A stretch of 64,000 bases of DNA from Eledone cirrhosa (lineage: Eukaryota), in the NCBI GenBank assembly GCA_964016885.1, contig OZ024746.1, positions 9,796,001 to 9,860,000 of the forward strand, read 5' to 3'. This document shows positions 1-64,000 of the stretch, piece after piece (positions within the stretch are counted from its first letter, which is position 1; every line of letters starts with the position of its first letter). The translations under genes were made by a program, and so were the position numbers. The notes under the pieces were generated by a model. That model saw only the letters and a program-made list of their open reading frames with translations. It did no database searches and had not been told where the DNA came from.

Positions 1-849
1 GGTAGTGGTACTGTGAGAGGTGGTGTCACAGCTGAGAGAGGTGGTGGTACTGTGGGAGGTGGTGTCACACCTGGGAGAGGTAGTGGTACTGGGAGAGGTG
101 GTGTCACAGCTGGGAGAGGTAGTGGTACTGTGGGAGGTGGTGTCACAGCTGGGAGAGGTGGTGGTACTGTGGGAGGTCGAGTCACACCTGGGAGAGGTAG
201 TGGTACTGGGAGAGGTGGTGTCATAGCTGGGAGAGGTAGTGGTACTGTGGGAGGTGGTGTCACAGCTGGGAGAGGTGGTGGTACTGTGGGAGGTCGAGTC
301 ACACCTGGGAGAGGTAGTGGTACTGGGAGAGGTGGTGTCACAGCTGGGAGAGGTAGTGGTACTGTGGGAGGTGGTGTCACAGCTGGGAGAGGTGGTGGTA
401 CTGTGGGAGGTCGAGTCACACCTGGGAGAGGTGGTGGTACTGTGGGAGGTGGTGTCACGGCTGGGAGAGGTGGTTTCACAGCTGGGAGAGGTGGTGGTAC
501 TGTGGGAGGTGGTGTCACAGCTGGGAGAGGTGGTGGTACTGTGGGAGGTGGTGTCACAGCTGGGAGAGGTGGTTTCACAGCTGGGAGAGGTGGTGGTACT
601 GTGGGAGGTGGTGTCACAGCTGGGAGAGGTGGTGTCACAGCTGGGAGAGGTGGTGGTACTGTGGGAGGTGGTGTCACAGCTGGGAGAGGTGGTGGTACTG
701 TGGGAGGTGGTGTCACAGCTGGGAGAGGTGGTGGTACTTTGGGAGGTGGTGTCACAGCTGGGAGAGGTGGTGTCACAGCTGGGAGAGGTGGTGGTACTTT
801 GGGAGGTGGTGTCACAGCTGGGAGAGGTGGTGTCACAGCTGGGAGAGGT
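1..849. repeat. G-rich minisatellite (39/21/18-bp units, 117-bp higher-order repeat)
   Basis: Unit gggagaggtggtggtactgtgggaggtggtgtcacagct. The variant acacct recurs at 67, 184, 301 and 418. Confidence 0.95.
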
Positions 850-1021
850 TGTCTTCTTCAATACTAAATGTTCAAAGAATCTTTCATCTATTTCTGCTGC
901 AATGAATATCTGACAAATAAGAAAAATGGAAAGAAATATATAAATATATAAAAACAACTAATCCAAAAATGGTTTTATTTTTAGTATTTTGTCACTGACA
1001 CTCTTCATTAAAGATACAAAA

Positions 1022-1167
1022 TACTACTATAATTACTACTACTACTACTACTACTATTACTACTATACAACTTCTGGTGTTGCTACTACTACTACTATTA
1101 CTACTACTACAACCTCTGGTGTTGTTACTACTACTACTTCTACTACTACTACTACTACTACTACTAT

Positions 1168-1200
<33 letters not shown>

Positions 1201-1257
1201 TACTACTACTACTACTACTATTACTACTACTACTATTCAAATACTACTACTACTACA
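1022..1257. repeat. (ACT)n microsatellite
   Basis: Visible trinucleotide array. Confidence 0.95.
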
Positions 1258-1307
1258 GCTAATAACAATAATAAAAATGATGATTTCTTTTAAGAATGTT
1301 AATCATA

Positions 1308-1497
1308 ATAATTGTTTCTACTTTTGGCACAAGGTCAGCAATTATCCAGTGTATTACTGGTACTTTATTTTATCGACCCCGTAAGGATGAAAGGCAAAGT
1401 CAACCTCGGCGGGATTTGAACTCAGATCGTAAAGGGACGTAACTATGCTAGAAAGCATGGCGTCCGACCCTCTACCTATACTGCCAATCCACCGCCC
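1308..1497 (-). mobile_element. tRNA-derived SINE, family A
   Basis: Reverse complement of the 49799-49985 copy. A-box-like tggcagtat, B-box gagttcaaatcc, core ctttcatccttacggggtcgataaaataaagtaccag. Confidence 0.85.
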
Positions 1498-1941
1498 TTC
1501 ATAATAATAATAATGATAACAATAATAACGATGATGATGATGATGATAAAGTAATGGCAATATCAATATTTCATACCAGGAATATGATATTTTTGTACAA
1601 AAAGTTCTTAAAAACTGTTACTGAGTACAAGATAACAAGCTACAAGATTCGTGTATAGATAGCGATATATGTATATGTATATAGAGATATGTATGTACTT
1701 ATGTGTGTATATATATATATGTGTATGTAGATACATATGTATTCATATACATATGTATTTATGGATGTATTTATATGCAAATACGTATGTATATACACAT
1801 ATGTATGTATATACACATATGTATTTATATGCAAATATGTATGTATATACACATATGTATGTATTTATGTGTGTATCTATATGTGTTTGTAGATATGTAT
1901 GTGTTCATGTGTATATATAGATACATATGCATTTATGTATA

Positions 1942-1990
<49 letters not shown>

Positions 1991-2296
1991 CACATACATA
2001 CTAATGAGTCAATTATTGGATTATGTTGTGGTTATTGCAATTATGCTTTATCTGAAAACTATTTCTTCGGTTTCTCATTAATTATTATTATTCTTATCAG
2101 AGCTTTTTTTGTTTTAGTTTTTTTCTCTTACTTCAATCTTTTCTGTCTCATATTTTTTTAGTTTGGGATTCAATTAAGTATTTTTATTGTTTTGTTTCTC
2201 TATCCCTTCTTGCTTATAATTTATCATCTTAGATATCACTATCAGAAGTATTACTTTGTCATTGAAACTCCCTAGTCATATTTAGATATAACAGGT

Positions 2297-2483
2297 CATA
2301 TTTTGAGTTCAGATCCCTTGGAATATGAATGGGTTTAGCTATTCAGATATCAAGCACTAGATGACAACCACAGAGTCACCAAGAGGTATTTAGTTATAAC
2401 ACATATTTTGAGTTCAGATCCCTTGGAATATGAAGGGGTTTAGCTATTCAGATATCAGGCACTAGATGACACAGATTCACCAA
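2297..2483. repeat. Tandem duplication, about 105-bp period
   Basis: catattttgagttcagatcccttggaatatgaa...cactagatgaca at 2297 and 2402. Confidence 0.85.
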
Positions 2484-4629
2484 GTCTTTCCTTTAAATTG
2501 ATTTTTAACTTGTCATTTTTAAGTGTCTGGTATTCCAGCTTCACCTTTAAGTGTTTCTGCCCAGGAGTCTATGATCTCCAGTGTCTGGTAGTCAAGCTAG
2601 ACTGGTTGCTGCTATGTCTTGCCAATAATTATCACATTCATCTTTTCATTGCTGCAAGGTTGTTAAACACATCTTTCATTCAAGGAAGCCAGACTTAAGT
2701 CAATTAGACCATTTGCTACAAATTGAGCACTGCGCCTTTAGTGGCCCTGCACTTAAGGGATCCCCAAGCTGAAGCAATCTACTCATGGCTTGTCAGGTAA
2801 ACATAGCAACGCATTGCAATATGTATGTAACAGCCAATTGGACCCCATACCTTTTAAGGCAGTTTATGCATGCATTACTATAGCTGTGGTACTAAAGACG
2901 TTTCCCTGTCCTTCTTTTAAGCCAGGAGTTGCAGCAACTACTTGTGGTCAACATCATCAATATTTAGAAGGCCTTTGACAGAATACATGGCAAGTCTCTT
3001 TGCAACATTGTTGCTCTGTATAGAGTGCCTACCCACTATATCATCAGCAATGACTTTCACTGCATCAGAACCCAAACTGTTACCATAAGCCTTTAATAAA
3101 TATTCTCTATGACAACAGGATTCTTGTCTCCTCAGGGATACAAACTTAATCTAAATGATTTTAATAATGTTCAGCCCTATACAGCACTTCCAGTTTTCTA
3201 GTATTTTGGTTTTTATTGCCTTATCTTGGTATAGGTCATGATCATGTCTTCGATTGAAAATTATTCATTTAAAAACATCAAAGTTAATTAGGACATTGAT
3301 TGACTATTTCCATGTTATGCCATTCAGACCTCTGGTACCTTCGTCCCCTCACTACAATTTTCCTCTACTAAATTGGGACAAAGTATTTTGTCTGAGAAAG
3401 GCATACCATGAAATGAAATGGCTGATGCAGTGGGTATCATTGGTTGTTCTCCTTGGCAATGCTTTCACCATCTTGTCTTTGGAATGCAACTGAGATACTT
3501 TATCCAGCCAAGAATTAATAATTTGCCATTTTTCATTTATCTCCCCAACCTTTTTGCTTTCTTTCCTTTTATCTTTTTTCTTTTTATCTTTTCTTTTCTT
3601 TTCTTTTTTTTCTTTTTTGTTATTATAATATTGTAAACATATTTCGAAAATTAGGGAGATTTACAAATCTTATAAGAAAAAATATCATATTTGAAAAAAT
3701 TTGAACTTATATTACCTGATTTCAAGATTGGTGCTTTTTGTAGTTGTACATTATTGATATCATTTGTCATTACATTGTCATTACATGTCAAAACCCAATT
3801 CCTGTTGTTCAATATTGCTACAATGTTGTACTTTTTACATAATTGTTAAAACAAAGTGGACATATTTTGTATAAATCATTTGTCACTCCTATAAAAAAAA
3901 CACTGGACATCTTTTTTTTTATTATTATTTTGCAGTTGAAAATCCACTTGTAGAAAAGAGACAGTTGTTGTGTTTGTCTTCAAAAACAAATATCCATTAA
4001 TTATTAATGTATTGTTCTTAAAGTGTATATTGTTTTAAATATTTTAATATTGATTCTCAGTTTCCAATTAAATTCACATGTTCAAAGATGATTTTATGAA
4101 AATTAGATTTCTTTCATTTATTATTTATTATCACTTACACGCACACATGCAAATGCAAACACAAATGCACACACACATACGCACACACAAACACACACAC
4201 AAGCACAAACACACACACATACAAAAGACACACGCATGCACACACAGATTCATTCTTAGTATTGGTGGTCATGAAAATGAGTACTCAATGTCATAGTAGA
4301 GATTGATATAGTCTTTATTAAAGCCAAGCTTGAATCTTGATACTCTGGAGTTTATCTTGTGTAGTCACAGTTTTGTAAAGAGAAACTTAATAAAGAATAT
4401 AAAATATATATACAAGCATGAAAAAAACCAATGTAAAGGGACAATGATGACATATATGGTTGTGGACTTTTTATGAGTAAAATTGATTTACTTTAGTCTG
4501 TTTAGCTTATATCCCCCTCAAATCAGGGTTTTGGATTAGGTTTAATATGTTTAATTACTTTTCTGATTTGATAATTTATCTATATATCATTGAGACCTCC
4601 AAGTATTAGAGACAAAGAATTTTTTAATT

Positions 4630-4662
<33 letters not shown>

Positions 4663-4663
<1 letters not shown>

Positions 4664-4870
4664 GAAGGTGTGTGGCTGATTGGTTAGAGAACTGGATTCG
4701 CAATTGTGAGGTTGTCAGTTCGATTCCTCAACCAGGCGATGAGTTATGTCCTTGAGCAAGACACTTTATTTCACGTTGCTCCTTCTACCTGGAGTTGTGA
4801 CCGATAGATAGTATTAGCAATTGGAAAGACCAACAGAAACATTGTTTCCTTGGTCCGATTTGACGAAAGT
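4663..4870 (+). mobile_element. tRNA-derived SINE, family C (related copy at about 35122-35260)
   Basis: tggctgattggttagag...gttcgattcc head and tgtccttgagcaagacact core. The 3' part aaacattgtttcc.tggtcc is shared with the 35.2-kb copy. Confidence 0.7.
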
Positions 4871-5003
4871 TGATCGACAAAATAAAAATAATATATATAT
4901 ATATATAAATTTTGTTAAAATATACATTATTTATCTGTGTGTGTGTATAAATTTTGGTAATATATATATATATATATTTATTAATTTTTTTTCTCATTTG
5001 CAG

Positions 5004-5286
5004 GAAAATGAATGTGAGCCCATATTACAAACCTCGATTCGGAGACTACATTTGCAGTAAACCGGGTGAATCAGGAATGCGAAAATGTTCGAATTTACCC
5101 TTATTTTCTTATGAAGGTATCAAGTGCAATGCAAGTGCCAAGGCCAACAATAACAATAATCCTGCAAATGATTCTTGTGTCAACTGGAATCAGTATTACA
5201 CAATTTGCCAAACAGGGGACAAAAATCCATTTAGGGGGGCAATATCTTTTGATAATATAGGTTTAGCATGGGTTGCCATTTTTCAG
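5004..5286 (+). CDS. Cav3: Cav3 T-type calcium channel exon: domain I S5-P extracellular turret to P-helix
   Basis: Acceptor tttgcag|G and donor CAG|gtgagt. Translates KMNVSPYYKP...DYICS...CVNWNQYYTICQTGDKNPFRGAISFDNIGLAWVAIFQ, the Cav3 domain I turret motif. Ends in phase 0. Confidence 0.95.
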
Positions 5287-6879
5287 GTGAGTTTTTTTCA
5301 ATCATTAATTTCAATATTTTTTGTACTTTCTTGTTTTGATAGTATTACTAACTCTGATATATCTGTTTGAATATGTTTTTCTTCTAGATACTCTTCTTCA
5401 TTCCAATCACTCCTCTGTATAACAAAAAGGAAGCTTATTTTTCAATATGGCATCTCACAGTCACCTTAAATGAATGTTATTCATTTTCATTTTGTATATA
5501 TTAAGAAGTGGAATGACAGAGCCATTAGAGCATTGGATAGAATGCCATGTGATGTTCTTTCCAGCTCTCTACATTTGAGTTCAAATCCCACTGAGGTCAA
5601 TGTTGCCTTTCATCCTTTCAAGACCAATAATTCTCAATACCAGTCTGGTACTGGGACCAATTCGTCTTTGTCTCCCTTTCCTTGTCTCTTTCTGGAAGAA
5701 ATTAGACATGGTCAGCCCAAGAGAGAGAGATAGGCTGCTCCATGTTTCGATATCCAAGAAATACTGTTTGTCATGATGGCACACTTAATATAGTACTCGG
5801 CACCATGTACCAATATTTAGCAACACTACAGAAAAAGTAATGATATGTAGAAATACTACTAAGCACAGACATCCCTAGTTAACAACTCTGAGCAGAAAAT
5901 TGTAGCAAAACATTGAAGCACTATTCAGTACACATACCAGTAATTAGCAACCAGGTGCAGAAATATCAGAAAAATATAGGAATGGTACTCAGCACGTGTG
6001 TCTTGGCTCTTCATTGGATATAGAAATTCTGCTAAGCACAGATGCTATTAGTTAGCAATGCTGCACAGAAAAAGTAGCAACAAAATTTTAAAATATTTCT
6101 TAGTAAAAAAAAAAGTTTTTTCTTTTTTTCCCTTTTCTAAGACATGCAAAAATTATTTTCATTCACATGAAATTAAACAGTAATATCATAAAACACATTT
6201 TCCTCATTGTATTAACACTTATTGGATATGACTGACCCTTAAATGCTGAAATGAAATATTTCCATTGTATATATATATTTTTATAAAGCATAGGTTGTCA
6301 GTTATTGGAGCTCAGTTGCAGATTATAGTCCCCCCCCTCCCCAGTACTCACCATATTTAGCTTTTACATCTTTTTTGTTATTTTTTTCATATTTATTTTT
6401 CAATTTTATTTATTTTTTTAATCAACTCATAACAACTTGAGGTGACAATTTTCAATTAAACTCCAAAATCGATATTTTTTTTTATCAGGGACATAGCTTG
6501 GAGTTAGTGTTTTTTTATTGTTTTTGTTTGTTTGTTTACTTTTTATATATTTTTAGTTTTGTATTTATGTATATTCATTTATTTATTTATTTGTTTATTT
6601 TGTACGTTTAATTTGAAATTTCAGTAAAATCTAAAACTGATGATGGCATTGTTTTCACTAGACTAGCTACAAAGAATTATAAATATTTGCATTATTCTTG
6701 AAATTATTTAAAGAAACCATCCACAATCAATTAAACAATGTTAACTAGGTTTTGTAGAAACTTTACACGAATAAGTTTATCGTTTATTCTCTGGGCTAAA
6801 AAATAGAACAAATAATTCCAAACTACTTTTTAATCCACCTCCCTTTTATACACACACATCTATATATATATATATATAT

Positions 6880-7258
6880 ACAATATACAAATGGAAACTA
6901 TATTTATAAAACCACATTTATTTCATTATACATATTTCAAGAGCCACCAAGGCAGATTATGGTGCACTTTCATCAGATAAAATATAATATAGATTAGTTT
7001 TATAAATAAATATTGACATACCCTGAAAAATGCAACCTTCACGGTTGGAGTCTCCTGGATAGTGGCCTTGGTGGCCCTTGAAATATGTATAATGAAATAA
7101 ATATGGTTTTATAAATATAGTTTCCATTTGTTAATATATTGTATATTTACTCCAAAAATTTGTTGAGTGCTTTATATCAGTTATAAAAATATTTTGCTTG
7201 TTGTATCCCAACAAATATTTTGCTTGTTGTATCCCAACAAATTAAATATAACCTCTAC
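6880..7258. mobile_element. Fold-back element family H1 in (TA)n, copy 1
   Basis: Inverted arms at about 6880-6952 and 7065-7143 plus a unique tail. Homologous to 51379-51738. Confidence 0.85.
6919..6984 (-). ncRNA. Minimal type I hammerhead ribozyme motif (H1)
   Basis: Minus strand: tattttat-CTGATGA-aagtgcacca..tggtggctctt-GAAA-tatgta-TA-atgaaata. Confidence 0.7.
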
Positions 7259-7289
<31 letters not shown>

Positions 7290-7498
7290 TAATGTAACTG
7301 TGCAATTTCATCTGTGTACTCACATGATCATGTCTTATCTGATGATCATGTGAATCTGCAGGTGAAGCTTCAGAGTAACAACACTCAGTACTCAGCCATA
7401 ATAAATGAATATTTAAACAAACTCTACTTTAATATTGAGTGATCTTTTTGCTTGTCCATCAACCACATACGAATATATATATATATATTAGAAAAAGT

Positions 7499-7616
7499 AA
7501 TTGTTTCTACTTTTGGCACAAGGCCAGCAATTACCCAGTGTATTACTGGTACATTATTTTATCGACCCATGTAAGGATGAAAGGCAAAGTTAAACTCGGC
7601 AGGATTTGAACTCAGA
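7499..7616 (-). mobile_element. SINE family A, 5'-truncated
   Basis: Matches the 3' half of family A up to the B-box. Confidence 0.8.
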
Positions 7617-7938
7617 CCATTGGCCTTGCAATCGAAAGGTTGTGAGTTCAATTCTCAGACCGGGTGATGTGTTGTTTCCTTGAGCAAGACACTTTATTTC
7701 ACATTGCTCCAGTTTACTCAGCTGCAGAAATGAGATGATAGGGACTGGGGTCCCTATCATTCCACTGCAAAGTGGTCGTGGAAGTGCCACGGAAAAAAAG
7801 CAGCCAGCACTCACTGTAAATGAGGTTTGTGTTAGGAAGGGCATCCAGCTGTAGAAATCAAGCCAGAATCAGTTCCTGTCCCACCCTTGCAAGCGCGGAA
7901 AAGTGGAAGTAAAATGATGATGATGATGATGATGATGA
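7617..7938 (+). mobile_element. SINE family B, 5'-truncated, (GAT)n tail
   Basis: Matches 42644-42996 from cattggccttgcaatcg onward. Confidence 0.85.
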
Positions 7939-7950
7939 TATATATATATA

Positions 7951-8153
7951 AGAAAGTGAGGTTTTTTTACAAAATGAAAAAAAACGCGGTCTCCTACACG
8001 AGTGAAAGTATAAGGAAAAAATATGATATCGAAAATGCAACTGGAGTCTTTTTTTATAAAAATATATATTTATTTGGTTCCTTTACCGGTTTCGCAGTTC
8101 TTCTGCTTTTCAAAAGTAGAATTGAGATAGAGGGTTTGTGGTTTTTCTCACAT
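7951..8153 (-). mobile_element. Element family H2 in (TA)n with hammerhead motif at 8080-8117 (-)
   Basis: Homologous to 30761-30973 and 43586-43781. Minus strand: ctt-TTGAAAA-gcag-aagaa-ctgc-GAAA-ccgg-TA-aagg. Confidence 0.8.
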
Positions 8154-9991
8154 ACATATATATATATATATATTCCAGAGAAGAGACTATTAGTTCCTAA
8201 CAGAGAATTGGAGATTTTTCTTTTGAAAACCAAGGATTCAGCTGTAAAATAGAATTAAAAATAAAATGGAAAACTTATTCTTCTCAAGCCAGAAGGAGAA
8301 TATTCATAAAATCTTTAGATTTTATATTTTTCTTTGAATTTATGTTGATTACTTATTTGGAAAGAAAGACCAGTGTACCTGATCCTTTTCAGAACTTCTA
8401 AAACTGTAGGAGAGAATGAGGCAGGCTTCCTCAAGCTAGAGTCATGGATTGAATGCTAACAACAGATGGAACTCTGCAAAAGGCACCATGGAGTAAAGTG
8501 TTAGTGTTAAACTGGGTGATGGATTAAGTCTACTACAAAAGTACACCACAGCTGGAACAAATATTGCAAAGCATTCCATCCAGTGTATTAACTATTCCAC
8601 TAGTCGACCACTATCAATTGATATTTTATTTATCGACTCCATATTGAGGAAAAATAAAGTTGACTTCAGTAGAATTTGAACTCAGAACACAAAGACCTGG
8701 AATATGTACTGCAAGACATTTTGACTGACACTGTAACACTTCTTCCAATTTGCAGTTATACAAATTTAAATTTCAGATTTTCGTAGCTGAAATTTAACTG
8801 TAGTTTGCAGTTTTGTACCTTTCCATGTGCCAACTGTGTCATATAGTATAATAGGATTATTTTCTATTTTTCTGACAAACAACAAAGCAGGAAGATTAAG
8901 ATACATTCTTCAAAGATATAATCCAATGCTTGTATTAGGCTATAAAACTATTTTGATTAATCATCCTAGTTTGCTGACCTCCTTAACCTAGTTAAAATTG
9001 AAATATTTCACAAAAGTAGAAGTTTAAATGAAAAGTTTTGAATGTTAACCCTTTTGTAGTTCTTCTTACTCTATAGGTATGTAAACATTATCATATTGTT
9101 TTAACTGAACACAGACTCACAGTAACATAAATAATTTTAACAAAGGATTAGATAATGTCATAAATATTAAACTGTATTGTAGAACAGACAAATATAATTA
9201 TTGGCTGTTGTTATCGAACCCTAGGTCAGATTTGATTGAACAAACCTCTGATCAAAAGCATTCTAGTCATGGCTATCTATCTTTCTAGGGGAATCTAAGA
9301 CTAATGTTAGTGGGATGTAATTCAAGGCAGAGTTTACTGCTATATTTAGCAGTTGGAACAATCCCAGAAATACTCTCTTGTCGGTTTGCAATCATCATAA
9401 ATTATAAGCCATTTTGTATGCTTTCATGAACTTAGAGGTGACATTTTTCTAAATTGCCATCTTTATACCATTCTGAAGGAAGATAATGCAGCATTTCAGA
9501 TGCTTTGTTATGGCTGTTTTACTTCATATGAATCTTCTTTTTAATATAAATATAAAGGCTTTGTTTGAACAATCTTTTTCTGTCTAAGATGTTATGCCTT
9601 TCTCTATCTTTGTGTGTGTATGTGTGTGTGTGTGCACATGCGTGAGTAAATTAATAAATCTTGTTGAAAATAAAACTTTTCAATAGCTACTAAAGCAATA
9701 TTAACTGTTCAGTTATCCAGTTATGTATATCAAATTCTATGGCAAAATGAATTTTTTATTGTTTAACTGGAATTGCCTGGGCAGACATCTTGCATAGCTT
9801 CATAGTGTGTGCGTGTATACATCTGACTGTTAGTGTGTGTTTGTATGTGTTAGGTATATGTATATTTATGTGTATTATGAATGCAGGTGTCTATTAATAT
9901 TCAAAAGTTTACCTCATAAATATTCATTCATTGACTTCTTATAAATATTCATTATGATTCATTATGTCTCTCTTTCTTTCTTCTGTTGCAG

Positions 9992-10084
9992 GTTATAAGT
10001 TTAGAGAGCTGGGTAAACATTATGTACTATGTACAGGATGCACACTCATTTTGGGACTGGGTCTATTTTGTAGCACTGATAGTG
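9992..10084 (+). CDS. Cav3: Cav3 exon: domain I selectivity filter and start of S6
   Basis: ctgttgcag|GTT...GTG|gtaagt, 93 nt. Translates VISLESWVNIMYYVQDAHSFWDWVYFVALIV, in frame with both neighbouring exons. This is a different frame from the ORF track entry. Confidence 0.96.
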
Positions 10085-12998
10085 GTAAGTATCAAATAAC
10101 AATCAATACTGCTATAATATTTTCATTGCAAATAAATGATAAATAGATTAAAAATGAAAATTATTGTCCATTAATAAGAACACTATATGAAAACAATATC
10201 TGTTTCTTAGTCTGATGTATATAATGAATGTCAATAGGGGCATCACAATTTAGTAAATACATATTATCTTATGTTATGATATCAGTGTAGTTAAGTTAAT
10301 ATTGTGTGTGGCTTTAGTATTAAAGAAACTATTTCTGAGTTTAAAGAAAGAAAATGATATTTCTGTGTGATCAAGTTTGATTTGCATCTAAGTTGTTCTG
10401 GGTTTTATTCCATAGCACAGTTCCTTGGGCAAATGTGATTTAATATAACCTGCAGTTGTGAGTGGGATTCCATAGACAGAAACTGCACTGAGGTGTGTAG
10501 CGTACATATCATCATCTTCATTCAATCTCCACCATACCATCCTGACATAGGTTGGACAGTGTTTTATGATCGGATACCTTTCCATGTCAGACAGAAACAT
10601 GGTGAATTTATTTTACAACTAAGATACAACATATCTATATATGTGTGTGGGTGGGTGTCTTTTGACAATGAATAGTGTCAAAAGATGAAAATATCAGTGA
10701 GAAAGCCAATAAACCAATGCTTTTGATTTACATCCCTTGTGATATATGTTTACATCCCTTGTGATATATGCTTCATTTTTCCAAACACTCCCTTGTCATT
10801 CCCACCTCCAGTATTTCAGCGATCCATTGGAAATCTGTAACTAACTATTGTTCACAAAATGTGACTTAAAATAATAAAAAGATATGAAATATAAAATAAA
10901 GCAATATAATACATACCAGAGGAGCTTTAATTTAGCAAAGAAATATTGTCTTCTATATGATATTAGTGTTATCTAGTTAACTTGGTGTTTATCTTTAGTT
11001 CCTAGGAGACCAATTGTCTTGAAGAAACACAATGAAATTTCTGTTCTTATTAAACTTTTTTGACATTGTGTCATCAAGTACAAAATGTGTTGCACTATAT
11101 GCTTGTTACATTTGTTGCTAACAACTTTTATGTTCAGATGTGAGATTTCTTTTCTCCACATTCTACAACTACATTATCCTCATGATTCTTAAACAAAACA
11201 TATTAGATGGAAAGAAAAAAATAACTTTGCTATATTTTTTTTTAATCTGGTAAGAGACCTGTCAAGTATGTGTTGAAGATTGTGAACTATTGACCCACCA
11301 TTCATTAGTTCAATCTAGCTACAATATGTGTCATGTTTAGAGTAACTTATTCTATTTGCTTTATTCAATATAGTTGCAGATAGGTACCAGCTTTTAGTTG
11401 CCTATTTGGCATTAGAAAGAATTGCATTTCAGCATTTCAGGCAAATATCCAAAATCCTTTACTAATATACAAACAGTAGATGTAAAAATACAAAAGTAAA
11501 AAGAAAACTATTTCATTATGCATACATGAAATACATTTAATCAATTTAGATCACTTTTATTGAGTGAAAATAATAATCCTTAAATATTTGTTTAAGTTTC
11601 CCATTTAACAATATAATTTACTTCAGTAATATTGACTTAATTTAAATAATATCAATTGTTCCTTGATTCCCAAACATCAACTATGTAGTTTTAGTGTCTT
11701 CCTACTACTTTGTCAGATCCAAATGCAATTTTCACAATACATTTGTACTTTAGAATTGCAGTGATTCAAGAGTAAATCCTGTTTTAAAATATGCTATTCA
11801 ATTTATATAATTGTACAATATATTGATTCCATTTTAAAATGAAATGTTCCAGTAGTTTTGATTCATTTTACTTTCTATAATGTGATGAGTTAGCATGTTA
11901 ATGTAACAACTGAAAAGGTATATGACCATCAATGTAACATTATAGATCATTTTAATCTATTTGTGATGCAGCAATCAATAGTATGGTGTAGAGTGGGAAG
12001 AGCAAAATGGTTTACACCTTGATGAAAAGACTTCATAAATTTTGATAGTTATTTTATTTAAATATTTCTCTATTCTGAATGTAATTGGGACATGTTTCAA
12101 GTGTATTAAATTATGTAAAGCAAAGATGGAAAACAAACAGATTCTTTGTAGTTTGACTAAGAGTCTGGAATATTTCTAATTGTGAATATTTCTTCATTCT
12201 TCATAACAATCATATTTTATTCTATTTTTGTGCTGGAATTTTGCCTGGAATAATAAAAGATGTGCCATTAACCTTCATTAATTTTCACTGTTCTCAACTG
12301 AACAGGTGGGAGTTTAGATAGAAATAAACAAACATGCAATTGTTCACATTATGACAAAGAAGAGAGGAAGAGAAAGAGAGAGAAATGTGTACATAATTGA
12401 GCATTTATAGATTTAGGTGAAAATGATATGGATATATAACTTCAAATCAAACTCCAGCAGTAAGCATTGAGACAATGACTATCGGCAGCCTTGTGACTAT
12501 GGTTACCACAAGTAGGCTGCCATTTTTATTCCCAGCTTCTTGAATATATAGATTCACCATGTACAGATAGGTAGAAAGAGTTACCAAGAAAATATGGGAA
12601 ATAATTATTCGATATTAATTATATTTCCTTCTTTTCTAATATTACCCAAAATGACATTTTAACCAATCAGAAGAATTCATTATGGAAAGAATTTAAAACT
12701 ATATCATTAGAAATTAATAGCAAGCAGCATAAAAAATTTGGCATAAACATAAAATAGAGAGCGATATCTGGTATATGAAAATTTAACAGTAAAATGAACA
12801 TTGTTATGCTTGACATTGTAATCTAAGATATTTTAATGAAAGCTATCATTTTCTAGGTGATATGGAATATATAAGTGCAGGCATGGCTATGTGGTAAAAT
12901 TGCTCAGTATGCAAATTAGGCTAATCAGCCAATGTATACATGAGGCTGTCTACTTGCAAACAAACTGAATATTAATATTATTATTATTATTTGCTCAC

Positions 12999-13048
<50 letters not shown>

Positions 13049-15319
13049 GAGAGAGAGATTCATATGCCTGCTGCCATCACAACTAGATGGTTATATATGG
13101 CCGGCCAGCAGCATATCCCAATGATTGCATAACTGCAACTATGATTGCATAAGAATCTGAAGTCACATGCATAACCATGTAACAGAAATGTATATTATGC
13201 AATAAAGCAATTATGGTGAAATAATCTCGTCTTAACAATTCTTATTTGATATAAATATATATATATATATATAAAGAGTTTACATCAATTTTCTAAGTTG
13301 GCATGGGTTGGAACAGTTGCCACCATTCAAGACTAGACAGCTCAGGTGACTACATCCTACTCATGAATTCCTTGGCACCAGCATTACTACTAAAACAGTA
13401 TACTGGGTACATATATGTGCATGTGTGTGTGTGAGTACCAGTTCAATCGGGGGTAACTGCAGTTAGTAAGATAATCCTTATGATTTCTTTTGAATGAAAC
13501 AGTTCTAGTCCTGTAGAAGCCATTTCTATATTAAACATTATATACATATATATATGTGTGTGTGTTAAGATGCAAGTTAATTGTGTCTGTAGGCGGTATG
13601 CCAGGAGAGCACTGATATTTTGTTCCTTTATATTAATACTATTGATACTCTGCTCCCTAAGAGCATTGAGTACTCACCCGGTATATATATACACACATAT
13701 TGAAGAAATAAAAAACAAACCCATGAATGTAAAAAACACACAGTCTTATTAGGTTCACCCTTAGGAGGAAGTAGAGGAGTGTTCAGCACTTCGGACGGAA
13801 GTCCTTCACTGGGAAATGGAGAGTTTGGAGAGAGAAGAGGGCACATACAAAAAGTAAACAGAAATAACAAAGCAAATGACACAGTCCAAAAAGAAATATA
13901 TTAGTTTAACACTTGATTTAGTAGGAAAAAAGTCTTAACGTTTCAGACACTAATCTTCCATCAGAAAATAGAATGTGAAATAAAAGATGAAATAGAAGAA
14001 TAGAGAATGAGAAAAGGTAGGAAAAGAAAAAAAAAATTGAGAAAAAAACGTGTGTATTCAGTCAGCCATTTTAAATAAGCAGGCCTTGAGGAACATGTAC
14101 TATGACAATTTAATGAACCTAACCTTCACCTATTTCAACTTGCATCTTTTTTTCTTTGTTATAAAAACAAAATCTTGATTTTTTTTTTTCTCTATTTTTG
14201 TCATTGATAGGATATTGCAATATAATTGAGCTGTAACATTTGTTTCTTTCTTTCACACATTTCTTATTGCAACTAAGAAATGTGTGAAAGGCAAAATTAG
14301 GAAAAGATTGAAAAAAATGCCAAAAAATGACTCTGTGAAAGAATAGTACTGAATTACTTGGTTATGCAATTTCATCTTGTGCCTTTAATCAAATTGTATC
14401 AAATCTCTTCATGTTATAGTTGAACAGTTTATATTATGATGTGGATCAAATTATGAAGCTTTTGCTGCTTAACACAGACAAAAAATTCAAATTTGCAGGA
14501 TTCTCCAACTTAAGCTTGTATAGAAATAGAAATAAAATGTAAAACATACTGTAAAAGAAATAAAATCTCTGAAAATATGAACCAAATGGAAATGATTAAA
14601 AGCAAAGCAAAAAAGCAGTATAATATAGAGAAAAGTCACCAAAGAAAGCTAAAAAAAATCTCATTTTAGAAAGGAGAGTTTTTCTAGGAAGAAGGTATAT
14701 ATTTCATAAAAGATGCTCATTAGATATAGGCTTCAAAGGCTTCTCGTCTTTAAACAGTACACTAATTTTAGAGAGAGATGCTTTTTTTGTTTGTTTGTTG
14801 ATGTTGGGGAGGGGGGGGGGTATGAAGATAAGGAAACCAAATTTTAGATGATATTTCTCTCCTTTTTTCCTTCATCCCTTCCACATAGAATTTATTTATA
14901 CATCTTTTTTCATTAATTCTTCTACGTTTTGCTTTATATTAGATATTTTTCTTTCTTAACCAACCAATAAATGTTCCTGAGGGCATATGACTGGGGATAG
15001 AAATTTTTATTTTTTTCTTATATATATGTGTATTACGCGCTTATATGTGTGTGTGTATAAGTATATGTATGTATATATGCATATGTATATATATATATAT
15101 GTGTGTGTGTGTGTATGGTTATAGGTAGGAGTAATGAGCAGAGGGGTCTGGGTTCTGGAGGACTCTGGAGAGGGATGGATTTGCTAGAGTAGGGGTAGTA
15201 AGGTAGAGTAGGGGTAGCTAGCCAAGTTCAAATATTTTCTGTTAGGCTACAAGTTCTGTTGTTGAAGTGTTTGGGGTGTATGGTCTATTATCTTCCAGGG
15301 CCGTTTGCTGATTTAAGAT

Positions 15320-15528
15320 AGAGACAGGATTTCTAAATCTAGTGTCTGCATTTAGTCGTTATTTCCAATTTTTTTCTTAGTCAGTGGGCCTTTTTGCAAT
15401 AAAATGCTGTGCTTCAGCCGAGCAGAAGGTTGCAAGGGCCTCCCCACCCTTGTATGGCCTGGCTAGCTAAAGTGGTATGGTATTCTCTTTTCACATAAGC
15501 TTGAGACAAAGCTGAAGAGGCTTGTGTA
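15320..15528 (-). mobile_element. Decayed Penelope-like element ORF C-terminus (post-GIY-YIG region)
   Basis: Minus-strand frameshifted translation TSLFSFVSSLCEKRIPYHFS*/ARPYKGG/PCNL/CSAEAQH/ILLQKGPLTKKKLEITTKCRH*. This matches the recalled PLE pattern TxLS...W...ARPY...CxLC..E...LNK+xE+xxKCRH. Confidence 0.7.
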
Positions 15529-15557
15529 AGTATATATATATACATGTATATATATAT

Positions 15558-15748
15558 AGGAAAAAGTATGACCCCGACGGCAGAGCTCAAGCCGTTTCGA
15601 TGGCTATTTCAGTCCAGAAATAGCCGTCGAAAGGGCTTGGGCTCTGCCGTCGGGGTCATACTTTTTCTTATTTCCCACTCTACTACCCTAAGTATTGAGT
15701 ACTCTGGTGCGTTATGGTCCACCTGGTTCCTTACCACAATTCCTTTAT
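15558..15748. mobile_element. Fold-back element family H3 in (TA)n (partial copy at 16105-16265)
   Basis: Near-perfect hairpin with about 53-bp arms (15558-15669, loop agtcca) plus a tail shared with the 16.1-kb copy. Confidence 0.8.
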
Positions 15749-16020
15749 GTATATATATATATATATATAGATATATATATCATCCTCAGTGTTTGTCTAT
15801 TTCCCATGCTTGCATACATTCGACTGGTTGTGACCATGTCTTGTTTATACAAATTTGCTTTGTTTTTTTGCTTGATTTCTATGATTGGATGTCCTTCCTT
15901 TTGCCAACCACACTGCAACACTACAATGTGGACTGGAAGGTCTTTGACAACACCATTGTAGCGTTTGATAGGAGATGTGTACCAGGATGGGGGGTGTATG
16001 TATATATATATGTGTATATG

Positions 16021-16108
<88 letters not shown>

Positions 16109-16279
16109 AACAAGTAGGACCCCGACGGCTGAGCTCAAGCCGTTTCGACGGCTAATTCTGGACTAATTTAGTCCGACTCGTTCCTATTACCCACTCTACT
16201 ACCCTAAGTATTGAGTACTTTGGTGCGTTATGGTCCACTTGGTTCCTTACCACATTGCTTTCGTTATATATATATACAC

Positions 16280-16350
<71 letters not shown>

Positions 16351-16619
16351 CAGCTGTAGGAATCAAGCCAGAATCAGTTCGTGTATGTGCAAGACAAGGT
16401 CAGCCGACCTGACACTACCCACAACAGGACAACCCGTCTAACCCATGCTAGCATGGAAGAATGGATGTAAACCGGTGATGATGATGATATATATACATAT
16501 ATATTCATCATCATCATCTATATGTTGCTGTGAATAAATATGTGTTTGTGTGTATATATATATATGTGTATATATACATATGTTTGTATATACATCATAT
16601 GTAATATATGTATATGTAT

Positions 16620-17234
16620 GCCACAACATCCAGGCCAAAACAAATGAGATCGTGTAGGTGTCACGACAAAAAAACACACAGTCCACGCTGTAAATGTGGC
16701 CGTGTAGGCAACACGGTAAAAACCTGCCAGCCCCACACTGTAAATGTGGTTAGTGTTAGGAAGGGCATCCAGCTGTAGAAAACCCGCCAGACAGTCCACG
16801 CTGTAATGTGGCCATGTAGGCAACACGGTAAAAACCTCCCAGACCCACACTGTAAATGTGGTTGGTGTTAGGAAGGGCATCCAGCTGTAGAAAACCCGCC
16901 AGACAGTCCACGCTGTAATGTGGCCATGTAGGCAACACGGTAAAAACCTCCCAGACCCACACTGTAAATGTGGTTAGTGTTAGGAAGGGCATCCAGCTGT
17001 AGAAAACCCGCCAGACAGTCCACGCTGTAATGTGGCCATGTAGGCAACACGGTAAAAACCTCCCAGACCCACACTGTAAATGTGGTTGGTGTTAGGAAGG
17101 GCATCCAGCTGTAGAAAACCTGCCAGACAGTCCTATGTGAGCAAGACAATCACTCTTGCCTCAAGTGGGAAAACCCCCGTCCAAACCCATGCAAGCGTGG
17201 AACAGGGACGTTAAACGATGATGATGATGATGAT
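16620..17234 (+). mobile_element. Short retroposon family D with internal 112-bp tandem repeat (x4) and RTE-like (GAT)n tail
   Basis: ggaagggcatcc at 16759, 16871, 16983 and 17095. Tail catgcaagcgtggaa...gacgttaaacgatgatgat. Confidence 0.85.
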
Positions 17235-18039
17235 GTATGCATATATGTGTATGTATATATATATATATATGTATATGTGTGCATATATGTGTATATATAT
17301 ATATATATAATTTTATTATTTTTGTTTTCTGTCCAACCCATCTATTACTTTCATGATCGTCATCAAATCTTTTCATATTGTGTGGAATGATTCTGCTCTG
17401 CCAGGGGAAAGCAAGCCAACATCCAGAAGATATTATACCCATTGAACCAGATATTGTTAAGGGAAGGAAAGGAAGAGCACCAAAATATCAATGTTGTCCA
17501 AACCTGCACAGAACACGATATCAATTACAATTTAATGTTACCATATTGGTTTTACTGGGGAATATTGGTTTTTGGTTTCCAGTGAACTGACACAGAAAAA
17601 AAGAAATTTAAGGAAAGTAAGAAAGAAAGCAAAAACTGACAGACATCTCATAACTGATTCAACCTTTGGCTTCATAGAAAACAGATATAAAATGATGATG
17701 ATGATTGTGTTTGTGAATATATCATCATTTGATGTATGCTTTCCTTGCTAACAAGGGTTGGATGGGTCTTCTCAGATTGAGTCAGTACTGAAACGACACA
17801 ACTGATCTCCCACATGAGTCAGGGTTCTACATCTTGATAACATGGGAACCCTAACTTTATCAAGTGCTTTTTATCATAGTATCAGTACTACAGATGTTGT
17901 CATGTCTTTGACACAACTGAAGGAGTTTCCCAATCTTTTGTTTTGTAACCTTCACTGGATGCCTTTCCTATCACCGACCAATTTACAGAATCTGCTGGAT
18001 GCGTTTATCATGTAGATCACAGACTTTAGATAGATTTGT

Positions 18040-18236
18040 ATATCTATCTATCTATATATACTTATATATATACATATATTTATATATATATATATACATG
18101 TATGTATATATAAATATGTGTGTGTATATATATATGTATATATAAATGTATATATACATATCTATATATATGTATATATATATATACATCTATATATATG
18201 TATATATATATATGTATGTATATATATATATATATA

Positions 18237-18272
<36 letters not shown>

Positions 18273-18503
18273 AGTGTATATATATATGTGTATATATATA
18301 TATATATGTATGTATATATATGTATATATGTATAAATATGTATATGTATATATATGTATATATATATATATGTATATATATGTATATATGTATAAATATG
18401 TATATGTATATATATGTATATATATATATATATATGTATATATATGGATATATATATATATATATATATAATATATATATATATATGTGTATATATGTGT
18501 ATA

Positions 18504-18534
<31 letters not shown>

Positions 18535-18636
18535 GTATAATATATATGTGTATATATATGTATATATATGTGTATATATATATGTATATATGTGTATATG
18601 TATATATATATATGTATATATACATATATATATATA
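18040..18636. repeat. (TA)n/(TATG) microsatellite array
   Basis: Visible. Confidence 0.95.
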
Positions 18637-19686
18637 TAACTTTGAATAACTTTGAAATGTTTTGGCCAGTATTGGCCCAGGCCATGTCTAACTTAATAGC
18701 ACCACCTGGCGAAGTCTTTCAATTCAGGATTTGGGCACCATGGCCCATTCGAGAAGAGAATTACTGTTTGCGGAGACATATCCGGGTGTGGGTGGTTTGT
18801 CCGGGATTACTTGGAGGAATTTGTCCAAAGACTTCTTGAATTTTGTGTGGTCAGTTTCTGTTTTGACGTGTCCTGGTGTGATGTTGAAGAGAGCAGGGCC
18901 GATTGAGGTGAAATAATTGTGCCGTATTGTTGTTATGAGTTGCGATTTAGATTTTTGAATGGGACGGATAGCACGGGGCCCAAGCCTTGGGTGTATCTTG
19001 AAGGCGATGCCAACATCATTTGGGCAGTGATGATGGAACATTTTCCACATCATGCAGATAATATAACGCTCACGGCGACGTTGGAGTGAGTAAAGTTTCA
19101 GGTTTTCCAATCGACCCCAGTAGTCAAGGTCTGACATGCCATCTATCTTTTTCGTGATTGCCCTTTGAGGAGCTTCAAGTTTCATGATACTTTGTTTCGT
19201 GTGGGGAGACCACAGTGGACAACAGTATTCAAGGTGTGGTCGGGCGAAAGTAGAGAAGAGAAGGATAATGGTGCGGGAATCTCTCGACTGGAAGGTTCTG
19301 AGGATCCAGGAACACATTCTGCGGGCCATGTCAACTTTGCTGCTTATATGCGTGGTCCAGCTTATGTTGCTGTCCACGGTTACTCCCAAGTCTCTGATGT
19401 TGTTAGATGCCACGAGAGTTTCCCCGGAGGGAAGGGAGTACGGGAGTTTCAGAGCATCCTCTTTTCCAAAGTGGATCAGTTCGAATTTGTCTTCGTTCAG
19501 TAACATGTTGTTCTTTTCTGCCCATTGGGTAACAGCCAGTAGGTCTGACTGAAGGCTTATCCGGTCATCCACGCCATTGATGACCTTTTGGAGCTTGGAA
19601 TCATCAGCGAAAATTTTAATGTTGCTGTGTTTGATGATGTCAGTGATGTCATTAATATAGATGATGAAGAGAAGTGGGCCCAACAC
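18637..19686 (-). mobile_element. 5'-truncated CR1-group non-LTR retrotransposon (RT C-terminal half, open frame)
   Basis: [13 protein letters not shown]...FADD...[10 protein letters not shown]...[10 protein letters not shown]...FKKSLDKFL, with no stop before 18724. The 3' UTR has a ggcca-atac-tggcc stem-loop and a (TTCAAAGTTA)2 tail. Confidence 0.92.
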
Positions 19687-20081
19687 ATATATATATATAT
19701 GTATATATGTATATATATATATGTATATATATACATATATATATGTATATATATATATGTATATATATATATGTATATATATGTGTATATATATATATAT
19801 GTATATATGTGTATATGTATATATATATATATATGTAAATATACATATATATACATATATGTATATATATGTATACATATATATTTATATATATACACAT
19901 GTATATATATGTATATATATGTATATATACATATATATATACACATATATACATATATATGTATATATATATATATGTATATATATGTATATATACATAT
20001 ATATATATATGTATATATATATACATATATATATATGTATATATGTATATATATATATATATGTATATATATGTATATATA

Positions 20082-20112
<31 letters not shown>

Positions 20113-20145
20113 GTATATATATATACATATATATATGTATATATG

Positions 20146-20176
<31 letters not shown>

Positions 20177-20466
20177 GTATATATATATATATATACATAT
20201 ATATACATATATATATATATATGTATATATATGTATATATATATGTATATATATATATGTATATATATGTATATATATATATGTATATATATGTATATAT
20301 ATATATATGTATATATATATATACATATATATATATACATATATATATGTATATATATATATATGTATATATATATATGTATATATATATACATATATAT
20401 ACATATATATATGTATATATATATATATGTATATATATGTATGTATATATATATGTGTATATATAT

Positions 20467-20500
<34 letters not shown>
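19687..20500. repeat. (TA)n/(TATG/TACA) microsatellite array
   Basis: Visible. Confidence 0.95.
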
Positions 20501-20544
20501 AAATGGAAAACGAAGAATCAGTGATGCATTGGAACACAATTTAT

Positions 20545-20616
20545 CACGTATTACAATTGTTTCACCGGCAAACAGCTCGAGGCGCGATCTGGATTCGCGA
20601 GTTCCTCAGATACGTG
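20545..20616 (-). ncRNA. Type I hammerhead ribozyme motif (H4)
   Basis: Minus strand: cacgtat-CTGAGGA-act...ggt-GAAA-caattg-TA-atacgtg. Perfect 7-bp stem I and palindromic stem III ACAATTGT. Confidence 0.72.
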
Positions 20617-21016
20617 TTGTGATTTAGAAGCAAATACATATTACTGACCTCTTCCTCTTAGGTTAGATATTCCCATGTACTCTTTAACTGTACTATTTTT
20701 TATATTTTCAATAAAATTTCTGAACCAAATGTCTGAGGCTGAATGTCAAAACGGATCTATTATATTGAGGCTAATACTATGGAGTCCAATAACAGATATT
20801 GATTAGTCAATATATCGATAATAGCTTGCTGTATTTGGCTTTGAAACGATCGTGAAACAATAGATCAATTACATACTTTGACTTTACTGTTTTCTTTGTT
20901 CAAGCTTATACATACACATATATAAATCTATAACACATATGTGTGTGTGTGTGTCAAATATATAAATATGCATGTACACATACATAAATGCGTATGTGTG
21001 TATCTATCTATATATG

Positions 21017-21076
<60 letters not shown>

Positions 21077-21202
21077 TGTCTTTCTGTTGATTTTTTTTTC
21101 CATTGTCTTTGTCCAGTGTGAATCCTATTTTGAATATATATTCTAAAGACTTAGTGATGCAGGGCTTTTTGGACTATATATATTATATATATTGTTGTTT
21201 AC

Positions 21203-21432
21203 TCGAGAGAAGGCTACATTGGTATGGTCACGTGATGCGCATGAAAGACGACAGCTGTATAAAAAAGTGCAGGGCAATAAAAATAGACGGTAGCCACGGA
21301 GTAGGCAGACCCAGAAAAACCTGGGACGACTTGATAAATTCCGACCTCACACACTTACACCTCTCCAAGACAATGTCACTGGACCGAGAGCTTTGGCACT
21401 ACACAGTAATAGAGAAGACCCGCCTTGCCTAA
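21203..21432 (+). mobile_element. RTE-clade LINE ORF C-terminal fragment
   Basis: ERRLHWYGHVMRM...GRPRKTWDDLINSDL...DRELW motif. Confidence 0.85.
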
Positions 21433-21546
21433 GTACAAAGTAAAACCTACTACAGTCAGTAGGCACCTCTAACAAAATACACCCCCGTCCCACTACCCCC
21501 ACCCCCATCCACACCACCCCTTTCAATGTAAAGTTATGTTGGTACT

Positions 21547-21930
21547 ACAACATCCAGGTCGAAACAAATGAGGTTGTGTAGGTGTCACGACAAAAAAAAC
21601 ACACAGTCCACGCTGTAATGTGGCCGTGTAGGTAACACGGTAAAAACCTCCCAGTTCCACACTGTAAATGTGGTTGGTGTTAGGAAGGGCATCCAGCCGT
21701 AGAAAACCCGCCAGACAGTCCACGCTGTAAATGTGGCCATGTAGGCAACACGGTAAAAACCTCCCAGTTCCACACTGTAAATGTGGTTGGTGTTAGGAAG
21801 GGCATCCAGCCGTAGAGAACCCGCCAGACAGTCGTATACGAGCAAGACAACCAATCTTGCCTCACGTGGGAAAACTCCCGTCCAAACCCATGCAAAGCGT
21901 GGAATATGGACGTTAAATGATGATGATGAT
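21547..21930 (+). mobile_element. Family D retroposon, 2 internal repeat units
   Basis: Homologous to 16620-17234. ggaagggcatcc at 21683 and 21796. Confidence 0.85.
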
Positions 21931-22169
21931 ATTATATGTATATATACATACATCATCATTATTTTATGTCTATGTTTCCACAGGTAAGACAGGTCATTTT
22001 CAGTACCTTGTAGAATGTGTATATCACTGAAACTCTGTGTTTTCTATGAACATCTATACAGACAAAGTTTTCTTTCCCTGTTAACCTTGCTACTATGCCA
22101 CCACACCTCTACTGAACCAAAGATTTACACTATGTATATTGTATAGAGTTTCTACCTACTCCTTTCCTA

Positions 22170-22233
22170 TACATATATGTATGTATATATATGTATGTGC
22201 GTGTGTATATATATTTATATATATATATATTTA

Positions 22234-22266
<33 letters not shown>

Positions 22267-22274
22267 ATATATTG

Positions 22275-22343
<69 letters not shown>

Positions 22344-22374
22344 TATTTATATATATTTATATATATATATATTT

Positions 22375-22406
<32 letters not shown>

Positions 22407-22546
22407 TTATACATATTTATATATATATATGTTTATACATATTTATATATATATATATATATTTATACATATTTATATATATATATATATTTATTTATAT
22501 ATATTTATATATATTTATATATATAATATATATATTTATATATATT

Positions 22547-22577
<31 letters not shown>

Positions 22578-22595
22578 TTATATATATAATATATA

Positions 22596-22653
<58 letters not shown>

Positions 22654-22660
22654 CATACAT
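22170..22660. repeat. (TA)n/(TATT) microsatellite
   Basis: Visible. Confidence 0.9.
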
Positions 22661-23049
22661 GAAAGACAACAGAAATGATGCAAACAGGATGATAGACACA
22701 TACTTAATGAAATATGAAAACAAACAATCTGATTGATAAACTGGTTTAGAGAGAGACAGACAATTACTTAATGATCAAATACATTAGTAGGAAATGCTCT
22801 TTTAGTTTTTGGCTTTCTATAAGAGCAAAAAGTAAATTCTGCAACAAGCTTTCCCTTTTTCAAATAATACATCCTTTATAAAGAGGTAAGCTTAAGATGG
22901 TGATGGTGATGATGGCTACAGCAATGATGAGGATAACAATACAGATGATAATAAAAAAAAAATGGCAGCTATTTACTCCACTCAGTAGGTGGCTTACATA
23001 TATTTCTAATTGAATTAGGGCAACTAAACATATATAAATAAATAAACAA

Positions 23050-23063
23050 ATATATATATATGC

Positions 23064-23109
<46 letters not shown>

Positions 23110-23183
23110 TTTATATATGCGTATACACACAAATACATGTGTATATCTATATTTATATATATATGTATATATATATATACATG

Positions 23184-23216
<33 letters not shown>

Positions 23217-23406
23217 ACACACACATGTATATATATTTATATATATACACATGTGTATATATATATATATATTTATATATATACACATGTTTATATATAT
23301 ATTTATATATATATACACATGTATATATATATATATTTATATATATACATGAATATATATATATATTTATATATATACATAGATATATATATATATATAT
23401 ATACAC

Positions 23407-23439
<33 letters not shown>

Positions 23440-23458
23440 CACATATATATATATATAT

Positions 23459-23518
<60 letters not shown>

Positions 23519-23566
23519 GTATATATATATACACACACACACGTGTGTGTGTGTATATGTGTATAC
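23050..23566. repeat. (TA)n/(CA) microsatellite
   Basis: Visible. Confidence 0.9.
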
Positions 23567-24295
23567 AGGGAGATAGAAAGAGAGTAGAAAGTGTAAGGTA
23601 GGCAGTGATGGCAATGATGCTCAGGTACAATATTAAGTGGGAAGCCCGCTGATCATGGTGATAATAGAACAATAATGTGATATCCTAATAATAGTGGTGA
23701 TAAAAACAACAGCGCATCAATTAGATGATATCTACCATTTATCTCATGATGTCACTTGTGATATAGATAAAGAGAAGGAATGGGAATAGAGATCTGATTG
23801 ATGATATTATCAGCCCGGATATAAGCAATAATAATAACCATAATAGTGAGAAAGAGAATGATTACAACAATGTTTTTTTATGAGGTTTTGTTGTTGTTTT
23901 TCTTTGATTCAACAATTCCTCCATAACAGAAATGTTATATAGCTAAAGGGGGAAAAAATAAGAATGAAAGAAAATAAAATTTAAAAAAAAATGGAGGTCA
24001 AAACAAATGTGTTTCCATCTTTATATAGAATCAAACATGTTATTTCTCTTTTATGTCTGATGTTTGTTAATGAATGAAACATTAATTGTTATTTAGTTAT
24101 TCATTAATATCATTATTTATAAAACAAACCATAACAATCTTTTGATATTGTTGTTATGTTTCCTTTTATACCTGCAGAAACCCAATTTTGTACCATCCTG
24201 TACAGTTCTTAATGTTTTCCTTTATGTAAACCCTTGTGGTTAATAAAGAAATGCTTTATAAAGCAAATCATCACAATCATTATTATTATTATTAT

Positions 24296-24560
24296 TAAAA
24301 TAAAGTACCAATAATGCACTGGGTAATTGCTGGCCTTGTGCCAAAAGTAGAAACAATTATTATTATTATTATTGATGATGGATTGGCAGTATTGGTAGAG
24401 CCGGGCGCCATGCTTTGCAGCATAGAGTTATGTTCCTTTTCGGTCTGAGTTCAAATCCCACCAAGGCTAACTTTGCCTTTCATCCTTACAGGGTTGATAA
24501 AATAAAGTACCAGTAATGCACTGGGATAATTGCTAGCCTTGTGCCAAAAGTAGAAATAAT
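24296..24560 (+). mobile_element. Two tandem SINE family A copies
   Basis: 3' fragment at 24296-24360, then a copy at 24382-24560 flanked by tattattattgatgatgg (24364-24381 and 24561-24578). Confidence 0.85.
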
Positions 24561-24699
24561 TATTATTATTGATGATGGTTTTCACAGTAAATATGGTAAT
24601 TACAAGATCTTTTTACTGCCTGTCAAGTTTCAACAAGGGCCTTAATTAGTGCTTTTCTGAGTATATGTACAGCACCCAGCAGGGCAGACATTTGTAAGA

Positions 24700-25420
24700 G
24701 AGTAATTGTGGATAGAACAAGTACTGTTTGTGTTGGGTCATTGTATTAAATGTTTCTTGTGGACTGTGCCTAGCAGGACTATCTTTCAAAATGCATATAA
24801 TGTTTTGAATGTTGGTATAGTTTACATGGTTTTGTTCATATTTTTTGTTACCTTACTTAATGCTTCAATCATTATTTACTTTTATGCCCCATCTTCTATT
24901 TATTCTATTTTAAAAACATTTGTATATGACAGTATCTTCTTGGTCAGAAGAAATTAACATGTTTATCGCAGTACTCATATTTTCATCCCTATTTTTATTA
25001 TCTAGATAGTTTGTCTGGATGTCTTTGTTAGTCCAGACAGGCAGGACTCAGATGATTGAATCATTTACTGTGTTTGATACATGTTTATACCACTTTATAA
25101 CGTCAAAATGTTGGTATATTGCCTCATAGATATAGCTGACAAATTGATCACATCTATGAATATACTTGAACTTGGCAAGGTTTGGTATCTGGAAATGCTG
25201 TAAGCTATCTCATTGTATTGGTTGCACAGTTTTCTGTTAATGTTTGCATCTTTGTTCATGGTTTTATTTTTGTGGTTGTCTGTTGCTAGGCATTGGGCCT
25301 GTGCAGCTAAAATTACACTTTCTGTTTCTGATTTTAGCTTAGAGCTTTTGAGCCATTGCAGGCTTTCACACTGATTTACTTCCTCTCTTTCAAATCTTGC
25401 AGAGTATTGACTGTGCAGTA
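24700..25420 (-). mobile_element. Decayed R4/Dong-like (RLE) LINE 3' region
   Basis: QWLKSSKLKSETESVILAAQAQCLAT...KLCNQYNE and, near 24790-24760, KIVLLGTVH, resembling R4-clade C-terminal motifs. Confidence 0.65.
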
Positions 25421-26089
25421 TTTTTGTTTTTTTTTTTGTTTTTTTTTCTCCAATTTTCTTTTCAGCCATTATCGATCATCATCCACTTTTTATGTCTACT
25501 TTTTTATACTTGAATGGGTTGGACAAGATATTGTGAGGCAATGTTTTACAATTGGATACCCTTCTTGATACCAACCCTTTTAGTTGCCTCATACAACATG
25601 ATGGATACAGTATAACTATTCTAAAATCCAGGCTAAAATTCCATTTTGATTTTTTCTTTGATTTTTAACCTTTTTTTTAATGTAGTTGCTTTCCAAATAC
25701 CTTTCATTACCTTTCACAAATAACAATGGAGAATAAATATGTCTATATGATAAGACAGTAAGCATACACGTACACCAGGTTCAAACACTGAGGAGCTGAA
25801 CTCCTACTGTTATTGCCTCCCTCTCTCTCGCCCTCCTCATCTTTCACTATTGTAAGCAAATGGGGTCCCACACATTACCTTATATATAGAGAGAAAAGAT
25901 TTTTTTGTCATTTTGTTTTTTTCTTCATGTTTCTTTCTAAGTTTCCCTTTATTTGCTTCAAAGTATTTTTCTAGTTACGCTGTGGTAATTTTGTGGTAAT
26001 TTCATATTTGTATCAAACGCTGTCTTCTTTGTATGTGGAGTATGTATACTTCAGTATACTGTTGGTAGTTTCATAATATTTATGCCTAA

Positions 26090-27430
26090 GCCCTTCAATT
26101 TGCTTAACTTCAGGTTTATTATGTTGTGGTTGTGTATTTGGTTGAATTTTTTCATGGAGGCATTTATGATCTTCCTCAGGTTTTGTTAATAACATTATAG
26201 TTGGTTAAATTTACCAATAATTAACTAAGTTTTTGTTATAGTTCTTTTTTGCTGTGTCAAATTATGTAACTTCACAATGAACTATCTAAATTAACAACAA
26301 ACTATGTAACCTCACAACAAACTGTGAAACCTCAAAATATATTAAGTAACCACACAATAACCTATACTCTATTAGGAAATCTATATCTTCACAATTGACT
26401 ATGTAACTCAACAATGAACTATGCAGCCTCACAACGAACTGTTATTCCTCTAAACTATATAACTTCACAATGAAATATGTAACTCCATAAGAAACTGTGA
26501 CCTCACAACAAACTATGTAACCTCACAACTAACTATGTTATTCTATTGATGAATTACGTTACCTCACAATGAACTACATAACCTCACAATGAACTATATC
26601 ACCACATGATGAACAATTAAACCTCCCAATGTTACATAGATTTCCAAATCAAACTTTCATTTTCATTGGTTTGTCTTCATGAAGCAATTAAGATGACCTG
26701 TAATATCTTATTACAAGAAAGAACTATACAACTATTTAAAAACAAACAAATATCATTGTTGTAAACTTGTAGATCAAATGAAATAATTAACCATAAATTC
26801 TCTAGTGTAGGAGATAGATTAATACATAAGAAAATCGAGACATGATAAACAAACTAAGAAAAATATGACATGTTGCTGTCACGAATATATGTAACTTGAG
26901 TTATAAGAAAAAAACTGAGAAAGAAAAATGAGCCATGTCTTGGTAATAAACTTGTAACTTCACATAATAGAAAATAAACTGAGAAATAAAAATATGACAT
27001 AGAGTCATAAGTTATATCTTCGCAATATGCACTATAAAGAAGTTGGTGAGACAGTAAGATATGTTATAATTATAAATATGTAGCCTCGTAAATAACTATG
27101 ATAAAGAAACTGAGACAGAAAAAGATGAGACATGTTGTAAATACGTAACCTTTCTGTGAACTATGATAAAGAAAATGAGGCAGAAAAAATGAGACATGTC
27201 ATAGTTGCAAATATATAGCTTCACAATGTACTAGTTCATTGTGAGGTTACATAGTTTGACATGGCAAAAAAAAACTATAACAAAAACCGAGGAAGATCGT
27301 AGAAACATTCAACCAAATACACAGCAGCAACATAAACTTGAAGATAAAGAAACTGACATATGTAGTTACAACTATATGACCTCACAATGGATTATAATAA
27401 GAAACTGATAAAAAAAATATGACATGGAAG
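26090..27430. repeat. Degenerate 20-bp and about 60-bp minisatellite with an inverted segment
   Basis: aactatgtaacctcacaatg units at 26260-26630. 27231-27350 is the reverse complement of about 26105-26285. Confidence 0.7.
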
Positions 27431-27981
27431 AGTCATAACCTTAGATTGTTACATTCTTACATTATTGATTTCTTTGGGGAATTATTGAATTTTTTATTGT
27501 ATTGCATGGTTGTAAATTTAACACATCCCATACAATGTTTTAGGAATTTATGTGCTCAACTTATTACCATTTTATTGGATATTATTAGTTCAAATACTGT
27601 CAAAGACTTTGACATTATGCCTGAAGGTGAAAGACATTACATTTTTTTTCATGGTCAAATGGTTGGCATCAAAAAGGAGATGCTTGGCAAACTAAAATCA
27701 TGCTAAATTGTAGTTTTACAGTTAAGTACTTGTACTTCGAAAATAACATTAGCTATATTAGCCTCACTTAAGCGTCTTTATCCAGGAATCCAAGTGTAAC
27801 TAATCCTTATTTGAAAAAACAAAACAAAAAGCACTTGAAACATCAAGTTTTAAAAATAAACTATAAACAGAAAGATTTTTTAGTAGAAATTATTCAAAAT
27901 AAAACAAATGAAACAATATTATTTTTTCATTGAAATTTTATTGTTTGAAGTTTTAATCTTTTACTTTTTTCTTTCTTGCAG

Positions 27982-28840
27982 ATCGGTTCCTTCTTTATGA
28001 TAAATTTATGCTTAGTTGTCATAGCAACACAATTTTCTGAAACGAAAAAGCGTGAAACTGAGAGAATGTTGCAAGAGAGAAAACGTTTCCAATCATCAAG
28101 TACATTAGCTAGTAATTCCGAACCTGGAAGTTGTTATGCCGAAATTCTTAAATACATTGCACATTTATGGAGACGAACAAAACGGAAGATTATGAAACGA
28201 TATTTTGATTCTCGGGGCAAACGTCAGAGAAAGATTAACCCCGAAAAAGCAATATCTTTGCAACGAAAAAAAATGAAAAAGAAGGGGATGCAACCAACTA
28301 TGTACCTACATCGCCCTCACTATCGCCATCACATTCACTCTTGCCTTATTGCTAATCTGGACAACCAGCAGTTACACACAGACAATGGTGCTCAGGCACC
28401 AAGAGCCAGCCCAGAAGTATCTGATGTAGACCCTGTCTCATCTCCACGTAGGCCTAATTTTTTGACATTACCAAGTAGCAACAACAGCAGTCTGAACCCT
28501 TCATCTGAGTCATTAGTGCCAAATCCAACTGGAATTATCTGTAGTGGTTGCCAGTCTGCAGCAGGGTCCAGCATTGGTCAACAGAGTGATCTGACCGCAG
28601 GCCAACCTTACAAGCCTGCATCTTCATCAAATTATTTGCATATGATTTCATCCGCAGGACCATGTGTAACGGTTAGCCGAGCAGCATCATTCAATAGTGG
28701 AATGAGTCAAAGAAGTAGTCGAAATATACCTTGGCTACCTGAAGTTCTAGCTGTACCTAGCAGTAAGAATGCAGCCTTAGCACCTCCTAATGCACTAACA
28801 TCAGATCTTGATGTTAAATCCCAATCAGTAAGCGAACAAG
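27982..28840 (+). CDS. Cav3: Cav3 exon: IS6, gating brake and proximal I-II linker
   Basis: ttcttgcag|ATC...CAAG|gtaagt. Translates IGSFFMINLCLVVIATQFSETKKRETERM...SSSTLAS..EPGSCYAEILKY and contains APRASPE. Ends in phase 1. Confidence 0.97.
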
Positions 28841-30760
28841 GTAAGTTCTTTTCTTATATTAAAATTCTAACATAAAAGTATACCTAAACATTATTTTGTT
28901 TTACTCAGTCTATAAACAAACAACTTTTAAGGAAACTAAAATGGATATAATCATATTTTAAGCTCTCTGTTGTAATAAATTAAAAAATAATTAATTGTAA
29001 AAATGGTTAATCGAATGTACCCTACCTTCTCAAAGCAAACAGAAAGCATAGCTGAGTAAAGTTTTCTCTTGACTACACCTTACAGCATTCAATCACTGTA
29101 ATGTGTTTGCTATGATTTCAGCTGCCATCTTGAATACCATGAGTAAACAAAAGGAAAATAATTCACATAACAACATTTAGCTGTCTACTTTCAATTGTGC
29201 CTAACTAATCTGGCAACATAACATCTGACACAACTTTCTACAGATCCTGCTGTTTTTTAAGTATTTATACAGTGATGTTCAATGAGTCTCTATAAATTGG
29301 TATGCCATTGGAAGAAGAATGAATCTGACATTTAGGGACTGACCTTCCATAAGAGAGAGAAAAAGAGATATTCTGAAACATCAGATTACTTTTCCCCCAT
29401 GGCATATCAACTTATCTAAACTCATGAATTTCTGTATAAGTTTATTCTACACAGACCATCACTAGGTTTCTCAGATTATGTTTTCAACCCTTTTCATACC
29501 TAACTGTCTGAAATCATCCCTAGTTTTATGATGCAAAGCTGTTTATTTTAAAGTGTTTATATTTATCTAAAAAAATACTTCTAACATCATTTTATGGAAA
29601 AACCTTTGTTAAATAATACCCCAAATACCAGACAAATAATAAGAAAGTTATATTACTAAATAACTATAAAAATTCCTGATTATTTTCAAAGTGATTTGAA
29701 ATTTACAGGCAATGTATTTTGTTAGAAATATGGTGATGAAATCATTAAGTATTTAATGGTTTGGACTATCTTCAAATATTTTACAAGTGCATTTGTCTTG
29801 TTACTACATCTAAGAAACAATAGTGTTAAATCATTTCTAAAGCACCATAACACATTTTATATCACCATTTACAATCCCGTGTTTGTTTGATTTTGGTATT
29901 TTCTATGTCCATGTGACCTGAGGTCATGTTGTAAAAATAATATGGTCATTCAGGGGTTAGATGCTGTTGTTGTTTCACCTCAGGTGATCCTTTATTGAAC
30001 ACATAGACCTGTGATCAAAGGCATCCCAGCCTTAATCGTCTTGTATATTTTAGTGGTAGGATTCCATTATCTTATATAATGCATGTCTTCCTCATTTTTT
30101 AAGACAGTTAGTTGTAATATGGAAGAAGTTTTTATGTCATTTCATTCAACACTTGCTCCTCTATGGTGATTACTTTATTCATGTTTGGGAACCTAGGAAT
30201 TTCAGTACAGGCCCCATTGTAACAAACTAATCCTTTTTTCATTAAAGTCAGGGGATAAACTGTATCATTAAAGCATGGCAAAATGCCTAACAGTATTTTG
30301 TTATGGCCCTTTTACATTTTGAATAACCTCCCCAACCCAACACCACCAAATAAAAGGGTGATTTCAAATAAAAATGTGTTGCATGTTATTTGTTTCATCT
30401 GAGTTTCACAGACAATTCCTTGTTACTCTCACTATCAAAAATATGGTCAACAAGTGATTGACTTATGGGAAACCTGTAACCAAATATATTATTATTCACC
30501 AAGTGCAATATAAAATAAAAATAAAAATATACATTTCATACTCAGTGAAACCTCTAAGAAAATGTGTAGCTAGATCTACTCTCAGAAGTTGGTGAACACA
30601 TGCAAACACATATTCATATACACTCTTCTAGTGAAACGTTACCATTATTCCATATCTCTGAAGTCACATTGATTATTCATATTGTAATATATTTTCAACA
30701 TTTATTTTATCTATCTACAAATTTTCAGCAGAATATGTTTCCGTATATCTGTATATATAT

Positions 30761-31120
30761 ATTAGAAAGTGAGGTTTTTTTTACAAAATGAAAAATAACC
30801 AAGGTGTCCTACACGAGTGGAAGTATAAAGAAAAAGGGATGAAATCGAAAATGCAACTGAAGTCTTATTTTTTTTTTAAATATATATATTTATTTGGTTC
30901 CTTTACCGGTTTCGCAGTTCTTCTGCTTTTCAAAAGGTGAGTTGAGATGGAGGGTCTGTGGTTTTTCTCACATCATGTGAGAAAAACCACAGACCCTCCA
31001 TCTCAACTCACCTTTTGAAAAGCAGAAGAACTGCGAAACCGGTAAAGGAACCAAATAAATATATATATTTTTTAAAAAAATAAGACTTCAGTTGCATTTT
31101 CGATTTCATCCCTTTTTCTT

Positions 31121-31124
<4 letters not shown>
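30761..31124. mobile_element. Element family H2 with near-perfect hairpin, about 150-bp arms (apex 30974)
   Basis: Arms 30824-30973 and 30975-31124, flanked by (TA)n. Confidence 0.9.
31011..31048 (+). ncRNA. Minimal hammerhead motif with U3-A8 core (mirror copy at 30900-30937 on -)
   Basis: cctt-TTGAAAA-gcag-aagaa-ctgc-GAAA-ccgg-TA-aagg. All three stems pair. Confidence 0.72.
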
Positions 31125-31146
<22 letters not shown>

Positions 31147-31151
<5 letters not shown>

Positions 31152-31350
31152 TAAGATAACAGATTAAAGTTTAAGCAAAGAATCGCTGCTTTCACCCTTG
31201 TAGATCCCGTTAAGGGTGAAAGCAGCGATTATTTGCTTAAACTTTAATATGTCATTTTAATAAATATTTGCTGTACGGTTCTTATATATTTGATATATAT
31301 TTATTCTTATCGAGCCCTCTTTGGATTTTAGTCTTCAAATTTATTATTAT
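31147..31350. mobile_element. Fold-back element in (TA)n
   Basis: Arms tttattaagataac...ctttcaccctt and aagggtgaaag...tttaataaa around a 12-nt loop, followed by a unique tail. Confidence 0.7.
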
Positions 31351-31359
31351 TACTATATA

Positions 31360-31421
<62 letters not shown>

Positions 31422-32272
31422 TACACATTTAAATACACACATACATGTATTTATATATATATTATGCCAAACCCATGACCTCCAAGTATATATATATATG
31501 TATATATATATGTGTGTATTCTGACATTTACTAACTTTTGATTATATTAATATCAATAAACCTTTTATCCCACCATCTTGGTTCTTCTTATTTTATAGTT
31601 TTTCTTTTGATCAATACATTATCAGTAAATATACCAAACTGATCAAAGAATTACTGTAATGTTTAATGGCTTCCCTGAGTCTATCAAGCTAATCTTATTC
31701 TGGATTTGTTACAAAGTACCTTTTAAAAATAGATATCAAACCCTTCAGACTTAAATCCTAGGTCTCTATGACATTTATCTATTTTATCCAAAAATATTCT
31801 AATTATCAAATGCACTTTCTGGTTGAGATATCCAAATAACATATGATACTAGTCTCCAGCAGATAATGAATTAAATGCTGTTTGACAGAAGCAAATAGTT
31901 TGACAGTAGGCTTAACATAGAATATATGTAAGTTAATACTATGGCTACATTAGAAAGAGGGGTTAGTATGGCTGAATATTGAGAAAATATAGTGATATAG
32001 CAAGATAGAATTCAATTAGGAATGTATGGAGCAGGAGCAAGCAATAAAAGAAGAAAATGGAAACTTACATTTGGTACAACTATATAAAAAAGGAAAAAAA
32101 AGATGCATGGTAGCAGAAAATTGATGCAAAAAAGCTATGTCTATAGAGAATCAGTGACTAGGGATGACTGAAGCAATGTGATTTGTGTGAATGTTAAATT
32201 TATAGATGCCAATTTAAATCTGATATCGAATATATAGTTTCATGGAATGACACTTCTTAATATAGCGTTATA

Positions 32273-32625
32273 TCATCATCATCACCGTTTAACATCCATT
32301 TTCCATGGTAGCATGGGTTTGATGACAAGTCCCAATGTGAGACAACCCAGATCAGATGACCATGTCTTGTTCATACAGAACTGATTTTTGCTTGGTTTCT
32401 ATGGCTGGCTGGATGCCCTTCCTAATGCCAACCACATTTACAGTGTGTACTGGGCACTTTTTGACCACTTTACAGCATGGACTGGGTGCTTTTTATTGTG
32501 ACACATACCTGACCACTTTCCAATGTGGGCTGGGCACTTTTTATCGTGTCACCAACAGACCACTTTACAATGTGGGCTGGGCACTTTTTGTTGTGTCACC
32601 AACACGACCATGTTATAGTGTGAAC
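32273..32625 (-). mobile_element. RTE-tailed short retroposon (related to D; another at about 51034-51260)
   Basis: catcatc...tttaacatccattttcca...ctggatgcccttcctaatgccaacc, with internal repeats of about 48 bp. Confidence 0.7.
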
Positions 32626-34139
32626 TGGAAAGCAACTACAAAATTGTAAATATTTAGACTGAGAAAAAGTATTTAAAATGTAGAAACATACATATATCAA
32701 GAAGACGTGAGAACAATACTTTAACATCAGTATGAGTGGCCAGTTATGGCCAGTTATGGCCGGTTTGAACAGAAAGAGGTGAGAGAATTCTAGCCGGATA
32801 CAGCCAGTTTAACTGCTAAAGGGTTATATCTATCACATGAGTAGGCCAGAACAGGATTTGAACTCTGAATGAAAAGAGCTAGAACAAATACCATAAGGTA
32901 TCCTAACTATCTGACAGCCCCACTAGTCTATCATGTTAGATTAGTACTTTATTTGTTGACCTCGATAGGATTCGAATTCAGAATGCAAGAAGCCATATTA
33001 AATACCACAAAACATTATTCCTAATGCTATAAAGTTTTTCCTAATTCACTGAAAATATCTTGGTTTCATTTGTTTTATTTCTTTACTAAGGTTCTTTGCT
33101 TTCTTTAACATTCCCCCGCCCCCGCCACCCCACTCCACTCTACTCCACTCCGCTCCATACCATCTCATCCTCCATTTTATGTCTATTTTGGAATAATTAC
33201 AACTTTTAATTTATGCAACTCAGCTATTTCTGTGATTTGTTGTTGTTTTTTGAGGGGGGGGGGGGGGGATTTTTCACGCAGTTTGTATTCTCTGTACTTT
33301 GCATTTATTTTGTATTTAATGTTTTGTTTTTTTTATTTTTGCTATTTTCATGTTTTTTTTTTTGGGGGGGGGGTCCTTTATTTATACTTTTGGGGATGAA
33401 TAAATAAAAACTAAAAATGAACAACAAACTATATAGTGATATAAAATAAATGTCAGTTAAATAGACCAACAAAACACATAGGAAATAGTAAAAGAAAATG
33501 TTAATATTTGTCTTAGAAATAATAAAATTATATCATTCCCAAAATATAATTAGGCAACAGTTTATCTGATTAAAATTAAAAGTGATCACATCTTCAGAGG
33601 GAGAAGAAAACACAAAAATATTCCACTTAGCTTAGAAGTCTAAATATAGAAGCTACAACAACAAAACAAACAATACTAACTGAAATTATCATAAGCTCTT
33701 TTATCTTACATCTTTCTCTTCTTTTTTGTTTTGTCTTGTTTTGTTTGTTTGTTATTTTGTCCTTTTTTTAAGTTAATTATAATTGGTGGTTTAAGTATTC
33801 ATTGAATACTAATTGGGCATTTTAGGTTTTTTTTTGGGGGGGGGTGATAATTTTGGGGGAGGGGAGAGGGGGGTATCTTGGATTATTTTTCCACAATTAA
33901 TAATTACATTTTAGCTTTCAATGTTTTAATCTATTTTATTTAGTTCATTAGTAAGATATATTTGTTTTTTTCTTTCTTAAAAGCAATTAGCATAATTTAT
34001 ATTTATAAATATATTTTAAAAATAAAATAAATTCTGGGTTACTTAAAACATTTAACTCTTTATCTATCCTGGCAGTTTTTTAATAAAATTTACATTCCAA
34101 CATTCCTGAAGAAAATTCCATTTTATTTAATTGTTTTTT

Positions 34140-34790
34140 GTCATCATCGTTGTTGATGTTGTTATTGTTGTTGTTGTTATTATCGTCGTTGTTGTTGTTA
34201 TTGTTGTTGTTGTTATCGTCGTTGTTGTTGTTGTTGTTATCGTCGTCGTCGTCGTCGTCGTTGTCGTTGTTGTTGTTGTTGTTGTTGTCATCATCGTTGT
34301 TGTTGTTGTTGTTGTTGTTGTTATTATTGCTGTTATCGTTGTTGTTGTTGTTGTTGTTGTTGTTGTTATTATTGTTGTTATCGTTGTTGTTGTTGTTGTT
34401 GTTGTTGTTATCGTTGTTGTTGTTGGTGGTATTGTTGCTGTTGTCGGTGGTGGTGGTGGTGGTGGTATTGTTGCTGTTGTCGGTGGTGGTGGTATTGTTG
34501 CTGTTGTCGGTGGTGGTGTTGGTATTGTTGCTGTTGTCGGTGGTGGGGTGGTGTTGGTATTGTTGCTGTTGTCGGTGGTGGGGTGGTGTTGGTATTGTTG
34601 CTGTTGTCGGTGGTGGGGTGGTGGTGGTATTGTTGCTATTGTCGGTGGTGGTGGTGGTGGTATTGTTGCTGTTGTCGGTGGTGGTGGTGGTGGTATTGTT
34701 GCTGTTGTCAGTGGTGGTGGTGGTGGTGGTATTGTTGCTGTTGTCAGTGGTGGTGGTGGTGGGGGTGATATTCTTGGTGGTGGTGGTTGT
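34140..34790. repeat. (GTT)n grading into (GGT)n-tattgttgctgttgtc minisatellite
   Basis: Visible. Confidence 0.95.
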
Positions 34791-35376
34791 TTCTCATATT
34801 TCTTCAACTCTTCATGTCACATCCGACTAGTAAATACATTTTCATGACTGTTAAGCTTTAAGATTGACTCAACAAATATACCTGAAATGAATAGATAAAT
34901 GGCTAATTTGTTGAGGAATTAATCAGATTTAAGAAGGAGAAGCCACATAGAATGTATTAATCATTTCTTGATAGTATTGTTGAGGAATTTCTCTATAATA
35001 AACTACATCTGCTACATTCATGCATGTATATTACATTGATACAGTCTTATAAATCAGATTTACTGCTTTACTCTTCAGCTGAAATATATCATACTCCATT
35101 TCACTCTTTTATTTAACTTGGGGGTGATACATGGCTTAGTGGTTAGAGAATTGGAGGTTGTTGCTCTTTCTGACAGGAGTTGTGATGGGTAGATAGTATC
35201 AGTAATGGAGAGACGAAGAGACCAATGGAAACATTGTTTCCCTGGTCCAATTGGATGAGTTCCACCCCACCCCCACCCCCACCATCAGTAAGTAAATAAG
35301 GTTTAATCGTGTCAATCAATTCCTTATTCAACTTCAGTGTATTTGTTACAAATTAACAATCATTATCACATAATTA

Positions 35377-35565
35377 ATTAAGGCGGTAGATTGGCAGTAT
35401 CGGTAGAGGGTTGGACGCCATGCTTTCCAGCATAGTTACGTCCCTTTACGATCTGAGTTCAAATCCAGCCGAGGTTGACTTTGCCTTTCATCCTTACGGG
35501 GTCGATAAAATAAAGTACCAGTAATGCACTGGGTAATTGCTGGCCTTGTGCCTAAAGTAGAAACA
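35377..35565 (+). mobile_element. SINE family A, full length with 15-bp TSD
   Basis: attatcacataatta at 35362-35376 and 35566-35580. Confidence 0.92.
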
Positions 35566-36199
35566 ATTATCACATAATTATGATGATATATATACATACA
35601 TATATACATTTATATACATATATATATATATACACACACATATATATATATATATACACACATACAGTTATATATATATACACACACACATACATATATA
35701 TATATATACACATATATATATATATACATACATATATATATATACACACATATATATATATACACACATACATATATATACACATACATATATACATATA
35801 CATATATATGTATGTGTATGTATACATATATATATATATATATTGTGTGTGTGTATATATATACATATATATATATGTGTGTATATATATACATATATAT
35901 ATATGTAATTATAAACTGTTACTAGCTGGAGTGTTGAAAGTTCAATGGTTTTACAGAGCATTGGACAAAATGCATCATAGTATATGTTCTGGTTCTTTAT
36001 GCTTTGTTATTTTTATTTATTTATCTGCCTGTCACACTTTTTCTATTGCAATCATGTTGTTTAATCTATAATGCTTTCCTAGCTCCATCTTTCAAAAGCA
36101 ATCATACTCAACTCCTAATTCTCCAGTATTTTAAAATGAAGTATTCCATCAAATATTATGTATGTATATCTAAATTGTTGTTACTTGTCATTTGTTTAG

Positions 36200-36412
36200 G
36201 GGCCCTTGCTGAAAGCCTCCTTGTTGATATCTTGGGAGAAAAACGCTTGTCAGCTCCCCAGCTAACATGCACTCACAATGAATGTGATCCACACCTTAGT
36301 CATTTCTCACACTCTGAACAAGAGGTGACAGACAGTGGTGAGAGTGATACTGAAGGAGAATGGAGAGAAGAAACAGTTATACCAAACAAGTGGAGAAAAT
36401 TTATGAAAAGTG
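36200..36412 (+). CDS. Cav3: Cav3 exon: distal I-II linker
   Basis: tttgtttag|GG...AGTG|gtaagt, 213 nt, phase 1-1. Translates (G)ALAESLLVDILGEKRLSAPQ...DSGESDTEGEW...KWRKFMKS. Phase matches the flanking exons, and an acidic stretch before IIS1 is typical of Cav3. Confidence 0.85.
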
Positions 36413-38827
36413 GTAAGTAGAGCTTCTGTTTTATTTAATGTATCGTCAAAATTAATTTACTTAACTTTATTGAGTCTATCTCATATGAGTCAGCTTTTAT
36501 AGTAAAGTGCCAAGTCTTGAGAGTTCTGTTTTTCTCTATTAATATCTGCACTTCTCAATTCAGCAGCAACAAGCATTTTAAGGCCATTTTTACTCCTAAG
36601 CAGGTGTAAACCTTGATAGTTCTATACCCCTAAAATTTGTAGCCATGTAGTCATGTCACATCACCAGCAGCAGCATGATTATTATTATTATTATTAGGCG
36701 TTGGATTGGCAGCATTGGTAGAGTGTCGGACGGACAACAGGCTTTGCAGCATAAAGTTACAACCCTTTACGTTCTGAACGATGCAATTCTAAAATCTTGC
36801 AATGTGGTTCAAACATCTAAGCAATCTATAATGATAAATCTCTTCCATAAGACAATCACAGAAAGAAGCCCAAATACCAACCATATGCATGAGAGGGTTC
36901 CATAGAATGGTCTCTTGGCATCAAAAGACTCTTTACTTTTCAACCAACCACAAGGCTTGGAATGCTATATTTTATTCATAATCCCTAATGAATACCTTTG
37001 AAAAAGTTGACCTTACTTTGTATGACACAGAAGCAGTTCAAGAAATAACTCTTGCAGTTAGTCACATTGATCTGCTGACAGAACTGTATTACAAACATTA
37101 GAGTCTCACATAAGGAATAAACATTAATGTCTTTTATACTGAGTTTTCTCATTTTTCTATGAATTTTACATAATTTGTAAATTTTATACTGATTTTAGTT
37201 GTTGGGCTGTAGATATTATTGTGTATTTGATTTCAGTGGAATAGCTGGTAATATCAACTCCTGTACTTCTTGTGATATCGTCATCGGGAGAATTTATAAA
37301 ACACAATAGTAAGAATTGGCAAGATTTGAACTGAAGGACATAATGGAACAAATCCGGGGGTAAATGTCATGAGTGGAATTGACTAATGAAAACATACAAA
37401 GACAATCATGAGCAAAACAAAAATGCTGCTAAACTTGGATTTTTGGCGATATGAGAAACTTGCAGAAGCACTTAATGTGTTTAGATAAGGAAAGAAATAG
37501 CACATTTCAAAGATAATTGCTGGTGGCACTTTAAAAGTGCATTTTATATATGGCACAGAACTGCACCTATTTTCTGTCATAACTGACATTTCATGCCAAC
37601 CTACAAACTTCTGTGTTTATTACCAAATACATGCCCACAAGTGAATATTTATATATATATATATATAATATATATATATAAACTAACAGTGGTTGTTAAT
37701 AGTAAAAATAATAATAATAATAATAGTCATCAAATTATGTAGGGTATTAAATCAAATATACACATGCATACACTTAAACCAACAAATAAATAAATAAATT
37801 TATATATATATATATATATATCATAATGTAGTTGTGCTATAAGACATTTGTTTTTTGCATGCTACAAAGATTTTCTGATGACAGACCTCTATACACTGAG
37901 TAGAAGGATAATTTGTTCTATTTATTTTATATCAGTAAAAGGTAGTTACTAATGATTGGCTACTATGTACTGTAATTGTCACATCAAGTGAAGATATGTG
38001 TATGTGTGTTGATATTCTCTCTCTTTCACTCACTGGCTCCATCTCTCTCACTCTCCCCATCTCTTGCTATTATAAGCAAATGAGAGCCCATGCACTGGCC
38101 ACCCCACAATCCCAGTGGACAGAATAGAGAAGGTGTTTCCCTGGAGAATTGTGAGGTAGATGGGATGGTAGAGCCATTCCAGCTTGCAAGGCTCACACTT
38201 GTGTATAGCTAACTCTGTGCCAAATGTGGTGAGTAGGGAGGTGGTCCTGCTATGGACTTAATATAGAAATTCACAATTGTGTAAAAGAGAAATATAAAGT
38301 GAGAGAGATAAAAATAGTGAGTGTGTATCTGTGTATATCTCTCTGCAGTTTTTGTCATAATCACATATGTACATTTTCTTGTAACTTCCTTTGAATTCTG
38401 CTTCTTTCTCAAATAATGCTGGGTGTCACCTGATTCTTGAGGCAAAATTTGATAATACACATTTTACAATCAATTGTCATACAAATGATGCCACAAAGGT
38501 ACAAACATCAGTTAATGTCTTTGTAAGGTTCTTAAATTGAAAATTCCTTTCTCAAGACATCAACAGTCAGTCAGAACTATTTTCTGTATCTCTTGCAGAG
38601 ATAGCTTTCCACATTATTATCATCATCATTTTCAACTACCTGTGAGTGAAATAATTGTTAAAAGGATTTACATTGATGCAAAATAAGATATTATTTTTAC
38701 AATATTTGTTTGTATTTATTTATGTATAATTATTAATATTTCACAGCACCTGACTGATTAAAATGTGTGGTTCCTATTTTAATTCTAATTCTAATTTTAT
38801 TTTTTTGGTATGATTTTTTTTTTTCAG

Positions 38828-38949
38828 AAATTTTCAGTAAAGCGCAAGGATATTTGAAAAAGGGAGTGGAAAGTAAACTATTCCAAAGGGGAATTTTATT
38901 TGCGATCTTAATTAATACTCTTAGTATGGGAATTGAATATCATGACCAG
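38828..38949 (+). CDS. Cav3: Cav3 exon: domain II S1
   Basis: ttttttcag|AA...CAG|gtatgt. Translates (E)[40 protein letters not shown]. Confidence 0.95.
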
Positions 38950-39022
38950 GTATGTTGGAATATTTAGATATTTGATGTTTTTTCTCATCTTTTTTGTTTT
39001 TGTTACATTCTCTTTCATAAAA

Positions 39023-39059
<37 letters not shown>

Positions 39060-40349
39060 AAAGTTGGCACGTGATGGCTGAGCTGTTGCCATTTCAACAA
39101 CTAATTTTAGACTGAAACAGCAGGATCTCAGCTGTTGGGCCCCAACTCTTTCTAATATAGTCATACCCTACTATTCCAAGTATCAAGTACTCTGTTGAAT
39201 AATGGTCTAAGTAGTTTCGAATGAAGGTGGATGTTAGTCAATTAAATAAACCTTAGTACATGACTGGTAATATATTTTGTTGATCCCAAAAATATGAAAG
39301 GCAAAGTTGAGCTCAGTGGAATTCAAACACAGAAGCTGAAGCAAATATTACCAAGCATATTCTCCAGGTTTCTAACCATTCTTCCAGCCCCCTTCTCTCA
39401 ACTAATCAGTCATAGTTGTTTCTACATTTGGCACAAGGCCACCAATTTGGAAGGGAAAGGCAAAATCGACCCTAGTGCATTACTGGTACTTTATTTTATT
39501 GACTTTGTACAGATGAAAAGCAAAGCTAACCTTGGTGGGATTTGAACTCAGAGAGGGTTGTAACTGTATGCTGCAAAGCGTTTTGTCTGACACCCTGCCA
39601 ATGCACTGCTCTCAAATAATCAGTAATAATAATAATATATTTATACCCTTTTGATACCAACACAGTCAAAACTACTTCTGCTTCTGTGAAATAATCATCC
39701 ATTTTAAACGGTTTCTATTTTAATTAAAATCTTCCAACATAATTTAGTAGAGGAACCTTTTGTTATATTGTAAATACCATTAATAAAGAAATAATTTTAG
39801 TATATCCTTATAAATTTGTCATTAACGAATTAAAATAGTCATAAGGAGATAAATATTGGCTGCTGCTGAACACCCACACTGTTACATAATTCAAAGAAAT
39901 ATTTTATAGAAAATGTGCAAACATTTTTCTTTCTATATATGCTATCAGTATTTGAATATATTTTATATACTTATATTTAGTAAAAGAAATTCTATTGTTA
40001 TGTAACTGTCTCAGGCATTAATCTTTTATATAATTGGTTTGATTTTTTTATATTTATATAACTTGTTTTTCAATTGCTTTTCACTTTTTATAACTGATTT
40101 TGGTTTACATAGAGTCTGTAACATTTTCATTGCTCAGCAATTTTCCAAAAAGCTTACACAAAGCTATATTTTTTAAATATAAATCAGAATAATTTTTATT
40201 TTTCCTTTTATTCCTATCTTGGTATATTTATTCATAAACCATTTGAACTTCAGAGCTTCACTAATATTGAAGTAATCAACCAAATGTGGTACCTAATTTT
40301 GTCTTCACACAAAAACTATATGCCCTTGGCATCATTATGAGATCTGGTA

Positions 40350-40579
40350 GAAAATGTAAGAGTCCCAAATGCAGAAATAACTGTAATAACAGCCAGTCAC
40401 TATAAATAATAGGTGAGAAAATTGGGTAAATTACATTTAGAAACAGAAAAAAGTGGACAGAGACACCTCTGTCCACTTTTTTCTGTCTCTAAATGTAATT
40501 TACCCAATTTTTACAACTATTATTTATAGTGACTGGCTGTTATTACAGTTATTTCTGCATTTGGAACTCTCACATTTTC
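40350..40579. repeat. Inverted repeat, about 113-bp arms, 4-nt loop
   Basis: ...aaaaaagtggacagag-acac-ctctgtccactttttt... Confidence 0.9.
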
Positions 40580-40752
40580 AAATTGTAACAGATAAAGTAA
40601 ATCCTTATATAGCTCTAAAATAATTAGAATACTTTTAATCATATAAGCCTTCTTGACAAAGGTTGATCTGTGGATAAACAGCAACAACAACAACAACTAT
40701 ATACAGTGTTGTTGTTGCTGTTGTTGTTACAGCTCCTACTTGTACAGATCCC

Positions 40753-40910
40753 ACTTACCTCCCAGAAGGCTGCATTTCATAGGCCGTATCTTGAGTAATT
40801 TAATGATAGGGACCCCAGACCTAGAATGTCAACTTACCTCCCAGAAGGCTGCATTTCATAGGCCATATCTTGGGTAATTTAATGATAGGGACCCCAGTCC
40901 TAGAATGTCA
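40753..40910. repeat. 79-bp tandem duplication
   Basis: acttacctcccagaaggctgc...ctagaatgtca at 40753 and 40832. Confidence 0.9.
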
Positions 40911-41226
40911 CCATTTTTCCAGTGGCAGGTGATAGGATTTGAACTCATAACATAAAGTCAGAATACTACACCACATTCTATCCAATTCTCAAACAATTTT
41001 GCCGACCCACTTCTCTGTGCTGATACTTTATCAATCCTGGAAGGATAAAAGGCAAAGTTAACTCTGGAAGGATTTGAAGTGATGGAACAAATACCCGAAG
41101 GCCTATAATTCAAAGACAAATGGCTCTACTACTTCACCACTTTCATATATATATACACACAGATATATATCATCATCATCATCATTTAACGTCCATTTTC
41201 CACGCTTGCATATATATATATATATA

Positions 41227-41322
<96 letters not shown>

Positions 41323-41334
41323 TGTGTATGGAGA

Positions 41335-41566
41335 TGGAGGCACATGGCTTAGTGGTTAGAGCATTGGCCTTGCAATCGAAAGGTTGTGAGTTCAATTCCC
41401 AGACCGGGTGATGTGTTGTTTCCTTGAACAAGACACTTTATTTCACATTGCTCCAGTTTACTCAGCTGTAGAAATGAGATGATAGGGACTGGGGTCTCTA
41501 TCATTCCACTGCAAAGTGGTCGTGGAGGTGCCATGGCAAAAAAGCACCCAGCACTCACTGTAAATG
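41335..41566 (+). mobile_element. SINE family B, 3'-truncated
   Basis: tggcttagtggttagagc A-box and gagttcaattc B-box. Confidence 0.85.
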
Positions 41567-42281
41567 ACTAGACCCCACAACTAAACATAGATATTTCTGT
41601 TTATATATATATATATATATATATGCATTCCACTTTTTCAATTATTTGTATATGTATATATATATATGTGTGTGTGCGTGTATATATATACACATATATA
41701 TGAAAATGGTGAAGATGCACACACAGATAGACACACACATGTATTTATATATATATATATATACATGTGTGTAGGGGGTCTTTGTCTGTGTGTTGTGTGT
41801 CTGAGTCAGTGTCTCTCTCTCTCTGTGTATGTGTAACTATTTTTCCATCGCCCACCTTTCGTACAAGTAACCCCCCCCCCACCTCCTCGTCTATTTCACT
41901 CCACTTACCATCTCTTGCCATCAGTTTTGAGTCGCTCCTTGCTCTCTTTTTCCCCCTTAATTCTCATTAAGAAACAAACCATGAAGTGTGCTGGAGAATG
42001 CCGCTTCAGGCATTAAACATAAGGCCTTCAGCAACAATTAGAATTGTGCTTTTCCAATGAGATATTTGTGATTATCAAATTTGTTTGTTTTTTTTTGTTA
42101 TCTTTTGGTTCATTATGTTTTATTTGTTTCTGATTTTTGAGGTTTATCTTTGTTTGCTTTCTTTTGTTTAATTTAGATTTTATGTTTATAATTTTTGTTT
42201 CATTACTACTTTACTTTCCTCCTTTAAATTATATTATATATGAGACTATGTCTATATATATATATATATATATGTATGTAG

Positions 42282-42382
<101 letters not shown>

Positions 42383-42591
42383 GATAGATATATATATATG
42401 TATATAAATATGTATATATATATATATATGTATGTATGTATATATAGATAGATAGATATATATATGTATATAAATATGTATATATATATATATATGTATA
42501 TATACATAGATATATATATATATGTATGTATATATAGATAGATATATATATGTATATATATATATATATATTATATATATATATGTATATA

Positions 42592-42643
<52 letters not shown>

Positions 42644-42644
<1 letters not shown>

Positions 42645-42996
42645 GGAGGCACATGGCTTAGTGGTTAGAGCATTGGCCTTGCAATCGAAAGGTTGTGAGT
42701 TCAATTCTCAGACCGAGTGATGTGTTGTGTCCTTGAGCAAGACACTTTATTTCACATTGCTCCAGTTTACTCAGCTGTAGAAATGAGATGGTAGGGACTG
42801 GGGTCCCTATCATTCCACTGTAAAGTGGTCGTGGAGGTGCCACGGCAAAAAAGCACCCAGCACTCACTGTATATGAGGTTGGTGTTAGGAAGGGCATCCA
42901 GCTGTAGAAATCAAGCCAGAATCAGTTCCCATCCCACCCTTGCAAGCAGGGAAAAAGCGGACGTAAAATGAAATGAAATGATGAAATGAAATGATG
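42644..42996 (+). mobile_element. SINE family B, full length
   Basis: tRNA-like head, tgtccttgagcaagacact core, gggac-tggg-gtccc hairpin, ggaagggcatccagctgtag domain and RTE-like tail. Confidence 0.9.
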
Positions 42997-43001
42997 ATAT
43001 A

Positions 43002-43051
<50 letters not shown>

Positions 43052-43052
43052 T

Positions 43053-43107
43053 ATGTAAGTATGTGTGTATACGTACATACATATATGTATACAGACGTAC
43101 AGTAGCA

Positions 43108-43153
<46 letters not shown>

Positions 43154-43410
43154 CATATATATATATACATACAGGTACACATACATATATGCACGTATCA
43201 GTTTAGCAGACGCTGATGATAGCTAACAAGCTTGAAACTAGTACATCGTTCCTGTGTCAGTGTTGAACAAAAAGGTGACGTGGTTGCCTTAACACCGTAC
43301 GGCATAAAAATTCAGTTTGTTTACAAACGAACAAAGCGGCGTTATAATAAGCATCTGCTAAACTGATACGTGCATATATGTATGTGTACCTGTATGTATA
43401 TATATATATG

Positions 43411-43446
<36 letters not shown>

Positions 43447-43560
43447 TGCTACTGTACGTCTGTATACATATATGTATGTACGTATACACACATACTTACA
43501 TTTAAGTAAGTGCCGTACTAAGAGTGAGAAATTAAATTTCGTTTTCATTTTTTTTCAACT
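43053..43560. mobile_element. Fold-back element family H5 in (TA)n
   Basis: Inverted arms at about 43053-43213 and 43350-43501, a spacer of about 135 bp, and a unique tail. Confidence 0.85.
43209..43247 (+). ncRNA. Minimal hammerhead motif (H5)
   Basis: gacg-CTGATGA-tagc-taacaa-gctt-GAAA-ctag-TA-catc, with stem III palindrome ACTAGT. The inverted arm keeps gatg, which pairs fully with catc. Confidence 0.65.
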
Positions 43561-43585
43561 ATATATATATGTATATATATATATA

Positions 43586-43781
43586 TTAGAAAGTAAGCTT
43601 TTTTTTACAAAATAAAAAATAACCGAGTGAAAGTATAAGGGAAAAAGATGAAATCGAAAATGCAACTGGAGTCTTATTTTTTTTTTAAAATATATATTTA
43701 TTTGGTTCCTTTACCGGTTTCACAGTTCTTCTGCTTTTCAAAAGCAGAGTTGAGATGGAGGGTCTGTGGTTTTTCTCACAT
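43586..43781 (-). mobile_element. Element family H2, copy 3 (hammerhead at 43708-43745 on -)
   Basis: Homologous to 7951-8153. Stem II closes with G-U (gcag/ctgt). Confidence 0.8.
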
Positions 43782-43856
43782 ATATATATGTATAGATATA
43801 TATATACACATATATATATACATATATGTATATATATATATATATTTATATATATG

Positions 43857-43906
<50 letters not shown>

Positions 43907-43928
43907 GTATGTGTATATATATACACAC

Positions 43929-44020
<92 letters not shown>

Positions 44021-44044
44021 GGAGAGAGAGAGCGACCGAGATAC

Positions 44045-44125
<81 letters not shown>

Positions 44126-44183
44126 GATAAAATGGCGTAGGATAGAAGAAAGGAAAGGCACAGAAACGAAGAAAGAAATCCCC

Positions 44184-44228
44184 AGTCACTGAAGAGGTCA
44201 CAGAGTGTGTGACGAAAGAACTATGACT
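44184..44228 (+). ncRNA. Hammerhead motif (H6), slightly degenerate
   Basis: agtca-CTGAAGA-g-gtcaca-gagtg-tgtgac-GAAA-gaac-TA-tgact. Confidence 0.6.
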
Positions 44229-44488
44229 ATATATATATAAACAACTATCTGGTTGTGGAACCAACCAACCAACCAGAAATTTATAAATTTGTAAATTTAT
44301 AAATATATATTAAATTAAATTGAAGTGAAAGCAACTGGTGCGTGTGTTTCTTATTGGCAACATGACCCTCCCAAAGTATAACAATATCGGTTTCAACACA
44401 CGATTTCAGATAAAGAATCTTGCTAAACAAATTCAGAAACGAAATATATAGATACATATATATATATATTCATATATATCTATATATC

Positions 44489-44520
<32 letters not shown>

Positions 44521-44668
44521 TATTTATATATATGTATATATATATATTATATATATATTACATATATATGTATATATATATATTATATATATATAAATAT
44601 TATATATATATATTACATATATCGATATTATATATATATATATATATTACATATATTACATATATATG

Positions 44669-44699
<31 letters not shown>

Positions 44700-44777
44700 T
44701 ACATATATATAGATATATATTACATATATATATAGATATATATATACATATATATTTATATATATATATATATATAG

Positions 44778-44812
<35 letters not shown>

Positions 44813-44924
44813 GATATATATATAAAGCACACATGTGTGTATGTATGTAGTATGTATGTGTGTGTATGTATGTTTGTATGTATGAATGTATGGCTCTATA
44901 TAAAACTCACATGTGTATATATAC

Positions 44925-45027
<103 letters not shown>

Positions 45028-45629
45028 ATCTCTTCAGACGTCTCATATCTAGTGTTTGTTTTATGTTTTGTTTACATTTCCTTTTATCATTTGTAGATAT
45101 TCTGATATTCTGCTGTTTTATGTTACGATTGCATCCAATTATAATTTTCATTAAGTCCTAGTGTGGTCAGATATTAATGATGTTAACGGAGCTCTACTCA
45201 TATAATGAATGCTTCCTTTAAGACTATAACAGCCAATAATTTCAGTTTGTTACCAAAATTTCAAGTGACTAATAACATTCTTATACTAAACACCTGGAAC
45301 ACTGAAAATATACTTCACTGTTTCAGATAAGATTTCTGTTGTGTGTGTGTATGTGTATGTAAGATTGTGTGTGTGTTTATTGCATAATGAATTACTGTGG
45401 ATGACAGCATGGCTGATAGGTTAAGGGGTTTGCCTCACAATCATGAGATCCTTGATTCAATCCCTTTGTATGACATTTAGGGCAAATGTCTTATACCAGA
45501 GTCTCAGGCTATTTTGTCTTACTAATTTGCAGAGATCTCTCCTAAATTGTTGTGACAGTATGAATTCCACTAAATTCACCCAAAAGCCATGTTAAATAGG
45601 ATGACTGATTAAGTTTGTTATTTAAGAGC

Positions 45630-45825
45630 AGTGAATTGGCATATTTGGTACAGTATTGGACAAAATTCTTTATGGCTTAGAATTCCAATCCCACTGAGGT
45701 TAGCTTTGCCTTTCATCCTTACGGTGTTGATAAAATAAAGTACCTGTAAGGCACTGGGGTCAAATTAATTGACTTTCTCCTTCCCATAAAGTTGTTGGCT
45801 TTGTGTCTAAATCAGAAACCATTAC
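45630..45825 (+). mobile_element. SINE family A, long subtype (others at about 47525-47710 + and 51768-51987 -)
   Basis: Family A core with an extra ggggtcgatttaatcgactttcc segment. Confidence 0.7.
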
Positions 45826-46659
45826 TTAAGTTGTCCTCAAAGAGATTTGAACTCAGAATGCCAAGAGCTGAAAAAATGCTGCAACAATTCCATTGATCCA
45901 TCACCCTGGAATGGTACTTTTATTAATAAATTAAATATAATTCATCTTGTATTTTATGGCATCATCATCAGCAACATCATCTTAAATCTGTATTTCGATC
46001 ATTCTTTTTTTTTTTTTTTTTTTGTCATTCTGGCACGTATTTAATGGATCTCTCAGCATCTTGCCATTTATTCTTCATCATCCAACATACATTGATACCT
46101 TCCTCTCTCCTTCCCACCTATCTCAAAGGTTCCCAAAATTGTCATGGACACCACACTCCCTCTCTGACTAAATAGTAAAGAAATAAAATATTTTTTCTGA
46201 CTAAGCTGTAAAAAAGAATATTCCAATATTACAATATTAACTGTTTTATAATTGGTCATTAATCTTACTGGAGTTGCATCCTTCTTTCTGACACCTCATA
46301 GAGGTAAACTAATGATGCTGTTATGAAGGAAATAGAATCCAGATTAATGGTTATGGGGATATTTACAGGGATGTTGATGATGATAATCGTAACTATTAGG
46401 AGGTGAAGAAATATAATGTTGTGGTAGGAATGAAGATGATAATATTGATAATGACAATAGTGAGAATAACGATGGTAATAATGATGAAAGTATGAGAAAA
46501 GGAATTAGGAAGAGTTAAAAAGGCAAGAAAGATAGATGCTTGGTGGCCTTAACAAAAACATCATCATTGATATCGCCATCATGAGCAGCAACAGCAGCAG
46601 CAGCAACATTTTATGATAACAAACATGATATTGATTATAATTAATGTTGAATATAATGA

Positions 46660-46918
46660 TAATTGTTTCTACTTTTGGCACAAGGCCAGCAATTACCCCA
46701 GTGTATTACTGGTACTTTATTTTGAAATTGAATATAATGATAATTGTTTCTACTTTAGACACAAGGCCAGCAATTACCCAGTGCATTACTGGTACTTTAT
46801 TTTTATCGACCCTGTAAGGATGAAAGGTAAAGTCAACCTCGGCTGGATTTGAACTCAGATTGTAAAGGGACGTAACTATGCTGGAAAGCATGGTGTCCGA
46901 CCCTCTACCGATACTGCA
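46660..46918 (-). mobile_element. Two tandem SINE family A copies
   Basis: ttgaatataatgataattgtttctac repeated at 46647 and 46728. Confidence 0.85.
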
Positions 46919-47929
46919 ATGATAATGAATGGTAATAATAATAATGTTAATGATTCTAAGATGGATAGGGGATGAAAATGATGATAATGTTTGTGGTAGA
47001 GAAATACTAAGGTGGGGTTGGAAGGGTGCTGTCAGTGTTATATTATAGTTAACCATGGATTCCTCTATGTTCACATGAGGGACTCTTTATGCAGTCGCTC
47101 GATCTGCTAGAAATAACAACCAAATTCCATCAAATCAGACCTTGCTATCTTAAATAAATAAGGTCATATTTGGCAATGTAGTCCTACATGTAAAAATAAA
47201 AAAGACAGGATGGCCACAATAAGGCTAAGCAACAACAACTCAGCTCACTTCAAGCCAGCATATGTTACTCCTTGTGGTCAGTCAATCTACTAGAAATTGC
47301 AGCCAAAGGACTCACTTGATAATGCAGCCCTAGATAGGGTAGTCATGGCTGGTCACCTTTGATTCGTTTGATATAAAACCACCTGAAACTGCCCTGGATT
47401 TATGATAAAATAAAAGTTTGCTTGTTCTTTCCATCATAATTTTCTTTTAGAAATTGTTAAGTAATGTTCTAAATACCAGCTTACTGATGAAAGGGTTAAT
47501 TATTTTATTGAATCCTCCAAATTTTTGGCAGTATTGGTAGAACATTGAACAGCATGCTTTGTGGCATAGAGTTTCTGCCCTTTATGTTCTAAGTTCAAAT
47601 CCCTCCGAGGTTAGCTTTGCCTTTCATCCTTACGGGGTCGATAAAATCACTGAGGTCGATTTAATCGACTTTCCCCTCCCCCAAAATTGTTGGCCTTGTA
47701 CCTAAATCAAACTGAGTTCAAATCCCGCCGAGGTTAACTTTGTCTTTCATCCTTACGGGGTCGATAAAATAAAGTACCAGTAATACACTGGGTAATTGCT
47801 GGCCTTGTGCCAAATGTAGAAACAATTATTACTTTCATCATCACCATCAATATTATTCATTCCATGAAAGATTATATTTGGAGGAGAGGATGTGAAGGGT
47901 CAGGAGGGAGTGCTAGAGATATAGATAAC

Positions 47930-48096
47930 TGTTTCTAATTTTGGCAATTATCCCAGTGTATTACTGGTACTTTATTTTATCAACCCTGTAAGGTTGAAAG
48001 GCAAAGTGAACCTCAGAGGTTCACTTTTGCCATAACTCTTTGCTGCAAAGCATGCTGTCAGACCCTCTATCAATACTGCCAATCCCCTGCCCTTAC
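47930..48096 (-). mobile_element. SINE family A with 13-bp TSD
   Basis: agatatagataac at 47917-47929 and 48097-48109. Confidence 0.8.
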
Positions 48097-48437
48097 AGAT
48101 ATAGATAACACTAATTATATAGTATCAGTAGTCTGTATACACCAACCAAATCTGCTGCTCTACTTGCCCCTACCTATTCATTTTCCCTTCAACTTAAGGA
48201 AGCCCTTTCACACACACACACACACTAACATCAGTATCTGTTCAGGACTTAAGATATATGGGTGTGTGAGGGGTTAACATGCTACCATTGCATTCCTTTA
48301 CTGATGCTGCCAGGTAGGCATGGCAACAGGAGGAAGAGACAACCGAAAGAGGTTTTTAATAAAGTGAGAGAGGAATAAAATAAAAAAAATATTCTGACAT
48401 AAAAAAGAAATTCCGAAAAAATTGAAAGTATAAAAGA

Positions 48438-48885
48438 AGTAGTAGTAGTAGTAGTGGTAGTGGTAGTGGTAGTGGTAGTGGGAGGAGTAGTAGTGGTGGT
48501 AGTGGTAGTGGTGGTAGTGGTAGTTGTTGCAGTGGTAGTTGTGGTGGTAGTAGTAGTAGTAGTGGTAGTAGTAGTGGTAATAGTGGTAGTGCTGGTAGTA
48601 GTTGTTGCAGTAGTAGTGGTAGTTGTGCTAGTGGTGGTGGTGGTAGTAATAGTAGTGGTAGTAGTGATAGTAGTGGTGGTGGTGGTGGTGGTAGTAGTAG
48701 TAGTAGTGGTAGTAGTGGTAGTAGTAGTAGTGGTAGTAGTGGTAGTAGTGGTAGTAGTTGTAGTAGTGGTAGTAGTAGTGGTAGTAGTAGTGGTAGTAGT
48801 AGTGGTAGTAGTAGTAGTTGTAGTAGTAGTAGTAGTAGTTGTAGTAGTTGTAGTAGTTGTAGTAGTGGTAGTAGTGGTGGTAGCA
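48438..48885. repeat. (GTA/GTG)n microsatellite
   Basis: Visible. Confidence 0.95.
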
Positions 48886-49021
48886 GCAGGAGGGGGAGGA
48901 ATACTAACAGGTCCTCTGATGATTCTCTCAGAAACAGATGGCTGAGAAAAGAATCATGACAATTCAGTATAAATATATTATTTGAAACAGCATTTATATA
49001 CTTTGTAACAGTGACACACAC

Positions 49022-49089
<68 letters not shown>

Positions 49090-49134
49090 CTTCTCTCTCC
49101 TATCTCTCTCTCTCCATATATATATATATATATA

Positions 49135-49293
49135 TCATCATCATCATCATCATCGTTAAACGTCCATGTTCCACGCTTGCATGGGTTTGGACGGGAGTTT
49201 TCCCACTTGAGGCAAGAGTGGTTGTCTTGCTCGCATACTACTGTCTGGCAGGTTTTCTACAGTTGGATGCCCTTCCTAACACCAACCACATTT
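49135..49293 (-). mobile_element. Family D 3' fragment
   Basis: Reverse complement of about 17076-17234. Confidence 0.8.
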
Positions 49294-49316
49294 ATATATA
49301 TATATATATATATATA

Positions 49317-49616
49317 TGGAGACACATGGCTTGCTGGTTCGATCATTGGCCTTACAATCGAAAGGTTGTGAGTTCAATTCTGTGACTGGGTGATGTGTTG
49401 TTTCCTTGAGCAAGACACTTTATTTCCCATTGCTCCAGTTTACTCAGCTGTAAAGTGGACGTGGAGGCGCCACGGAAAAAAAGCAGCCAGCACTCACTGT
49501 AAATGAGGTTGGTGTTAGGAAGGGCATCCAGCTGTAGAAATCAAGCCAGAACCAGTTCCCGTCCCACCCTTGCAAGCAGGGAAGAGCGGACATATGATGA
49601 TGATGATGATGATGAT
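49317..49616 (+). mobile_element. SINE family B with internal deletion
   Basis: Matches 42644-42996 but lacks the gggactggggtccc segment. Confidence 0.85.
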
Positions 49617-49798
49617 ATATACACATGGAGAAGGCATTATTCGAATAATTAAGAAGTATGATATTAATTGAAAAAGAAATGAGACTGCTATAGTCATCTT
49701 ATAAGTGTTGAAGACTTGGATATATATATCGTCATTTTATATCTACTTTGCACACTGGCACGGGTTGGACTATATATATCATCATTATCATCATTGTT

Positions 49799-49985
49799 AA
49801 AGGCGGTGGATTAGCAGTATCGGTAGAGGGTCGGACGCCATGCTTTCCAGCATAGTTACGTCCCTTTACGATCTGAGTTCAAATCCCGCCGAGGTTGACT
49901 TTGCCTTTCATCCTTACGGGGTCGATAAAATAAAGTACCAGTAATGCACTGGGTAATTGCTGGCCTTGTGCCTAAAGTAGAAACA
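49799..49985 (+). mobile_element. SINE family A, full length with 15-bp TSD
   Basis: attatcatcattgtt at 49784-49798 and 49986-50000. Nearly identical to 35377-35565. Confidence 0.92.
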
Positions 49986-50393
49986 ATTATCATCATTGTT
50001 TAATGTCCATTTTCCACGCTAGCATGGGTAGGATGGCAGTCCCTTTGTGAGAGATCAGGTCAGGGGACCTTGATTTGCATACATGGAACTATATATAGAG
50101 AGTATTTGTATTGTAGAAGAATCCTTTTGGTAATACAAAACACACAAGTCTTAAATCCGCAGCAGTGCTGTAATGGAAATATGTCCATGACCATGTCATC
50201 AACATGGGGTGAAAATGTTGATAGATGTAAAGGGAATTTAATGGTTTGGCAGTGTTTTTAAATAGCTAAAATGATTCTTCTTCTTTGATTTAATTCCTGT
50301 AGTTTCAACATGTGGTCTCAAATTAAGTCATGTGCCAGACAAATACGTTTTTATATTCATTTTTCCATAAATATTTCTGCCCCTGTTTCTTTG

Positions 50394-50572
50394 CTAGCAG
50401 TATCGGTAGAGAGTCGGACACCATGCTTTGAAGCATAGAGTTACGTCCCTTTATGATCTGAGTTCAAATCCCGCCGAGGTTAACTTTGCCTTTCATCCTT
50501 ACGGGGTCGATAAAATAAAGTACCAGTAATGTACTGGGTAATTGCTGGCCTTGTGCCTAAAATAGAAACAAT
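50394..50572 (+). mobile_element. SINE family A
   Basis: Sequence match to family A. Confidence 0.85.
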
Positions 50573-51378
50573 TTCTTTTTTAGATGCAGTATCATAAGAC
50601 CAGGCTTAACCACTTCTGCCCAAGTCTTTCTTGGTCTTTCATTTCCATAGCTTCCTTCCACTTGGAACTTGTAGAACATTTTTACCCAATATAGATACAT
50701 TCATACACACATACATACATACGCATATATATATACGTATACACATATCTACATATACACATATATTTACATATATATGAGACCTTTTATAAAAACAAAT
50801 TTTCATCAAATGACTTTTAATCAAAACAGCTTTTATTTGAAAATTTGAAACAACTTTTATTGAAATGACTTTTACTTGAATTTTATAGAATAATTTATTT
50901 TTTGTCAACAATCATGTAAAGAAATGACATTACAATACAGTGAAAAAGTGACTACAGAATATAGTTACAACACAAGCAGTTAACGACTGAATAATTAATC
51001 ATCTACTATATATGGTACTTATGAAATTAGTATATCATCATCATTGTTTAACATCCATTTTCCACGCTAGCATGAGTAGGACGGGTTGACCCCTGGGGAG
51101 AGAATCAGGTGAGAGGACCGTGTTTCACTCACCCGGGACTGATTTGGGCTTGGTTTCTACAGCTGGATGTCCTTCCTAATGCCAACTACATTTACAGTGT
51201 GTGCTGGGTGCTTTTAGTTGTGTCACCTACACAACCACTTTACAGTGTGGATTGTGCACTTGTCTTTGCAGAGTGAACGCTGGCTGACGACGACTGCACG
51301 TCTTTCTTTGTTCTCTCTCTCTTTTTTTTTCTTTTTCAGTAGCAAACAACGAGAAAAAAAACATATATATATATATAT

Positions 51379-51737
51379 ACAATATATTAACAAATGGAAA
51401 CTATATTTATAAAACCATATTTATTTCATTATACATATTTCAAGGACACCGAAGCTCCCGGACTATCCGGAAGCTTCCAACCGACACAGTCGCATTCTTT
51501 AAGGGTGTGTCAATATTGTTTATAAAAGTGATCTATATTATATTTTATCTGATGAAAGCGCACCATAATTTGCTTTGGTGTCCTTGAAATATGTATAATG
51601 AAATAAATATGGTTTTATAAATATAGTTTCCATTTGTTAATATATTTTATTTTTACTCCAAAAATTTGTTGAGTGCTTTATATCAGTTATAAAAATATTT
51701 GCTTGTTGTATCCCAACAAATTAAATATAACTTCTAC

Positions 51738-51738
<1 letters not shown>
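51379..51738. mobile_element. Fold-back element family H1, copy 2
   Basis: Same arms and tail as 6880-7258, with the spacer inverted. Confidence 0.85.
51541..51605 (+). ncRNA. Minimal type I hammerhead motif (H1)
   Basis: tattttat-CTGATGA-aagcgcacca-taatttgctt-tggtgtcctt-GAAA-tatgta-TA-atgaaata. Predicted cleavage after 51597. Confidence 0.75.
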
Positions 51739-51768
<30 letters not shown>

Positions 51769-52778
51769 ATGGTTTCTTATATAGGCACAAGGCCAGCAAT
51801 TTTGGGGGAGAGGAAAGTCGATTAAATCGACCCCAGTGCGTGACTGGTACTTTATTTTATCGACCCCGTAAGGATGAAAGCCAAAGTTAACCTCGGTGGG
51901 ATTTGAACTCAGATCATAAACTGCTGTAACTCTATGCTGCAAAACATGGCGTCCAACCCACTACCGATACTGCCAATCCACCGTCCTTATATATATGATT
52001 TCTAATATATATGATGAAAATTATGTACAATGCTCAGGTGCACTACAACTAAAATAATTTAGACAGTACCTGTAGAAATTTTTATAAAATTTATATAAAA
52101 TATTATTCCATATTTAAAATTATTCCTAAATAAAAAGTATTCCACAACATGAAAATTAGCTTTGATAAAATGTTAGTTCAGTTAGAAAGTCACACAATGA
52201 AAATATTTACAGAATTAATCTATGAAAAGTAGTTTCGATAAAAGTTAGTTTGATAAAAAAAATCATTTGATAAAAAGTAATTTCTATACAATATTGCTTT
52301 GAATAAAAGCATTTCACACCATGATATGTGTGTTTATGAGTTTGTGTGTGTGTGTAGCAAAATATGCAACAAGTGGTGAGAGAGCTCTATATCAGCAGAA
52401 AAACTATATATTTACATAATGATATTACAGAGCATTATATCAACTACCATCTAGTTTCATACATGAACAGATTAATATATTAGAGTAGATATATCTCTTT
52501 ATCTGTCTAGTATTCCTCATGCCTTTATTCAACAAATCAAGATACATATCTTAAATAAATTAATCTGTTAGCATTTTAATCCAGATAGTATTAGATATAA
52601 TGTTAGATAACAGTTATGTTTACATATATATATATATATATATATAAATATATATATATATATGTATATATGTATATTTACATGAGAAGTGGGAGTTCAA
52701 CTCCCATGTGTCCTGATACTCATCTTTTTTCCATTCAGTGGGTTTATACGCCCCATTATTAGACTATATTATTTAGTC

Positions 52779-53093
52779 GGATTGGCATTCTGAGTTCAAA
52801 TCCCGCCGAGGTTAACTTTGCCTTTCATCCTTACAGGGTCAATAAAATAAAATACCAGTAATCTACTGGGTAATTGGTGGCCTTGTGCCAAAAGTAGAAA
52901 CAATTATTTAGTCAGATTGGCAGTATTGGTAGAGGGTCAGATGCCATGCTTTGACGCATAGAGTTACGGCCCTTTCCACTTTGAGTTCAAATCCTGCTGA
53001 GATTAACTTTGCCTTTCATCCTTATGGGGTCAATAAAATAAAGTACCAGTAATGCACTGGGTAATTGCTGGCCTTGTGCCAAATGTAGAAACA
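52779..53093 (+). mobile_element. Two tandem SINE family A copies, target sequence present three times
   Basis: attatttagtc at 52768, 52903 and 53094. Confidence 0.85.
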
Positions 53094-53168
53094 ATTATTT
53101 AGTCAAAATGATACAGCAAAGCTTCTATTTCAATTCCAAACTTCTCTCACGGTGTGCAAAACGTACAT

Positions 53169-53201
<33 letters not shown>

Positions 53202-53239
53202 TACACTTGCTTATATATATATATTTATATATATATATA

Positions 53240-53526
53240 TAAAGTCTGTCAAAAAAGGATCCAACACCTCAGACTGAGGAAAGATTTCTAATCCCTTTCG
53301 AACTAGGCGCCTTGAGTCTCCATTGACTTACCCTAACCATCCTTCCACTGTTTGAAGCATGTCTGGAATGCTTTTTCTAGAATGGCTCTTAACTCTGCTG
53401 TCACAGAGCACATGATATCCTTTCAGCTCTCAAAGTGAGAACCTTTCAGTGGTATTGGCATTTTGGGGAACAAACAAAAATCAGAAGGAGCCATGTCATT
53501 ACTTTTGGATACTTTCATGACAGCCC
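53240..53526 (-). mobile_element. Mariner/Tc1 transposon 3' remnant
   Basis: MAPSDFCLFPKMPIPLKGSHFES resembles the mariner DLAPSDFxLFxxLKxxLKGxxF motif. The end abuts TA. Confidence 0.7.
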
Positions 53527-54363
53527 ATACATACATACATACATACATACCTACATACATACATACATACATACCTACATACCTACATACATACATACAT
53601 ACATACATACATACCTACATACATACATACCTACATACATACATACATACATACATACATACATACATACATACATACATACATACATACCTACATACAT
53701 ACATACATACCTACATACATACATACATACATACATACATACCTACATACATACATACCTACATACATACATACATACATACCTACATACCTACATACAT
53801 ACATACGTACATACCTACATACATACATACCTACATACATACCTACATACATACATACCTACATACATACCTACATACATACATACATACATACATACAT
53901 ACATACATACATACATACATACATACCTACATACATACATACATACCTACATACATACATACATACATACCTACATACATACATACATACATACATACAT
54001 ACATACATACCTACATACATACATACATACCTACATACATACATACATACCTACATACCTACATACCTACATACATACATACATACATACATACCTACAT
54101 ACATACATACATACATACATACATACCTACATACATACATACATACCTACATACATACATACATACCTACATACATACATACCTACATACATACATACAT
54201 ACATACATACATACATACATACATACCTACCTACCTACCTACCTACCTACCTACCTACATACATACATACATACCTACCTACCTACCTACCTACCTACAT
54301 ACATACATACATACATACATACATACATACATACCTACATACCTACATACATACATACATACA
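53527..54363. repeat. (CATA)n/(CCTA) tetranucleotide array
   Basis: Visible. Confidence 0.97.
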
Positions 54364-56473
54364 TATTGAGAATAGGAAACTAACAAAGTCGCTTATATAC
54401 ATTCTCTACACAAGAAAATATATACAAACCCATACTCAAACATTAGAACACAATAGGAAGTTTCTACAGGGTCACTCAACCCAGTAGAAATAGCAGCCAC
54501 ATTTTGCTCAAATTATACTGTACGATATTTTTTAGAAATATGGAAGCACACATCAGACAATGCAATCCCTGATATATAAAAAAGACAGGATGGTTATGGT
54601 TGGAATGCCTCTGTTTGTAGGGCTATTTGATCAGCATTGATAAAGTGCTAAACAGTGGCAACAATAATAGAAGAGAATTTTTCAGCCCAACAAATACATC
54701 AACAACAACAACATCAACATTGACAAGTAACAAGTAACTGAGATCATGAAGAATGAATGAGTACTAATAATAATAAAAAACACAAAAAAACTATCATTTA
54801 TTCAGTGAAGCAGCATTAAATATTCAATTATTACAGCCATTATACAGATATTTATCGACTAAATATTAAGCAGCATGGACATTATTATGTAAGCTCTTCC
54901 TGTTGAGTAAATATTCCAGCAAAAATGTGGATGACAGTATATACAATTGTTGTTTGATATTTTTGTTCTTGTTGTGTTGTTATTGTTTTTGTAGTTGCTA
55001 TTGTTGTTGTTTAGTCACAGGTCATCCATCTGATCTTTTTTTATTTGTATTTAGATTTGTTTTTTGCAGTCCTAGAGGACTATAATATCTGAGGTGTCTA
55101 TTATTTTTTAACCCAATAGAATATGATTTTAGGTGGATTTTACTGCTATGTCTAGATGATCAAGGGACCATGAAGCAATTCTTTTGCTGGTTCAGTCATA
55201 TATACGTTTTGGGGGGTTTTTTTTGTTTCTTTTATATCTAGCAGTTATTCTTGCTGGCAGTTTGGCAGAGGTTAGGACAAAATATCTTACAGTATTATTT
55301 CAATCAATAAAAAGTTAGCCTTGTGCCTATAGTAAAAATCATTATTCCAATCAATAAAATTAAGTATCAGACGAGATCAATGGATTGGTAAAATTGTTAG
55401 AATGTCATCTGAGATACCTTGTGGCATTTATTCCAACTATTTATGTTCTGATTTCTTGGAAGCAGACTTAATCCACTGCCACCTGTTCCTTGGATGTCTT
55501 TAGTGGAGTTTACCCTATTGCAAGCACTCAGACCAACAGTCATCTTCCCGGCAGCCTTGGAATCCCTAAAAATAAAGGATCAAGGACACACTCCACCTCT
55601 CCCTGAATATACTTTAAAACAAAACACTTGTGGTGTTTAAAAAGCAAATGAAGATTTTTTTTATAAGCTGATGGGCTTTTGTGAGACTTGAGGTAGATTT
55701 GCCTGGTATTTCTACTGGAGAAAGACAACATAGATGCTCCACAATGGATTATGTTTGTTTTTATTTCCAGAGTAGGTAGAGGAGTATTGTTTTATTCAAG
55801 AGAGCTGTCAGAAAAAGATATCCCCTGTGAAAGAATGTTCCTGTAACTAAATAAAGTAACTGATCAATGTGAAAGTAGTACCAGCTGTTAATTCTGTGTT
55901 ATTGGGTGGAGGTATTTTTGTTATTTATTCTAGTGGGTGGGGTTGAGGTCGTTTTATTTCATTGTTTAGTCAGGGAGAGAAGAGCTGTGCCCATGGCCCA
56001 TTATTTTTTTCAAAACCTCCAAGACTGATAAGAGGATGGGATAAAATTATCCCTAAGTAGTTGCAACAGAGAGAATTCCACTAAAGTCACTCAAGGACCA
56101 GGGTATTGTGTTAGAACAGATGTTGGTAAAGTCTACCACCCAAAAACCCAAAACACAATTAACCAAAACAAACATTGCAAAGCATCTCATCTAACACTCT
56201 AACAATTCCATCAATCCACAGCCCTGGTGTGGTACTTTTTTTTGCCAACCTCGAATGGTCTTTGTTGGAAGTTAAACTGAGAAGGAGAGCCAGAACTAAT
56301 ATTATATATAAAGTATTTTGTCCTCGGCTCTGATGTCTCTAGCAATTCACCAGTTGTGGCCACAATGAGAATGGTGTTGCTGCTTTGATGGTTGGGGATA
56401 AAAGAAAATGAGAAGTGAGATGTATGGACTATTAAGATGTCAGGAGATCAATTATTGACTGATATTATTAATA

Positions 56474-56864
56474 TGGTGGTGATGGCGGTGGTGGTGGCGG
56501 TGTTGGTGATGGTGGTGCTGCTGGTGGTGGTGGTGCTGCTGCTGCTACTGCTGCTGGTGCTGCTGCTACTACTACTGCTGCTGATGCTGGTGCTGGTGGT
56601 GGTGGTGGTGCTGCTGCTGCTGGTGCTGCTGCTGCTCGTGGTAGAAACAGCTGATAATGGGGAAAGATAATAACAGCTAATAGTGGTCTTGTTACGTATG
56701 ATGTTGGCATGTTGATGTAGCTGGCTATGTTGGTAGTAGTAGTAGTAGTAGTAGTAGTAGTAATGATGGTGGTGGTGGTGGTGGAAGTAGTAGTAGTGGT
56801 AGTGGTAGTAGTGGTAGTGGTGGTGGAAGTAGTAGTGGTGGTGGAAGTAGTAGTGGTAGTAGTG

Positions 56865-56895
<31 letters not shown>

Positions 56896-57030
56896 TAGTG
56901 GTGGTGGAAGTAGTGGTAGTGGTGGTGGAAGTAGTAGTGGTGGTGGAAGTAGTAGTGGTAGTAGTGGTAGTAGTAGTAGTAGTGGTAGTAGTGGTGGTGG
57001 AAGTAGTGGTAGTAGTAGTGGTAGTAGCAG
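56474..57030. repeat. (GGT/GCT)n and (GTA/GTG)n microsatellites
   Basis: Visible. Confidence 0.95.
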
Positions 57031-57364
57031 TAGATAATTATCATTGTCATAAAAAGACTATAGATAGGGACAATATGGTGTTAGCATATAAATATTAATA
57101 GCTGGAAGTTAAGGTGATTGTCACAATGACAGTAGTGGTAATGATAATAGTGTTGATAGTGGATGAAACAATAATGATAGCTGTGGTCATGCTAATATTT
57201 ACAAGAGAAGGTGGGGTAATGAGACACCACAGTGAACAATGGTCATAGCTACAGGTAATATACTAAATATCTTACACTATTGTTACTCTAAATTCTACCA
57301 AAAATCTCATAGAAATTTAGATAGGTCCCATAATTCCTTACTTGAGTCAATAAAATAATGTCTG

Positions 57365-57480
57365 GCATGGCTTTCAGTTTGGGTTCAGTCCCACTGTGTG
57401 CTACCTTGGGCAAGTGTCTGCCTCTGTAGCTTCAAGTTTGACCAATGACTCAGGAATGAGATTTAAAGGACTGAAACTGT
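57365..57480 (+). mobile_element. Older SINE family E (degraded copies near 10390, 45410, 59525, 60760)
   Basis: gggttcagtcccactgtgtgctaccttgggcaagtgtct...gaaactg shared among the copies. Confidence 0.55.
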
Positions 57481-57493
57481 GTGTGTGTGTGTA

Positions 57494-57806
57494 TCATGAT
57501 CATCATCATCGTTTTACGTCTGCTTTCCCCTGCTTGCAAAGGTGGGACGGGAACTGATTCTGGCTTGATTTCTACAGCTGGATGCCCTTCCTAACACCAA
57601 CCTCATTTACAGTGAGTGCTGGTTGGTTTTTTTTCCGTGGCACCTCCACGTCCACTTTACAGTGTGGGCTGGGTGCTTTTTTGCTGCGGCACCTCCAGTC
57701 CTATCATCTCATTTCTACAGCTGAGTAAACTGGAGCAATGTGAAATAAAGTGTCTTGCTCAAGGAAACAACACATCACCCGGTCTGAGAATTGAACTCAC
57801 AGCCTT
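57494..57806 (-). mobile_element. SINE family B
   Basis: Reverse complement of family B. Confidence 0.85.
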
Positions 57807-57884
57807 CTTTTTCCGTCTTTTAGGGGTCTTGACTCTATTTTATAAGTTATCTTTATAGCATTTCTGCACTTGAGCACTTTCTTA

Positions 57885-57917
<33 letters not shown>

Positions 57918-59277
57918 AAATCAATGTTTAGCAAATAGAGAAACTAAATGTATTTTTTACACGTAGGAACACATACTTTATTATTATATATATATATATA
58001 GATAGATAGATAGATATAGATATATTCTCAGAGCTTCAAAAGACAAAGACAAAATAAACTAAGATTTGCAATAAAATGACTTAAAACTGGACAAAGGTCC
58101 GTACATCTAAGACATGAGTACAGGATAGTAACACTTGGAAAGAATATTGAAGACTTCCATCTGAAAACAAGTACATGGAAGGGAGAACAGAAAAGGACAT
58201 ACAGCCCTTCATATCATTCCTGGGGAGATGTGGTTAGAACTTATTTCTAGGCTCTGAACTACAGAGAGGAGATACAAAGATACAGTGAGTACAATGAGTC
58301 ACTGGTTATGATGTCAAAAACCAATCTAACACATGCAAGCATGGGAAATAGATGTAAAGTGTTGATATTGATGTTGATATGTATACACGAAACATTTAAA
58401 ATAGAGAAATATAAGCAGCTGAAGCAGTTTAAAGAAAGTTACTGTTTAACTCCAAACTGTATATAGTTACACATATTTAATTTTTTAAATTATTTTGAGA
58501 CTCTGCAGTATATGTTACATATTTTTCAGAAAACCAATATTATTCTATAATTATATTCTAAACTACTGAAAGAATGTTATAATTTACTTTAAATTTTTTT
58601 TTGGTGGTGTTTTGTCTTTCCTCATTTGCTCTTCCTATAGTCTGTAAAATTCATTATTTTGTTACTTTATTCTCTCTATGTAAAAAATATAAACTACTAT
58701 TTCCTCTTCTAATTTTCATGCCAAATTAACTTGTTCAAGAACCTATACCTATTTTTTTATCTTTTAGTCAAGAGAAGGTACCCATGACCCTTTTCATGGG
58801 CTTTGAAACTAGTGGGGGGGGGGATAATATCCTCAAATTGAAAACCTGGCCTAAACTTTTGCAAAAGAGTAGATTATGCTAAAAACACCCAAGGTTCAGA
58901 TGGTACTGTTAAACTGAACAGATTACATCTACCACATGTGTATGCCAGAACAAATACCACAAGGCACTCCAGTCAACTTTATGATAATGTTTCTAGTCCA
59001 CTGCCCTAGATTGCTATTTTATTTAAAGACCCCAGAAAGGATTAAAGCAGAATGCAAGGAACTGGAATGAGTACTACAAGGTATTTTGTCCAATTCTCTA
59101 CTGCTTCTCCACCTACAAACAATTAGCTTAAGACAATATGATAGCCATTATTAGAAAAGATAAATCCAATAATAAGACTGATTACAAAAGCCTTATAATA
59201 TTTGTGGGTCACTCCCAAGTTTTAAAGCCCTGTCAGTCAGTAATAAAGACTATGAGAATCTGAGTGTGGTACCTTAA

Positions 59278-59510
59278 CCCTTTAACATTTACATTACTCT
59301 ATATATACTATTATATATACTATTGTATTTTCGTGGTAAAGGCTTTACCTCACACGATTATCTCACATAATATCGAATCTACAAGATTTTTATACTATTT
59401 ATTTTGAGATTAATAACTTAACATCAGTATGAGCGTCCGGTTACAGCCAATTTGAATGGAAAGAGATGAGAGAGTTCTGACCAGATATGGCCGGTTTAAA
59501 TGCTAAAGAG
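59278..59510. mobile_element. piggyBac-like MITE (partial copy at about 32715-32826)
   Basis: TTAA|ccctttaacattta...taaatgctaaagag|TTAA: terminal inverted repeats with a TTAA target. Confidence 0.7.
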
Positions 59511-60964
59511 TTAAGTAAATGCAAGCGTGGATGTCTGTTTAAGAAATTAACTTTCACCTTTATACTTTGGGGTTCAGTCACATGGTAGAGTATCTTCTAC
59601 CATAGTTTTGAGTTTACCTAAATCTTTTGAATGAAATGTAGAAGGCAGAAACTGTATGTAACTTTGTTAAAGAGACTGATCTTGTTCTTGGATGGGTGGT
59701 AGACTTAATCCATTGTCCTCGAGCCAACTCTGATGCAGACATCCAGACCAGATCCCCAGTATGAGGATAACTTCTTCTCTTTCTCCCACCAGTATTGGAA
59801 ACCCCCAAAAGGGTCTGGGTGGGTGCTGTTCTTCTTCACTAACTAAGACATTAAAAATATAATAAAAATACTATATTGGCAGCATGACCCTCCTAAAGTA
59901 TAACAAATACACTATAGTCTGTTAGAAAAGATCGAAACTGACTACAGCTAATGAACAACATTAGATAACGCTCACACACTTCACTGTTAAATAATAAATG
60001 TTATGAAAAGCATCCAAGAAGCCATACAAATAATGAAGTTTTCAGAAACATTTGCCTTGTTGTAACATGTATAGAAAAGTAGATATAAAGTTGTAATAAA
60101 ACTATGTTGTTAATCCATCACTTCAGGATCGATGACAGCTCAAGAATGGAAATCTAAAATGAGGAAATTAAAACTTGTTTTTCACTTTCTTTGTTTTTTA
60201 GTTTTATTTTTTTTTATTTTTCAAATTCTTTACTTCATTTTTCAAGAAAGTTATAATTAAATGCTGTTTCCATTAAATTGTACTGCAGTAAATGGATTGT
60301 TCCATGTGAATTTTATTGTCATAGAATGTTCCAGATATTTTCCTTTGAGGAAATCATTATCTGCTATTTCATTGTATTTCTATTAAAGAACATTTTGTAA
60401 AGAAAATCTTCTGAATGCTTTCATTATAGATATTTAGATAGTTGCTTTGTAACAGTTGCTTTATAGCATGGTTATTTCAGAGCATTGGTATAATAAAATG
60501 GTTGTTTTGTACCATTGGTATGGTGAAATAGTTTCATAACAAACTAGTTTACAAAGACTTAATTCCTCAGAGAAACAGCTACTGTTAATGGATAACAACA
60601 ACAGCAATAATAGTAATAATATTAACAAAATTAATAGTAGTAGTAGTAGTAGTAGTAGTAGTAACAAGAAATCTACCTGAAGTTTGTAACAGTGACATTC
60701 TTACAATTTCCATACTTTGAATAATTGTTTGATTTTATATTCATTGGATTAAAGCAGGTGGTAATGTGATGTAGATTGCTACCTGTAGGATTAAATAGTT
60801 TATTTCATAACTAGTGTTCTGGGTTCAATATCATTACACAGCTCCTTGGTTAAATGTTTTCTACCACAGCCTCAAATCAGCCAATGCTTTGTGCGTGCCA
60901 ATTTGTAGGCAGAAACTGTGCAGAATCCCACCATATATGTGTATATCATATTAGAGAGAATTTA

Positions 60965-61305
60965 TGTATAATGGATGTGTAAAGCTAATCTGCATGAAAA
61001 ATGGAGCACAAGTAAGATTAGAAAATAATTGGGCATTAGAGACTTATGCGCAGGTTAGACGCTTGTATTGATATGGGCATGTAATATATAAGGATGATGA
61101 ATGCAAAGTGAGTAATTGCTGTGAGCTGTTGTTGGTGAGACATTTAAGAAAGAGAAATATGAAGTGAGATATGGAATGAAGGCGTGAAGCTAAATCTCAG
61201 GACTTTAGAGAATAGATGATGATAGATTAAGACAATTGACAAAATGTTGTATGGTAGACCTATCTAACCCATGCTGGTAGGGGAAAACAAACATTAAAAC
61301 ATCGA
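60965..61305 (+). mobile_element. Highly decayed RTE LINE 3' end
   Basis: WMCKANLHEKWSTSKIRK*LGIR...RRLY*YGHV, followed by ctaacccatgctgg...aaacattaaaac, which resembles the SINE tails. Confidence 0.6.
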
Positions 61306-62482
61306 TAGCAGTGAATAAGGTGATCTAGAACAAATAAATGGATAAATGAAGAACTTTAATTTATAATTGGTTAATTTATAATGATACTCAAGTTGCTTAA
61401 AGAAAGTATTAAAGGAAATAGCTTGTGGTTAAGGATTAAGGATAATTTAAAGGAAATTAGATGAGAGCAAAGTTTGACCTGGGAGTTTGATGAATGACTG
61501 AGAATAGAGTAAATTATAATGAAGATGTCTGTTAGAACTATTAAATTCACGGCAGCAAATAATCAAATAAAATCATTATAATACAGGTGATATGTAAAAG
61601 TAAGACTTTGATACTCCAAATATAAAGATCATTCATCAACATCATTGTTATTCTACTTGTTTCTGGCATAGTTTGGACAGGTACAGTTACAAATGTATTA
61701 ACAGTAATATGAAAGTCTATGAGATAATTTTAACAAAATTAGTCCAGGATAGGGTTGCTTTATGAATGGAATTGCTAGATGGAAACATTGTGGAAGAGTG
61801 TTATATCTGTGAGAACTAACAACATGCTGTGTTGGGGACAAAATAATACAACGACTGGCAATATGCTGAGCTGATGACAGTATCTCAACTATTACTGTAC
61901 CTCCACAACTATCTAGTTGGCATGGGACAAAAGAACTGCTATGCTAATCATTAAGAATAGCATTCTCCTACATTGCAATAACATGGAAAACTATATGAGC
62001 AAATAGCATGTGACGTACATAGCTGAATGATTTCAACAACTCAACTTTGTATTTTGAGGAGAGGTGGTACTTTTAATTTGCATTGATTTCTTTAACCAGA
62101 TTTTCTTAAATTTTCATTACATATTCACCTGTATTTTATTCCCTTCTAATCTATACAAACATTCTTTATTCTTTGCTCAGGTTTTACAGGCAATATAATA
62201 TAAAAACCACTCATTTTCTATAAAAAGATGTCCTCATAAAATTGTGCAAATCACTTTTTATTGATCTTTACATAAAGCAAATTTTGAACGTGCCAAATAA
62301 ATATAGATTTCTTTATCCATTAATTTATGATGAATTACTTGTAATTTCATTTGATGTATTCGTAATTTTGTTAATTATTTAATTTTCAATGCGACAAAGA
62401 TTCTATCCTTTCATAAAAGACACACAATACACTTTTACATTTCATATTTTTTTATTTATAACTTTCCATATTTTATTTGCAG

Positions 62483-62634
62483 CCAGAAGAATTGACACAA
62501 GCATTGGAATATAGCAATATAGTCTTCAGTTTCCTTTTTGCTGTTGAAATGTTGCTCAAAGTTGCAGCATACGGTCTTTTTGGATACATCAGTGATGGGT
62601 TCAATTTATTTGATGGATTCATTGTAGTGTTAAG
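62483..62634 (+). CDS. Cav3: Cav3 exon: domain II S2-S3 (absent from ORF track)
   Basis: tatttgcag|CCA...TTAAG|gtaagc, 152 nt. Translates [50 protein letters not shown](S), continuing directly from EYHDQ. Confidence 0.95.
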
Positions 62635-64000
62635 GTAAGCTTCTATGTTTTTCCTTAATCATTTCGTTAGAATATTTTTAATAAAAGACATTGCCAGTAA
62701 TGGTCAAACTATTTTGAAAACAATAAAGAATTTCGAAGGATTTAGTAAAAATAACTAATTTTTGTATATTTATCAGGTGTTTGGAATGTAACTTAACAAA
62801 GAATTGATTGACGAGTTTTAAATAAATATAAATGCTTCAAAATAACAACTCAGTATCAAAGAACCAGGGGCAGTTTCAGGCAGATTGGTATCAAGAGGAT
62901 TAAATGTATATAGTGTGTTTGATATATTATTAAATGTTTTTACTCTCTATGCCAAATCATATTAATACATGCACTTTTCTGAATAATGGAACAAGAAATA
63001 AGTCCAATTTAAATTCAAAAGAAAAATCTTTTAGCTCTTTTAATACCAAACTGCCTGAAACTGCTCTTGATTCTAGAATACAAAATTGTTTCCTTTAAAA
63101 TGTTTATATTTATCTAAGAAACTTTAAGCTATGGTTGGGATGATGATAATGATGATGGTGGAGGTAGTAGTGGCAGAGGAATAGCAAGCAGTTGTGAGGA
63201 GGGTCAGTCTTCACACTCTTCCAGTACAGGTATAAAGGGGCACAAAGTTTCTCCTGAGCTATAATGCCTGTTAATTGAGGTGGGTGCCTCCCAAAATGTC
63301 TTTCTCCTCCCAGAGGAGCTGGTGATGGTGGAATAACGATGACAATGAACATGATGATGGTCATGATTGTGACTAACAACTGGTAAAAGTTCACGTTAAG
63401 GAAAGTGACCTTCGAGATGCTGCAGGTTACCAGCATCAGTAAGAGTCAATACAAATGCTAGTATTCATGGCATGAAGAAACAACAATTCTCCTAAAGTCT
63501 CACATTCTCCCTTGATATTTGTCCCTAGTTCAGCCCTGATCAAGCAGGTCTATAATGAAAGACATTCCACCTGTGGCCACTCCATCTAGGACTACTTTAT
63601 CCAGCACATCATTTCTTCTTTTCCATGATAGGAAGATATTATTTGAGGAAGATTTGCGGCTGTTTTCAACTGGTCACATGACCACACCAGTGCCAGATTT
63701 TTACTTAATATTTAAATTTTACAAAGTTTAGGAGTCCCTTGTTAAAAAGTTACACCAGGTCTCACAAAAATTGATAACATATATGCTTTTTAATTATTTT
63801 TTTAGCTCCCCTGTAGATTGCGTGGCTCTAAGTTTACATTTGCATAGCCTGTGCCTAAATCTAGTACCAGACTGCTCAGAGGCAACATACTGTTGTTTAC
63901 TAAATATTAGATGTAAGATGTCTACAGAAAGATTGTAACAGAGATTATTTATCTGGGAAAACATTAAAAGTAGACATTAAAAATTGATCAGAAAGAAAGA

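What the first reader, a model, noticed from the sequence alone, without database searches (positions are those of the whole stretch)
30761..31124. Family H2: hammerhead with natural U3-A8 covariant core inside a 300-bp hairpin
Seen: cctt-TTGAAAA-gcag-aagaa-ctgc-GAAA-ccgg-TA|aagg at 31011-31048 (+) and 30900-30937 (-). The same core is at 8080-8117 and 43708-43745 (-). CUGAnGA is replaced by UUGAAAA in all four instances, so C3 to U and G8 to A change together. Established: positions 3 and 8 form a tertiary Watson-Crick pair, and compensatory U3-A8 cores can retain activity. A strict CUGAnGA search would miss this family. Inference: the double change indicates selection for catalysis in the parent element.
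Basis: partly seen in the sequence, partly recalled or inferred. Interest (0 to 1): 0.8.

Follow-up and report, generated by a model that had tools for sequence, protein, structure and literature searches.

The report
Penelope-element hammerhead with U3-A8 core
This hairpin is a short, likely inert stub of a very abundant jumping gene whose tail carries a small predicted self-cutting RNA with one core base pair swapped from C-G to U-A, a swap already published for such elements, so it is a new example of a known kind.

Summary
The motif and hairpin are real. They are the 3' pseudo-LTR of a young Neptune-type Penelope-like retrotransposon (RT plus GIY-YIG, intact copies exist; 11,012 exact motif matches), here as a 5'-truncated copy fused to an inverted copy that lacks the 63-nt tail, in an intron of a T-type calcium channel gene. 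The four window copies show shared descent, not covariation. Covariation appears between families: related elements carry a hammerhead at the same place, 21 C3-G8 and 3 U3-A8 of 26, and the U3-A8 ones do not form one clade (AU p=2e-7). Natural U3-A8 cores are published (Perreault 2011; Cervera 2014, in Penelope elements), and this scan noted them before in other genomes. Against simple selection for catalysis: a small old sub-lineage spread with a mismatched C3-A8 core, U3 can pair with A17, and most short copies begin about 40 nt upstream of the core, so their templates were likely uncut. Cleavage is untested; it probably needs a dimer or the element's protein. In this copy the RNA would be locked in the hairpin. 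New member of a known kind; low interest.

The parts
30761..30974 (-). 5'-truncated copy of the element's 3' pseudo-LTR, 214 nt, with tail (element positions 1-214)
   Evidence: 97% identical to the 3' end of the RT-GIY-YIG element in L031 and of intact copy L250
30761..30823 (-). 63-nt one-sided tail between the two preferred 3' ends (likely the two reverse-transcription start sites)
   Evidence: 3' ends of 100 anchored copies: 60 at >=196, 37 at 141-156, 3 elsewhere; mechanism from PMC11167929
30900..30937 (-). U3-A8 minimal type I hammerhead motif, left arm; antisense to the host gene
30975..31124 (+). Inverted 5' copy of the pseudo-LTR, 150 nt, no tail (element positions 2-151)
   Evidence: 98% identical to the left arm; 11 of 30 top loci have such an inverted partner ending at 149-151
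31011..31048 (+). U3-A8 minimal type I hammerhead motif, right arm: stem I 31011-31014/31045-31048, core 31015-31021, stem II 31022-31034, G12-A15.1 31035-31038, palindrome 31038-31043, predicted cut after 31044
30824..31124 (.). 301-nt near-perfect inverted repeat formed by the two arms
31125..31147 (.). (TA)n run flanking the insertion; a shorter one lies left of 30761 (target microsatellite)
   Evidence: same flanks in nearly all loci
7947..8153 (-). Second insertion of the family, single copy, motif at 8080-8117 with 3-bp stem I
   Evidence: 88.5% identity
43584..43781 (-). Third insertion of the family, single copy, motif at 43708-43745 with 3-bp stem I and G10.1-U11.1
   Evidence: 87.6% identity

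Best explanation
The locus is a 5'-truncated insertion of a Neptune-type Penelope-like retrotransposon joined head to head to an inverted copy of itself, and each arm carries the element's minimal hammerhead motif, which is predicted to cut weakly, and only as a dimer or with help from the element's protein. Shown: the 214-nt arm is the 3' end of an element with ORF1, a 775-codon RT-GIY-YIG frame and a 1.0-1.3 kb 3' region; related elements have a hammerhead at the same place; the 3-8 pair switched between C-G and U-A about four times on the RT tree. Inferred: in tandem elements two same-strand copies pair through the 6-nt palindrome to form a double hammerhead that would cut after A17 and process long transcripts; cutting is likely not needed for each insertion. 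Inferred: transcription starts about 40 nt upstream of the core in the upstream pseudo-LTR, reverse transcription starts at one of two internal sites (151 or 214) and runs off that 5' end, which gives the many short copies and, with both start sites used on opposite strands, the hairpin. In this copy the two motifs lie on opposite strands and any transcript through both arms would fold as a 150-bp duplex, so it is likely inert. Odds: identity of the element about 0.95; measurable cleavage of a dimer or protein-assisted construct about 0.6.
For: Element: L031 holds inverted copy + RT (DKG, YLDD) + CX4CxxC linker + GIY-YIG (Pfam 29.1 bits, cut-off 22.6) + 3' region ending in the window's sequence at 97%. 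25 of 30 best RT loci have the motif in sense downstream of the stop. 16 of 16 fetched intact loci have a 775-aa frame; 11 have an inverted copy upstream, 4 have two sense motifs around an ORF. 11,012 exact motif matches and 19,774 matches to a downstream 16-mer, 0 for reversed controls. Related elements (40-53% identity): motif in the first 600 nt after the stop in 29 of 40 evaluable loci, against 15 of 2000 shuffles and 1 of 40 antisense; 26 non-redundant: 21 C3-G8, 3 U3-A8, 1 U3-G8, 1 doubtful G3-G8, 0 C3-A8; with this family Fisher p=3e-4, relatedness ignored. U3-A8 needs 4 changes on the tree, one clade rejected, p-AU 2.3e-7; L159 (U-A) is sister to L214 (C-G) at 100/100. U3-A8 in 77 of 80 older-subfamily copies. 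Palindrome duplex -8.3 kcal/mol and cofold gives the strand-exchanged dimer. 53 of 75 visible 5' junctions lie at element positions -7 to +12. Published precedent.
Against: No cleavage data. All 23 copies found with C3 and the upstream flank have A8, none G8; 6 of them on different chromosomes share diagnostic changes, so a master with a mismatched core transposed. Run X12 (another organism) shows T to C at position 3 in 70% of contig depth with no row at position 8, though on the same run did not list it. Older subfamilies have only a 3-bp stem II, mostly closed by G-U, and a 3-bp stem I. The monomer and dimer minimum-energy folds pair U3 with A17, like the C3-G17 trap of PMC3884650. Between old and young subfamilies the core is not clearly better kept than its flanks, since divergence is low. 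The 150- and 214-nt arms fold no better than shuffles (z 1.05, 0.42). Only 5 of 75 junctions lie near the cut site. The start-site reading of the 5' hot spot rests on no RNA data.
Confidence: 0.6

Rival explanations
1. Same element, but in this lineage the hammerhead is a relic or a purely structural/protein-binding signal: G8 drifted to A in an A/T-rich element, the mismatched core did not stop transposition, and C3 to U followed by drift. The family does not cut.
For: Old C3-A8 sub-lineage; possible major C3 form in run X12; weak stems in older subfamilies; U3-A17 alternative pair; templates mostly uncut; hammerhead mutants do not affect insertion in vitro for an anole element (PMC11167929); Naiad elements thrive without hammerheads (PMC8557442).
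Against: Across 26 related elements no C3-A8 and repeated joint switches; all 13 core positions and the palindrome are kept in every large subfamily; the youngest subfamilies have the more canonical stems (G10.1-C11.1, 4-bp stem II, 4-bp stem I); the C3-A8 group is small (at most 23 found).
Confidence: 0.32
2. The 300-nt hairpin is itself the functional unit: a fold-back DNA element (MITE-like) or a host-used double-stranded RNA in the calcium-channel intron (editing or small-RNA substrate).
For: Near-perfect 150-bp duplex; lies between channel exons at 27949-28872 and 62462-62635 on the + strand, so it would be transcribed.
Against: Arms are unequal and are the 3' end of an RT element; junction points differ among loci and many copies are single; inverted 5' copies are a known product of Penelope insertion; the copy is 97-100% identical to others, so very recent; Rfam microRNA hits are far below their cut-offs.
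Confidence: 0.06
3. The hammerhead resemblance is chance in an A-rich repeat.
For: Short stems, A-rich core, no hammerhead family among the 150 of 400 Rfam matches listed.
Against: Positional homology with canonical hammerheads in related elements, some with the same helix III palindrome (L148, L161); 29 of 40 against 15 of 2000 shuffles.
Confidence: 0.02

Closest known systems
U3-A8 minimal hammerheads of Cercyon Penelope-like elements in Schistosoma mansoni (Cervera and De la Pena 2014, PMC4209133; about 1,300 hits)
   Same: Type I minimal hammerhead in a Penelope pseudo-LTR, U3-A8 instead of C3-G8, 4-5 bp helix I, mostly solitary truncated copies, pairs on opposite strands 100-700 bp apart, predicted dimer.
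   Different: Here a Neptune-type element in a probable octopod; helix II is 4 bp not 7-8, no extra base after A9, a 4-nt palindrome in helix III; one very uniform young family of more than 11,000 copies rather than heterogeneous motifs.
Natural U3-A8 hammerheads (Perreault et al. 2011, PMC3088659)
   Same: Same covariation of the 3-8 core pair; the paper states such cores had been shown active in vitro.
   Different: Whether those examples share this short-helix, dimer-type architecture was not checked (passages only); activity there does not transfer to a motif with a 2-bp helix III.
Poseidon element PAc of Anolis carolinensis (Frangieh et al. 2024, PMC11167929)
   Same: Two internal RT start sites that define a tail, AT-rich targets, hammerhead in the pseudo-LTR, uncut RNA as the main template.
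   Different: PAc has C3-G8, a 30-40 nt tail and the ORF starting inside stem II; here the tail is 63 nt, ORF1 starts after the tail, and there are two overlapping ORFs.
Neptune clade of Penelope-like elements (as described in Craig et al. 2021, PMC8557442)
   Same: C-terminal GIY-YIG, CX2-5CxxC linker, CCHH motif, tandem and inverted pseudo-LTRs, one-sided tail, (TA)n targets, hammerhead near the 3' end.
   Different: Not placed against named Neptune and Nematis references; the core variant is not described there for cephalopods.
Non-LTR retrozymes of animals
   Same: Type I hammerhead needing two copies; proposed to derive from Penelope pseudo-LTRs (bioRxiv 10.64898/2026.07.22.740005).
   Different: Retrozymes are head-to-tail tandem arrays; these copies are dispersed, single or inverted, and linked to a coding element.

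Membership tests
Penelope-type minimal type I hammerhead | Core U4 G5 A6 N7, A9, G12 A13 A14, A15.1-U16.1, H17 | tested here: met
Penelope-type minimal type I hammerhead | Watson-Crick pair between positions 3 and 8 | tested here: met
   U3-A8 in this copy, in about 99% of 11,012 matches and 77 of 80 older copies; exception: small C3-A8 group
Penelope-type minimal type I hammerhead | Helix I of 4-5 bp and helix II closed by G10.1-C11.1 | tested here: met
   4 bp each in this copy; 3 bp and often G-U in older copies
Penelope-type minimal type I hammerhead | Minimal palindromic helix III that allows a dimer | tested here: met
   6-nt palindrome, duplex -8.3 kcal/mol, cofold dimer
Penelope-type minimal type I hammerhead | Located in the pseudo-LTR of a Penelope-like element, sense to the ORF | tested here: met
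Penelope-type minimal type I hammerhead | Self-cleavage after position 17 | not testable with these tools
   no assay; genomic 5'-junction footprint inconclusive
S. mansoni Cercyon U3-A8 subtype | 7-8 bp helix II with an unpaired base after A9 | tested here: not met
   4-bp helix II, no extra base; same core variant, different family
Neptune-type Penelope-like element | RT with DKG motif followed by C-terminal GIY-YIG with CCHH motif | tested here: met
   (RVT_1 21.6 bits is below its cut-off 29.6; homologues carry PF00078 and PF01541)
Neptune-type Penelope-like element | CX2-5CxxC linker before the endonuclease | tested here: met
   C-x4-C-x2-C; definition (shared with Nematis)
Neptune-type Penelope-like element | Tandem and inverted pseudo-LTRs, one-sided tail, (TA)n targets | tested here: met
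Neptune-type Penelope-like element | RT groups with named Neptune references rather than Nematis | not tested
   no named reference set at hand; trees hold unnamed relatives only
Non-LTR retrozyme | Head-to-tail tandem array of short hammerhead-bearing monomers, no ORF | tested here: not met
MITE / fold-back DNA transposon | Fixed terminal inverted repeats at both ends of a constant unit | tested here: not met
   arms unequal, junction variable, sequence is the 3' end of an RT element

The most novel reading that the evidence does not exclude
This one genome preserves a compensatory path caught in the act: a C3-G8 ancestor, an old C3-A8 mismatched master that still transposed, then U3-A8 followed by stepwise repair of stems II and I in the subfamilies that expanded to more than 11,000 copies; and the piled-up 5' ends map the element's transcription start and show that uncut RNA is the template in vivo. 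The natural series would test directly what the Penelope hammerhead is for.
Probability: 0.25. Interest if true: 0.45.

Novelty: new member of a known kind. Interest (0 to 1): 0.22.

Why it matters
As a core variant it matters little: natural U3-A8 hammerheads, including in Penelope elements, are in print. It adds a cephalopod Neptune-type example, evidence that the 3-8 pair has flipped several times independently in these elements, and a young family with intact coding copies. The role of the hammerhead in Penelope elements is open; a natural set of C3-A8, weak-stem U3-A8 and strong-stem U3-A8 subfamilies of different success would be handy test material. Practical point: C3-G8-only descriptors miss one of the largest hammerhead families of this genome.

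Tried and rejected
Rfam scan: no hammerhead family among the 150 of 400 matches listed, only sub-threshold microRNA hits on hairpins and TA runs. Repeat finder swamped by microsatellites. C3-G8 sibling with the same stem II and helix III in the own genome: 0. Within-family covariation test: uninformative, singles at decay level. Sequencing runs: no RNA holder listed, which says nothing about expression. Laying contigs of other organisms: disagree about position 3 in run X12; X14 and X17 gave no cover, X15 one contig. Cleavage footprint in genomic 5' junctions: by hand count 43 of 100 listed rows (250 matches) at position 72, 17 of 100 (147) at 66, 14 of 100 (372) at 56, i.e. about 108, 25 and 52; a 2-4-fold excess that A/T microhomology and a rising background toward the 3' end could explain; under 1% of copies; not accepted as evidence. 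A second, HDV-like ribozyme at the 5' hot spot: no such pairing seen by eye, no fold signal; rejected. Helitron or MITE reading: rejected once the RT was found. Mixture-model tree did not finish its careful search; LG+G4 tree used. Direction of the C3-A8 group (ancestral or derived) not settled: pairwise distance 0.155 (n=6) against 0.114 old U3 (n=49), 0.109 other C3 (n=10) and 0.034 young (n=51) over only 31 nt. Przybilski and Hammann 2007 not held. No earlier notes on this genome.

Full report
Observation. At 31011-31048 (+) and 30900-30937 (-) it has a 4-bp stem I, U3 at 31015, A8 at 31020, a 4-bp stem II closed by G-C, a 6-nt palindrome as helix III and A17 at 31044. The hairpin is 30824-31124, with 3 mismatches in 150 columns. 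The left arm has 63 further bases (30761-30823) with no partner. The copies at 8080 and 43708 are 88% identical over about 210 nt, with 3-bp stem I. So the four motifs are three insertions of one family and their agreement is descent.

What it is. A search of the own genome (3.0 Gb) returned near-identical copies, all ending at the same 3' base in (TA)n; 11 of the 30 loci fetched have an inverted partner that ends at element position 149-151. Several extend upstream. L031 holds the whole element: inverted copy, an RT with DKG and YLDD motifs, a C-x4-C-x2-C linker, a GIY-YIG domain (Pfam above cut-off; RVT_1 below cut-off) and a 1.3-kb 3' region ending in the window's 214 nt at 97% identity; that copy has one frameshift in the RT. 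Named homologues include Octopus bimaculoides (78%) and Argonauta (61%), so the host is probably an octopod (inference). A protein search gave 89 scored loci, 32 of them by hand count with an unbroken 775-aa frame; 25 of the 30 fetched have the motif in sense downstream of the stop. In 16 of 16 longer stretches the 775-aa frame is intact; 11 have an inverted copy upstream and 4 have two same-strand motifs around an ORF. A 409-codon ORF1 frame starts right after the tail and overlaps the RT frame. These are the features given for Neptune/Nematis-type Penelope-like elements in PMC8557442 (passages), including the inverted 5'-truncated copy and the one-sided tail. Counts: 11,012 exact motif matches, 19,774 for a downstream 16-mer, 902 for an older-subfamily 27-mer, 0 for reversed controls. 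The locus lies between an exon matching T-type calcium channels (27949-28872, E 1e-29) and an Ion_trans exon (62462-62635; 1 strong hit among 78 frames scanned), both on the + strand, so it is likely intronic.

Positions 3 and 8 inside the family. With the rest of the motif exact, 84 matches have a non-U at 3 (hand count 42 C) and 38 a non-A at 8 (15 G); C3-G8 is absent, 0.06 expected. This is decay and tests nothing. In 80 of 97 older-subfamily anchors that cover the core, 77 are U3-A8 and none C3. These older copies have a 3-bp stem II, mostly closed by G-U, and a 3-bp stem I; the youngest have 4 bp in both. A search for C3 with the upstream flank found 23 copies, all with A8. I read 20 of them; three are one tandem chimera, and six on different chromosomes share several diagnostic changes, so a master with a mismatched C3-A8 core transposed. 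They look older, but 31 nt and six copies do not fix the direction. In another organism's contigs position 3 reads C in 70% of depth with no row at 8, yet an earlier laying of the same run did not list this; unresolved.

Positions 3 and 8 between families. An alignment of 31 RT-endonuclease proteins fetched 72 loci from metagenome and MAG contigs. 43 reach the end of the ORF and 40 have at least 100 nt after it. A descriptor with 3 and 8 left free found a motif in 29 of 40, in 15 of 2000 shuffles and 1 of 40 antisense strands. After merging three near-duplicate pairs (one of them, L174, re-read in its tied C3-G8 register) 26 remain: 21 C3-G8, 3 U3-A8, 1 U3-G8, 1 doubtful G3-G8, no C3-A8; L177 is a further U3-A8 candidate that failed the stem II rule. 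With this family added and the doubtful row left out, Fisher p=3e-4, relatedness ignored. On a tree of 28 rows (duplicates L169, L180, L192 left out, L177 added) U3-A8 needs 4 changes, 3 forced by strongly supported branches, and one clade is rejected (p-AU 2.3e-7; similar quick tree). So the motif is a true positional homologue of canonical hammerheads and the pair has flipped repeatedly. Other hammerhead families in this genome's loci are C3-G8 (31 of 35 remaining hits; 3 were variants of this family).

How it likely works. Helix III cannot close in a monomer; the palindrome forms a -8.3 kcal/mol duplex and two copies cofold as a strand-exchanged dimer. Tandem elements supply two sense copies. 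Published minimal Penelope hammerheads show no monomer activity and low dimer activity (PMC4209133, parts 1-2 of 4 read, no figures or supplements); the anole element's cuts only with protein, and uncut RNA is the main insertion template, with two internal RT start sites making the tail (PMC11167929, main text read). The copies here fit that: of 100 anchored copies 60 end at the tail end and 37 at about 151; 53 of the 75 visible 5' junctions lie within -7 to +12, about 40 nt upstream of U3, and 5 near the cut site. I infer run-off at the transcript's 5' end in the upstream pseudo-LTR. A genome-wide look for junctions at the cut site gave a weak excess that I do not accept. Cautions on activity: both minimum-energy folds pair U3 with A17, like the C3-G17 trap described in PMC3884650 (passages); the arms fold no better than shuffles. 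In this copy the motifs are on opposite strands and the 301-nt RNA folds as one hairpin at -246.7 kcal/mol, so it is likely inert.

What is known. Cervera and De la Pena 2014 report a U3-A8 variant in Cercyon Penelope elements of Schistosoma mansoni with about 1,300 hits. Perreault et al. 2011 report natural U3-A8 covariation and cite earlier in vitro activity (passages); the cited paper was not held. Searches of the held library for an octopod case (hammerhead+Penelope+octopus; hammerhead+U3-A8) listed none; subscription papers, repeat databases and unread supplements may hold one. The retrozyme preprint was read in part 1 of 5; PMC7151607 passages were not used. Seven earlier notes of this scan report the same variant in other genomes; they are unchecked and agree.

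Verdict. Observation confirmed, interpretation partly supported, new member of a known kind. The extras worth keeping are the repeated independent flips, the C3-A8 sub-lineage and the 5'-end hot spot. Interest 0.22.

Noticed in passing
window 27949-28872 (+), 62462-62635 (+), probably 4951-5367 (+): Exons of a T-type (Cav3) calcium channel gene; the finding and many other repeats lie in its introns. The 4951 frame is assigned by recall only.
   Followed up: partly
window 31163-31248 and on to about 31350; fuller copies in L004, L019, L127, L272, L298: A second small inverted insertion next to the finding, from another repeat family. Fuller copies read as a hammerhead with A at position 4 (C3-G8 kept), U-U closing stem II and a real helix III; the window copy starts inside the core.
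   Followed up: partly
window 44189 (+), 51549 (+), 6976 (-), 43213 (+), 20609 (-): Other hammerhead-like motifs with canonical C3-G8 cores, from at least four further repeat families.
   Followed up: partly
element positions -7 to +12 (window about 30974/30975): Strong hot spot of 5' ends, 53 of 75 visible junctions; possibly the transcription start of the element.
   Followed up: partly
L263, L271, L272, L276, L277, L279: Old sub-lineage with C3-A8 core, mostly U10.1-U11.1 as in several distant relatives, and a longer (up to 7-bp) stem I.
   Followed up: partly
L250 3140-8046, overlap of ORF1 and the RT frame: ORF1 and the RT frame overlap by 88 nt in the -1 frame, with a U UUU UUA heptamer followed by a hairpin: candidate programmed frameshift (slippery-site rule recalled).
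   Followed up: partly
L154 (U3-G8 with an extra U), L177, L159, L162, L216: Further variant cores in related marine-invertebrate-type elements; many relatives close stem II with U-U instead of G-C.
   Followed up: partly
L213-L216; proteins P0018, P0054, P0065, P0070, P0086, P0087: Penelope-type RT-GIY-YIG elements filed in bacterial MAGs and symbiont assemblies, likely host DNA contamination.
   Followed up: no
window 1-900; 16693-17133 and 21505-21833; 35369-35572 and six relatives: A 39-nt tandem array, a 112-nt tandem repeat family, and a dispersed about 200-nt repeat, part of which also sits in the 3' region of L031.
   Followed up: no
window 18727-19884 (-): Frame that runs from a microsatellite into sequence resembling a non-LTR retrotransposon RT (resemblance recalled, not tested).
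   Followed up: no
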